Assembly (NCBI GenBank): GCA_007125545.1
Contig: SLDA01000240.1
Span: 1-50,967, forward strand
Direction of reading: 5' to 3'
DNA from: Thermoflexales bacterium
GTDB taxonomy: Bacteria > Chloroflexota > Anaerolineae > B4-G1 > SLSP01
DNA length: 50,967 nucleotides
Of this stretch, positions 1 through 50,967 are shown piece by piece. The position numbers and the translations under genes were made by a program. The number at the start of each line of letters is the position of its first letter. Positions within the stretch are counted from its first letter, which is position 1. The notes beneath the pieces are model-generated. The model had not been told where the DNA came from. It searched no databases and worked only from the letters and a program-made list of their open reading frames with translations.

Positions 1-431
1 ACCGCATCCGGAATCGAATGCGCCACCGCGAAGGGGCTCACCCGGAATGGACCGAAGGGAACCGTCATACCCGGCGCGATCTCTCGCAGGTCTGCTTTCT
101 CGAGCAAATGATGCTCCTCCAGCACCCGGGAGACCAATCCCAGCGTCAGGCGCGTGCCATAAATGGGCACGTTAACCTCGCGCAGTAGGTAGGGCAAAGC
201 GCCGATATGATCCAAGTGTCCATGGGTCAGGACGATCCCACGGAGGGTGTCCTTGTTTTCAACCACGTAACTAAAATCCGGCAACACCAAATCGATGCCG
301 TACATATCGTTGGCAGGGAACATCACCCCGCAATCCACAACTAACAAATTTCGGCCATACTCATATACGGTCATATTCTTCCCGATGCCCCCCAGGCCGC
401 CGAGGGGCGTAATCTGCAAATTCTTACTCAT
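1..431 (-). CDS. rnj: Ribonuclease J (5' part; runs off window start)
   Basis: Not in ORF track. Manual translation from ATG at 431 (RBS GAGGA) gives MSKNLQITPLGGLGGIGKNMTVYEY...VVDCGVMFP...GIDLVLPDF...LTHGHLDHIGALPYL...AHSIPDAV, the RNase J metallo-beta-lactamase N-terminus. Confidence 0.95.
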   Translation of the reverse strand, partial: MSKNLQITPLGGLGGIGKNMTVYEYGRNLLVVDCGVMFPANDMYGIDLVLPDFSYVVENKDTLRGIVLTHGHLDHIGALPYLLREVNVPIYGTRLTLGLVSRVLEEHHLLEKADLREIAPGMTVPFGPFRVSPFAVAHSIPDA

Positions 432-682
432 ATCGTCCTCTAGTTGTTACCTCTATCCTTGGTTCCAGGCGCGCGACTAGATTGATGGGGCTTGACAGCC
501 CAAAAGGGAATCCCAGACGCAGGCGTATAGCCAAGTCTGAGCGTTTCTGAACACAAAAGTGGGTACAGAAAGGTCAAGACGCCATCACTGTGTCGTCGCC
601 AGTCCTCAGCACATCACAGTTAACGTCTAACCATACCGCTGGGGGAAACTGCCGCCTATGGAACTCTAATTTCACAGTCAAC

Positions 683-710
683 AGTATAGCACATTTGCGC
701 GAGTTTTCAA
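683..710 (-). promoter_or_regulatory. Sigma70-type promoter for rnj (TTGAAA-16-TATACT, extended TG)
   Basis: Minus strand ttgaaa actcgcgcaaatgtgc tatact; implies a ~245-nt 5' leader. Confidence 0.65.
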
Positions 711-786
711 GCAACGGGTGAACTGGGAAGCAAAACGCGCCCGATAAGCACGGGCGGAGTGCGCCAGACGACCTTCGCAGACGCGC

Positions 787-1581
787 TCACTTGCGCGCGA
801 TCAGGCGCCCCCGGCCTACCTTGCCGCGGCCGGCAGCATCACGCCACAAGGTGATACCGGATAGGACCTCAGCAACCATCTCCGGACCGTAGTTACTAAC
901 GAGAGTGGACCGGTGGCGCTCGCGAAGCTCGCGCAAATAGCGATCGAGGTGCGCCGCAAAATCTGAGCTCAGGTCCTCGGCGTCGATGACCGTCAACCCA
1001 TTTTGAGTGATCAGAGCGCTATATCCCTTCAGCGTCTCCATATAGGGGAAGACCATAAAGCTATGAACCGCTTCCCACTCCATCTTGTTCATAGAGCCGG
1101 TCTCAAGCCAGTCGGTGAAGGCCACGATCCCACCAGGCTTTACCACGCGGGCGCACTCAGAAATCAGGCGCGCTTTATCGGTTACGTAGCACCAGGCATC
1201 CTGACCGATTACGACATCGAAGCTCGCTGCCGGAAAAGGAAGCGCCAGTGCATCACCGAGCTGAAAACTAACCCGACCAGCAAGCCCAGCCTTTCGCGTG
1301 CGTCGCACCGCCTCGTTGACCATACGTGGGGTCGCATCCAACCCTGTGACCCGGCAGCCGATTCTTCGTGCCAGCGAGCGTGCAGGCCCGCCGAGCGCGC
1401 TGCAAACGTCTAAAACTTGACTGGCAGCGCATATCCCAGCGCGCTCCGCCAGCACTACTGTATCCGCCTCGCCGCCCACGTGAATCTGGTCACCCATTAG
1501 CAGCTCCCACAGCTCTCCGCCCGGTCCCGCGTAGACTGCTTGCACGTCCGCCAAGTTCACATTCGATATACGCCCAACCAT
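787..1581 (-). CDS. Class I SAM-dependent methyltransferase (sarcosine/phosphoethanolamine N-methyltransferase-like)
   Basis: IHVGG, motif I VLDVCSALGG, GDALALPFPAASFDVV, ARVVKPGG. Confidence 0.85.
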   Translation of the reverse strand: MVGRISNVNLADVQAVYAGPGGELWELLMGDQIHVGGEADTVVLAERAGICAASQVLDVCSALGGPARSLARRIGCRVTGLDATPRMVNEAVRRTRKAGLAGRVSFQLGDALALPFPAASFDVVIGQDAWCYVTDKARLISECARVVKPGGIVAFTDWLETGSMNKMEWEAVHSFMVFPYMETLKGYSALITQNGLTVIDAEDLSSDFAAHLDRYLRELRERHRSTLVSNYGPEMVAEVLSGITLWRDAAGRGKVGRGRLIARK

Positions 1582-1653
1582 AGTAACCTAGCCTCCATAC
1601 CCGAAATCCCGTTCCCAGTTATCCACTAAGCACGATTCAGCCAGCCCAAAGGT

Positions 1654-2808
1654 TCACCCAATGCACGCCTCCCCAACTCCCCTGTCCCCTTCACTCCTAC
1701 CCATCCGCGCCCAATTCGCCGCAATCAACCAGCACTTCGGATCGAGGCCTTCGACATCGCCCGAGTAGTTGTAAGCACTGGAGCGGCAGCCCCAGCAGTG
1801 ATCATTGTGGGCGCAAAGGTTACAGGGCGCAGGTAAGCTGCGGGTGTCGTGAAGCGCGGCGTGAACCAACGTCTCGCGATGTTCTGCAATAATCTCCCGC
1901 AGCGGCGTACGACGAATGTTGTCGACACCCTCGCGGATGACAGAGCAGGGCGTCACTTCACCCGTGTACGTCACCGTCACAAGTGTGCCACAATAGTATT
2001 TGTCTGTATCCATAGCACCAATCGTTGTTCCAGGGTCATAACATAGCCGATCCCGCTCTTCGTAAACGCGGCGCGTCTCCTCCAGCCCCGGTTCGAGGCT
2101 CCGCCAGTCGGCGCCCATACCCGATGGGTTGAACATCGTCAAGCACGTGCGCAGTCCGCGCTCCTCGAACCACCAACGCATTGTGGCGGCAGCATCCTCC
2201 GGGCCCTGGCGCGCTGTATACGTGATGCAGTTGATCATCCGGTCGGCAGGCTTTCCGAGGCTCAGCAGCCGATCCACTCCGGCTGTGATGGTGGCGATAT
2301 TCTCGGCACAGCCTCCATAGTGCAGTTGCGCATAGACCTCGGGTGTCAAGGAGTCGACGTGCACCGAGACGAAACCCTCAGCAGTCACTTCGACCACACG
2401 ACGTGCCACGACCTCGTCGGCAAGTGGTAGACCGCTCGTCCAGACGTTGTTGATCAAGCCCAGCGACCGTGCCTCCACCATCAACTCATACCAGTCACGC
2501 CGCAGGAGTGGATCGCCCCCAAGCCAATCGATGGCGCGGATGTCGAGCGCCGCCGCATCCGCCAACAACCCGCGAATCTCGTCCGAGGTCAGCCCGTGCT
2601 GCTCTTGAGGTGTCGATCCGGCGTAGCAATAGATGCAGCCCTGATCGCAGGCATCAGTGGACTCGATCTGCAGAGCGTAGATCCTGTTCTCATCGAAGTA
2701 GCTTTTCTGTTCCGCCGACTGGGCACCTGCTAACCCGCCGTACGCCGACAGTTTCTGCTTGCCGCATCCGTTCACATTCCCCCCACCATATCCACAATCA
2801 GCTTTCAT
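1654..2808 (-). CDS. Radical SAM protein with C-terminal SPASM domain
   Basis: CDQGCIYC (CX3CX2C), WLGGDPLLR, YCG...GEVTPC...CNLC...CWGC...DPKC; start overlaps the upstream GT stop (ATGA). Confidence 0.9.
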   Translation of the reverse strand: MKADCGYGGGNVNGCGKQKLSAYGGLAGAQSAEQKSYFDENRIYALQIESTDACDQGCIYCYAGSTPQEQHGLTSDEIRGLLADAAALDIRAIDWLGGDPLLRRDWYELMVEARSLGLINNVWTSGLPLADEVVARRVVEVTAEGFVSVHVDSLTPEVYAQLHYGGCAENIATITAGVDRLLSLGKPADRMINCITYTARQGPEDAAATMRWWFEERGLRTCLTMFNPSGMGADWRSLEPGLEETRRVYEERDRLCYDPGTTIGAMDTDKYYCGTLVTVTYTGEVTPCSVIREGVDNIRRTPLREIIAEHRETLVHAALHDTRSLPAPCNLCAHNDHCWGCRSSAYNYSGDVEGLDPKCWLIAANWARMGRSEGDRGVGEACIG

Positions 2809-3521
2809 CTTCCCTCCACAATACGAGTTCCTGGTCGATCCCTTCGAGTGTTACGATAGTCCCGCGCCAAGGCCTCGGGACTGGCGCCGAGGTAGAGGTA
2901 GCGGAACACGAGCGTGAGCACGAGGCAAAGCTGGCGGAGAGGTCCGCGTTCGAGAAAACGACGACTGGAGGTTGTAACCCGCAACGGCAGGCGAACAACC
3001 TTGCCATGGCGGCGCAGCCGCCGCATCATCTCCACGTCTTCCATCAACGGGATCTCAGCATACCCACCTACCTGATCGAAAGTCTCCCGTCGCATGAATT
3101 GCGCCTGATCCCCATACATCGTGCGCCAGTCATAGAGAAGGGGCAGGTGATTAACAATCTGCAGAATACCACGCGCCGGCTGCAGGTTGAGCCAGAAAAC
3201 ACCACCTGCAACAGTGGGGCGGCTGAGCGCTTTGACCAGCGCCTCACGCCAGCCGAACGGGAGTTGCGAATCTCCGTGGCAGAAGAGTAGAACCTCGCCG
3301 CGCGCCGCAGCAGCACCATAGTTCAACTGCCCAGCCCGTCCAGGAAATGCGCGCAGCAGCAGCACGTCGGAGGGTATCAGGTCGGAGGTCCCGTCGCCGC
3401 TGCCGCCATCGACGACGATGATCTCGACCTGGTCGGGTCCATAGTCTCGCCGGGCTGCTTCCAGGGTCAACACAATCTGAGACGCTTCATTCAGCACCGG
3501 AATCACGACGGATACCAGCAT
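2805..3521 (-). CDS. GT2 glycosyltransferase, TIGR04283-like
   Basis: VSVVIPVLNE, VVDGGSGD, GRAGQLNYGA, LLFCHGD, YGDQAQF, PLMEDVE, VTTSSRR. Confidence 0.88.
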   Translation of the reverse strand: MLVSVVIPVLNEASQIVLTLEAARRDYGPDQVEIIVVDGGSGDGTSDLIPSDVLLLRAFPGRAGQLNYGAAAARGEVLLFCHGDSQLPFGWREALVKALSRPTVAGGVFWLNLQPARGILQIVNHLPLLYDWRTMYGDQAQFMRRETFDQVGGYAEIPLMEDVEMMRRLRRHGKVVRLPLRVTTSSRRFLERGPLRQLCLVLTLVFRYLYLGASPEALARDYRNTRRDRPGTRIVEGR

Positions 3522-3783
3522 GAATCCTCACTTTCATCGCTCAACTGTCCCTGATCATACCCCAGTCTGCTACATTCGCCCAGCGCATAGGTGCATTGCA
3601 CGAGAGGCGTGCGAGGGGTCAAGCTCTACCGGGCAGCCGTTATTCCGTTTTCATACCCGTGGGAGATGTGTGATTGTTGGGTCTTAGGGAATCGAGTAGG
3701 TTGGGAGACGACGCCCTCGTGCCTCATATCGCACGCCTTGTGCTACAATCGTTCTCGGCGATCACGAAAAGGGGAGGCATAGC

Positions 3784-5712
3784 ATGGAGACGAACATCCT
3801 GACCACACCGGGCACCTTCGTTGTGGGGTGCAACTACTGGGCATCACATGCGGGAACGGCTATGTGGTCTGACTGGCAGCCACAGGTGGTAGACGCGGAC
3901 CTGGCGCAGTTAGCCAGAGAAGGGCTACAAGTGCTGAGAGTCTTCCCGCTTTGGCCAGACTTCCAGCCGCTGAGTCAGCTCTACGGCGGCACCGGCAGTC
4001 CGGTAGAGCTGCGCTTCGGCGAAACGCCACTCCCGGCAACGGAGGCGGGACGCGCTGGAGTCGCAGAGGAGATGATTGAGCGGTTCCGATTACTAGCAGA
4101 CCGGGCGAGCGCGCACGGCTTGCAGTTGATCGTAGGGCTGGTGACAGGCTGGATGAGCGGGCGCCTCTTCGTGCCCCCCGCCTTCGAAAGACTCAACGTG
4201 CTCACGAATCCCCGGGCGGTGATGTGGGAGGTCCGTCTCGTGCGCTTTCTGGTTCGCACCTTTAAGGATCACAGCGCGATCCTGGCCTGGGACCTGGGCA
4301 ACGAATGCAACTGTATGGCCCCAGCAACCCGGGAGGAAGCTTGGATCTGGACTCACGCCATCACGAGCGCGATCCGGCAGGAGGATGTCGAACGGCCCAT
4401 CGTCTCTGGCATGCACAGCCTGGCACCGAGTCAGGGCGCGGCATGGCGCATGCAGGATCAGGCGGAGCTGACAGACGTGCTGACAACCCACCCCTATCCG
4501 ATCTTCACACCCCACTGCGATCAGGACCCGATCAACACGCTGCGCAACGGGCTCCATGCAACGGCAGAGACGCGTTACTACGCCGATGTTGGCGGCGCCC
4601 CCGGATTAGCGGAAGAGGTAGGCACGCTCGGCCCCTTTGTCTGCAGCGAGGATGTAGCGGCCGATTACGTGCGCATGATACTGCCCTCGCTGTGGGCCCA
4701 CGATTGCCACGGGCTACTCTGGTGGTGCGCGTACGATCAGAAGCACCTCAGCCGCGCCCCTTATGATTGGGATCCCTACGAGCGCGAGTTGGGGCTGATC
4801 CGCGAGAATCGTGAGCCCAAACCCGTGCTACGCGAGATCGGCGCATTCAGGGCACGGATTGAGGCACTGGGCCTCGACCACCTTCCGCCCCGCTCCACGC
4901 AGGCAGTGTGCATACTGAGCGAGGGCCAGGACTCGTGGGGTGCCGCCTATAGCGCCTTCATCCTGGCCAAGCAGGCCGGTTTCGATCTGACCTTCCAGTT
5001 TGGAGACCAGCCGCTACGGGATGCCGACCTATACCTCGTGCCTAGCATGTCCGGGTCGCGCTATTTCTCGCGCCGCGCATGGCTCGACCTGTTGGCGCGC
5101 GCCAAAGCGGGCGCCACACTCTATATCTCGCATAGAGACGCGATGTTCGTACCTTTCGTGGAGCATTTCCAGGTAGATGTGGTGACGCGCGAGCGTCGTG
5201 TGACAGATTCTGTAGTCGCCTTCCCTGAGATAGCGGGGCTGGATTCCCTGCCGCTCTCGGGCCCCGTCCGGCTCACGCTGCGCTCGACCGGCGCCGAGGT
5301 GCTGGGCAGCGAGCCCGGCGGGAACCCGGTCTTCACGCGCACCACCTATGGCGCGGGAACCCTCTATTTTCTCTCACGCCCGCTCGAGACGGCGCTGAGT
5401 GAGACGCCGGGTGTCTTTCACAGCGACGACGCCCCCCCGTATTGGCGGCTCTACGCAGAGGTTGCAGGGCAACAGATCGCGGCTCGCGTCCTGCGGAAGA
5501 CTCATCCGATGGTCGGCGTCACCGAACACCCTGAGGAAGGGGGTAGCCGCATCGCGGTGCTGATCAACTACAGTCCGAAACCAGTCGAGACGCAGGTTAC
5601 GCTGGCAGCGGGTTGGTACGTAGCCGAGGCATTGGTGGGGAATGGACCCATGGAGGGGACTCTGAGACTTCCGGGCAACGACGCCGTCGTCCTGCGCCTC
5701 TTGATTCAATGA
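3784..5712 (+). CDS. Clan GH-A glycoside hydrolase (GH5/GH42-like)
   Basis: GCNYWASHAG, WDLGNE acid/base motif, TTHPYP, LAEEVG nucleophile region, LWWCAYD; RBS GGGGAGG. Confidence 0.8.
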   Translation: METNILTTPGTFVVGCNYWASHAGTAMWSDWQPQVVDADLAQLAREGLQVLRVFPLWPDFQPLSQLYGGTGSPVELRFGETPLPATEAGRAGVAEEMIERFRLLADRASAHGLQLIVGLVTGWMSGRLFVPPAFERLNVLTNPRAVMWEVRLVRFLVRTFKDHSAILAWDLGNECNCMAPATREEAWIWTHAITSAIRQEDVERPIVSGMHSLAPSQGAAWRMQDQAELTDVLTTHPYPIFTPHCDQDPINTLRNGLHATAETRYYADVGGAPGLAEEVGTLGPFVCSEDVAADYVRMILPSLWAHDCHGLLWWCAYDQKHLSRAPYDWDPYERELGLIRENREPKPVLREIGAFRARIEALGLDHLPPRSTQAVCILSEGQDSWGAAYSAFILAKQAGFDLTFQFGDQPLRDADLYLVPSMSGSRYFSRRAWLDLLARAKAGATLYISHRDAMFVPFVEHFQVDVVTRERRVTDSVVAFPEIAGLDSLPLSGPVRLTLRSTGAEVLGSEPGGNPVFTRTTYGAGTLYFLSRPLETALSETPGVFHSDDAPPYWRLYAEVAGQQIAARVLRKTHPMVGVTEHPEEGGSRIAVLINYSPKPVETQVTLAAGWYVAEALVGNGPMEGTLRLPGNDAVVLRLLIQ

Positions 5713-5762
5713 CCGCTACCTGGTATAGTATGAAAGTTGGATTGCCGACAAGGAGGTCAACG

Positions 5763-6812
5763 ATGCGTCATGCGCGATGGTTGTTTATTGTATTCGTCCT
5801 CGCGGCGCTGTTGGTTCAGGCTGCGCCACTCAATGCACAGGAGCCGGTGGTTCAGATCGCCTACTTTTACACCCTCACCTGCCCAAATTGTATCGAGCTC
5901 TCAAGAAACGACCTGCCGCCGCTGCGCGAGCGGTGGGGCGAGCAACTCGAAATTGTCGAGATCGACATTACTGTTCCAGAGGGTAATGCGCTCTTCCAGA
6001 GCGCCGTCGACCGCTATGTGATCCCTCCTACCCGGCAAGGTGTGCCGCTGATGATCATTGGCGAGACGGTATTGGTCGGCTCCTTCGAGATTCCCCAGGT
6101 CCTGCCGGGATTGATCGAGATGCATATGGCAGCAGGCGGCGTCGGCTTGCCCGACCTGCCGGGCATTGCGGCGTGGGCTGCACGCCCACCCGCCCCACCG
6201 ACTTTCGAGCAACGCTGGGCCCAGGACCCCTTGGGCAACACAACAGCGGTAGTGCTCCTTGCGGCAATGGGAATCATGCTGCTGTTCGTGATCCGACCGG
6301 CGCGCTGGCAGCAGCGGTTGGCACGGCGCGTCCCCGTCTGGGGGACCTTCGCGGTTGAGGCGGTGGGACTCGGAGCTGCACTTTACCTCACGATTATGGA
6401 ATTGCAGGAGAAAGAGGCGTTCTGTGGGCCGGTGGGGCGGTGTAACATTGTCCAACAATCACAGTACGCGCTTATATTCGGCGTCATACCGCTCGCGCTT
6501 GTGGGTGTTGTAGGCTACATCGCCCTGATGAGCACCCTCGCTTACGGGAAATGGGGTAAAGGCAAGCTCGCGAGCTACGCGCCGCTCGCCTTCTTCGGTA
6601 TGTCGTGGTTCGGATTCCTCACTTCGCTTGGCTTGACGTACCTGCAGCCTTTCGTGATCGGGGCTGCTTGCTCCTGGTGCTTGATCTCGGCCGTGAGCAT
6701 GAGCTTGACGCTCCTTTTCAATGCTGCGCCCGGCTGGGTAGCGGTGAAGGACTGGCAGCGGCAGCAACGGCGTGGACACCGTCGTCGCTACAGCCGGCGC
6801 CAACGGGTATAG
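5763..6812 (+). CDS. Exported thioredoxin domain fused to VKOR (DsbB-analogue) membrane domain
   Basis: Start re-placed at MRHARW (RBS AGGAGG; TGGTATAGT -10 at 5721-5729); signal-like N-terminus, CPNC and GVP cis-Pro loop, then VKOR motifs FCGPVGRCNIVQQSQY and ACSWC. Confidence 0.85.
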   Translation: MRHARWLFIVFVLAALLVQAAPLNAQEPVVQIAYFYTLTCPNCIELSRNDLPPLRERWGEQLEIVEIDITVPEGNALFQSAVDRYVIPPTRQGVPLMIIGETVLVGSFEIPQVLPGLIEMHMAAGGVGLPDLPGIAAWAARPPAPPTFEQRWAQDPLGNTTAVVLLAAMGIMLLFVIRPARWQQRLARRVPVWGTFAVEAVGLGAALYLTIMELQEKEAFCGPVGRCNIVQQSQYALIFGVIPLALVGVVGYIALMSTLAYGKWGKGKLASYAPLAFFGMSWFGFLTSLGLTYLQPFVIGAACSWCLISAVSMSLTLLFNAAPGWVAVKDWQRQQRRGHRRRYSRRQRV

Positions 6813-6830
6813 CTCAATCGCGCTTCCTTC

Positions 6831-6874
6831 CAGAGCCCGCGCCGGGCCCACGAGCAACTCCGGCGCGGGCTCTG
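6831..6874. terminator. 15-bp perfect inverted repeat after the VKOR gene
   Basis: cagagcccgcgccgg ...14 nt... ccggcgcgggctctg; no U-tract. Confidence 0.5.
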
Positions 6875-6992
6875 TCGTGTCACCCAATTCGTCTCTCGCA
6901 CACGAAGCCGGTACCAATTTGACAGGCGGCGCTTTCACAGTACACCTACCGTAACGAAGCTGACTTAACGATTAGCATCGGTGGAGGTACAT

Positions 6993-8102
6993 ATGACCCG
7001 AGAATCGCTGACCTCACGAGAGCGCGTCGCCAGAGTACTGGCCGGAGAGATTCCCGACCAGGTGCCTATGTTTGATAGCTACTGGATACCAACCATCGAG
7101 CGCTGGCAACGGGAGGGCATGCCCACCGGTGTCTCAGCTCACTCCTTCTTCGGCACGGAAGATATCGTACGCATTGGCGGCGACTACAGTATGCAATTCC
7201 CCGAACGTGTCCTGGAAGAGGCCACACACAGCCGCCTGTACTGGGATACGGACGGCGCACTCCGGCGCGACCTCCATGTAGAGGAGGGATGGACCTCCCA
7301 GTGGCTTGAGTTCACTATTAAGACCCGTGACGACTGGGCACGGTATCGTGAGCTGATGGCTTTCAGCCCCTCGCGATTACCAGAGAGTGCTATCGAATCA
7401 TATCGGCGTGCGCGCGCCGCCGACCGCTTCATCTGCTACACTGCACATGCATGCTTCCACCCCACCTGGATGCGAATCGGGATGGAGCAGATGCTGATGT
7501 TGATGCTCGATGACCCGGACTTCATCCATACGCTGTTTGCCGATCACGTTCAACTCGTTATTGACATTTACGAAGGCTTTGTGGAACGAGGCCTTGCCTT
7601 CGACGGTGCATTTATGGCTGATGACCTGGGCTACCAGGTGGCACCGCTGATCTCGCCCAAGCTCTATCGGGAACTGGTCTATCCGCATCATAAGCGGCTT
7701 TGCGATCGCTTTGCGGAAGATGGGCTGAAGACCATCCTGCACTCGGACGGGAACATCACGCCTTTAATCCCGCATTTCCTAGACGCGGGCTTTGCCGGCC
7801 TGCATCCACTGGAGGCCAAGGCTGGTCTCGATGTGCGCGAGCTGAAGCCGCGCTATGGTCGGCAGCTGGTCCTGATTGGCAACATCGATGTACGCAAGCT
7901 GGTGCGCTCCAGAGGAGAGAGTGAGGCTGAACTGCGGGCACGGATCGAGGCCGAGATCGGCGAGAAGATAAGTGCGGCCAAGGAGGGGGGCGGCTATATC
8001 TACCACAGCGATCACTCCGTCCCCAACGACGTCTCGCTGGAGGCCTACGCCTACGCAATCGAGATGGTCAAGCGGTATGGAGCATACCGGGTGTCAGCGT
8101 AG
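6993..8102 (+). CDS. Uroporphyrinogen decarboxylase-family (URO-D/MtaA-like) protein
   Basis: LTSRERV...PDQVP, ADDLG..PLISP, ILHSDGN, LHPLEAKAG, LIGNID, GGGYIYHSDHSVP; RBS GGAGG before ATG 6993. Confidence 0.85.
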   Translation: MTRESLTSRERVARVLAGEIPDQVPMFDSYWIPTIERWQREGMPTGVSAHSFFGTEDIVRIGGDYSMQFPERVLEEATHSRLYWDTDGALRRDLHVEEGWTSQWLEFTIKTRDDWARYRELMAFSPSRLPESAIESYRRARAADRFICYTAHACFHPTWMRIGMEQMLMLMLDDPDFIHTLFADHVQLVIDIYEGFVERGLAFDGAFMADDLGYQVAPLISPKLYRELVYPHHKRLCDRFAEDGLKTILHSDGNITPLIPHFLDAGFAGLHPLEAKAGLDVRELKPRYGRQLVLIGNIDVRKLVRSRGESEAELRARIEAEIGEKISAAKEGGGYIYHSDHSVPNDVSLEAYAYAIEMVKRYGAYRVSA

Positions 8103-8249
8103 TGCGAGGCAGGTTAGCGGAAACTATCCGGGAAGCGCTTTCGCGAATGGGTGGACCGGAACCACCTCCCGTCTGGTTGCAACTTAGCAGCGCCCTGTCC
8201 CTGGAGCACTGAGCGCTATCACCCGAGGTGGCGTCATTTGACCTGGCTG

Positions 8250-9254
8250 TCATTTGACAGCCGTGATCGTCGGATCGATTTCCAGGGGCGCGGGGAGATC
8301 TACGACGGCGATGATGATAGGCGCCAGGTAGGCGTCGATGGCCTGAAGGGTGTCGGGACGGTCATCATCGGGTATGTGGTCAAACAGCGATGACACGAAG
8401 CTAATCCCGTCATGGCTCGGCAGGACCTGCCGGAAGCCAATCTCTGCGAGCCAGCGGGTAAGCGTGCGACCGGAAGTGTGTACTGTGGTGCTGATGCCTA
8501 CATCCAGGACCGCTGCCCGTAGGCTTTCGAGACCCGCGATCGTCACATCCTCCATGGTCAGCGCCTCTTCTTCTACGCTAAAAGCTTGAAGGACTTCTGC
8601 CGCCGGGAGAGCATAGGTGATGCCAACCTGCACGGCATACTCCTCATTAATGTGTCGATCATATAGAATCAGGCGCGTGGTATCTTCAGCGTCGCCGGAT
8701 AGCCCGACTTCCTGCTCACCGCCACCCTCATAACGGTTCAGTGACTCGTATCGCAAGCGTACTCGCCCGCCCGGTCGTAGCACACGATAGAACTCCGCTA
8801 GTGTGACCTGGGGATCCGGGCTTTGCTCCACTGAAGAAGCTGCCACGACCGCATCAAAGCTGTTGTCGTCGAACGGCAACGGATCGCCGGGCTCGACAAA
8901 GCGGAAGGTGACGTTAGTGATGTCGAGTCGCTCCGCATTAGCGCGGCAAACGGCCACTCGCTTCTGGGCACCCTCAATACCGACGACCTCACGGACCCAT
9001 GGTGCGATAATGAGTGAGGGCCAGCCGTCACCGGGACCGAAATCGAGCACACGCCCGCCCCCGCAGCGGGTGGAGGCTACAAAATCAAGTGCTGCCGCGC
9101 GATCACGCCAATGCGCACGGTTGGCGGGGTTGAAAGGTTCGTAGATGATGGGGAGCGAGTGCCCAGACTGGGACTCCATATGCTCATAGATAAGTTGCTC
9201 GGTTGTCACGGGCTTAGGATCGAGTTCCGCCGTGATCCAATCAAAGAGATTCAT
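8250..9254 (-). CDS. Class I SAM-dependent methyltransferase
   Basis: Start re-placed at MNLFDW (RBS AGGAGG); VLDFGPGDG, LPFDDNSFDAV, RVLRPGG. Confidence 0.8.
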   Translation of the reverse strand: MNLFDWITAELDPKPVTTEQLIYEHMESQSGHSLPIIYEPFNPANRAHWRDRAAALDFVASTRCGGGRVLDFGPGDGWPSLIIAPWVREVVGIEGAQKRVAVCRANAERLDITNVTFRFVEPGDPLPFDDNSFDAVVAASSVEQSPDPQVTLAEFYRVLRPGGRVRLRYESLNRYEGGGEQEVGLSGDAEDTTRLILYDRHINEEYAVQVGITYALPAAEVLQAFSVEEEALTMEDVTIAGLESLRAAVLDVGISTTVHTSGRTLTRWLAEIGFRQVLPSHDGISFVSSLFDHIPDDDRPDTLQAIDAYLAPIIIAVVDLPAPLEIDPTITAVK

Positions 9255-10119
9255 GCCCCCCACCCTCCTTTTCAGGTTGTATGCGGTCGAGATTGTCCGC
9301 AAGCCAGGCATACATAAGCACACCCCCAGCAATAGAAACGTTGAGCGATTCAGCTTTACCCACGAGGGGTAGCCGCGCCCATTCCTGCACCTGCTCGCGG
9401 ACATCCTCCGAGAGGCCCTGTGCCTCATTTCCGAGTACCAGGGCGACACCTCCCTCCCATAGGCCTCGGCCCCATAGAACCCCCTCGTAGGGATCCGCCG
9501 CTACAGATCGCAGCCCGGCGCCATGGAGAGACGCGAAGACCGGTCCCACACTTTCGGAGACGACAATCGGCACATTAAAAAGCGAACCCATGCTGCTGCG
9601 CACAGCCTTTGGATCGAAGGCACCGGCGGCGGGCAGCAGCGATATAACAGCGCTCGCACCCGCGGCATCCGCAGCGCGAATCAGCGTGCCAATATTCCCC
9701 GGATCGCGCAGCCGGTCGAGCACCACAACCAGTTCCCCACCCGTGAACGAAAGCGATTCGAGACGCGTATAGTGGCGCTTGTAGACGGCAACAATGCCCT
9801 GCGAGGCGCTACGCGAGGCAAGGCTATCGAGCACCTCTTCCGAGACGGGGATCAAAGCCGTATCCACATCAGACCCGCCGGATACACCGGCTCGCAGGCG
9901 GTCCATCAGTTCTTCGGCCGCGCGATTGCGGAACAGCGACTCGCAGTAGAAGACCTCGACCGGCATCATGCCCGCTTCCCAAGCCATATAGATTATCTGG
10001 AGCCCCTCCACCAGGAAGCTGTCGGTGCGGTCGCGATACTTGCGCTGCCGCAACTTGCGCGCATCGACGATGCGTCGATTGCTCGTGCTGGTGATCACGG
10101 GTAGCTCATGCGTTGTCAA
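9241..10119 (-). CDS. TrmH/SpoU-family RNA 2'-O-methyltransferase
   Basis: FLVEG, LDRLRDPGNIGTLIR, VLGNEAQGLS, AESLNVS; probable TTG start at 10119 behind AGGAGG. Confidence 0.92.
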   Translation of the reverse strand: MTTHELPVITSTSNRRIVDARKLRQRKYRDRTDSFLVEGLQIIYMAWEAGMMPVEVFYCESLFRNRAAEELMDRLRAGVSGGSDVDTALIPVSEEVLDSLASRSASQGIVAVYKRHYTRLESLSFTGGELVVVLDRLRDPGNIGTLIRAADAAGASAVISLLPAAGAFDPKAVRSSMGSLFNVPIVVSESVGPVFASLHGAGLRSVAADPYEGVLWGRGLWEGGVALVLGNEAQGLSEDVREQVQEWARLPLVGKAESLNVSIAGGVLMYAWLADNLDRIQPEKEGGGHESL

Positions 10120-10297
10120 GATCTTCCTCCTCCTGTCGTACCCACCCTGCCCCAAGGATACACCCGGTTGCCTCAGCCGAAAACCGCCTCGTGGCAAATG
10201 AAGGGGGTCAGTCTCAATTGGAAGCATTTCAAGGCGAGCCCATAGCTGCGCGCGACTGACAAGCAGCTTCTGCCTTGTCGTCCTGCCAACGGTTGCT

Positions 10298-10325
10298 TTG
10301 ACGTCACATCATCTTCAGCTATACT
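10298..10325 (+). promoter_or_regulatory. Promoter for pfk (TTGACG-16-TATACT)
   Basis: ttgacg tcacatcatcttcagc tatact. Confidence 0.7.
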
Positions 10326-10416
10326 GGATCGTGGTTTGGCCTATTCACAGCGGAAGGGCCCACCTAAACAAGTACAATGCAGGTATTCACCTCAATATGC
10401 AAATGGGAGAGTCAGC

Positions 10417-11706
10417 ATGGGCATAGTTTATGAATCCAGACACGGAAAGCTGGGCATTCTCGTTGGTGGAGGACCGGCACCGGGCATTAACGGCGTCATC
10501 CACGCCGCCACAATTGAAGCGCTGAACAACGGCATGGAGGTCATTGGCATTCGCCAGGGCTTCCAGCATTTAATGGAGGGCAAGGTCGTCGGCCAAAAGC
10601 TGACCTTTGATGACGTTACGCGCATCTACAGCCGCGGCGGCTCTATCCTCTATACCTCCCGCGCCAACCCGACGAAGGACGATGCCCTTTTGCGCAAGTG
10701 CGGTGAGGCGCTCATCGAAGCCGGCATCAGCTCGCTGCTTGCCATCGGTGGTGATGACACGGCTTATTCGGCCTACCGCGTTGCCCGCTATGCTGACGAA
10801 AACCTGGGTGTCCGCATCCGCACAGCACACGCCCCCAAGACCATCGATAACGACCTCCCACTTCCCTATGAGATCCCCACCTTCGGTTTCGAGACCGCGC
10901 GCGATTTGGGCGCTCGCATCGTCCTCAACTTGATGGAGGATGCATTAACGACGCAGCGTTGGTACCTGGTTATCGCGATGGGCCGCAAGGCCGGACATTT
11001 GGCACTCGGGATTGGGCGCAGCTCCGGCGCCACCGTGACGCTGATCCCCGAAGAGTGGCGGGGTCGCAAGATCCGATTGCAGGAGGTCGTGGACGTGCTG
11101 GCAACCTCGATCCTGCGCCGTCGCGCAGAGGGGCGACACTATGGGCTCGCCGTGGTCGCCGAAGGTGTTATCGAGCGTATGGAAATTGAGGACCTAGATC
11201 AGCTCAAGGAAGCCGAGCGCGATGAGCACGGGCATGTTCGCCTCGCCGAGATCAACTTCGGAGACGTGTTACGAAATGCGGTTCGTGGCGAGATGAGGAA
11301 ATTGGGGCTGGATATGCGGATGGTAAGCCAGAACGTGGGCTACGAGCTGCGCTGCGCCGACCCCAGCCCGCTCGATATCGACTACACCCGCGCCATTGGG
11401 CAGGCTGCAACAGAGTTCCTGATGGGAGGCGGCAGCCACGCCACGATCACCATTCAACAGGGCAAGGTTGTGCCCATTCCATTTGCTGACATGATGGATC
11501 CGGAGACCGGACGCACGGAGGTGCGGATGGTGGATGTGGACTCAGCACAGTACCATTCTGCGACCAAGCTGATGGTCAGGCTTAAGGAAGAGAACGCTGA
11601 CGATGATATCCTGATCTCACGGATGGCAGGGCTGACTAACCTGACGCCGGAGCAGTTTAGGGCGCGCTTCGGCTACCTGATGGGAGCCGGAGAGCGGCCG
11701 TTCTAG
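10417..11706 (+). CDS. pfp: Pyrophosphate-dependent 6-phosphofructokinase
   Basis: GGGPAPGIN, GGDD (Asp marks PPi type), PKTIDND, MGR, GYELR. Confidence 0.88.
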   Translation: MGIVYESRHGKLGILVGGGPAPGINGVIHAATIEALNNGMEVIGIRQGFQHLMEGKVVGQKLTFDDVTRIYSRGGSILYTSRANPTKDDALLRKCGEALIEAGISSLLAIGGDDTAYSAYRVARYADENLGVRIRTAHAPKTIDNDLPLPYEIPTFGFETARDLGARIVLNLMEDALTTQRWYLVIAMGRKAGHLALGIGRSSGATVTLIPEEWRGRKIRLQEVVDVLATSILRRRAEGRHYGLAVVAEGVIERMEIEDLDQLKEAERDEHGHVRLAEINFGDVLRNAVRGEMRKLGLDMRMVSQNVGYELRCADPSPLDIDYTRAIGQAATEFLMGGGSHATITIQQGKVVPIPFADMMDPETGRTEVRMVDVDSAQYHSATKLMVRLKEENADDDILISRMAGLTNLTPEQFRARFGYLMGAGERPF

Positions 11707-11740
11707 CCCCAGCCATAAACGGCAGATAAGAGCTCCAGTA

Positions 11741-11774
11741 AGACCCTTAGGATTTGGCGAAATCCTAAGGGTCT
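11741..11774. terminator. 15-bp perfect hairpin between convergent genes (terminator or REP-like)
   Basis: agacccttaggattt-ggcg-aaatcctaagggtct followed by gttgtttt. Confidence 0.7.
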
Positions 11775-13279
11775 GTTGTTTTGCCGAGAAAGACGGGGGC
11801 AAGCATCTGCTCGACGGGTGCGTAGCGATCGGAGAGTGTAACCGGGCGGGACTCTTCCAGCAGCTCCGCGACGACTTCAGAGGAAAGAACGCTGGAAGCG
11901 AAACGAGAATCGGGCGCGAACGCATTGATATCTACAGGAATGTTGCCGGCGACGATGACGTAAGTATCACGCGAGACGCTCCGCCACTGACTCGTATTGG
12001 GCACCACGTAAACATAGTCGAAGGTCTGAGCCAGGGTCCGAACGTAGGCGGTCAGGAAACGGAGCAATGCGCCGTCAATGATGTTGACCACATAGATGCC
12101 GTCATCGTCCAACCAGGCGCGCACACGCTCGTTAAACTCTCGCGTCGTCAGGTGGTAGGGAACGGAGAAATCATTGAAGGCATCCCCGAAAATAATAGCG
12201 TAAGACTCGGTCACCGGCCGTTCCAGAAACATCCGCGCATCCTCATTGTAGCTCGTAATACGGGTCTCCCGCGATAGTCCCAGCAGCTCGTAGGCCACCT
12301 CGGTTACGCCAGGATCAATTTCCACCACGTCGATCTCGCTCCCGGGGTACACCGCTTCCATATAACGAGGGAAAGTGTACCCGCCGCCGCCGATGAAGAA
12401 GGCGCGCATATCAGGACGCCCCTCCGCCTGATATGCGGTCAGCTCGGCGTAGGTCTGCTCGTAGCCATATACAAGATGCGTTGGGTCCTCCAGCGAGCTA
12501 TAGCTGTGGACGAGACGATCGAGGACAAGCTTGCGGACGGGCCGGCCATCGCGTTCATCGTCCTGGACCTTGATGCAGAAATAGTTGGTTTCATAGAGGC
12601 AGGGACTGGCAGTCAGGCCACTGGAGGTCACCGCGAGGGCAAGAAGGATGATGGCGCCCAAACTCACCGCACTTGCCACGCTACGCTCAGAGAAGAGGAA
12701 GAGCGCGCCCATCAAGAGCAGAATTAGCGCCACCCCCAGTACCACGGTGTGTGTGCCCAACCAAGAGATCAACCAGAAGCCCGTCACGAAGGTACCCAGA
12801 ATACTGCCTGCCGTGCCCGCTGCTGAGATGCGCCCGACGGTGCGCCCCGCCTCACCCAGGTTACGCAGCGCCAGCTTGACGACCAGGGGCGAGATGGCGC
12901 CGAGGATGGTCGCGGGCAGAAAGAAAAGGGCCGTAATCAGCAAGAGAATCTCTGCCATCATCGACCACTGCACGAGATTGAGCACGTTGAGCGTGTTGAT
13001 GCTCAGGACTGCCATCGAGGCGATGCCTGCGAGCAAATAGAGGCACCCAAGCAGCCGTAATGAGGCGTAGCGATCCGCCAGGCGCCCTCCCAGATAGTTG
13101 CCCAGGCTCATACCTGCCAACACGACGCCGATCACACTCGTCCACGTGTAGAGCGAGACGCCGACGGTCGGAGCGATGATCCGCCCGGCAACCAGTTCGA
13201 GGGTCATAATGCACGCATTCGAAACAAATACAACGAGACCAGGTCGCCAGTACCAGGGGAATTGCGGTCTTTCGCTCAT
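11765..13279 (-). CDS. Fused MFS-like membrane domain / spermidine synthase-like protein
   Basis: ELVAGRIIAP..G.SLYTWTSVIG TM region; FIGGGGYTFP, VVEIDP, EDARMF, GDAF..PYHLTT, LSDRYAP. Confidence 0.88.
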   Translation of the reverse strand: MSERPQFPWYWRPGLVVFVSNACIMTLELVAGRIIAPTVGVSLYTWTSVIGVVLAGMSLGNYLGGRLADRYASLRLLGCLYLLAGIASMAVLSINTLNVLNLVQWSMMAEILLLITALFFLPATILGAISPLVVKLALRNLGEAGRTVGRISAAGTAGSILGTFVTGFWLISWLGTHTVVLGVALILLLMGALFLFSERSVASAVSLGAIILLALAVTSSGLTASPCLYETNYFCIKVQDDERDGRPVRKLVLDRLVHSYSSLEDPTHLVYGYEQTYAELTAYQAEGRPDMRAFFIGGGGYTFPRYMEAVYPGSEIDVVEIDPGVTEVAYELLGLSRETRITSYNEDARMFLERPVTESYAIIFGDAFNDFSVPYHLTTREFNERVRAWLDDDGIYVVNIIDGALLRFLTAYVRTLAQTFDYVYVVPNTSQWRSVSRDTYVIVAGNIPVDINAFAPDSRFASSVLSSEVVAELLEESRPVTLSDRYAPVEQMLAPVFLGKTTDP

Positions 13280-13356
13280 CATCATCTCCAATGCAGTCGC
13301 ACATCCCGGCGGGTCGGGCTTCAGGCCCCGTTGCAGATATGCACACACCTGGGGCG

Positions 13357-14883
13357 TCAGATATATGATTTTGCCAATTGATGATCGATATGCACCAAGG
13401 CTCCATACAGATCGGCGAAGAGAGCGGCTTGGCTCGCGTAGATTCTAGCACGAACCGGATCCGGCTCAACCACGTATTCGTGGTGCTGGACCACGCGGGC
13501 GATGGCGTCGGCGGCGTCCGTGTAGATTTCGGTTCCGATGCCTGCCAACATCGCAGCGCCCGTAGCAGCAGCCTCCAGCGTACGGGTACGGTGAATCGGG
13601 AGACTGTAAATATCTGCTTGAAGTTGCAACCAGAGAGGATGCTGGGTCGCACCACCCGACGCGACAACCGTCTCTACCGGGATGCCCAAACTACGCACCA
13701 GGTCTAAGCCTTGACGCATCCCGAACACTACGCCCTCCATCACGGCGCGAATTAGGTGCGCGCGCGTGTGACGAATGGTCAATCCGACGAAACTGCCGCG
13801 CGCTGCAGGATCCATATGCGGCGTACGTTCGCCGGCAAGATAGGGCTGGAAGAGAAGACCCTCGCTTCCCGCCGGTACTGCAGCGGCGGCATCCGCCAAC
13901 TCGGCGTAGGGGGTGCCATCCAGCACCTGATCGCGAAGCCAACGCAGTGAAAGGCCTGCCGCAAGCATCGCCGTCTCGACGTGCCAGCGGTCCGGCAGGA
14001 CGTGGCAGAAGCTGTGCATGCGCAAGCCCGACGCATCCGGTCCAGGCCAATCGACAACCGCACGTTCCGTAGGAGCGAAGAGCTGCCCGCCCGTCCCGAG
14101 GGTCGAAGAGAGAACGCCGGGGGCCACCACACCATTGCCCAGCGCCTGCAAAGCCTGATCACTCCCACCGAAGATGATCGGAGTGCCGGCGGCAAGCCCC
14201 ATCTCGGCTGCTATATCGGGCAGTAAGCCCCCGGCAATATCTGCCGAAGGATATACCGGCGGTAACAGGTCGGGGTCCAAACCAAGTGCCCGTATCAGAG
14301 GTTGACTCCAAGCGCGAGCCGCCGGATCGAAGAGCCCCGTCGAGGCGGCGTCACTCGGCTCAGTCCCGATCTCACCTGTTAGCCGATAGCGCACATAGTC
14401 CTTGGGCAGCAGCAGCCAGCGGGTGGCTGCCGCGAGTTCGGGCATGTGAGACCGCAACCACAGCCATGTCGGCAGCATAAAACCGGTCGCCAATGGATTA
14501 CCGGTCCACGCCGCGAGCTGCTCACGACCCAGGGTTTGGGTGACGGTGGCAACCTCGGCGCTACTGCGCTGATCGGCCCAGATAATGGCAGGACGAAGGG
14601 GTTCGCCTGCCGCATTCAAGCAGACAGTACCATGCATCTGGCCCGAAAGCGCGATGCCCTGCACGGCGGCGGGATCGATGCCGGCACGTTCTCCAGCCTC
14701 GCGCACGGTAGCCACTACGGCAGTAAGCCATTGGGCGGAGTTCTGCTCCGCCCAACCGGGCCGCGGTGTGTCAACCGGATACTCGCGCGCCGCGACAGCG
14801 CGCAACTCACCGCTTGCCGTGAGCACAACAGCCTTTGTACTGGACGTACCGACATCGGCACCAATCAGAATCGGGTCATTCAT
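13357..14883 (-). CDS. xylB: Xylulokinase (FGGY family)
   Basis: IGADVGTSSTK, SGQMHG, IIWADQR, LPKDY, GGSDQ, PYLAGERTPH, AVMEGV. Confidence 0.85.
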   Translation of the reverse strand: MNDPILIGADVGTSSTKAVVLTASGELRAVAAREYPVDTPRPGWAEQNSAQWLTAVVATVREAGERAGIDPAAVQGIALSGQMHGTVCLNAAGEPLRPAIIWADQRSSAEVATVTQTLGREQLAAWTGNPLATGFMLPTWLWLRSHMPELAAATRWLLLPKDYVRYRLTGEIGTEPSDAASTGLFDPAARAWSQPLIRALGLDPDLLPPVYPSADIAGGLLPDIAAEMGLAAGTPIIFGGSDQALQALGNGVVAPGVLSSTLGTGGQLFAPTERAVVDWPGPDASGLRMHSFCHVLPDRWHVETAMLAAGLSLRWLRDQVLDGTPYAELADAAAAVPAGSEGLLFQPYLAGERTPHMDPAARGSFVGLTIRHTRAHLIRAVMEGVVFGMRQGLDLVRSLGIPVETVVASGGATQHPLWLQLQADIYSLPIHRTRTLEAAATGAAMLAGIGTEIYTDAADAIARVVQHHEYVVEPDPVRARIYASQAALFADLYGALVHIDHQLAKSYI

Positions 14884-14949
14884 TGTACAACCTCCCCCTC
14901 AATCTGAGTGAGATTATACAATGACAGCAAAGGGAAACTACAAGCTTCG

Positions 14950-16140
14950 CTAGGAACTGGCCCAGTACGCCGCTGGTTGCAGTACCACCTTCACGCAGCC
15001 ATCTTCCTTGTGCTTGAACATCTCATACGCCTGTGCGGCATCCTCCAAACTCATACGATGCGTGATGATAAACGCGGGATTGAGCCGGCCTTGCTGAATG
15101 TGCTCCAGAAGCGGGCGGAGATACTTGTGCACATGCGTTTGTCCCATCTTGAAAGTAAGGGCCTTGTTGAACGCCGCACCCATAGGGACCTTGTCGATCA
15201 CGCCCCCATACACACCCGCAAGCGAGAGGACGCCGCCCTTACGACAAGCCTGGATGGCCTCACGCAGCGCATGAGGTCTTCCCGTCTCAAGGCGCACAGC
15301 TTGTTTCACCTTATCATAGAGGCCCTCAAGACCACCGTGGCTGGCCTCCATACCTGCGGCATCGATGCAGGCATCAGGTCCCCGTCCGCCGGTAAGTTCC
15401 TTGAGCGAGGCTACCACGCTAGTTGCTTCATAGTCCAGCGTCTCAGCGCCTGCGTGTTCGCGGGCCATAGCCAGTCGTTCGGGTACAGTATCGATGCCTA
15501 TCACACGTTCAGCACCCAGGAGATAGGCACTGAGGATAGCGAACTGCCCGACTGGGCCACACCCCCAAACCGCGACCGTATCACCCGCCTTGATAGCGCA
15601 GTTTTCGGCAGCCATATATCCGGTGGGGAGCGTGTCGGTTAGAAAGATGGCCTGCTCGTCGACGACGTCCTCGGGTACCTTCATAGGGCCCACATCAGCG
15701 AAGGGAACGCGCACATATTCAGCCTGCCCGCCGGCGTAGCCGCCCATTAGGTGAGAGTAGCCATAGATCCCGGCGGGACTGTAACCATAAACAGCTTCAG
15801 CCATCCAAGCTTTTGGATTGGAGTTGTCACAGAGCGACCACATCTCGTGCCGGCAGAAGTAGCATTGGCCACACGCGATTGGAAACGGGACAACCACGCG
15901 ATCTCCAATCTCGAGATTCTGCACCTCACCGCCTACTTCGACAACCCGGCCCATAAACTCGTGGCCCAGAATGTCGCCAGGAAGCATGCTTGGAACGTAT
16001 CCATCATAGAGGTGCAGGTCGGAGCCACAGATGGACGTGAGGGTCACCTGGATGATAGCATCACGGGGATTTAGAATGCGCGGCTGCGGGACCGTTTCGA
16101 CCCGCACATCGTGAACACCGTGCCAGCATACTGCTCTCAT
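14950..16140 (-). CDS. Zn-dependent alcohol/formaldehyde dehydrogenase (FDH-like)
   Basis: ICGSDLH, GHEFMG, CGQCYFC...C, GCGPVG, GQTHV. Confidence 0.92.
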
Positions 16141-16181
16141 AGTTCACCGCTCCTTTTTTGGGTCAGATAGGAAATTCTGAG

Positions 16182-16922
16182 CTACCAGCACTCGACCTCG
16201 ACATCACTCCGGCCCGAACTCTGTCCCTCCACTGTAGCAATCTCGCCCGTTTCGAGCAGTTGTTTGGCGTGGCGCAGATACTGCTTGACGCGTTTAGCCG
16301 CGATAGAGTCAAACAATCCGGCGACCGCAGCACCGACAGCACCCCCAGGTGGATATACCTCAAACCGCAGTCTGGTCTCGACACCGCGTTCGCCGGGTGC
16401 AGGTGTGAAGGTAACAGACGCGTGGCTATCGATATCTGCATCGGGCGCCACTCGCCACACAATTCGCTCACCGGGCCGGTCCTCCACAATATCCTCATGC
16501 CATACGACCTCAGCGCCAGGAATGGGTTCGGCGATCCAACGGAACCAGCCCTCACCTTGCACCTCTACGGATTCCACAGAGTCCATAAGACGGACCAAGT
16601 TCTCGGGATTCCGGAAGAACGTGTACACTTCGTCGGCGGACTTGTTGATCGTGATCGTCTCCTCAACAACCATGGGCTGTTCAGCCGGAGACATCACCAG
16701 ACTTAATCCTTCACGCACGGGGGCATGCCCGGTTGCACTGCGATAGATCGCGTAGCCGCCGACAGCCGCTGTCGCAAGCCCCAACAAGGATCGGCGAGAG
16801 AGGCCGTACCACGCGAGTGCACCTCCGCCCACAATCGTCAACAAGCGCTCCCCAACGGTTACATCTAGATCCGACCGATCCTGACTTTCGGTGTAGCCAT
16901 TTATGTTCGCTACGTCTGACAT
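16182..16922 (-). CDS. SRPBCC (cyclase/dehydrase) protein with N-terminal membrane segment
   Basis: ERLL..GG TM hairpin then ITIN..EVY.FFRN.ENL, YPPGG, KQLLETGE. Confidence 0.85.
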   Translation of the reverse strand: MSDVANINGYTESQDRSDLDVTVGERLLTIVGGGALAWYGLSRRSLLGLATAAVGGYAIYRSATGHAPVREGLSLVMSPAEQPMVVEETITINKSADEVYTFFRNPENLVRLMDSVESVEVQGEGWFRWIAEPIPGAEVVWHEDIVEDRPGERIVWRVAPDADIDSHASVTFTPAPGERGVETRLRFEVYPPGGAVGAAVAGLFDSIAAKRVKQYLRHAKQLLETGEIATVEGQSSGRSDVEVECW

Positions 16923-17063
16923 CTCTTACCTCCCTTATTTGTGGGTGTCCACCATCATCGAGCCATGGCTCCTTCTAGCGAGTCTAGTAAGGCCCATGTT
17001 GGCAGCGGGTGGAATGAGATGGAGAGCGTTACCATCGCATTGGTAGAATTAGACACACTGACG

Positions 17064-17091
17064 TTGACATTTTCCCGATCCTTGTTACATT
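17064..17091 (+). promoter_or_regulatory. Promoter of the gltX leader (TTGACA-16-TACATT, extended TG)
   Basis: ttgaca ttttcccgatccttgt tacatt. Confidence 0.75.
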
Positions 17092-17125
17092 TTGACTATC
17101 AAGGCAAACGGAAGAACAGGTATTG

Positions 17126-17191
17126 ATGAGATCAACAGTAGTGTTCGAGCAAGAGCAGCAGCCCATCCCTCGCAACCCGCGGGACGGTTGA
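17126..17191 (+). CDS. Putative gltX attenuator leader peptide MRSTVVFEQEQQPIPRNPRDG
   Basis: 21-codon ORF between promoter and terminator; GAG CAA GAG CAG CAG run at 17147-17161; weak SD (AGGT) upstream. Confidence 0.75.
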   Translation: MRSTVVFEQEQQPIPRNPRDG

Positions 17192-17225
17192 TGCTACCTG
17201 TTTAGCTCACAATCCGAGTCCAAGC

Positions 17226-17260
17226 AGCCGGCTCCCGCAAGGGGCCGGTTTTTTTGTTTT
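17226..17260 (+). terminator. Intrinsic terminator (attenuator) in the gltX 5' leader
   Basis: agccggctcc-cgcaa-ggggccggtt followed by tttttgtttt, ending 28 nt before the gltX ATG. Confidence 0.85.
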
Positions 17261-17288
17261 CAGTCTGTACCGATGATAAGGGGATGCG

Positions 17289-18845
17289 ATGACTAGTGCA
17301 CATAGACCCGTCCGAGTTCGGATCGCGCCAAGCCCAACCGGCAATTGCCATGTCGGCACGGCGCGTGGAGCGCTGTACAACCTGTTGTTTGCACGGCAGC
17401 ACAACGGCATCTTTGTGCTGCGGATCGACGATACCGATCAGAAACGCTCGACTGAGGACTCCGAGACCGGCATCTATGCAGGACTACGCTGGTTGGGCTT
17501 GACGTGGGACGAAGGGCCGGACGTGGGCGGCCCCTACGGGCCGTACCGGCAATCCGAGCGGTTGGACCTCTACGGCGATGCGGCACGGCACCTCCTTGAG
17601 GTGGGGCGCGCTTATCGCTGCTTTTGTACGCCCGAAGAACTGGAGGCCGAGCGCCGGTCAGCACTGGCCCGCGGGCACCCCCCACGCTATAGCGGGCGCT
17701 GCCGTCACTTGACAGCGCGCAAAGTGCGAGCCAAGCTCGCGACTGGGGCTGAGCATGTCGTACGGCTGCGAATCGAGCCGAAGCTGATGGTCGTTGATGA
17801 CCTAGTCCAGGGCAAGGTTACGCAGGATGCCGCGCTTCTGGGCGATCCCGTCATCGTCAAGTCCTCTGGCATGCCGGTCTACCACTTCGCCACCGTCGTG
17901 GATGAGCATGCCATGGACATCTCGCACGTTATCCGCGGCGCCGAGCACTTGAACAACACCTTTCCACAGATTCAAATGTACGAGGCACTGGGTTACTTAC
18001 CGCCGGCTTTCGCGCACATCGGCCTTCTGCTCAATCCCGATCGCTCCAAGATCGGCAAGCGCAACGGCGCCGTCTACATCGGCGAGTTTGCAGCGCTGGG
18101 CTACCTGCCGGAAACACTGATCAACCATCTGGCATTAAGCGGATGGAGTCCCGGAACCGATGCCGAAATCTTCAGCTTTGATGAGCTCCTACACTATTTC
18201 TCGCTCGAACGTTGCAGCGCCTCCAACGCCATCTTCGACCGCGATAAGCTGCTCTGGCTCAACGGCGTCCGCATCCGCGAACTGCCGGTCAGCGAACTGA
18301 CCCGGCAGGTACGCCCCTTCCTGGTCAATGCCGGACTGCTCGCCGAGCCCGAGAGGGGCGTACGTCTGGAAAGCATCATCGCGCTGGAGCAGCAGCGAAT
18401 GAAAACGCTGAACGAGGCGCCCGAGCTACTTGGCTTCTTTTTCCACGATCCGGATCCGGTTACTGCCGCCGCACTCTTGGGCCGAGACCGCTTCACGCGC
18501 AAGCGGTCGGGCCACGCGTTGCGGGAGGGGCTAGAGTCTACGCTCCAGGCACTGGAGGCGTTGGATGCTCGAAGCTGGACGGTGATCAAGCTGTCGGAGG
18601 TGCTTGACGATCTCGTAGTCGCTCTGGGTTGGAAGCGAGGTGAGTTTTTCATGACACTGCGCATCGCCGCAAGCGGAAAACAGGCAACACCCTCACTTTA
18701 CGAGACGCTGGAGGCGCTCGGACGCCCTGCGACGCTTCGGCGCTTGAGAGCCGTTGTGGGCGCTCTGCCGGCGAGAAACGATAGGACACTGCCCAGTAAC
18801 GCTCAAGAGACGGCTTCCTTGCTACCCTCAAACCCTATGCTATAG
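17289..18845 (+). CDS. gltX: Glutamate--tRNA ligase
   Basis: RIAPSPTG, HVGT (HIGH), LRIDDTD, PYRQSER, CFC..Y...C, HVIRGAEH, KIGKR (KMSKS-like), C-terminal anticodon-binding domain. Confidence 0.93.
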   Translation: MTSAHRPVRVRIAPSPTGNCHVGTARGALYNLLFARQHNGIFVLRIDDTDQKRSTEDSETGIYAGLRWLGLTWDEGPDVGGPYGPYRQSERLDLYGDAARHLLEVGRAYRCFCTPEELEAERRSALARGHPPRYSGRCRHLTARKVRAKLATGAEHVVRLRIEPKLMVVDDLVQGKVTQDAALLGDPVIVKSSGMPVYHFATVVDEHAMDISHVIRGAEHLNNTFPQIQMYEALGYLPPAFAHIGLLLNPDRSKIGKRNGAVYIGEFAALGYLPETLINHLALSGWSPGTDAEIFSFDELLHYFSLERCSASNAIFDRDKLLWLNGVRIRELPVSELTRQVRPFLVNAGLLAEPERGVRLESIIALEQQRMKTLNEAPELLGFFFHDPDPVTAAALLGRDRFTRKRSGHALREGLESTLQALEALDARSWTVIKLSEVLDDLVVALGWKRGEFFMTLRIAASGKQATPSLYETLEALGRPATLRRLRAVVGALPARNDRTLPSNAQETASLLPSNPML

Positions 18846-18871
18846 TGCCAGGCAGCGTTGTTGCCTGGCAC
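18845..18871. other. 10-bp hairpin immediately after the gltX stop
   Basis: gtgccaggca gcgttgt tgcctggcac. Confidence 0.45.
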
Positions 18872-19168
18872 CAAATGCTGGATAGAGCCACTTGGGTCGT
18901 CGCCGGCAACCACGAAGACTATTACCTTAGGTATGATCGAGGGAGGGCGCTCAAGCTGTGAAGCGGCGGCCGGCAGGGGGCCGGCATTCGATGGTGCTAC
19001 AGTTGTCTCTCCAGATCAACACTGTACTCAACGAAGCTGCGACCGAGTGTGCGTAAGGTGCCAGGCCATCGAGTGTAGACCTTTCCGGAGTCTTTATTTA
19101 TGCCTGGATTTAATAGCCCGGCGTAAGGAGGCGCAAGACAACATGCCTCAGCGTGGTATAATGACTTT

Positions 19169-20206
19169 GTGAAGAAGCGAGCATTTCAAGTAATCCTAAC
19201 ACTTTTGCTGAGTGCGGCTGCCTTATATGTCGCGCTACGCGGCATCAGTTTTGCTGATGTGGGTGAAGCCCTCGCACAGGTGGATTGGGGCGGAATGATC
19301 ATTGCCCTAGTCCTGATCCTGGGAACGCTGGTGATTCGAGCTCAGCGTTGGCGCGTCTTGCTTGGACGGACGGTTTCGCTACCCGATGCGTTCGGGCTGA
19401 TCGGAATAGGCTATTTGATAAGTGGCGTACTTCCGCTACGCGCCGGGGATCCCGCGCGTGCGGTTGGTGCCAGCCTGCGAGGGCCGATTTCGGCGCTGGC
19501 AGCACTCTCCACGGTGGTGGTCGAACGCGTTCTCGACATGCTTCTCGTTGTGATCGTATTAGTCGCGACACTGCCCTTTGTGCCCGGCCTTCAAGACTAC
19601 CTAGCGGCAGGCCAAGCCGACCAGTTTCTGTCCTTTAACCTGCTGCTGATCCTGAGCGGGGTGCTTGCATTCGGCCTGCTGTTGGCCTTCATACTGGTCG
19701 CTGTCTTCCCGACTACCACCGAGATGTTGGCTCTGCGGCTGCTCTTAGCTCTGCGGATTCGCAACACGGATCGGTGGTTGAAGCCGCTGCGGAGCATCCT
19801 GCACGGGCTGACGGCCCTGCGCTCGCCGAAGGATGGCCTGGCTATCGGCCTCTGGTCGATTGCGCTGTGGGGCACGACAGGGGCCTACTTCGCCATCATT
19901 ATGTGGGCCTGCCGGGCATTCCTTCCAGCGGTCTCACTGCTGCGGAGTCTGGTAGCTATGTGGGCTAGCGCATTCGGCATGGTATTTCCGGCACAGGGAG
20001 GGATTGGAGCCTTCCATTTCGCGGTCAGGACCGCACTCTTCTGGGGCTTCGATGTTGCCGAGGAGCTGGGATTCGCGTATGCAGTGGTAGTACACGCACT
20101 ACCCTATCTCGCGGGCATCACGCTTGGAGCGCTGACCCTTCTATTCTGGGGTATGTCCGTCAAGAGCCTGATCAACCGCGGCGAGCATATCGAGGTTGAA
20201 AGTTAA
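19169..20206 (+). CDS. Lysylphosphatidylglycerol synthase TM / flippase-like (UPF0104) membrane protein
   Basis: RAQRWRVLL, LPLRAGD, VVERVLD, PAQGGIG, multiple TM segments. Confidence 0.85.
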   Translation: MKKRAFQVILTLLLSAAALYVALRGISFADVGEALAQVDWGGMIIALVLILGTLVIRAQRWRVLLGRTVSLPDAFGLIGIGYLISGVLPLRAGDPARAVGASLRGPISALAALSTVVVERVLDMLLVVIVLVATLPFVPGLQDYLAAGQADQFLSFNLLLILSGVLAFGLLLAFILVAVFPTTTEMLALRLLLALRIRNTDRWLKPLRSILHGLTALRSPKDGLAIGLWSIALWGTTGAYFAIIMWACRAFLPAVSLLRSLVAMWASAFGMVFPAQGGIGAFHFAVRTALFWGFDVAEELGFAYAVVVHALPYLAGITLGALTLLFWGMSVKSLINRGEHIEVES

Positions 20207-20328
20207 GGCATCCGACGGACGCATTAGAGCAAGAACAACTGTCACATCCCGTAAACCTTGCCACGCTCCGATGGTCCGATCCGCTCCGCGCGCGGCGCTG
20301 TTGGGTGGTGGTTCATCTTGGAGGATTG

Positions 20329-21402
20329 ATGCATTATTTAATTACCGGCGGAGCCGGCTTTATCGGCTCGAACTACGTGCGGCGCCTGCTCGAGCGGGGA
20401 GAGCGGGTCACCGTCTACGACAACCTCTCCCGCAAGGGCGCCGACGCTAACCTTCGCTGGCTACAGGCAGAGTTCGGACACGATAACTTCACATTCATCA
20501 GGGGTGATATACGCGACGCAGCCTTGATGACGATCACGGCTCTGGATGCGGATGTCATTGTGCATCTGGCTGCCCAAGTCGCGGTCACAACCTCGGTCGA
20601 GCGTCCCAGAGAAGATATTGAGATCAACGCGATGGGCACCTTCAATGTGCTGGAAGCTGCGCGTTACTCACCCTCACGACCGATGGTTCTGTATGCTTCC
20701 ACAAACAAAGTATACGGAAGTATGGAAGGCGTCATCATCGAGGAGAGGGATACCCGTTACGCCTATCGTGACTATCCATACGGCATCCCGGAGAGCTACC
20801 CCACTGACTTTCACTCTCCCTACGGCTGTTCCAAAGGCGCGGGCGATCAGTACGTCCGCGATTATGCCCGTATCTACGGTATGCCGACAGTGGTTTTCCG
20901 CCAAAGCTGTATCTACGGACCGCGCCAGTTCGGCGTCGAGGATCAAGGATGGGTCGCCTGGTTTATCATTGCGGCGCAGTTAGCCAAGTCCATCACGATT
21001 TTCGGCAACGGAAAGCAGGTGCGCGACCTGCTCCATGTCGAGGATCTGCTCGATGCTTACGATGCCGCCGTCGGCAGTATGGACCGCATTTCCGGACAGA
21101 TTTACAACTTGGGGGGAGGTCCGGAGAATCAGCTTTCGATTTGGGCTGAATTCGCTCCGATCCTCGAGGAACTCCGTGGTGAACCGATTCCGACCGCTCG
21201 AGGGGGCTGGCGCCCCGGTGATCAACGGATCTTTGTCGCTGATATTCGCAAGGCAGAACGCGATCTGAATTGGCGTCCCAAGATCGACGTCAAGACTGGA
21301 ATTGAGAAGCTCTATCATTGGGTCGCAGCCAACGAAACCCTCCTGGAAGCCTATGTGGGCGAAGGCAGCCGGAAGCCCGTCGCCGGGAGCCGGGTACCGT
21401 GA
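20329..21402 (+). CDS. NAD-dependent nucleotide-sugar epimerase (CDP-paratose 2-epimerase-like)
   Basis: TGGAGFIG, HLAAQVAVTTS, STNKVYG, YGCSK, RQSCIYG, GVEDQGW. Confidence 0.9.
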   Translation: MHYLITGGAGFIGSNYVRRLLERGERVTVYDNLSRKGADANLRWLQAEFGHDNFTFIRGDIRDAALMTITALDADVIVHLAAQVAVTTSVERPREDIEINAMGTFNVLEAARYSPSRPMVLYASTNKVYGSMEGVIIEERDTRYAYRDYPYGIPESYPTDFHSPYGCSKGAGDQYVRDYARIYGMPTVVFRQSCIYGPRQFGVEDQGWVAWFIIAAQLAKSITIFGNGKQVRDLLHVEDLLDAYDAAVGSMDRISGQIYNLGGGPENQLSIWAEFAPILEELRGEPIPTARGGWRPGDQRIFVADIRKAERDLNWRPKIDVKTGIEKLYHWVAANETLLEAYVGEGSRKPVAGSRVP

Positions 21403-22616
21403 ATCCTATGGACGTCCCTGTGGCGAACGCCTCCTCTACGGCGCGGGCTATGAAAGTCTTGGTGGTGCTGACGTATTACAGGCCGCATACGAGTGGGCTC
21501 ACGATCTATGCTGAGCGGCTGGCCCGGGGTTTGGCAGCACGCGGTCACCACGTGACAGTCCTGACATCACGCTACGACCCCCAGTTGCCCAGCCACGAGC
21601 AACTGGATGGGGTTCACATTGTGCGGGCCCCGGTCCTATTCCGGGTAAGCAAGGGGGTCATTATGCCCACCTTTGGGCTGCTTGCCTGGAAGTATGTCCG
21701 GGAAACGGATCTGATGAGCCTGCATCTGCCGCAGTTCGATGCCGCCGGTGTCGCCCTACGCGGAAGGATGCTGCGCAAGCCCACGCTCCTCACCTACCAT
21801 TGCGATCTGCTGATGCCTCCGGGCGTCTTCAACCGCATTGTCAATCGCATCGTGCTCCAGATGAATGCGCTTGCAGGTCGGTTCAGTCACGGCGTCGTAG
21901 CCTATACGCAAGACTTCGCAGACCATTCACCCTTCCTACAGCGCTTCTCGCAGAAGCTGCATATCATCCCCCCACCGGTCGAGCTACCGGATATGACTCA
22001 ATCGGGAATTGTTGCCTTCTCCCGTATGCACAATCCTTCGAACAAGCATCCGGTCATCGGTATGGCAGCCAGGCTCGCGACAGAGAAAGGGGTTGAGGTG
22101 CTGCTGCAGGCCTTCCCAAGAATCCTGGAAAGATATCCGAACGCGATGATTCTCTTCGCCGGTCAGTACATGAAAGTCTTAGCGGAAGAAGGCTATGCGC
22201 AACGCCTTTTGCCGAAGATCAGACTGTACGAGGAAAAAGGTCAGTGGAAGTTTTTGGGCGTGCTGGATCCTGTGAGGATGGCTGCTTTCTACCCAAATCT
22301 GGACGTCATTACTGTCCCGAGTCTGAATTCCACGGAGTCCTTCGGGTTAGTCCAAGTAGAGGCTATGTTGTGCGGGACACCCAGCGTCGCCAGCGACCTA
22401 CCGGGTGTACGCCAGCCCGTCCTGCAAACGGGAATGGGCGAAATTGCCCCCATTGGCGACCCGCAGGGCCTTGCAGATGCGATACTGCAAGTCCTCGATA
22501 ATCCGGAAAAGTACAGACGCTCGCCGCAGGAGATCGCCGCACGATTCTCAACCGAGCGGACCGTAGATGAGTATGAGCAGCTGTTCTCACGTATGTTGTC
22601 CGAGGAGACGCACTGA
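21399..22616 (+). CDS. GT4 glycosyltransferase
   Basis: YYRPHTSG, ARLATEKG, ESFGLVQVEAM.CG.P; GTG overlaps the epimerase stop (alternative start 21450). Confidence 0.9.
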   Translation: MNPMDVPVANASSTARAMKVLVVLTYYRPHTSGLTIYAERLARGLAARGHHVTVLTSRYDPQLPSHEQLDGVHIVRAPVLFRVSKGVIMPTFGLLAWKYVRETDLMSLHLPQFDAAGVALRGRMLRKPTLLTYHCDLLMPPGVFNRIVNRIVLQMNALAGRFSHGVVAYTQDFADHSPFLQRFSQKLHIIPPPVELPDMTQSGIVAFSRMHNPSNKHPVIGMAARLATEKGVEVLLQAFPRILERYPNAMILFAGQYMKVLAEEGYAQRLLPKIRLYEEKGQWKFLGVLDPVRMAAFYPNLDVITVPSLNSTESFGLVQVEAMLCGTPSVASDLPGVRQPVLQTGMGEIAPIGDPQGLADAILQVLDNPEKYRRSPQEIAARFSTERTVDEYEQLFSRMLSEETH

Positions 22617-22673
22617 TCCCGCGACACCATCAAGGCTCACCGGGAGCTGCAATTGGTGCATTAGATAAAAAGG

Positions 22674-22731
22674 CGAGGTTCTCGGACTGAGCGTGCTCGA
22701 TGCATCAAGCACGCTTAGTCCGAGAACCTCG
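22674..22731. terminator. 58-bp near-perfect palindrome between convergent operons
   Basis: cgaggttctcggactgagcgtgct...agcacgcttagtccgagaacctcg; the preceding A-run gives a U-tract on the minus strand. Confidence 0.7.
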
Positions 22732-22756
22732 GAGCGTATACGTCGCGCACTGCCGA

Positions 22757-23461
22757 TCAGGTGGCGAGCTGACCGTCTTTCAACTGCAAGATCATGTCCA
22801 CGTAGTCATCGACCAGGGGATCATGCGAGGCCATAAGCATGGTGATCTGTTCTTCATCGACGATCGTCTGAAAGAGTCCCAAGATTTCGCGTGCGGTCTC
22901 GCTGTCCAGTTCACCGGTCGGTTCATCCGCCAGCATCAAGCGCGGCTCATTCGCCAAGGAACGAGCAATCGCGACACGCTGTTGCTGACCGCCCGAAAGC
23001 TCGTATGGGCGGTGATCCGCCCATTTGCGCAACCCTACCAGATCTAGACAGTACATTGCCCGCTTGTGCCGTTCGCGAGCAGGGGCGCCTTTGATACGTA
23101 GCATAAGTTCAACATTCTCATAGGCAGACAGCGTCGGCAGCAATCCAAAGGATTGGAAGATGAAGCCCAATTGCTCGCGGCGCCAACGTGTGAGTTGCCG
23201 GTCATTCATTTCCGAAAGGTCATAGCCCAAGACGCGAGCACTCCCGCTGGTAGGCCGATCAAGGCCGCTCAGGCAGTTGAGCAGCGTCGTCTTGCCGCTA
23301 CCCGACCGCCCCTTGAGTGCAATGAAGTGACCGGGTTCGATCTCCAGATTCAAGCCGCGGAGGGCTTGCACCTCAATATTATTGCCGATCTTGTAGACAC
23401 GCCACAGATCCTCAGTCACAATCGCTAACTTGGTATCAGTCACTGCTAACCTAGTCGCCAT
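22757..23461 (-). CDS. ABC transporter ATP-binding protein (LolD/MacB type)
   Basis: [29 protein letters not shown]. Confidence 0.93.
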   Translation of the reverse strand: MATRLAVTDTKLAIVTEDLWRVYKIGNNIEVQALRGLNLEIEPGHFIALKGRSGSGKTTLLNCLSGLDRPTSGSARVLGYDLSEMNDRQLTRWRREQLGFIFQSFGLLPTLSAYENVELMLRIKGAPARERHKRAMYCLDLVGLRKWADHRPYELSGGQQQRVAIARSLANEPRLMLADEPTGELDSETAREILGLFQTIVDEEQITMLMASHDPLVDDYVDMILQLKDGQLAT

Positions 23462-23462
23462 A

Positions 23463-24587
23463 CTAATCTCCACGCTTATTCTTGAGCTCGCCGCGCGCGA
23501 TCCGAGCGAGAAGGCCGCTCAGTCCACGTCCCTTCTTGGCCTCCTCAAGGCCTGTCGCCAGTATCTCCGCGTCACGAACATGATCCAGATCAGTCGTATC
23601 AGTCGGCAACACCAGGATGCCGTCCTCAGTAAGCTCCAGGCGCACCCGACCTCGGATGCCAAACTGCTCCAAATACTCTTTGGGAATCTGCAGTCGTCCG
23701 GCAGCGTCCAACACAGTCAGTTCCTCGAAGACCTCTTCCTGCACCTCGTGCTCGGCCTCGATACTTTCCTTTGCACGAAGGCCCCGAACCCCATTGTTGG
23801 ACTTCGATCGGACCGTTTCCGTTGCCATGCGCCCATCGCGAATCGCGACAACACGGTCTACGTGGCGGGCGATACTGGGATCGTGACTAACAATTAGCAT
23901 AGTCAAGCCGAATTGACGATTGAGATCGCGGAATAATTCGTAGACCGCCAGGGCGGTGACAGAATCCAACTCTCCAGTGGGCTCGTCGGCCAGGACGAAC
24001 TTGGGGTTGTTCGCCAGGGCTACGGCAATCGCTACACGCTGCTGCTCACCACCCGATAACTCGGAGAGTTTGTGGCGCATCCGGTCTCCCAACCCGACGA
24101 CATCCAGCAGCTCTCCGGCTCGCTGGTTGACACGTCGTCCCGCCTGACCTGCTAATGTCATTGGGAGCTTGACGTTTTCCAGAGCATTGAGGTAGGGGAT
24201 CAGATTCCGAGCGCCATGTTGCCAGACAAACCCGACCTCCTCGCGCCGGTATTGATTGAGATCGCGGTTCGACAACTTGAGCAGATCCTTACCATCGACC
24301 CAAGCACGTCCGGCGGAGGGCCGGTCCAGGCCACCGAGCACATTCATCAAGGTGGACTTGCCGCTCCCGCTGGCTCCAACGATTCCAAGAAGCTCGCCCG
24401 TTTGGACGACCAGATCCAGGCCCTGCAAGGCCACCACCTCCAGATCCGCGACCTTATAGATTTTGACCAGGTTGTCGCAGACAATGAACGGCTTGGACCC
24501 TTCACTGCTTTGCGAACCATTTCGGTCAAAGCTGGTCTGGATAGAAGGCGTATTCAGCACAGGTGTCTCTATACGTTCTGCCATCAT
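23463..24587 (-). CDS. ABC ATP-binding protein (LolD type) with C-terminal AbrB/MraZ-like beta-hairpin
   Basis: [22 protein letters not shown]; tail [37 protein letters not shown]. Confidence 0.9.
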
Positions 24588-24649
24588 TCTCACCCTTCAC
24601 ACAAGATCGAACTAGCATTCATACCGTTTCCACCAGATAGACCGCCCGG

Positions 24650-27538
24650 TCAGGCAGTCTCACCCAGTTTGACGGCCTCAAAAATCCTCATACGCCGCAA
24701 CATAATACCCAGCGCCACGAGCGCAACAACAAAGAGCATCGCAAATAGTTGATAAATCCGGAAAATCTCTGCCCAAGCGATATCGACGACATACGGCGGG
24801 ATACGGGAGGCCTCATCGACGCCGATCTGGAGAAAGGGAATGAAGAACTGACTGACGAAACCACCCAACGCGGTGCCCAGCCCTCCTCCGATCAAAATCA
24901 GGAAAGCCAATTCCCATGTCAGAAAAGCTGTCATATGCCGTGATGACAATCCGACAGCGCGCAACACACCGAACTCGATAAACCTACGACGGAAGGAAAA
25001 GAGCGCATACAACAAGAAACCGATGACCGTCAGGGCAGCTGCAGCGGCAAAGCCGACGGACAGAAGACCGAACAGCCCCTGGCGCTCCGGAAGCTCCTGT
25101 TCACGGGCGATAGCGACACCTGGGGCCAGCCAGTCGTGCACGAAAATATTGAGCTCTTCCTCGACAAGGACGGGAATGTCGGCCTCTGTGGAGAGACCCA
25201 TCCACACGCCGTAAGGCAGCTGCTCACCGGCTTGCTCGAAGAAATAGTCAGCATCACCGACGAAGAGTGGACCCTGCGAAGGATACCAGGTCGGAAAATA
25301 CTTGAACGTCCCAACAATCTGCGTATCGAGGGTTGTCCGCTGTCCATAGGCAGTCACCTCAAGACGCACCGAATCGCCAAGGGTAAGGATGTTCGCGTCT
25401 AAGAATTCTTCATTCACGAGGATGCCATTGCGCTGCAGTGCCAGTTTGTTCATCAACACACCAAGATTCTGAGAAGCGAAGTCATCCCGCCAGAAACCGA
25501 TGCCGGGGAATTGCGCACGGTCGAGGCCCATAAAGGATCCGAGCTCCCTGCCCGTCGTCGCACTTGCGATGGCGGGATAGACGACCACCCGTGTCACAGC
25601 CTCAACACCTGGAGCATTGAGGTACTCCGAGACGGGCAAGAAGTACCAGCGCGGCCCATCGTCCTCTTCCGTGTTGGTGTTGCCGCCCGCGCCGAAGAAT
25701 CCGCCCAATCCTCCGGAACTGGTGCCTTCGCCTCGATCCATAAAGCGCATATCGGCTCCGGCTGCATAGTAAGTCTTATCATAGAGGTGTTGATCCAGTG
25801 TGTGCGCGAGCGATGCAGTGAACGCGGACAGACTGAGGGTCAGCACAAGAAGAATCAGCGGTGTATTGTAGAAGCTCGGTGTTCGCGCCAGGTGACGAGC
25901 CGCCATTAAAAGGCCAACCGACTTCGTTCGCGCCGCAATCCAGGCGACTCCCGACATAAAGATAGGCATGAGGCGCAAGAAGAAGAGGGTCATCGCGAAA
26001 ATACCAAGAGCCGGGAACAGGAAGAGTAGGGGATTCTGCAATGGAGCACCACCGAGGCCACTCTCCAGTTCAACCACAGTACCCTGGTTTCGCAGCAGAT
26101 AGGCACCATAGCCAGCCGGAATAAGCAGGAGCACGTCTAGCCACATTCGCTGCCACCACGGCTTGCGCAGCATTCGAGCCACTTCCCGTTTGTACGACAC
26201 AACGGTGTGTCCTGCGGCACCGACGGTCGGGAGAATTTGTGCCGCGATGCCGATGAGTACGCCAACGGCGCCAAACCGTAACGTAGTTGCACTCAGCGAC
26301 ACGCGCAGCGAGGCCAACCCGGCAGAAAAATCCAGGAAGCTTCGTGCCTGACCGATCAACTGCGCGATGAACATCGCAACCGGAGCACTCAGCGCCAATG
26401 CGATAGCTCCGAGAAGCAGGCCCTCTAACGTCGCAATCCCCACCATCTGCGCTACCATTGCACCACGACTGCGAAGAACGGCGACCTCATTGCGACGCCG
26501 CTCCGTAGCTAGCGCTGCGGTGAGCGTGATGAAGGCCAGCAGCAGTCCCAGAATGGGAATGCTGAAAGCGTACAGGAGTATCGTCAGCAAGTTGGCCGAA
26601 CGCTGATAACTCACCAAGGCATCCAGCGGCGACCTACCTAGCGTCGTGTTCGGCAGCAAACCGGCAGCACGCTGTCGAACGGAGAGTGTACGCCGCACCA
26701 GGGGCATCGCGTCATTGTGATTAACGCTCTCTCCATCCAACATGATATTCCAGACAGCGGTGTAAACTTCCTTGTCCATCCTCGCACTGATGTTCGAGGC
26801 AAAGGTTTCTTCAGAAACCATCAGACGTTCGGAGAAGGCCCGAGGGCGAAAAAACCAGAAGCCGTCGTAAGGATCCTCGGGGATCCACACACCGACGATA
26901 CGCACCGGAAACTGTAAGTCCTTGACAAACCCATCATCGGCTCGGACCCGCGCATACGCGATATAGATCTCGTCAACCTGGAGTCCAAGCGTCGTCGCCA
27001 GATCCTCATGGATCATCGCCTCGATGGCAGAACCATCATCCGGCGCTGTGAAGCCGGGAAAGCGTCCTTCTGTGATATGAATATGGTTTTCGATGTCGCT
27101 AATGAAGGCGAAACCAGCCCAGACGAGAGGAGACGACGTGTTACTGAAAGCAGAATCGCGGTCGGCGAAGAGACCGAAGGGATCCGTGGTCATGTAGCGC
27201 ACGACCGACTGAAGCGGCAGGCCAAACCGCTCGCCAGCCTCGTGGGTCAGATAGGCGTCAACCGCCTGTAAATCCTCCCATTCCTTGCTGCCATAGATAC
27301 TGCCGTCGTAACGGAAGAGAAAACTAAAAGCAGGAATGGTGCCCTCGGGTGCACCTTCTTCTGTGATGTTGCGCAGGAAAACACGATGATAGACTGCATC
27401 CGCATAGGTTGGGATGCTCATCATCAAGGCGATAGCAACCACCAGCCCTAGCGTGGTTGCCACCACGAGCCAGGGCTGGGAGGTCACCCGTTTTGCTACA
27501 ACAACGAGAATCGCCCGAAGTCGGTTCAGGAATTTCAT
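24650..27538 (-). CDS. FtsX/MacB-family ABC permease (two repeats)
   Basis: ERRRNEVAVLRSRGA and RRRFIEFGVLRAVG FtsX motifs; large extracytoplasmic domains. Confidence 0.88.
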   Translation of the reverse strand: MKFLNRLRAILVVVAKRVTSQPWLVVATTLGLVVAIALMMSIPTYADAVYHRVFLRNITEEGAPEGTIPAFSFLFRYDGSIYGSKEWEDLQAVDAYLTHEAGERFGLPLQSVVRYMTTDPFGLFADRDSAFSNTSSPLVWAGFAFISDIENHIHITEGRFPGFTAPDDGSAIEAMIHEDLATTLGLQVDEIYIAYARVRADDGFVKDLQFPVRIVGVWIPEDPYDGFWFFRPRAFSERLMVSEETFASNISARMDKEVYTAVWNIMLDGESVNHNDAMPLVRRTLSVRQRAAGLLPNTTLGRSPLDALVSYQRSANLLTILLYAFSIPILGLLLAFITLTAALATERRRNEVAVLRSRGAMVAQMVGIATLEGLLLGAIALALSAPVAMFIAQLIGQARSFLDFSAGLASLRVSLSATTLRFGAVGVLIGIAAQILPTVGAAGHTVVSYKREVARMLRKPWWQRMWLDVLLLIPAGYGAYLLRNQGTVVELESGLGGAPLQNPLLFLFPALGIFAMTLFFLRLMPIFMSGVAWIAARTKSVGLLMAARHLARTPSFYNTPLILLVLTLSLSAFTASLAHTLDQHLYDKTYYAAGADMRFMDRGEGTSSGGLGGFFGAGGNTNTEEDDGPRWYFLPVSEYLNAPGVEAVTRVVVYPAIASATTGRELGSFMGLDRAQFPGIGFWRDDFASQNLGVLMNKLALQRNGILVNEEFLDANILTLGDSVRLEVTAYGQRTTLDTQIVGTFKYFPTWYPSQGPLFVGDADYFFEQAGEQLPYGVWMGLSTEADIPVLVEEELNIFVHDWLAPGVAIAREQELPERQGLFGLLSVGFAAAAALTVIGFLLYALFSFRRRFIEFGVLRAVGLSSRHMTAFLTWELAFLILIGGGLGTALGGFVSQFFIPFLQIGVDEASRIPPYVVDIAWAEIFRIYQLFAMLFVVALVALGIMLRRMRIFEAVKLGETA

Positions 27539-27539
27539 G

Positions 27540-28898
27540 CTACGGCGCGATAACGAGTTGTCCTTCGGTCACACCATCCAAGATTTCCAGACGCTCAGGA
27601 GAGCGGAGGCCAAGTCGAACATCAACCCGCCGCTGCGCGCCGGCTTCCTGAATGACCACAAACGAACGTCCTTCAAATGTACGCACAGCCTGTGGTGGAA
27701 GCCACAGAGTACCCTCGGAACGGTCTAACTCAACCGTCATACGAAATCGATCACCAATATTGTAGCCCGCCTCAACCGGATCGATATCGACCAGACTAAC
27801 GCGGACGGACTTATCCGCATCATCGACAGCCGACGAGCCTGAACCACCGCTGTAAGGATAGGGCAATCTACGAATTAATCCCGGTAACACCTCGCCGGGG
27901 CGGTTCATAAACTCAGCCGACAACTCCATACCTTCCGATAATTCGCTCTTCTCGCTGTCCGTCAAGTCAGCGATGATCTCGAGTTCGGTTGGATCTGCAA
28001 GGACGAGCATAGGCCGGTAGCCCTGAACTTGATTGCCTTCCGTGAGGTTGATCTGCAAAACCACACCGCTGAACGGAGCGACAATCCGCGCGTCGTTAAG
28101 CTGATCCTTCAAACGATTGACCGAGAGCACGGTACGGGTAATGTCAAGCCCTGCTCCTATCTCTGCGGCCCGGAGTTGTGCCATATCCAGAGCCATCTCT
28201 GCCATCTCGATATCATAAGCGGTGCGTTGGAGGCCGCGCAGGATGTCATTATATTGAGCCTCCGCGAGTTCCAGATTCCACTGCGCTTCCTGCACAGCAT
28301 TGGCGTAGGCTACGCGGACGTCTTCGCTTTCCCAGGAGCGGTCCAACGACTTATTGTACTCGTCCTGAGCGTGCGCAAGCCGCGTGCGTGCCCGTTCCAG
28401 ATTCTGGCGGGCGCTAAGCGTAGCGGCATCGCTGTTGCTGGCTCGAAGCTTGGCAAGGTTTAGCTCGGCAGTACGCACGCTGTTCTGTGCCTCTGTCATT
28501 CGCCGCTCGTGGTCCATCTGCACAGATCTCAGTTCAGTTTCCTGCTGGACAATCTGGTTCTTGAGATCTGTCACCTCAAGCTCAGCCAGCAGATCGCCTT
28601 CCTCGACCTCATCATTGCGGCGCACGTAGACGGACTCTACGTAACCGTTGGTCCTGAAGAAGAGCTCCTCCTCAAGGACCGGGGCGACACGTCCCGAGAA
28701 CTGCAGCAGTCGAATGACATCGCCCCGCTGCACCTCATAGGTGGGATTCGTCGGGACTACCGAGGTCGGAATAGGTGTGGGGGTTGCACTCTCACCGCTG
28801 CCGGTACCGACTGTCCCGGACGCACATGCACCTAACCCGACCATAATGCTAATCAAGACGAGAAAAGAGAGTGGTGTGGCTAGTCTCCATCGAGCCAT
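27540..28898 (-). CDS. Efflux membrane-fusion (adaptor) lipoprotein
   Basis: Start re-placed at MARWRL (RBS AGGAGG); lipobox LGAC; lipoyl halves, coiled coil, APFSGVV. Confidence 0.88.
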   Translation of the reverse strand: MARWRLATPLSFLVLISIMVGLGACASGTVGTGSGESATPTPIPTSVVPTNPTYEVQRGDVIRLLQFSGRVAPVLEEELFFRTNGYVESVYVRRNDEVEEGDLLAELEVTDLKNQIVQQETELRSVQMDHERRMTEAQNSVRTAELNLAKLRASNSDAATLSARQNLERARTRLAHAQDEYNKSLDRSWESEDVRVAYANAVQEAQWNLELAEAQYNDILRGLQRTAYDIEMAEMALDMAQLRAAEIGAGLDITRTVLSVNRLKDQLNDARIVAPFSGVVLQINLTEGNQVQGYRPMLVLADPTELEIIADLTDSEKSELSEGMELSAEFMNRPGEVLPGLIRRLPYPYSGGSGSSAVDDADKSVRVSLVDIDPVEAGYNIGDRFRMTVELDRSEGTLWLPPQAVRTFEGRSFVVIQEAGAQRRVDVRLGLRSPERLEILDGVTEGQLVIAP

Positions 28899-29066
28899 CA
28901 GATTGAATCCTCCTGCGTAAATGATATAGCCTAGGACATAATCATACCACGAATGAGCGCAAAAAACAGCCACTCTTTCCGCGGCCTGGGAACTAATGAT
29001 TGTGTCCGGGGTGGGCCGGGGCGGCTGCAAAGACCGCCCCATCCATCGCCTAAGTGCTCGCCAATG

Positions 29067-30860
29067 CTAAACGCGTGTACCTGCAGCAACCTGCCGTCGT
29101 TCACGGATCTCAGCGTAACGAGGCTCCAACTCATTCTGTACCTCGTTCAACTGACGGTAAAGCCCCATCTCTGCCATCAACCCTTCATGCGTACCTTGCT
29201 GCGTGATGTGACTTTCCTCCAAGACCACAATCTTATCAGCACTTCGAATAGTTGACAAGCGGTGCGCGATGATGATTGTCGTTCGCCCTACCATTAATCG
29301 TTCCAGCGCCTCCTGGATCAGAAGCTCGGTCTGCGTGTCTACTGAGGAGGTGGCCTCATCAAGAATCAAAATCGGCGCATCCTTCAATACCGCCCTCGCG
29401 ATTGCGAGTCGCTGCTTTTGACCACCGGAGAGCTTCACACCTCGTTCGCCGATGATTGTCTCGTAGCCGTCCGGAAGATCGATAAGGAATTGGTGAGCGT
29501 TAGCGATCTTCGCAGCTTCAATCAGTTCGTCGTCTGTCGCATCCGGTCGTCCAAAGAGAATGTTCTCCCGCGCAGTACCATGAAAAAGGAAAACATCCTG
29601 CAGCACGATACTAATTTGGCGACGCAAGCTCCTCAAGGTGTAGTCGCGAATGTTGCGACCATCCAACCAAATGGCGCCCTCTATCACGTCATAGAAACGG
29701 GGAATCAAGCTAGCCAGCGTACTTTTCCCTACTCCCGTGGGTCCTACCAATGCAACCACATTGCCGGCAGGAATCTCGATGTTGATATCTTCCAGCACCG
29801 GCTGTCCAGGAACGTAGTGGAAGTTAACATTCTCCAGTTTGAGATAACCCTTGGCTCGCCCCTGAAGATCCAACGCATCGGATCTTTCTACGACATCTGC
29901 CTGTTCCTGCAACAGCTCAGCCACCCGTTCGGCCCCGGCCATAGCGTGCTGAACATTCTCCCAAGCCCCACTTAGCGCACGGACCGGCGTGTAGAAGTAG
30001 TTGAGGTAGAGGAAAAAAGCCACAAGTTCATCCAGGGGCAGCGTCTGCTGCAGCACCATTCGTCCACCGAAGTAGATCAACACCACTGTACCCAGTGACG
30101 AGGAAAAGCCGACGAAGGGCTGGAAAGTCGCCATCAACCGGAGCGCTTTGAGCAAGGAATCACGATAGCGGCTGATGTGCTTGCCGATACGATCCGCCTC
30201 GATATCCTCACGCGTGAATGCCTTGATCTCGCGAATGCCCGAGAGATTGTCATTCAGCGTGGCGTTTAGGTCACCGAGTTCCTTCTGCCGCTCCCGAAAA
30301 GCTGGACGAACGTACGTTGAGAATCCCCGCGCCGCAACCACAATGAACGGAATCGGAATGAGCGTCAGCAGCATCAGGGTCGGGCTGTAGCTGAATAGAA
30401 TTACGGCTACGCCGACAAACATCAGGACATTAACCACTGAATCGGGAATCGCGTGCGCGATCAATGTCTCGAACATATCGGAGTCATTGACCATTCGCGA
30501 CATCAAGTCGCCTGTCTTGCGGTCCTCATAGAAGCGGAGTGAAAGCAGCTGTAAATGACGGTATACATCGCGGCGAGCATCAGCAACTGCCCCCCACCCA
30601 GCCACGTGCGACATATAACTGCGGACGAACTGCAGAACACCTATGAACAGGTAAATGAACAACGACGCAATCGCCAGGCGGCCAATCACCCCCATCGATT
30701 GGGTCAGTTCACCCGGTTCCTGGATAAGCGCAATCATCCGCCTGATGATCTGCGGTTCCACCAGTTGTGCACCGGTCAATAGAAACATGGCGACAACAGT
30801 AAGCACCAAGGCTTTTCTATAGTTCCTAGTATAGCCAAAGAGAAATTTGAGCGTCTTCAT
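29067..30860 (-). CDS. ABC exporter, fused TMD-NBD, all-consensus NBD
   Basis: GPTGVGKS, LSGGQ, ILDEATS, IAHR. Confidence 0.92.
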   Translation of the reverse strand: MKTLKFLFGYTRNYRKALVLTVVAMFLLTGAQLVEPQIIRRMIALIQEPGELTQSMGVIGRLAIASLFIYLFIGVLQFVRSYMSHVAGWGAVADARRDVYRHLQLLSLRFYEDRKTGDLMSRMVNDSDMFETLIAHAIPDSVVNVLMFVGVAVILFSYSPTLMLLTLIPIPFIVVAARGFSTYVRPAFRERQKELGDLNATLNDNLSGIREIKAFTREDIEADRIGKHISRYRDSLLKALRLMATFQPFVGFSSSLGTVVLIYFGGRMVLQQTLPLDELVAFFLYLNYFYTPVRALSGAWENVQHAMAGAERVAELLQEQADVVERSDALDLQGRAKGYLKLENVNFHYVPGQPVLEDINIEIPAGNVVALVGPTGVGKSTLASLIPRFYDVIEGAIWLDGRNIRDYTLRSLRRQISIVLQDVFLFHGTARENILFGRPDATDDELIEAAKIANAHQFLIDLPDGYETIIGERGVKLSGGQKQRLAIARAVLKDAPILILDEATSSVDTQTELLIQEALERLMVGRTTIIIAHRLSTIRSADKIVVLEESHITQQGTHEGLMAEMGLYRQLNEVQNELEPRYAEIRERRQVAAGTRV

Positions 30861-30926
30861 CTCCAACCTTTCATTATTATTGGTCGAAACCGACCGGCAG
30901 GGCGGATGGGTTAGGCAGGAGCCGTA

Positions 30927-32762
30927 TCAAGCCCCCAAGGAACCGGCCTCGACAAACTGTCGCTCATACAAGTCGCGATAGAGGCCCTTCTGCGCCAATA
31001 GCACTTCGTGAGATCCTTGCTCGACGATTTGCCCATCCTCAATTACGCAGATAAAGTCTGCTTTCCGGATGGTACTAAGCCGGTGGGCGATGACAATGGC
31101 CGTGCGCCCAGCTAGCAAACGATCTAGTGCGTCTTGGATCAGAGCTTCGGTCATCGTATCCACACTCGAAGTCGCCTCATCGAGTATCAGAATCCGCGGA
31201 TCGGCCAAAACCGCCCGTGCGATGCAGAGCAACTGACGCTGCCCCAAAGAGAAGTTAACCCCGCCTTCTTGGATCTGCGTCTGATAGCCCTCCGGCGTCT
31301 GCATAATGAACTCATCAACATTTGCCAGACGGGCCGCTTTTTTGACCTCTTCATCCGATGCATCAGGGTCGCCGAAGCGTATGTTGTCAGCAATTGTACC
31401 AGAGAAAAGAAAAGGGTCTTGGGGCACAATGCCCATCTGCCGGCGGAGCGATCGCTGTTTGACGTCGCGAACATCCATGCCATCGACCAGTACAGTCCCT
31501 TCGGTCACGTCATAGAAGCGCGCGATCAGGTTCGAGATCGAAGTCTTCCCGGCACCGGTTGGCCCCACCAGCGCCACCGTCTGTCCCGGCTCGATCGTCA
31601 GATTGATGTTGCGAAGGATGGGCTCATCTTGACGATAGGCAAAGGTGACATCCCGCAGCTCGACGCGTCCCTCGACTTGGGGCATCTCCTCCGCGTCCTC
31701 TCGATCTGGCACGCCCGGCTCTGTGTCGAGCAGGTGCAAAACTCGCTCGCCACCGGCCATCGCCGTCTGCATTGTCGTGTAGAGCTGGCTCAGTTCCCGA
31801 ATCGGCTGGAAGAAGTTGGTGACATACGCGAGAAAGGCAATCATCACACCTAATGTCAGCGTGTTGCCCGCCACCGCTCGCCCACCAAACCACAGGACGA
31901 TGGCGGTCGCCAGTGCGCCCAAAAACTGAACCACGGGCATGAAGACAAAGGACAAGGACATCGCCCGAACGTGAGCATCACGGTTGGAGCTATTCACCTG
32001 ATCGAAACGGTCTTGAGTTGCATCCTCCTGAGCGAACGCCTGGATCACGCGCATACCGGCCAAATCCTCAGCCAGGTCGCCCACAACCTCGGCAACAGCA
32101 GCGCGCGTCTCCCGGTACGCCCGCTTCGCGAACCGTGCATAGATAGCCGTCACCAGGACCATAAGTGGTACCACGCTGAAGGTAAGCAGAGCTAATACAG
32201 GGCTCATCGACATCATCACGATTACGATACCCACCAAGGTAAAGATATCGCTGGCGATGGTGATCAAACCCTGGGAGAGCAGGTCGTTGATCACACCGAC
32301 ATCGCTGAAGACCCGCGACAACGTCACACCAATGATATGGGTGTCGTGATAGCCAAGATGAATATCTTGAAGGTGGTGTACCAACTGCTCACGCATATCG
32401 GCCAGGACATTCTGCCCGGTCTTTGACAGCAGGTATTGCTGTGCACCCGAAGCCACATAGAGTCCTATGAACGCGCCTGCCGTGAGCATCGCGATGCGAT
32501 CCAGCCCGGCCAGATTGCTATCCATTATATGCTCATCCACGGCGACCTTGATCAGATAAGGGGTAGCCAAGCCCAGACCAGAGGTGATTACCATCAGAAA
32601 GAACGCAGCCACCATACTACGCCAGTACGGCTTGATAAAAACGAAGAGCCGCAAGATGATGCGGATATCGAGCGCACGCTGCTCTTCTTCGTCCCCCCCC
32701 AGCCGTCGTAACAGACCGCCGGGGCCGCCGCCCATACTCGTTGATCCGATAGAAAAACTCAT
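30927..32762 (-). CDS. Heterodimeric ABC exporter subunit (TM288/TmrA-like)
   Basis: GPTGAGKT, degenerate signature FSLGQ, consensus DE and IAHR. Confidence 0.92.
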   Translation of the reverse strand: MSFSIGSTSMGGGPGGLLRRLGGDEEEQRALDIRIILRLFVFIKPYWRSMVAAFFLMVITSGLGLATPYLIKVAVDEHIMDSNLAGLDRIAMLTAGAFIGLYVASGAQQYLLSKTGQNVLADMREQLVHHLQDIHLGYHDTHIIGVTLSRVFSDVGVINDLLSQGLITIASDIFTLVGIVIVMMSMSPVLALLTFSVVPLMVLVTAIYARFAKRAYRETRAAVAEVVGDLAEDLAGMRVIQAFAQEDATQDRFDQVNSSNRDAHVRAMSLSFVFMPVVQFLGALATAIVLWFGGRAVAGNTLTLGVMIAFLAYVTNFFQPIRELSQLYTTMQTAMAGGERVLHLLDTEPGVPDREDAEEMPQVEGRVELRDVTFAYRQDEPILRNINLTIEPGQTVALVGPTGAGKTSISNLIARFYDVTEGTVLVDGMDVRDVKQRSLRRQMGIVPQDPFLFSGTIADNIRFGDPDASDEEVKKAARLANVDEFIMQTPEGYQTQIQEGGVNFSLGQRQLLCIARAVLADPRILILDEATSSVDTMTEALIQDALDRLLAGRTAIVIAHRLSTIRKADFICVIEDGQIVEQGSHEVLLAQKGLYRDLYERQFVEAGSLGA

Positions 32763-32773
32763 TCGTTATCTCC

Positions 32774-34729
32774 CTACCTATTCCCGGCGGCAGGTGCGCC
32801 GGTGGTCGTAACCGAAGTGGCTTCAGTGTCCTGGGCTATCGCTTGCTCGTCGCCCACGTCATCCTCACCAGGGCGATCGCCCTGTCCATTGTTATGTACG
32901 TCGACTTCCTGAACTCCGTCTTTACCCAAGGTGGCGGACTGAAGTGCGGTCAACGCCTCAACTTCCCGAGGGCGTAATTGCCGTTCGTAGATGTCGGCAT
33001 AGAGCCCTGACGTGTGCAGGAGTTCAGCGTGCGTACCACGAGCCACGATCTCGCCCCGATCGAGCACCACGATCTGATTTGCCATCCGCACGGTACTGAG
33101 CCGTTGCGCAATGACGAAAGAGGTACGGCCCTGCATCAACCGCTCCAGTGCTCTCTGAATCAAACGCTCCGTCTCTGTGTCCACGCTGGCCATGGCATCG
33201 TCCAGAATGAGGATTCGGGGGTCCTTGAGCAGCGCACGCGCGATCGCTACGCGCTGTTTCTGCCCACCTGAAAGCGTTGAGCCACGTTCACCAACGTGAC
33301 TTTCATACCCATCAGGCATTTCCATAATGAAATCGTGAGCCTGGGCAGCCTTCGCAGCTTCAACTACTTCCTCCAGCGACGCACCGGGCCGTCCAAAGGC
33401 GATGTTCTCACGCACGGATGCTGCGAAGAGCGTCGTCTCCTGGAGCACAATCCCGATCTGTCCGCGCAGCGATTCCAGCGTCAGATCGCGCACGTCGTAA
33501 CCGTCGATCGTAATCCGCCCTTCGGTCGCATCATAGAAGCGGGGCAATAGGTTGATGATGGTAGACTTTCCGGAACCGGTCGTGCCAAGCAAGGCCAGAA
33601 TCTGGCCGGGGGCCACCTCAATGTCAATATCGCGCAACACCTTCTTGCGTCCCAGGTAAGCGAAAGAGACGTTCTCAAAAGCCACATGGCCCTGAACATC
33701 GGGCAAATCGATGGCATCCGGCGACTCCTTGACATCCGACTCGGCGTCAAGGATCTCGAAGATGCGCTCGCCACTGGCTGCCGCTTCCGTGAGGAAAGGT
33801 ACCATGCGTCCAAGGGTCCGGATGGGTCCCGCCAGCTGACCTATGTAGGCGTTGAACGCGATCAGCTCTCCTAGCGTCAGTGCACCCTGAATGACCAAAC
33901 GTCCGCCGTACCAGATGATGAAGATCGTGCTGATGTTCACCAGCAGCACCACTGCGGGATCGTTGAGCGCGCGAATCAAGACGGACTGGCGGGCGAGTTC
34001 GAGCCAAGTTTTGTTTTCCTCTTCAAACCGTGCGAGTTCAGCATCTTCCTGCGCGAATCCCTTGACAACACGCGCGCCGCGTAGATTCTGCTCCACCCAA
34101 GAGGTCATCGATGAAATCTGTTCACGGATCTCGCGCCAGAGGGGCCGCATCTTCTTCGAATAATAGTAGGCCTGCACGAGCAAGATAGGCATTGACACCA
34201 TCGCGAGGAGCGCCAGCCTGGGATTCATCGCCACGATGAAAATGCTCGTGACAATCAGGAGAATGACACCTTCGAGCATGCGCATCGTCGCGCGCCCGGC
34301 AAGAAAGCGCATCCGCTCCACGTCGTGCATGGCGCGGGCTAGGAGTTGTCCGGCTTCAGTGCGGTCATGGTAGGAAAAGGAGAGCGAAGACAATTTGCTG
34401 TAAAGCTGGTTCCGTAAATCGTATGCCACGCCCTGCGATGCCTTTTCGATCCACCTACCCTGGAAAAACCCCAATACACCCTGCGCAACCCACAGCCCCA
34501 GAAAACCGAGCACCGCCCAGGTCAGGAATTGTGTGTCGTTAGCCGAAATACCACGGTCCACAATCCCGCGGATAAGCTGCGGACTCACATTAGCCAGGAT
34601 ACTGACTAAGAGCACGAGCAGGTATCCCCCCGTCACCGTCTTCCAATGTCCTCTCAAATACCCATAACCGCGCATCAATATGCGAAAATCGGTTGGATTT
34701 CCTCCCGAACTTCGTCTGTCAGAACTCAT
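32774..34729 (-). CDS. Heterodimeric ABC exporter subunit (TM287/TmrB-like)
   Basis: GTTGSGKS, LSGGQ, degenerate Walker B ILDD and switch IAQR. Confidence 0.92.
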   Translation of the reverse strand: MSSDRRSSGGNPTDFRILMRGYGYLRGHWKTVTGGYLLVLLVSILANVSPQLIRGIVDRGISANDTQFLTWAVLGFLGLWVAQGVLGFFQGRWIEKASQGVAYDLRNQLYSKLSSLSFSYHDRTEAGQLLARAMHDVERMRFLAGRATMRMLEGVILLIVTSIFIVAMNPRLALLAMVSMPILLVQAYYYSKKMRPLWREIREQISSMTSWVEQNLRGARVVKGFAQEDAELARFEEENKTWLELARQSVLIRALNDPAVVLLVNISTIFIIWYGGRLVIQGALTLGELIAFNAYIGQLAGPIRTLGRMVPFLTEAAASGERIFEILDAESDVKESPDAIDLPDVQGHVAFENVSFAYLGRKKVLRDIDIEVAPGQILALLGTTGSGKSTIINLLPRFYDATEGRITIDGYDVRDLTLESLRGQIGIVLQETTLFAASVRENIAFGRPGASLEEVVEAAKAAQAHDFIMEMPDGYESHVGERGSTLSGGQKQRVAIARALLKDPRILILDDAMASVDTETERLIQRALERLMQGRTSFVIAQRLSTVRMANQIVVLDRGEIVARGTHAELLHTSGLYADIYERQLRPREVEALTALQSATLGKDGVQEVDVHNNGQGDRPGEDDVGDEQAIAQDTEATSVTTTGAPAAGNR

Positions 34730-35207
34730 TTGGATTTATCTCCATTATCTCTATCAAGCTGCTCAGGGCCTCGTCAATCAGCGCCAACTGGTCAGGCGGT
34801 AGCACTTTCATGCGCTCGCGCAGAAGTGGTATGCCGCCCAGTGGAGTATCCTCGGCCAACTGCTTGCCTTTCTCCGTGAGTTCGACGAAAACCACCCGAC
34901 TGTCTTCTGTAGATCGACGCCGCATTACATAGCCGGCTTCTTCCATACGAGAAACTAACTCCGAGGCAGAACTGGCGCTTAGGAAAAGATACTCGGTAAC
35001 CTGACCTATAGTTCGAGGTCCGGTGTCCTTTAGATAGCGCAACGTCGAAATCTCGCGCCCGCGAATCCCCTGACAATGCGTCTTTCGGGCGTAGTGACGA
35101 ATGTACCGGTACAGGACGATGAACTTCTGGATGACATCCAAAGTTGAATTCTGCAATTCTCCAATCATCCCGCTCCCCTCAGTCACCAGCGCGATACTCT
35201 CTTCCAT
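34719..35207 (-). CDS. MarR-family transcriptional regulator
   Basis: wHTH SASSASELVSRMEEAGYV.RRRSTEDSRVVFVELTEKG; start 35207 or 35168. Confidence 0.9.
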   Translation of the reverse strand: MEESIALVTEGSGMIGELQNSTLDVIQKFIVLYRYIRHYARKTHCQGIRGREISTLRYLKDTGPRTIGQVTEYLFLSASSASELVSRMEEAGYVMRRRSTEDSRVVFVELTEKGKQLAEDTPLGGIPLLRERMKVLPPDQLALIDEALSSLIEIMEINPNEF

Positions 35208-35229
35208 AATCCCTCCACATATGACAGTA

Positions 35230-35287
35230 CTTCGGTACCGAACCATTCGGCACCGAAGCAGTTTATCACGTCCCAGGTCGATGTCAA
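35230..35287 (-). promoter_or_regulatory. marR promoter (TTGACA-16-TAAACT) with tandem palindromic operator over the start site
   Basis: -35 at 35282-35287, -10 at 35260-35265; TTCGGTACCGAA at 35231-35242 and TTCGGCACCGAA at 35246-35257. Confidence 0.75.
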
Positions 35288-35351
35288 GAGGGAATGGTTG
35301 GTTTATGCGGCGGGAGGGGATTGAGTTGCAATGGAATTGCATTGGAACGCG

Positions 35352-35375
35352 CGGGGCGCCGCGAACGGCGCCCCG
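35352..35375 (-). terminator. GC hairpin with UUCG loop after the aldolase gene
   Basis: Minus strand cggggcgccg-ttcg-cggcgccccg; no clear U-tract. Confidence 0.5.
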
Positions 35376-35387
35376 GGGCGCACCAGG

Positions 35388-36281
35388 TTACATCTCGGCA
35401 AGCTCTGAGAAACCAGTTTGCCGCAAAGCTCTATGAAAAGCAGCACGGCGCTCTGACGATAGCGAGGCGCGCGGCATCCGCGGTTCGCCACACTCAAAGC
35501 CCAGCATACGCATCATCTCGAATAGCGCACCATACGCGCCAAAGGTATGGAGGACACGCGTGACCCTATTCGCGCGAAGCTGTAGATCGACGGCGTCAAT
35601 CCCGTCACCTGCTTTGTAGCGGGCCCGCATCGTCTTGTAGACACCGGGCATAAAATTGAGTGTGGTGCCGATATTGCCGGGGGCTCCGACCATCGCGGCA
35701 AAGATGCATTGCTCATCCATGCCTGAGAAAATGCTCCAGCCCTTCTGTAACTCGAGAATCCCCTGCAGCTCGTACATATTTGAGCCGGTGTACTTGGCTC
35801 CCGCCAGATTAGGGCACCGCTCTCGCAGCGTCTGCATCAGCGAGAGCGCATCCACCTCACCCCCAAACAGGTAAGGCAGGAAAGGTGTCTCGGGAACAGC
35901 AGCAGCAATGGCCTCGTAGTGCGAGTAGATCTCGGCGACGTTCCGGGAAAAAGGCGGCAGAATGCTCGCCACGCCGGCAGCCCCCACATCCTGGGCATGC
36001 AAGGCCAGCGCCACGGCTTCGCGCGTCCCTACAGCGCCCACATGCACGATGACAGGCACGCGTTTCGCCACGACATCGATGACGGTCTCGGCTACCAAAC
36101 GACGTTCGGACTCGGTCAGGAAGACACCCTCACCTGTCGAACCACAAAGATAGAAGCCATCCACCCCTTTGTCGAGAAGATAGGTGGTGACCTCCCGAAG
36201 CGCGCTCACCCCAACACCGCCGTCGGGCGTGGAGGGCGTCAGGAGCGCGGGCCAAACCCCGAAAAACTGCGAGCTCATCAT
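35388..36281 (-). CDS. DHDPS/N-acetylneuraminate lyase-family aldolase
   Basis: PALLTP, CGSTGE, VIVHVG, Schiff-base GAKYT, FSGMDE. Confidence 0.88.
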   Translation of the reverse strand: MMSSQFFGVWPALLTPSTPDGGVGVSALREVTTYLLDKGVDGFYLCGSTGEGVFLTESERRLVAETVIDVVAKRVPVIVHVGAVGTREAVALALHAQDVGAAGVASILPPFSRNVAEIYSHYEAIAAAVPETPFLPYLFGGEVDALSLMQTLRERCPNLAGAKYTGSNMYELQGILELQKGWSIFSGMDEQCIFAAMVGAPGNIGTTLNFMPGVYKTMRARYKAGDGIDAVDLQLRANRVTRVLHTFGAYGALFEMMRMLGFECGEPRMPRASLSSERRAAFHRALRQTGFSELAEM

Positions 36282-36327
36282 CTCACCTCACAGATCAGTA
36301 AGTATGCATAGGTCGACAGCCGGGCAT

Positions 36328-37800
36328 CTAGACTTCATCAGGATGGAGCTGCGCTAACCGGTCGGCATGATGAGCTCGCCCGGTGGCACGCAAGCGGTTC
36401 AGATAGGCCGGAAGTTGATAGCGCGTGTGCGAGGGACCGCCTTCCCGCAAAACGGTCATCAGGGGATCGATATTGGATTGGCTGCGGAGCATCATCCTGT
36501 GCTGCCAGTCCGCCAGGAAACCCATCGCTTTGTCCACAAGGTCAGGACGCTCGACGGACAGATCAACCTGCTCGTAGGGATCCTTGGAGAGATTGAAGAG
36601 CATCACCGGCTCCATGTTTTTGTGCCCATCGTGATAAGTGCGCAAGCAGATGAAAGACTCGCCCTCATGCTCGAAGCGAATGCCCCGCTGAACGGCCCAA
36701 GCGCCTTGACTGAGCACCAGATACTCGCGACCAGCCTCCTCGCCGGCCCTGAAGGCGCCGGCAAAAGAGACGCCATCCCAATTAGCCGGGACCTCTCCGC
36801 CCACCATTTCGATAACCGTTGCCGCCCAGTCAAAATGGTAGTGCAGGGACGTATCGACACGCCCGCCCTCCGTCAGCCCGGGCCATTTAATCAGCAGCGG
36901 TACACGGCAGACAGACTCATCGGCGGTCTGATGGTCGCCCCAGATATCGAACTCACCCTGTGCCTCCGAGTGATCTGAACTAACGATAATCACGGTGTCG
37001 TCCAGGACACCGGCCTTCTCCAGCGCATCGAGCAGCTTGCCTACCCACAGATCGGCATACCAGATCCCCATATCATAGCCGTCGATCCACTGTTTGAGGC
37101 TGTCCATAGAATCCAGTTGCAGCGGCACACGCGGCCAACGCGGATCAGGATTGGGTTCATAACCCCCGGGTTCCTGGGCACTGTGTGGTCCAAAGCTCTC
37201 CCACGTCTTTTGCCGCATCTCCTCCGTCATCCACGCGGGCAGGGGATCGTTCTCAAAACGGTTCCCGTGCTCGGCCGGCGCACGGTAGGGCGTATGAGGG
37301 TCCCATACATTTACGTGGAGAAACCAGTCGTCGCCTTCGCCGTTACGCTCGATCCACTCAATCGCGGTGGGCACAACCTCTTCGGCGCTCTCGACCCCAC
37401 CCTTGCCGGGATTGTGCACTTCACGGTAGCCGGCATACCATTCCCAAGCCGCGTGCCGTTCACCGAACGGGCTGATCGTCGCGGTGTAGAGACCGGCGCG
37501 GCGGAGGGCACTCATCCAGGACGTCGCATCAAAGCTATCGCGGAAACCCCGGGTCTCGCCGTCGTTAAAAGGATCGGCCGAGGAGCCCATATGCCCCACA
37601 ACGCCGGTACGGAAACCATGCCGCCCGCTCCAGAGAGCGGTCCGCGACGGCAGGCAGGGCGCATCACTCACGTAGTTATTCTTGAATCGAACTGAGTTCT
37701 CGGCAAGACGATCGAGGTTGGGACTCGTCTCGCGATGATAGCCATAGCAGCCAAGATGATCCGGACGCAGTGTATCGATATCTATAAACAGAATACGCAT
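36328..37800 (-). CDS. Cys-type sulfatase
   Basis: DIDTLRPD, CLPSR, WDPHTPY, SDH, WGDH; start at MRILF. Confidence 0.92.
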   Translation of the reverse strand: MRILFIDIDTLRPDHLGCYGYHRETSPNLDRLAENSVRFKNNYVSDAPCLPSRTALWSGRHGFRTGVVGHMGSSADPFNDGETRGFRDSFDATSWMSALRRAGLYTATISPFGERHAAWEWYAGYREVHNPGKGGVESAEEVVPTAIEWIERNGEGDDWFLHVNVWDPHTPYRAPAEHGNRFENDPLPAWMTEEMRQKTWESFGPHSAQEPGGYEPNPDPRWPRVPLQLDSMDSLKQWIDGYDMGIWYADLWVGKLLDALEKAGVLDDTVIIVSSDHSEAQGEFDIWGDHQTADESVCRVPLLIKWPGLTEGGRVDTSLHYHFDWAATVIEMVGGEVPANWDGVSFAGAFRAGEEAGREYLVLSQGAWAVQRGIRFEHEGESFICLRTYHDGHKNMEPVMLFNLSKDPYEQVDLSVERPDLVDKAMGFLADWQHRMMLRSQSNIDPLMTVLREGGPSHTRYQLPAYLNRLRATGRAHHADRLAQLHPDEV

Positions 37801-37846
37801 CGGCAGATAACCTCCACTCTTCATTGATAACGATTCCGGCACCAGT

Positions 37847-40546
37847 CTACCTAAAGGCTCCACGAATCACAAGCCGGCTGCGATCATCGAGACGCAGCGG
37901 CGTCTCAAACACCAAGCCCTTGTCGATGAGCTGGCAAGCCGCTTCAGCTCCGCAAATCGAGGCTTCTTGAATAGCGCCGGTAGCCAAGAAGGGCAGATTT
38001 AGCGCTTTCAAGGTTAAGGTGCCTTCGATGACAGACAATGTGATGGACTCTGGCGCCAGTTCGAAGGTACCCCATCCCGAATCCAACGACCAGAGGCAAC
38101 GGAAGCGCCCCCCTTCGCGATCCAGCGCGACCGGATTGAAACCGATCTCGCCCTTGACCATGTCGAAGCTGAACCCACTGAAGGCATTGAGTAGCGCATA
38201 GCTCGCGAGGGAACGCGCATAGTTGCTGCCGCACTCAAACTCATTCCACGGATTACGTCGCTCGCCATCATACCGATCTCGAATCGCCGTCACGACAGCC
38301 ATACCTTCGTCGACCAACCCCGCCTGGATCATATGAATGGCAGCCGCATACTCGAATCCATGCATAGCCTCCTGAGCATAGGGTACGGGTATAACAGGCT
38401 TGCGCCGTCCTTCAGGCCAGTCACAGATCACTAACCCTGCCTCGTCGTTCAGAGCAAAGACCCGGCAAGGGTTGAAGTACTGGCGCAGGGGTTGATTCGA
38501 AGCCCCACCCTTGAAATTGTAGCGAAAGATAGATGCGAGAGCCGTGGTAGTCTGAGCCGGATCGAAGATCTCGCCAAGACCGTACAGATTGGCGTGCCAC
38601 TGTGCCAACACCTGGTCTATGCCGCAGCCTTCGCCGATCTGATACTTCAATTCTCCGTGCTCCTCGTCCCAATAGGCGTCCAGTGTATCGCCTACCATCG
38701 AGCCTGCGCCCTTGGAAAAAGGTAGGAGGATATCACGATCCTCCAAGTTGATCCGCTGATCGTAGTACTCGCCATTAAAGAGGTTAGCATCGGCCCACGC
38801 TTTGCCCCGCTCAAAGAGAGCGCGATATGCGCCCGCTGCATCTTCGTCGCCGAGGTGGGCACCCATTTCAGCCCCGGCCTTAAGCGCGCCCAGATAAAAA
38901 CCCGTCAGCCAGGCATTCGGTCCAAAAAGCTCCATATCCAGCGTGTGGTGCTGCCGTCCCTCGAGAACACCTGTCTTCTCCGGGTCCCAGCGATCCTCGT
39001 TGTGCTCGGCCCACGCGAACTCGATCGAGTGCTTGATGGCAGGCCAGAGCTCCCGCAGCCAGGAAGTGTCACCGCTGATCTTCCAATCGCGATAGACCTT
39101 CATTACGTTGCCGAACTGCCCGTCGGCACAGGGGCGAAAGAGAGCGGGACCAACGCCCAGAGGGAGTTGCAGCCGGAAAGGCATACCGCCGTCGGGGCGC
39201 TGATTGTAGACATAGTCGGCATCGCGCATGGAGCGCTCCAATGCAGGAAAGAGGAAGGGCAGCGCCTGCGCATAGTTCCAGACGTGTGTGCATGAACCCT
39301 CACAGCAACCGGCATCGGGATGACAGCCCTCGAATCCGTAGAAGGTTCCGTCCTCCAAACGCATCACGGTCGGGCTCTTCAGAATCGAGAGATTCGCAGA
39401 GATGGCATCCAGTGCGGCAGCAGGTAAATCGGAGCTGAAGAGCTCATACTGGAAACGGCGGGTCCGGGCATAGAGCTCATCCCAATATCCGAGCGCATAC
39501 CGGGCGCTGGCGTCGGAGTCGCGGAATTGAAAGGCATAATAGTTGCGCCAGTGATTGGATAGACCTTGCCTCTGCGCCGCTTCTACTACAGTAGGATTCC
39601 AGGTATTGGCGCGATTGGGGAAGTGCCAGGCAATAACAAACCGCACCCGCACAGTCTCTCCCGGCGCGGCATGAACCCGTACCGCCAACGTTGCCGCATT
39701 ATCACTGCCCGCCACGTCAACAGGATAGCGTCGATTCTGGAAGCCGCCGGGTTGCGTAAAATCGTGCCAGTAGACTTCAAGATCATCAAACCAGCGCCCC
39801 CGGAACCAGTACTCCTGATAGCTAACGTCGTTGGGCGGAAGTGTCGCGTAATCACCGCAGGCAGCGGGCTCGCAGGCCATGTCTGAAGTAGCCCCCGTGG
39901 CGAGGGTCAACGTGCCATAGTCGATATCATCTGGGTCCGACCCCTCGGAGCTCAAGTGCATCCAGTGTGCACGGTAGGTCCTGTGGTAGCGATTGAGGTT
40001 GGGCGCGGCAAGTGGGTTATTCAGCGTCGCGGCTACAGTATAGGCGATCGGCCCACCGGTAGGATTCTGCACGGCGATCTCGAAGAAAGCCGCAGGGATT
40101 CCGGAGTCGCGGTCGTTCAATGGGATGAAAGGATTGAACGCCGTCATTGATACCGTACCAGGAAAGGTGTCGTCCAAGAAGGAAAGCTCCGCCACTGGGT
40201 ATCGACCGTGGAACACGACCTCGCGGAAGTGCGGCACACCACTTAGTGTCTGCCGGGGTGGACCGAAGCCGAAGCTCTGAAACTGCTGGGCGCGGAGCAT
40301 CCCTGTATAAGGGGGGTGGAGGTCTCCATTCAGGACGCGCGCATCGAGCACCTCGCCCTCGCGCTCCGCTTTGATAGCGAAGTGCGAGAAACCGTTAACG
40401 CTACCCTTGTTTGGGCGGTTGAAGATCTCCCAATCCACCAGCCGTCCATTTCCGGCGAGTCCAATACAGCCGGTTCCAATGCCGCCCAGTGGGAAAGAGA
40501 TCTCGTTGGTCTTCCTACCGCGATAGATAAAGCGTTCTTCTGTCAT
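37847..40546 (-). CDS. GH116-family glycoside hydrolase
   Basis: [22 protein letters not shown]...[34 protein letters not shown]. Confidence 0.9.
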
Positions 40547-40608
40547 AGACTCCTTTTTGCCGGCTGGTGACGCTCTTAGATACTGACCCCTGCCGAGACA
40601 CTCGGATG

Positions 40609-40636
40609 ATTATAGCCCCAGGTTGGGGCAGTACAA
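40609..40636 (-). promoter_or_regulatory. Internal promoter for GH116 (TTGTAC-16-TATAAT) with palindromic spacer
   Basis: ttgtac tgccccaacctggggc tataat. Confidence 0.6.
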
Positions 40637-40768
40637 CACATCAGTCTCACATCCTCACCCATTCCGGGCAGGCTAAGCAGCGGCTGTCTCAACACCGAAC
40701 TCGGTGCGGATATGGGCCAGCGATCAGAATCATGGAAGGCATCCTCGAGCGACTTGAAAACTGATCCA

Positions 40769-42730
40769 TTAGGAATGGCTAACAGCTTCGTACGCAAAGA
40801 GCACAAAGGTGTGAGGCACTGCCAGGCGCATCCGTATCTCACCATCCGCTCCGACGTCCGTCTCAAAATCATCACCGGCGCCCAACACACGGCGGAAGGC
40901 TACGGTCTGGTCTGCCAGCCCCCATAGCCGCAGGGTGGCTGTTTCGCGGTCATTGTACTCACGGAAGACCAACAGGTAACCTCTGCCCTCACCTAACGAC
41001 TGAAACCCCGTCCAGCTAACGCCGGAGGGTTCCTCGCCAACCGGGAAGATCTGCCCGGCGTGGATCTCAGCTTGGTGCTCGCGGTACGTGCGGATCATAC
41101 TCGCGATCTTAAACGCCTCCTCAGGCAGCGCAGTAGCCTCGAACCAGGCAAGCGGCTGTGCCATCATCGTGACAGCGAAGGCGTACGCGAAGGGTACATT
41201 GGATGGGGCGAGGGGATCGGTGGCTGAATACTTGTCGACGTTGCGGCAAACGTTAAGAAACTCGATTTGCAGGTTCTGCGCCGGTACGTAGCGTGCCAAC
41301 ATCCATAGATTGCGCAGCGTCCAATGGGGATAGTAGTTGGACCAGTCAGTGTAGCGGTTCTCCAGGAAGATATTGCCATATTCGTTAAACGTGTGATAGC
41401 CATAGCGTTGGCCTGCGGTCACATCGAGATTGAGCACCGCTTGATCACCGGTCGCAGCGGACACGGCATCGAACATCCGCCGCAGGTTGATCTCAGCCTG
41501 CTTATCAGGCACCTGGACGCCATCGATCTTAAAGGTCCGGATCCCGTGCTCGCGGTAGAGGCCGATCAAGGTTGCCGCGTCGTCCTCCCAATGCACGTAG
41601 CTGTCATCCTTGCTGGGATTGAACCACAGACAGACCTCGATACCCAGCTCGCGCCCTCGGGCAACTACCGGGGCCAAACCACGTGGGAAACGGTCAGGAT
41701 GGGGCTTCCAGTAGTCGGGTGTGCGCCAGATGCCCTCCAGCGATCCACCTGCAAAGGCGGAATTGCTTGAACGTCCCGCTTGCCAGCCGTCATCGAGTTG
41801 CAGGTGAGTGATGCCCAAGCGCGCGCCCGCCTCCAGTTCCGCGAGCACAAAGGACTCGCTGATCCGGGTATCCTGTCCCCGGTCTCCCCACGTGTTCATC
41901 AATACCATGTCGTCCCTGTCGGGCTGATGCAGCCGGATCTGATCCTGATAGGTGCGCACCGCCTGCAGGCGCCCCAATTCGCCGTCGCCGGTAACGCCCA
42001 CAACTACACTATAGGCACGGGTCCAAGACTCAAGCTGCACATCCTGCGGCGCGACGCCCAGCCCCACTGCGCGCACCTCGCCGATCCTGACGGCGAAGTC
42101 CTGGCCTGGGTAGGCAAGCTGCGCAGCTGCTCCAGGCGCCTCTTTGAGAATGAAGAGCCCCCGGTCGCGAAGGACCTCATCGATGAAGAGCAGATTGCCC
42201 ACCAGCGGCGGAACGGCGGCATCGTCCGTACCGGAGGTGTAGGGCAGCATAGCGCGCGTGTACACGAGCGTATTATTGCGGTCTGTAACATCGCAGAACT
42301 CCACCACAGAGGCGCGCCAGTGGATGCCTGGCAGGCAGAGGCGTTCTAGTGCAACCTGGGCATTCAGAGCATCAGACTCCCCCTTGAGATAAGTATCGCA
42401 CGCAATCGCCGGACAGTCGGGATAGAGGCGAAAGACCCGCTTCACGGCCAACCCCTTCATTGAGGTCAAGACCTCGGCTCGCAGGTGAGCGGGGGTGACT
42501 GACGTCGCTGCCACTTCGTGAACAAATAACTGACCTGCCGGCTTGGATGCTGGAACGGGCGTCCAAGCTAGATCCGGTGCACGACCTTCCAAGTTCCAGC
42601 CGTGCCCACGCACCACATCCTCGATCCGCAAGCCACGCAAATTGCCCGCATTCCAGCGGTAACGGCGGCGAATCCGCGCCGTTTCCAGCGTGAGCACATC
42701 ATCCTGTAACCACACCTGACAGTCAACCAT
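40769..42730 (-). CDS. Alpha-galactosidase-like (clan GH-D, GH36/GH27-like)
   Basis: MNTWGD, LQLDDGW, PDRFPRG, CLWF, FKIDG; RBS AGGAGG. Confidence 0.8.
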   Translation of the reverse strand: MVDCQVWLQDDVLTLETARIRRRYRWNAGNLRGLRIEDVVRGHGWNLEGRAPDLAWTPVPASKPAGQLFVHEVAATSVTPAHLRAEVLTSMKGLAVKRVFRLYPDCPAIACDTYLKGESDALNAQVALERLCLPGIHWRASVVEFCDVTDRNNTLVYTRAMLPYTSGTDDAAVPPLVGNLLFIDEVLRDRGLFILKEAPGAAAQLAYPGQDFAVRIGEVRAVGLGVAPQDVQLESWTRAYSVVVGVTGDGELGRLQAVRTYQDQIRLHQPDRDDMVLMNTWGDRGQDTRISESFVLAELEAGARLGITHLQLDDGWQAGRSSNSAFAGGSLEGIWRTPDYWKPHPDRFPRGLAPVVARGRELGIEVCLWFNPSKDDSYVHWEDDAATLIGLYREHGIRTFKIDGVQVPDKQAEINLRRMFDAVSAATGDQAVLNLDVTAGQRYGYHTFNEYGNIFLENRYTDWSNYYPHWTLRNLWMLARYVPAQNLQIEFLNVCRNVDKYSATDPLAPSNVPFAYAFAVTMMAQPLAWFEATALPEEAFKIASMIRTYREHQAEIHAGQIFPVGEEPSGVSWTGFQSLGEGRGYLLVFREYNDRETATLRLWGLADQTVAFRRVLGAGDDFETDVGADGEIRMRLAVPHTFVLFAYEAVSHS

Positions 42731-42797
42731 CGTGCCTCCTCCTACGTGTGCTTGCATTTCCCTCCGGCTTTTCTTGAACTATGAGGAGCGCCAGGTC

Positions 42798-43901
42798 TCA
42801 GCCATAGAGCCGTCGCACCAGGGGGCGCCACGCCGAATCGGAGAGCAAATCGGTGCTGTCGCTAAACTGGTCCAAGCTGCCGATGAGCGGGAGGCGCGCG
42901 ATACGCTGCACCTCAGGGTCGTGGATCGCAGCCAGGAGCTCATCGGAGAACCCGTGCAGCGCCATCACCTTGAAGGGACGTCCGAAAAAGTGAGTGGCGT
43001 CCTCGGGCATCAAGCGGGTGACGCCGAGCGCATTGTGAAGCTGTGCGACGATTTTGTAGGCCCGCACCAGGTGGCTCTCGCGCGCCTGCCAGTTCTCCGC
43101 GGCGAGCGCGGCCTGCAGCTGCGGAGCCAGCGCCGGACCACACGCTAGCCGCCCGAATGCAGTGCCGAACCACTTGGGATAGGGCGCATAGACCCTCTCC
43201 ATCAGGAAGCACAGGTGCATCAGACTGCGCACCAGACGAGCTCCGATCAGAGCTGAGCCGATCTCATCCCCGACGCTGCCCGCACGTCCCATAAGATGCT
43301 CCTCCTGACCGATGCGATGCCAATCAGCCGCCATCAGATAGAGCCAGAGGTCGTTCGGATAGGTGGCAAAGCGTGCAAGCGCCGCCGCAAGCCCCACAGC
43401 ATCATGGTAAATGGCTCCCGCTGTCACCTCCAACAGCCGCTGATCTGAGAAGGAGAGCCAGTCAGCCGGGTGCAACTGCTGTTGTAAGTCGAAATTCAGA
43501 TAATGGAGAAAGTAGCCTTGCACGGTCCAGATCTCGACCCGGTGGTTGATCGGGCCATTGTCCACCTCAGCCAGGAGCTGCGTACCGTTATCGGTGGGGT
43601 CGGGTTCGGTGAAGTTCGTTGGGTATCCGAGGAACTCATAGGGTAACCAGCGGGCAAGGGTGTCGTGAATGGCACCTGCCAACCGACTATGATCCGCGTC
43701 CTGCAGGAAGAGCAGCAGACGCGGTCCCCAGTCATGATCCGAGGAGACCACGTCGTCGAAGCCAAGAACCTCCGAGCCGCCGCCAATGAGGGCGGCGGCA
43801 TAGGAGAGCCCCGCGAAGCGCGCCTCGAGTATCGGACCCACCAGTTCCCGATAGAACCTCGCAGACAGCTTCAGACCGGGCACAAAAGCGGGTGTGCGCA
43901 T
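42798..43901 (-). CDS. DUF4037-family protein
   Basis: GGGSEVLGFDD..S.DHDWGPR, VTAGAIYHD, YAPYPKW. Confidence 0.8.
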   Translation of the reverse strand: MRTPAFVPGLKLSARFYRELVGPILEARFAGLSYAAALIGGGSEVLGFDDVVSSDHDWGPRLLLFLQDADHSRLAGAIHDTLARWLPYEFLGYPTNFTEPDPTDNGTQLLAEVDNGPINHRVEIWTVQGYFLHYLNFDLQQQLHPADWLSFSDQRLLEVTAGAIYHDAVGLAAALARFATYPNDLWLYLMAADWHRIGQEEHLMGRAGSVGDEIGSALIGARLVRSLMHLCFLMERVYAPYPKWFGTAFGRLACGPALAPQLQAALAAENWQARESHLVRAYKIVAQLHNALGVTRLMPEDATHFFGRPFKVMALHGFSDELLAAIHDPEVQRIARLPLIGSLDQFSDSTDLLSDSAWRPLVRRLYG

Positions 43902-45374
43902 CTACGGTGCCAACCCCAGTCGCTCGAACTGCTCGGCAGGGGCGTCGTTGGCCTTCATCAGCTTGATCAGCAGTGCAACCATCCGCGCCTCGATCTCGAC
44001 GTTACGAATAGGATGCTCCTGCTTGGGGTCTGCCTCCAGATCGAAGAGCATCGTGCCAAAGCGGTGGACGTCGCGCCACGAACCACTGCCGCGCGCCGGG
44101 ATTTTCATCGTCTTGCAGCCCTTGGTGAACATAAAAGGCGCGGCCAGCTCGATATCCTGTAACTCCTCGACGTCGAAGGTATGATGCATATGCGTCGGCA
44201 TCAGCGTGTATTCGTAGAGTGGCCCATTCTCTTCTCGTATAGGCGCACGCATATAGACATAGCGACCATCGGTCACGTTGACGTGCCCACCGTGCAAACC
44301 GAAAAGCATCCCCTCACGGAGTGCTTCCTCGGATGCGAGACTGTGCGTCAGCGGCAGGCCCTCCATATCGGGTGTCAGGGGGATACCGAAGAACTCCAGT
44401 AGCGTCGGGCCCCAGTCGATATTCTGCACGAGGGCGGCGCTGCGCTCGCGCCTGCGACCGGTCCTGGGGTCCCAGAGGAAGAGCGGCGTGTGGGCTACCT
44501 CTCCGTAGAAGGGCTGCACGCACTTGGCCCACCAGTCATGCTCGCCAAGCAGAAAGCCGTGATCCGTGCACACAATCAGCAACGTGTCCTTCCACATATC
44601 CTGCTCATCCATCAGGTCCAGCACCTCGCCGAGATAAGTGTCGCACATACTGATCAAAGCTGCGTTCTGCATCCTCATATGCTCAACTTGCTCGGGAGTC
44701 TCGGTCACCTCGCTGTAAGGAGGCCAGTCGAAGTGCGGACCGTCATAGTCATGCGGGTAGAGGTCCTTGTAGTGTTGCTGAGTAAAATAGGGCTCGTGGG
44801 GATCGAAGGTCTCGATTTGTAGGAACCAGCGATCTTGATCGGCGTTCGTGCGCATGAACTCCAATCCCATTGCGAAGGTCTTGGCCTGGGGCTGATCCTT
44901 CTCTTCTTTCAAGTGACCGCGGTTAACCCAATCCTGGCGCCACGGCTGTCCAGAACGGGGACTGACACTCTCGGGAATCTCAGGATCGGCCACTTGGCCC
45001 TTCCAAGGATCGCCCTCCTGCCCACGGCTAATCTCCCAACTGCTGTAGCGCGTGTGGTACGTGCAGCCCCCCTCCTCCCAGTAATGGAGGTGATCGCTGA
45101 CGAGATGTGTATAGACCCCGCGCTCCTTCAGAATCTCGGGCACAGAGTCGTCGAAGGGCTCCAGCGGCCCCCAACTCCGATGCAGGAAGTTGTAGCGTCC
45201 CGTATGCAGCTCGCGACGACAGGGCATGCAGGGCATGCTGCCGACGTAGCTGTTATCGAAGGTCACGGTCCGCTCGTGGAGCCTTTCGAAATTGGGTGCG
45301 TGGACCCAGTCAGCACCGTAGGGCGGCAGCATGTGACGATTCAGAGAGTCGAACATAACCATTATGGCACGCAT
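43902..45374 (-). CDS. Cys-type sulfatase
   Basis: MFDSLNR, CMPCR, FDPHEP, TDHGFLLGEH..WAK. Confidence 0.92.
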   Translation of the reverse strand: MRAIMVMFDSLNRHMLPPYGADWVHAPNFERLHERTVTFDNSYVGSMPCMPCRRELHTGRYNFLHRSWGPLEPFDDSVPEILKERGVYTHLVSDHLHYWEEGGCTYHTRYSSWEISRGQEGDPWKGQVADPEIPESVSPRSGQPWRQDWVNRGHLKEEKDQPQAKTFAMGLEFMRTNADQDRWFLQIETFDPHEPYFTQQHYKDLYPHDYDGPHFDWPPYSEVTETPEQVEHMRMQNAALISMCDTYLGEVLDLMDEQDMWKDTLLIVCTDHGFLLGEHDWWAKCVQPFYGEVAHTPLFLWDPRTGRRRERSAALVQNIDWGPTLLEFFGIPLTPDMEGLPLTHSLASEEALREGMLFGLHGGHVNVTDGRYVYMRAPIREENGPLYEYTLMPTHMHHTFDVEELQDIELAAPFMFTKGCKTMKIPARGSGSWRDVHRFGTMLFDLEADPKQEHPIRNVEIEARMVALLIKLMKANDAPAEQFERLGLAP

Positions 45375-45426
45375 GTAGTCCTCCTTGATTTCAAGTTGGT
45401 GTTTGGATACAAAGACAACACCTGAG

Positions 45427-45645
45427 TCAGACAGCCTTTGCCCGAGCGATCAGCTCCTCTTGTTCGATGGGAGCCAGATCAACGAAGCGTGCATTGAAGC
45501 CGGCGACACGAACCAACAGATCTTTGTGGTGCTCGGGGTGCACTTGGGCATCCCGCAAGGTCCTCGCGTCAAGTGCCGCCGGTTGAAGTTCCTGGCCACC
45601 GGCGGCGAAGAACGTCTCCACCAATTCCAGCAGCGTCTCAAGCAT
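45427..45645 (-). CDS. Stand-alone glycyl-radical domain (GrcA-like protein or GRE remnant)
   Basis: 72 aa: TFFAAGGQELQ..LD...LRDAQVHPE..KDLLVRVAGF..FVDL...QEELIAR, the C-terminal Gly-radical domain of PFL-family enzymes. Confidence 0.7.
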   Translation of the reverse strand: MLETLLELVETFFAAGGQELQPAALDARTLRDAQVHPEHHKDLLVRVAGFNARFVDLAPIEQEELIARAKAV

Positions 45646-45850
45646 CTCGGGTCGCCTCGCACCTCGAATCGTGAATTCATCATACCACCGAGAGGCCTTT
45701 TCGCCTACAGATCGACGAGGGTATCATTCTGTCTTGCTGAGCGAGGCGCTCCGAGGTCGGCTGTAGGCCAGCGCACTGTGCTGGTCTTTTAGTACAGTTC
45801 ACAGTAAGATTGCCGGGGCAACAGAATATCCAGAGGAGCTGAATCCGACT

Positions 45851-46357
45851 ATGAACCTGAATCTCAACCAGAAGCCTGTGCCTCCGAAGCGATCAGGCGT
45901 TATCGCCGTGGACAGAGAGCACTGCCTCGCGTGCCGTGAGTGCGAAGTGGCCTGTTCGCTCTATCACGAGGGGGAATGCAATCCGTATCTATCGCGCATC
46001 CGCATCGAGTTCAGCGACTTCGACCCGGGCGCGCCTTCCATCTTGGTCTGCAAGCAATGCGATTGGCCCGCCTGCGCCTTCGCCTGCGCCGCACTGTGGG
46101 ATGAACCAGCCCTGCATATCGACCCGGAATCCGGCGCTCGCACGATCGATCCCGAGCTGTGTCGCGGCTGTGGAGCCTGCTTGCGTGCCTGTCCCCTGAC
46201 ACCTGAGCGCACTGTTATCGGCATCGACAATCGCGAGCGACGCCCCTTGTACTTCAAGTGCGATCTGTGTAACGGACGTACTGAAGGGCCGGCGTGTGTG
46301 CAGATATGTCCAGGAGAGGCGCTGACCTTCATCCCGGCAGAAAAGCGGCGGAGGTAG
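45851..46357 (+). CDS. Multi-[4Fe-4S] ferredoxin-like subunit
   Basis: CLACRECEVAC, CKQC..PAC..AC, CRGCGACLRACP, KCDLC...ACVQICP. Confidence 0.92.
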   Translation: MNLNLNQKPVPPKRSGVIAVDREHCLACRECEVACSLYHEGECNPYLSRIRIEFSDFDPGAPSILVCKQCDWPACAFACAALWDEPALHIDPESGARTIDPELCRGCGACLRACPLTPERTVIGIDNRERRPLYFKCDLCNGRTEGPACVQICPGEALTFIPAEKRRR

Positions 46358-46362
46358 GCACC

Positions 46363-48342
46363 ATGACATACGGATGGACAGGGAAAATCCTACGCGTCGA
46401 TCTCACATCGGAGACCCTATCGACGATTGACACGGCACGCTACGTGCCCGACTTTGTGGGCGGGGTGGGCATTGCCGCCCGCATCGCCTGGGAAGAACTG
46501 GTACCTGGTATCGGTGCCTTCGACGAGGGAAATATCCTATTCCTTATGACCGGTCCCTTGACCGGTACGCTGGCATCGGGCGCGGGCCGGGTGGAGGTAC
46601 TGGGCATAGCTCCACAGCAGAATCCTGCAGTCTTCTCACGCTCCTCGATGGGAGGGCACTGGGGCGCCGAGCTCAAATATGCCGGCTTCGACGGTATCGT
46701 CATCCACGGAGAAGCCGCGCGGCCTGTCTACCTGTGGGTCTCGGACGGCAAGGCCGAGATCCGGGACGCATGCTCGACCGGCGCCAACGTCTGGGGCAAA
46801 GGTACTTATGGAACCACGGCAATCCTGCGTGGGATCCACGGGCCGCAGACGCGAGTCGTTGCCTGTGGACAGGCAGGCGAAGTGAGGTCCCGAATTGCCG
46901 TCATCCAGACGGAGACGGGTAATGCAGCCGGGCAGGGTGGTTTTGGCGGCGTGATGGGTGCCAAACGGCTCAAGGCCGTTGCGGTGCGCGGTACACAGGG
47001 CGTCAGAGTAGCCGATCCGCAGGGCTTGATGGATCTCTGCATGCACAGCAGCCGGGAGGGGCAGAGCCCCCATAGTGGGAACTATCGTAAGTGGATCGAG
47101 CAGAGGCAAGGCAAGGACGGGCCATCCCTGCGCCTGAAGAAGTGTGGCTTCTGCGCCACCCCATGCTCTTACGTCAACGCGGAGAATGCCGGACTCCCGA
47201 ACGGGCCGACTATTCCGAGTGTAGCGCTTCAGTGTTGGGGTTACGAGCGTCTGTCACGCGAGGCCGATGCGGTGATGCGCGCGATGACCAGTGACTACGG
47301 TCTCAACGGGTGGGAGATCTCCTACGGCATTATCCCCTGGTTACAGCTCTGCAAACAGCACGGGCTTGTAGACAGCATCGAGGGTTTCACGATCCCTATG
47401 CCTGAGAAACCCATTCTATATCGCCGGGACGCGATCCCTCCCTCGCCAGAGTTTCTTGAGATGTTGATCGGAAAGATCGCGCTTAGAGAGGGGGAGTTTG
47501 GTGATGCGCTGGCGGATGGCGCGTGCTATGCTGCGGAGCGGCTGTTCGATGGACAGGGCGCGCCCCTTCTCGACCGCATCTATCCCCGCCGAGCCGGGCA
47601 GACTTCCCACTGGACCGGACATTGGGGAACGGGCGGCAATATCTATTTCCCCCACTGGCTCGTTCCTATCTTACAGTGGTGCGTCGACACTCGCGATCCT
47701 GCAAGCGATTCGACCCATCAATGGGCGGAGCATGTCCTGCAATATGTCGCCGGAAATGCCGGACCGCGTCCTGGGCCGATCTCTGACGAACAGGCCCGGC
47801 ATGTATCCGCCACGGTCTATGGCCATCCCGATATCTGCGATCCGACGCTGACTTACGAGACGCCGGAGGTCAAGACGATACCGGCGCTATGGCATAGCCA
47901 TCGCGCCATGCTCGTCAATTCCCTCATCCTGTGCGATCGTGAGCACTCACGCATCTTCAGCATGTTGACCGAAGATCACGTGGCGGATACCAAGATTATG
48001 GCAAAGCTATTCCGTACGTGTACGGGGTTCGAGCTCAGTCAGGACGATCTGGACCGGGCGGGCGAACGCATCTGGAACCAACTCCGGGCCGTGGACGTGC
48101 GCAACTTTGGCCGAAACCGAACGGTCGATCTCTCCAGCCTCAACGCCTTCGTGTTCCCCGGGAAAGACGATGGCGTGGCACTTGATCAGGAGAGGTTCGT
48201 GGGCCTGCTGGACAACTACTACGAACGCAGCGGATGGGACCCGGCGACCGGGTGGCCCACCCGTGGGCGTCTTGAGGCACTGGGACTCGATGATGTCGGT
48301 GCCGAACTGACCGTGCCTGAAGAGGGGATAGTGACCGGATAG
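46363..48342 (+). CDS. Aldehyde:ferredoxin oxidoreductase family (tungstopterin)
   Basis: GWTGKILRVDL, MGGHWGAELKYAGFDG, VMGAKRLKA, CGFCATPC, YYERSGWD..TGWPT..LEALGL. Confidence 0.9.
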   Translation: MTYGWTGKILRVDLTSETLSTIDTARYVPDFVGGVGIAARIAWEELVPGIGAFDEGNILFLMTGPLTGTLASGAGRVEVLGIAPQQNPAVFSRSSMGGHWGAELKYAGFDGIVIHGEAARPVYLWVSDGKAEIRDACSTGANVWGKGTYGTTAILRGIHGPQTRVVACGQAGEVRSRIAVIQTETGNAAGQGGFGGVMGAKRLKAVAVRGTQGVRVADPQGLMDLCMHSSREGQSPHSGNYRKWIEQRQGKDGPSLRLKKCGFCATPCSYVNAENAGLPNGPTIPSVALQCWGYERLSREADAVMRAMTSDYGLNGWEISYGIIPWLQLCKQHGLVDSIEGFTIPMPEKPILYRRDAIPPSPEFLEMLIGKIALREGEFGDALADGACYAAERLFDGQGAPLLDRIYPRRAGQTSHWTGHWGTGGNIYFPHWLVPILQWCVDTRDPASDSTHQWAEHVLQYVAGNAGPRPGPISDEQARHVSATVYGHPDICDPTLTYETPEVKTIPALWHSHRAMLVNSLILCDREHSRIFSMLTEDHVADTKIMAKLFRTCTGFELSQDDLDRAGERIWNQLRAVDVRNFGRNRTVDLSSLNAFVFPGKDDGVALDQERFVGLLDNYYERSGWDPATGWPTRGRLEALGLDDVGAELTVPEEGIVTG

Positions 48343-48459
48343 GGCCCTTTTCATCTCAAACCTGCCGCTGATGTTCCAAAGCTGAATTTCTCCGTTCCGG
48401 GAGAAGAACCTGCACCTTCTTTATGAGAACCGTGCTAACGAATTCTCTATGAGAATAAG

Positions 48460-48526
48460 GATCGAGAGGTGGTGCGTAGCGATCGCCGTGATCATCCACG
48501 CTCCCCTCCAACACCACCTCTCGATC
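48460..48526. repeat. 15-bp perfect inverted repeat (37-nt loop) between convergent genes
   Basis: gatcgagaggtggtg ... caccacctctcgatc. Confidence 0.6.
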
Positions 48527-48575
48527 ACATCACTATCTCCGGATGCCGGATCCAGAGCGTCCTAGCTTGACAACG

Positions 48576-49625
48576 TCATACTTCAGGAACAGATACCTCT
48601 ACCTCGCGACCCGCAGCCGCCGAGTCAATCAGACCCTGGATGATCACATTGGTGATCAGCATCTCCTCGGCGGGGACAGGAGAGGGCGTTCCTTCCCAGA
48701 TAGCCTCGGCAAACGCCATGTTTTTGGCCAGGAAGAGATCCCCATCCTTACCGGCAGGCGCCGGTGTGATGTCTATGAGCCGATTGTAATCCTGAGTGAA
48801 GAGGGTCAACGGATTCATCTTTATGCCGGCCTTGGTGCCGAGCACGAGGGTGTGGCCCAAGGAGTCCATGTTCATGACCCAAGAAGTTTTGAAGACCAGG
48901 AATGCACCGTTCTCAAAGCGCACGGACGCCGCACCAAAGTCCTCAACTTCCAGAGCCTCCGGATCCCACTTCCAGCATCCCATCGCCTGGCTGGCGTACT
49001 TGGTACCCAGCATATTGTTGGCGATGCCTGACACCGCCACGGGCTTCGGGTGTCCCATAAGATGCAGCGCCTCATCCAAGGCATAGACGCCGATATCAGC
49101 AGTGGTCCCGATGCCGCCGGTCTCCTTGGCGAGGAAGCTTCCACCGGGGATACCACAGCGGCGACAGGCCACTGCTTCCGCATAGTAGATGTCGCCCAAA
49201 GTCCCGGCATCGACGATGCTCTTCGCGGTCATGCGCGCAGAGCCAAAGCGGGGCTGGACGCCGACCATCAGGACGAGTCCAGTTTCGTGCACTGCCTTCG
49301 TCATCGCTGCAGCATCGACGAGTGTGGCGGCCATAGGCTTCTCGACCAGCACATGCTTGCCTGCGTGGAGCGCGTCCACCGCAGGGTCTTTGTGGGCCTG
49401 GTTCCACGTGCAGATGTTCACAGCCTCGATTTCGTCCATCTCAAGGATGTCGTGGTAATCCGTGAATACATGAGGAACGCCGAACTCCTTCGCCGTTCGC
49501 TGTGCCTTCTCCTCGACGATATCGCAGACAGCGACAACCTCAATCTGTTCTGTCTTGGCGAGGGCACGCATGTGCACCTGGGCAATGCCACCGGTTCCAA
49601 TCAGCCCGATTTTAAGCCGTTTCAT
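48576..49625 (-). CDS. Gfo/Idh/MocA-family oxidoreductase
   Basis: IGLIGTGGIA, AGKHVLVEKPM, GDIYY, DIGVY. Confidence 0.92.
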   Translation of the reverse strand: MKRLKIGLIGTGGIAQVHMRALAKTEQIEVVAVCDIVEEKAQRTAKEFGVPHVFTDYHDILEMDEIEAVNICTWNQAHKDPAVDALHAGKHVLVEKPMAATLVDAAAMTKAVHETGLVLMVGVQPRFGSARMTAKSIVDAGTLGDIYYAEAVACRRCGIPGGSFLAKETGGIGTTADIGVYALDEALHLMGHPKPVAVSGIANNMLGTKYASQAMGCWKWDPEALEVEDFGAASVRFENGAFLVFKTSWVMNMDSLGHTLVLGTKAGIKMNPLTLFTQDYNRLIDITPAPAGKDGDLFLAKNMAFAEAIWEGTPSPVPAEEMLITNVIIQGLIDSAAAGREVEVSVPEV

Positions 49626-49849
49626 CAATCTCCTACCCTTTCTGAAATATGATTAGAATACAACGAGAAGCGAGGCGTCAAAGCCTGATACTCATTTACT
49701 CATGCAGGTCGTTCGCCACCCATAGAGCACGCCGTCGGGATTGCACAGACCCTCTCAGCTCCTAGCACCTTGAGAGCCGCGACAAGCGTGCTGCATTGCG
49801 GGGCGACCACCTCAGCCAATAAAGTGTTTCTCGCCCGGCCTCATTACAC

Positions 49850-49877
49850 ATCATATGCCTGTGAGGGTAGGCGTCAA
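49850..49877 (-). promoter_or_regulatory. Promoter upstream of the Gfo/Idh/MocA gene (TTGACG-16-TATGAT)
   Basis: ttgacg cctaccctcacaggca tatgat. Confidence 0.55.
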
Positions 49878-49965
49878 GAGATCCCCCGCTCCAAGCAGCC
49901 ACCTCCGCCTCCGGCGGTGGAGTGCATTTCGTCTTCGGGGCAGAGTCGCAGTTTTGGCAGTGACG

Positions 49966-50148
49966 AAAATGGGTTTGTTTCGTAATGGGGGTTTGTGGCG
50001 GGACGACTGTGTCCCAAAATGGGTTTGTTTCGTAATGGGAGATCGTGACGGGAGATCGTGCCCCAAAATGGGTTTGTTTCGTTCTGGGAGTTTGTGGCGG
50101 GACGGCAGCGCCGGAAGCCCGGCGGACGAAAATGGGTTTGTTTCGTAA
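49966..50148. repeat. Four-copy direct repeat AAAATGGGTTTGTTTCGT(AA) with related spacers
   Basis: Copies start at 49966, 50016, 50065 and 50129; spacers of 30, 29 and 44 nt. Confidence 0.9.
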
Positions 50149-50732
50149 AAACGGTTTAGATCCACCCGCAAGCGGACTACGGGCGGAGAAGGGGGAGCTT
50201 GTCTTCGCCACTTGTAACCGGGAGCCGCTGCGGATGGGATATAGGTTGTCACGGGTCGGCCCTCCTGGTGGGTACTGTTGATTCTATTGTAGGGAGGATT
50301 CGGGGCGACTTCAACAGAGCAGGGTGGGCAATGTGTGCGTCAGTTTTCCTCAACCGCGTGGCCCTGCTCGTGACAGTAGTGGTGCACTGCGCACATCCCG
50401 GGTCGAGTCGGGCCTCGCAAGCAAGGCTGCTTGCGCTACGACGGGCGGGCGCATCAGGTAGTGCAAACCGGGCTGGTGGCACAGCTTGGGAGGGTCGCGA
50501 GGCTGGACCGCGCGCGGGATCGGCTTTTTGAGCACGGGTGATGCGGAAATCTGCCGTGCAGCCGGTTGGGTAATCTATGCTGGGGTTGGGTGCGAACTAC
50601 CCGCGGAGGCAAGTCTTGTCGACGACTTGCCCCTACGGTGAGATGTATCCGGCGGTGGCGCGCTCCGGATCAGACGGTATACTCGAGGATGGACGCTACG
50701 AAAACGATTCCGGCATAAGCTGGAGCAGATCG

Positions 50733-50967
50733 GAAAATGGAGATAGGTATGAAGGAGAGTGGAAATAATGTCTCAAGCACGGTTAAGGAACTGATATTTT
50801 TGCCAATGGAGATGTATATACAGGTGAATATAAAGATGGAAAGCCTGATGGAAAGGGCTAGTACACTTGGAAAAATGAATCCTTTTATATAGGTGAATTT
50901 AAAAATGGTTTGAAGCATGGTAAAGGCTGATGGAAAAGCGGTAAAGGGCCTCAATGCAATTAATACG
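50733..50967 (+). other. AT-rich MORN-repeat coding fragment readable with TAA/TAG=Gln; probably foreign (ciliate) sequence at a chimeric end
   Basis: ENGDRYEGEWK*CLKHG*GTDIFANGDVYTGEYKDGKPDGKG*YTWKNESFYIGEFKNGLKHGKG*WKSGKGPQCN*Y; abrupt GC drop; AGATCGGAA at 50727-50735. Confidence 0.8.

Follow-up and report, generated by a model that had tools for sequence, protein, structure and literature searches.

A candidate Gln/Glu-codon leader-peptide attenuator upstream of a second glutamyl-tRNA synthetase gene in a Thermoflexales genome

Why is a glutamyl-tRNA synthetase (GluRS) gene preceded by a short open reading frame (uORF) and an intrinsic terminator in the window, the whole stretch of 50,967 nt analyzed here? 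The source organism is an uncultured genome bin. The gene upstream of the leader (16182-16922) is on the minus strand, the intergenic region being divergent, so the plus-strand terminator lies inside the 5' leader of the downstream gene and ends no other gene. We consider it rather probable that this leader is a ribosome-mediated transcription attenuator of the accessory gene gltX2, reading Gln (and Glu) codons. A preliminary description of the locus had proposed a trpL/pheM-style attenuator before a GluRS gene, with Gln/Glu codons as the sensor. That proposal is supported by the conservation of the frame (3 of 3 orthologous and 21 of 21 homologous leaders), the alternative helices, the covariation of the antiterminator and the sister leaders of glnA and aspS-gatCA. 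The evidence is all computational except for one RNA-library contig (run X4), which covers 17153-18349 and bridges the terminator into gltX2, DNA carry-over being possible. The same library gave no contig over 16700-17152, a gap from which we draw no conclusion.

The leader and the gene it precedes

The features of the locus are the following.

17064-17091, + strand: sigma-70-type promoter from a consensus scan (TTGACA 17064-17069, 16-nt spacer, TACATT 17086-17091)
17092-17097, + strand: TTGACT, homologous by sequence comparison to the -35 hexamer of the leaders of two congeneric genomes, G002 and G011
17126-17191, + strand: uORF of 21 codons plus TGA (ATG 17126, TGA 17189-17191), translation MRSTVVFEQEQQPIPRNPRDG
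17147-17161, + strand: candidate regulatory codons GAG CAA GAG CAG CAG (E Q E Q Q), from the translation and the alignment to homologous leaders
17154-17195, + strand: hairpin 1:2 (anti-antiterminator), from the centroid fold and the consensus helix in 21 leaders (segment energy -26.7 kcal/mol)
17179-17238, + strand: predicted antiterminator 2:3 (segment fold -21.7 kcal/mol; equivalent helix predicted in 21 of 21 leaders)
17226-17260, + strand: intrinsic terminator 3:4 (AGCCGGCUCC, loop CGCAA, GGGGCCGGUU, then a U-tract)
17278-17284, + strand: Shine-Dalgarno sequence of gltX2, AAGGGGA, read from the sequence
17289-18845, + strand: gltX2, full-length bacterial-type glutamate--tRNA ligase of 518 aa (TIGR00464, 465.5 bits against a cut-off of 290)

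The promoter matches 10 of 12 consensus positions and has a TG preceding the -10 box. Between 16800 and 17400, two promoter-like sites were found against 0.3 expected from shuffles, and one terminator-like site against 0.4. Transcription is predicted, from spacing only, to start at about 17098, which would give a 5' UTR of about 27 nt. The TTGACT at 17092-17097 cannot serve as a -35 hexamer in the window, since any -10 box is too distant, and is probably a remnant left after promoter replacement. The uORF has a weak Shine-Dalgarno sequence (AGG 17118-17120, 5 nt before the ATG) and a TTG in frame at 17123, and all its Glu and Gln codons (3 Gln, 2 Glu) are confined to the run at 17147-17161. 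The heptamer AGCAGCC occurs at 17157-17163 and 17223-17229, and CGGTTGATGCT at 17185-17195. The terminator stem (17226-17250) has 10 pairs, 7 of them G-C, and a loop of 5 nt followed by TTTTTGTTTT; only 28 nt separate the U-tract from the gltX2 ATG. Promoter, uORF, EQEQQ run, AGCAGCC repeats and terminator had all been reported in the preliminary description, and the scan and the sequence return each of them at the same positions.

The gene itself is not the gltX of the genome, as had been assumed, but a second paralogue: its product is 42% identical to the other GluRS (gltX1), and gltX2 is an accessory copy present in 3 of the 41 related genomes searched. Among 40 relatives, orthologues were found only in G002 and G011, and in G011 the gene is split over two frames. 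A protein search of contigs with the GluRS2 query gave one close orthologue (L031) among the 80 loci kept; this next closest orthologue (64% identity) has no such leader upstream. The closest named relative of gltX2 comes from an Anaerolineae genome bin. The suggested check for glnS, gatCAB and a second gltX returned GlnRS, GatB and the two gltX copies, and AsnRS is encoded in the same genome.

In a GluRS that charges tRNA-Gln, whether tRNA-Gln-specific or non-discriminating (the Helicobacter type of GluRS2), the usual marker is the loss of the Arg that reads C36 (Arg358 of Thermus thermophilus). Both gltX2 and gltX1 retain Arg at the position aligned to Arg358 and the genome has a bona fide GlnRS, which leaves the earlier premise of a non-discriminating GluRS unsupported. 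The part of PMC3927822 available to us gives Arg358 as a residue specific to discriminating GluRS, yet by a rule that fails in another phylum; according to the same part, the Arg marker is phylum-specific, and where a genome has two GluRS copies their specificity cannot be guessed without experiment.

Related leaders in other genomes and before other genes

A homologous leader precedes the gltX2 orthologues of G002 and G011. The frame of the uORF is kept in all three gltX2 leaders, two of which are from close relatives, and so is its TGA stop. Relative to the window, the N-terminal part of the uORF in G002 and G011 is divergent and 6 nt longer; the uORF there has 4 Gln and 1 Glu codons versus 3 Gln and 2 Glu, with the regulatory cluster reading QQ..EQQ. 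The middle of the peptide is not conserved across the orthologues. Their -10 box is 6 nt from the ATG, which coincides with the predicted transcript start; this spacing suggests that the uORF is leaderless there. An FGGY-kinase gene directly flanks the leader in G002 and G011; in the window, two extra genes lie between.

A paralogous leader was found in the same genome (nhmmer E 2.3e-7), preceding the genes for citrate synthase (TIGR01800, 472.8 bits) and aconitase (TIGR01342, 784 bits). By BLAST, the citrate-synthase leader is present in 18 further genomes of the genus, and a covariance model detects the leader in 19 of the other 21 genomes of the genus, with weaker matches in other genera. 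Leaders of this type are invariably placed directly upstream of a gene in the same orientation. All 21 aligned leaders have an ORF that starts with ATG and runs across the conserved CAG in the Gln frame; in the other frames, 0 and 3 of 21 have one. The count is not fully independent, since a conserved TAA in the core shuts one alternative frame in all citrate-synthase leaders. The region upstream of the core is poorly conserved. From the citrate-synthase core R-Q-P-x-K-P-Q-P to the R-Q-Q-R-E-Q-Q of the G011 gltX2 leader, CCU is replaced by CAG twice and AAG by GAG. The conserved CAG codons are base-paired in helix 1:2 and their third positions never vary, so RNA pairing alone could explain the conservation of CAG. 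The peptides of the gltX2 leaders, like those of 11 of the 18 citrate-synthase leaders, have RDG, RGG or a close variant just before the same TGA.

That the arrangement exceeds chance is confirmed, at the sequence level, by the recurrence of homologous forms in other genomes. The preliminary description had proposed looking for a conserved uORF, a terminator and covarying stems in relatives, and these were found across the aligned gltX2 and citrate-synthase leaders. A pattern built on the region-2 block gave 5 other matches in 401 genomes of the class, all within coding sequence (1 with the reversed pattern as control), and 19 in a metagenome scan, none with the 18-nt spacing or a terminator; these class-wide and metagenome matches are at chance level.

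Sister leaders with Gln or Asn runs were also found. In the window's genome, aspS-gatC-gatA lies downstream of a uORF that encodes QANQNQQNNN and has a terminator after it, and Asn/Gln-rich uORFs are present before aspS-gatCA in 17 of the 18 matched relatives, with a conserved C-terminal motif similar to NPGVRLWEGR. The type I glutamine synthetase gene (glnA) is preceded in 6 genera of the family by uORFs with Gln/Asn runs, with a terminator hairpin 54-64 nt later; two of these uORFs have runs of six and seven consecutive Gln. A DNA search with the Gln-run glnA leader found no homologue in 30 relatives of G439, the other glnA leaders having been recovered by a protein-based search.

Alternative helices and what would move them

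The 168-nt leader has a minimum free energy (MFE) of -56.5 kcal/mol against a shuffle mean of -45.1 kcal/mol (z -2.88), and none of 200 shuffles was as good. In hairpin 1:2, AGCA, CAGCC, UCCC and CG pair with CG, GGGA, GGUUG and UGCU. The last two CAG codons of the EQEQQ run lie within its 5' arm, and the uORF stop codon is inside its 3' arm, within the GGUUGA of region 2. The preliminary description had built the 2:3 pairing on the AGCAGCC heptamers. An antiterminator is predicted, with the heptamer pairing as only a minor part of it. GCGGGA (17179-17184) and UCCCGC (17233-17238) form its core, on which GCU (17193-17195) and GGC (17230-17232) stack. Of the terminator 5' arm (17226-17235), it takes up the upper half (17230-17235), and with it part of the loop. 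In silico, the 1:2, 2:3 and 3:4 pairings are mutually exclusive, with the codons at region 1 and the stop at region 2. Terminator 3:4 has a segment energy of -18.5 kcal/mol in the window, and for the three gltX2 leaders the values are -26.7, -33.2 and -37.5 kcal/mol for 1:2, -21.7, -17.9 and -21.9 for 2:3, and -18.5, -16.7 and -18.6 for 3:4.

On the alignment of 21 leaders, a consensus helix 1:2 and the terminator are predicted, and each leader is predicted to form an antiterminator (-17.8 to -28.9 kcal/mol). The terminator shows compensatory changes at alignment pair 108:134 (GC in 11 leaders, AU in 7, GU in 3). The complementarity of the antiterminator to the terminator top covaries across leaders: duplexes of region 2a with the cognate terminator top average -11.2 kcal/mol versus -9.7 kcal/mol with non-cognate ones, a value reached by 0 of 10000 permutations, or by 3 of 10000 when restricted to the 19 unique combinations.

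The proposed mechanism would run as follows. RNA polymerase would initiate at about 17098 and a ribosome would translate the 21-codon uORF during transcription of the leader, coupling being assumed. A ribosome reaching the UGA would cover region 2, allowing the terminator (17226-17260) to form and stopping transcription before gltX2; if the uORF were left untranslated, region 2 would be locked in hairpin 1:2 and the terminator would form as well. A ribosome stalled at the Glu/Gln codons (17147-17161) would instead cover region 1, and the freed region 2 (GCGGGA...GCU) would pair with the upper terminator 5' arm and part of its loop, blocking the terminator and giving read-through into gltX2. 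The limiting species would most likely be charged tRNA-Gln, with charged tRNA-Glu as a second input. The sequences show the layout of the leader and how well it is conserved, together with a frame kept across leaders and alternative pairings; stalling at the Gln/Glu codons, the supply of Gln/Glu-tRNA as the signal and a resulting rise in read-through are what we infer.

The preliminary description had proposed a dual Glu/Gln sensor. With 3 to 4 Gln codons and only 1 to 2 Glu codons in the gltX2 leaders, a Gln sensor with a Glu component seems likelier than a symmetric dual one. Two counterpoints to codon sensing belong here. Gln is not activated by GluRS and the genome has a GlnRS, the link between Gln codons and a GluRS gene being indirect. 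The Glu codons, for their part, are no more than one or two per gltX2 leader.

Folding with the codon region masked, as had been suggested, did not discriminate at equilibrium, the terminator forming in every state of the masked ribosome. The switch would therefore have to be kinetic, as the trp attenuation switch is. Folding of the nascent transcript, with the ribosome masked and the terminator 3' arm omitted, replaced equilibrium folding and does favour the switch. Mean sequestration of the terminator 5' arm is 0.68 with the ribosome at the Gln codons versus 0.40 both without ribosome and with the ribosome at the stop, being higher at the Gln codons in 20 of 21 leaders. The contrast is weak in the window leader (0.57 without ribosome versus 0.6-0.7 with it at the Gln codons). 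For G002 and G011, folding gives the antiterminator as the MFE structure only when the A-site is at about codons 5-16.

The same predictions leave some room for another signal. Stalling anywhere in about the first two thirds of the uORF, some 10 codons, has the same predicted effect, Gln not being singled out, and so a uORF-dependent attenuator could respond to general translation stress, to slow Pro-rich stretches (as in the ancestral RQPxKPQP core) or to a nascent-peptide arrest similar to TnaC or SpeFL through the C-terminal R-D/G-G-stop. The citrate-synthase leaders conserve a peptide-like motif in which Pro outnumbers Gln, and the shared RDG/RGG-type ends and the NPGVRLWEGR-like motif of the aspS leaders point in the same direction. 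We nevertheless regard a different signal as unlikely, since the C-terminal codons, invariant at their third positions, lie in region 2 and are explained by RNA pairing, while the middle of the gltX2 peptide is unconserved. Moreover, the runs track the downstream gene, with Gln before glnA, Asn before aspS-gatCA, and Pro replaced by Gln and Lys by Glu before gltX2.

If the peptide were irrelevant, the leader could be a non-coding RNA switch in which a protein (e.g. GluRS2), a tRNA or a metabolite shifts the balance between 1:2 and 2:3, the open frame being a by-product of C- and G-rich pairing segments. Its best conserved blocks are indeed the paired ones, with invariant third codon positions, its fold beats shuffles as given above, and control by RNA elements, for instance T-boxes or the thrS operator, is frequent among aminoacyl-tRNA synthetase genes. 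Against this, the ATG-ORF is found in one frame in all 21 leaders despite divergent upstream sequence, and the ATG of G002 and G011 is at the predicted transcript start. No hairpin loop able to mimic an anticodon arm is conserved. For T-boxes (RF00230) and riboswitches, no match was obtained in 16900-17400 at E up to 10, while six T-boxes were detected elsewhere in the genome, and the UGG that would pair with the tRNA 3' end (T-box antiterminators do so by the UGGN rule) is absent from the leader. Rfam families, among them the known amino-acid leaders and the glutamine riboswitches, gave no match anywhere in the window at gathering thresholds and only chance-level ones in the leader (E 1.1 or worse). 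We thus find a non-coding switch improbable. We rejected a match to the Chloroflexi-1 motif on the minus strand, which scored 14.6 bits (gathering threshold 80, E 3.6) and rests on a block unconserved in G002 and G011.

It is hardly credible that the unit from promoter to terminator works as a separate small RNA gene or as a constitutive transcriptional insulator, gltX2 being expressed from elsewhere: the unit does have its own strong promoter and terminator, and a source available in part describes terminated attenuator RNAs that act in trans in other bacteria (rnTrpL), but the promoter scan shows no second site in the short stretch between terminator and gltX2 start, the RNA-library contig bridges the two, and the leader type always adjoins a gene in its own orientation.

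Known attenuators and a possible wider set

The preferred reading, a ribosome-mediated attenuator with Gln and Glu codons, has several known relatives in design. Classical leader-peptide attenuators belong to amino-acid operons of Proteobacteria (trpL, hisL, pheL, thrL, leuL, ilvL). The leader described here shares with them a short leader ORF whose regulatory codons fall within or beside region 1, a stop codon at which a terminating ribosome would mask region 2, and exclusive 1:2, 2:3 and 3:4 helices with an intrinsic terminator before the first structural gene. It differs in its Gln (and Glu) codons, in its phylum, the closest named relative of gltX2 being from Anaerolineae, in its target, a tRNA synthetase paralogue instead of a biosynthetic operon, and in matching no Rfam leader family.

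Closer in target is the pheM leader of Escherichia coli pheST, in which Phe leader codons precede the Phe-charging enzyme. In bacilli, according to the part of PMC2965389 available, a duplicated hisS paralogue carries a histidine leader peptide while the other copy keeps a T-box. As in both cases, a synthetase gene lies here under a leader peptide rich in a relevant amino acid and, as with hisS, it is the accessory copy that bears it. However, the codons of pheM and hisS match the charged amino acid exactly (Phe, His), whereas here they are mostly Gln, before an enzyme annotated as GluRS. A similar case in Streptomyces coelicolor was reportedly described by Vecchione and Sello (J Bacteriol 2010): trpRS1, an auxiliary antibiotic-resistant TrpRS under a Trp-codon leader peptide. 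It is likewise a second synthetase copy under a ribosome-mediated attenuator, dispensable and silent until charging of the cognate tRNA fails; unlike it, gltX2 has no sign of being a resistance copy, its leader has another codon specificity and derives from a citrate-synthase leader. Mycobacterial leaderless poly-cysteine short ORFs are said to be Cys-responsive attenuators (Canestrari et al. 2020). They resemble the present leaders in the single-amino-acid run of a leaderless short ORF, the ATG of G002 and G011 being at the predicted transcript start, and differ from the window copy in its 5' UTR of about 27 nt, its other amino acid and its evident intrinsic terminator.

In Firmicutes, T-box leaders control gltX and other synthetase genes (PMC2494555, available in part). 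They also attenuate synthetase transcription according to tRNA charging through a terminator/antiterminator switch, but a T-box recognizes uncharged tRNA by direct binding, independently of translation, and its model fails to match the window leader. General descriptions of classical leader-peptide attenuators are found in the available part of PMC1183508. Leader-peptide attenuation belongs to the textbook mechanisms of regulation; the part of PMC2965389 at hand limits its demonstration to Proteobacteria and Actinobacteria and, for Firmicutes, gives histidine leaders as predictions. Our literature searches found no described attenuator with Gln, Glu or Asn codons, in line with the preliminary description, which knew of none for gltX; the supplementary lists of PMC2965389 and PMC4833913 may hold related predictions.

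We put forward, tentatively and as a rather doubtful extension, a larger network. In it, attenuators with amide codons would respond to low charged tRNA-Gln or tRNA-Asn by switching the lineage to tRNA-dependent synthesis of Gln-tRNA and Asn-tRNA and by channelling more carbon and nitrogen into glutamine. GluRS2 would mischarge tRNA-Gln for GatCAB, backing up GlnRS, and its leader would derive from the citrate-synthase leader by recoding of Pro/Lys to Gln/Glu. The arms of such a network may be glnA with a Gln run, citrate synthase-aconitase with Gln/Pro/Lys/Arg codons (2-oxoglutarate supply), a second AspRS with GatCA under Asn/Gln codons, and the second GluRS under Gln/Glu codons.

If confirmed, this locus and its sister leaders would bring leader-peptide attenuation into a further phylum and widen its codon range to the amide amino acids. 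The sequences trace an evolutionary step: the copying of a regulatory leader out of a metabolic operon, and its retuning to a new gene one codon at a time. Leader codons are the cell's own statement on when each gene is needed, and here they bear on the long-standing question of what purpose a second GluRS and GatCAB serve where GlnRS and AsnRS are already present. The leaders are also compact, sequence-defined candidate sensors of Gln-tRNA and Asn-tRNA charging, and possible reporters.

Most likely, the gltX2 leader is one member of a broader, so far undescribed group of such switches that the relatives share. Throughout the window's genome, 217 short ORFs have at least 3 Gln in 6 residues and only 4 are followed by a terminator, three of these being the gltX2, citrate-synthase and aspS leaders.

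The gltX2 leader and the synthetases of the genome

The leader of gltX2, the accessory GluRS gene of the window, is very probably a ribosome-mediated attenuator, and it is rather likely that this attenuator reads Gln and Glu codons. The attenuator proposed in the preliminary description is supported in part; its rationale of a non-discriminating GluRS and its pairing through a repeated heptamer are not supported. All conclusions are computational, save for one RNA-library contig bridging the terminator. The following elements were each found where they had been described:

17064-17091, + strand: promoter TTGACA-16-TACATT (promoter scan)
17126-17191, + strand: uORF of 21 codons with ATG start, the candidate leader peptide (ORF reading)
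17147-17161, + strand: GAG CAA GAG CAG CAG, the sole Glu and Gln codons of the uORF (sequence reading)
17157 and 17223, + strand: two copies of the heptamer AGCAGCC (sequence reading)
17226-17250, + strand: terminator hairpin of 10 pairs, then a U-tract (terminator scan)

Since this + strand terminator lies 28 nt before the next + strand gene and the preceding gene (16182-16922) has minus-strand orientation, it belongs to a leader and does not terminate some other gene. None of 200 shuffles folds as well as the 168-nt leader (z -2.88). No family of Rfam 15 matches it; a minus-strand resemblance to the Chloroflexi-1 motif at 17083-17186 (14.6 bits against a gathering score of 80, E 3.6, 16 of the 17 first positions equal to the consensus) was judged to be chance, the matching block not being kept in orthologous leaders.

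The gltX2 ORF (17289-18845) encodes a full-length bacterial glutamate--tRNA ligase (TIGR00464, 465.5 bits), and the closest relative of GluRS2 with a solved structure is Thermotoga maritima GluRS1. A GluRS gene is therefore downstream of the leader, as described, but it is not the only one: gltX1, on a different contig, encodes a protein 42% identical and is the copy common to all 40 relatives searched. Among these, gltX2 orthologues were found only in two congeneric genomes, G002 (65%) and G011 (70%). As to the suggested search for glnS, gatCAB and a second gltX, the genome also encodes a bona fide GlnRS (TIGR00440, 719 bits), GatB and AsnRS, with tRNA-Gln anticodons CUG and UUG and tRNA-Glu anticodons CUC and UUC. 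The genome is of the two-GluRS, GlnRS-plus, GatCAB-plus type, with gltX2 as its accessory copy; a 2014 survey noted this type in a few Proteobacteria (PMC3927822). The G011 copy of gltX2 occupies two frames, divided near residue 400, possibly by a frameshift, pseudogenization or an assembly error, and its leader is intact.

An RNA-library run from an alkaline-sediment metagenome (X4) gave a 1197-nt contig over 17153-18349 at depth 30, which spans the terminator into gltX2, far beyond 31 letters on either side; it shows neither ends nor strand, and DNA carry-over is possible. DNA contigs from three studies have zero differences over 17124-17267 and differ at 17268, 17270, 17279, 17297 and 17299. 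In one soda-lake population (run X2; one contig, depth 4.9), T to A at 17123 turns TTGATG into ATGATG and adds a Met codon to the uORF. These variants are weak hints only.

Orthologous and related leaders

The proposed check of gltX upstream regions gave a homologous leader, with open uORF and terminator, before gltX2 in both G002 and G011. From the last Gln codons to the terminator, identity is 71-74%, and the stretch upstream is unalignable. The uORF is open between its ATG and the shared TGA, exceeds that in the window by two codons, and has 4 Gln codons and 1 Glu codon; Q-Q-R in G002 is swapped for R-Q-Q in G011 with the Gln count unchanged. Its ATG lies 6 nt past an extended -10 box, TGTACGAT, and from this spacing the uORF would begin at or beside the transcript 5' end. 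The homologue of their -35 hexamer in the window is TTGACT (17092-17097), now without a -10 box of its own; just upstream lies a new promoter. This replacement accompanies the presence of two extra genes, missing from the corresponding place in both relatives:

13357-14883: FGGY-type kinase gene, the neighbour conserved in G002 and G011
within 14950-16922, minus strand: zinc alcohol-dehydrogenase-like ORF and 246-aa ORF, between the kinase gene and the gltX2 leader

Neither a protein scan with a single genome for each species nor pattern scans of 401 genomes of the class and of a metagenome collection revealed further copies of the gltX2 leader.

A profile of the three gltX2 leaders has a second match in the window's own genome (E 2.3e-7), before genes for citrate synthase (TIGR01800) and aconitase (TIGR01342). 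BLAST extended this citrate-synthase leader to 18 more genomes of the genus, and a covariance model recovered it in 19 of the 21 genus genomes other than the window's own. The model also had weaker matches upstream of citrate synthase in four additional genera of the same family and in a single genome from a second family. In an alignment of 21 sequences (3 gltX2 and 18 citrate-synthase leaders), both groups are homologous over their whole length, region 2 and terminator included. In genus g8, four loci (L193-L196, ~1501-1630) have a conserved 16-codon uORF with the core R-L-P-N/S-P-P-A/V-P-E followed by a terminator, with a metallophosphoesterase-like ORF downstream in L195 and L196; their covariance-model matches are due mainly to shared terminator sequence.

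An ATG-started ORF covers the conserved CAG in the Gln frame in 21/21 leaders, against 0/21 and 3/21 for the other two frames, counts that are not independent since the conserved core TAA shuts one alternative frame in all citrate-synthase leaders. The N-terminal parts of the uORFs vary widely in sequence and length, so the open frame is not the simple inheritance of one sequence. Third codon positions are invariant in the conserved blocks, and since the same blocks are base-paired, conservation alone cannot tell coding from pairing.

Predicted alternative RNA structures

In the 21 leaders, RNAalifold recovered the terminator, with compensatory changes at pair 108:134 (GC 11, AU 7, GU 3), and a conserved helix whose 5' arm (GC..CAGCC..CC) holds the conserved CAG and whose 3' arm (GG..GGUUG..GC) holds the stop codon. 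An antiterminator is predicted in every leader (-17.8 to -28.9 kcal/mol, folding region 2 through the terminator loop). The AGCAGCC heptamer, to which the 2:3 pairing had been ascribed, plays at most a minor role in it; in the window the core is GCGGGA (17179-17184) with UCCCGC (17233-17238), stacked on GCU with GGC.

Segment energies of the three helices (kcal/mol)
1:2, anti-antiterminator: window -26.7; G002 -33.2; G011 -37.5
2:3, antiterminator: window -21.7; G002 -17.9; G011 -21.9
3:4, terminator: window -18.5; G002 -16.7; G011 -18.6

The terminator top is variable among leaders, and region 2a, the part of region 2 pairing with it, changes along with it. Cognate duplexes average -11.2 kcal/mol versus -9.7 for non-cognate ones, a mean reached by 0 of 10000 permutations (3 of 10000 on 19 unique combinations); relatedness of the leaders inflates this test but cannot by itself produce complementarity.

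At equilibrium the terminator prevails in every state, so the switch must be kinetic. The suggested folding of a masked leader was applied to the nascent transcript lacking the terminator 3' arm, with 28 nt masked for a ribosome. Mean sequestration of the terminator 5' arm was 0.68 with a ribosome at the Gln codons and 0.40 both with none and with one at the stop codon, being higher at the Gln codons in 20/21 leaders. G002 and G011 show this cleanly; in the window's own leader, where the 5' UTR is longer and allows competing pairings, the effect is weak. Folding predicts the same outcome wherever the ribosome stalls among ~10 codons and so does not point to Gln in particular.

Codon identity and sister leaders

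Gln and Glu are suggested as the signal because codon identity tracks the downstream gene. The aligned core is R-Q-P-x-K-P-Q-P before citrate synthase and R-Q-Q-R-E-Q-Q before gltX2, with CCU replaced by CAG twice and AAG by GAG once. Nearly all amino acids of the former derive from 2-oxoglutarate, whose supply this leader may control as a multivalent attenuator.

For gltX2, one non-discriminating GluRS serving both tRNAs had been assumed, which is not established, since the substrate activated by GluRS is glutamate rather than glutamine and a GlnRS is encoded in the genome. GluRS2, like GluRS1, carries Arg where T. thermophilus has Arg358 in the alignment, a residue described in the survey as specific to discriminating GluRS; the survey adds that Helicobacter breaks this rule and that, for genomes with two copies, specificity is not open to guessing (PMC3927822). 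Two readings are left. In the first, gltX2 would encode a spare enzyme for tRNA-Glu, and its leader would have retained ancestral Gln codons and acquired Glu codons. In the second, which is rather unlikely, GluRS2 would supply tRNA-Gln to GatCAB as a back-up of GlnRS, and the Gln codons of the leader would then be directly cognate.

The mechanism proposed for gltX2 is that of trpL, hisL and pheM. Its closest functional parallels are two cases of synthetase paralogues under leader peptides. One is the hisS paralogues in bacilli (PMC2965389). The other, reportedly, is the auxiliary trpRS1 of Streptomyces coelicolor. A full-text literature search, provisional as it covered few subscription journals, turned up no leader attenuator reading Gln, Glu or Asn codons, and no attenuator of the leader-peptide kind for gltX, for glnA, for citrate synthase or for aspS-gatCA. 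The main interest lies in the surrounding leader family and its bearing on spare GluRS, AspRS and GatCAB genes. The other leaders noted are:

window genome, contig C366, locus L138 ~3050-3330, minus strand: citrate synthase-aconitase leader (profile match)
window genome, contig C624, locus L200 2652-3042, minus strand: aspS-gatC-gatA leader (promoter-uORF-terminator), uORF with QANQNQQNNN
six genera of the family, loci L228, L229, L230, L243, L253 and L255: glnA leaders with Gln or Asn/Gln runs
window genome, contig C124, locus L139 ~3240-3500: leader with promoter, 26-codon uORF with K-R-R-A-R and terminator, before a lysW-like gene

Of 217 short ORFs in the window genome containing 3 or more Gln within 6 residues, only 4 are followed by a terminator, and three of these four are the gltX2, citrate-synthase and aspS leaders. 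The last precedes a second aspartate--tRNA ligase, gatC and gatA. Asn/Gln-rich uORFs before aspS-gatCA were found in 17/18 matched relatives, and a conserved C-terminal NPGVRLWEGR-like motif also in 17/18. A tRNA-dependent asparagine-synthesis arrangement is found in Thermus and Deinococcus, and the locus looks like it, since AsnRS is also present. A second terminator-like hairpin follows the first in this leader, and the first 48 nt of the query (L200 ~2995-3042) are a dispersed repeat with at least 10 other places in the genome, copies being 80-92% identical.

Upstream of type I glutamine synthetase (glnA) in related genera, a terminator hairpin was found in 8 of 27 regions. Six of the eight, all in the window's family, have a Gln or Asn/Gln-run uORF ending 54-64 nt before the terminator, two with six and seven consecutive Gln; no such glnA leader was seen in the two other families of the order. 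Together with the gltX2, citrate-synthase, aspS and lysW leaders, they suggest that this lineage makes common use of leader-peptide attenuation, with codon runs that appear to suit the genes. The lysW-like gene is truncated by the contig end, hence its score below the family cut-off.
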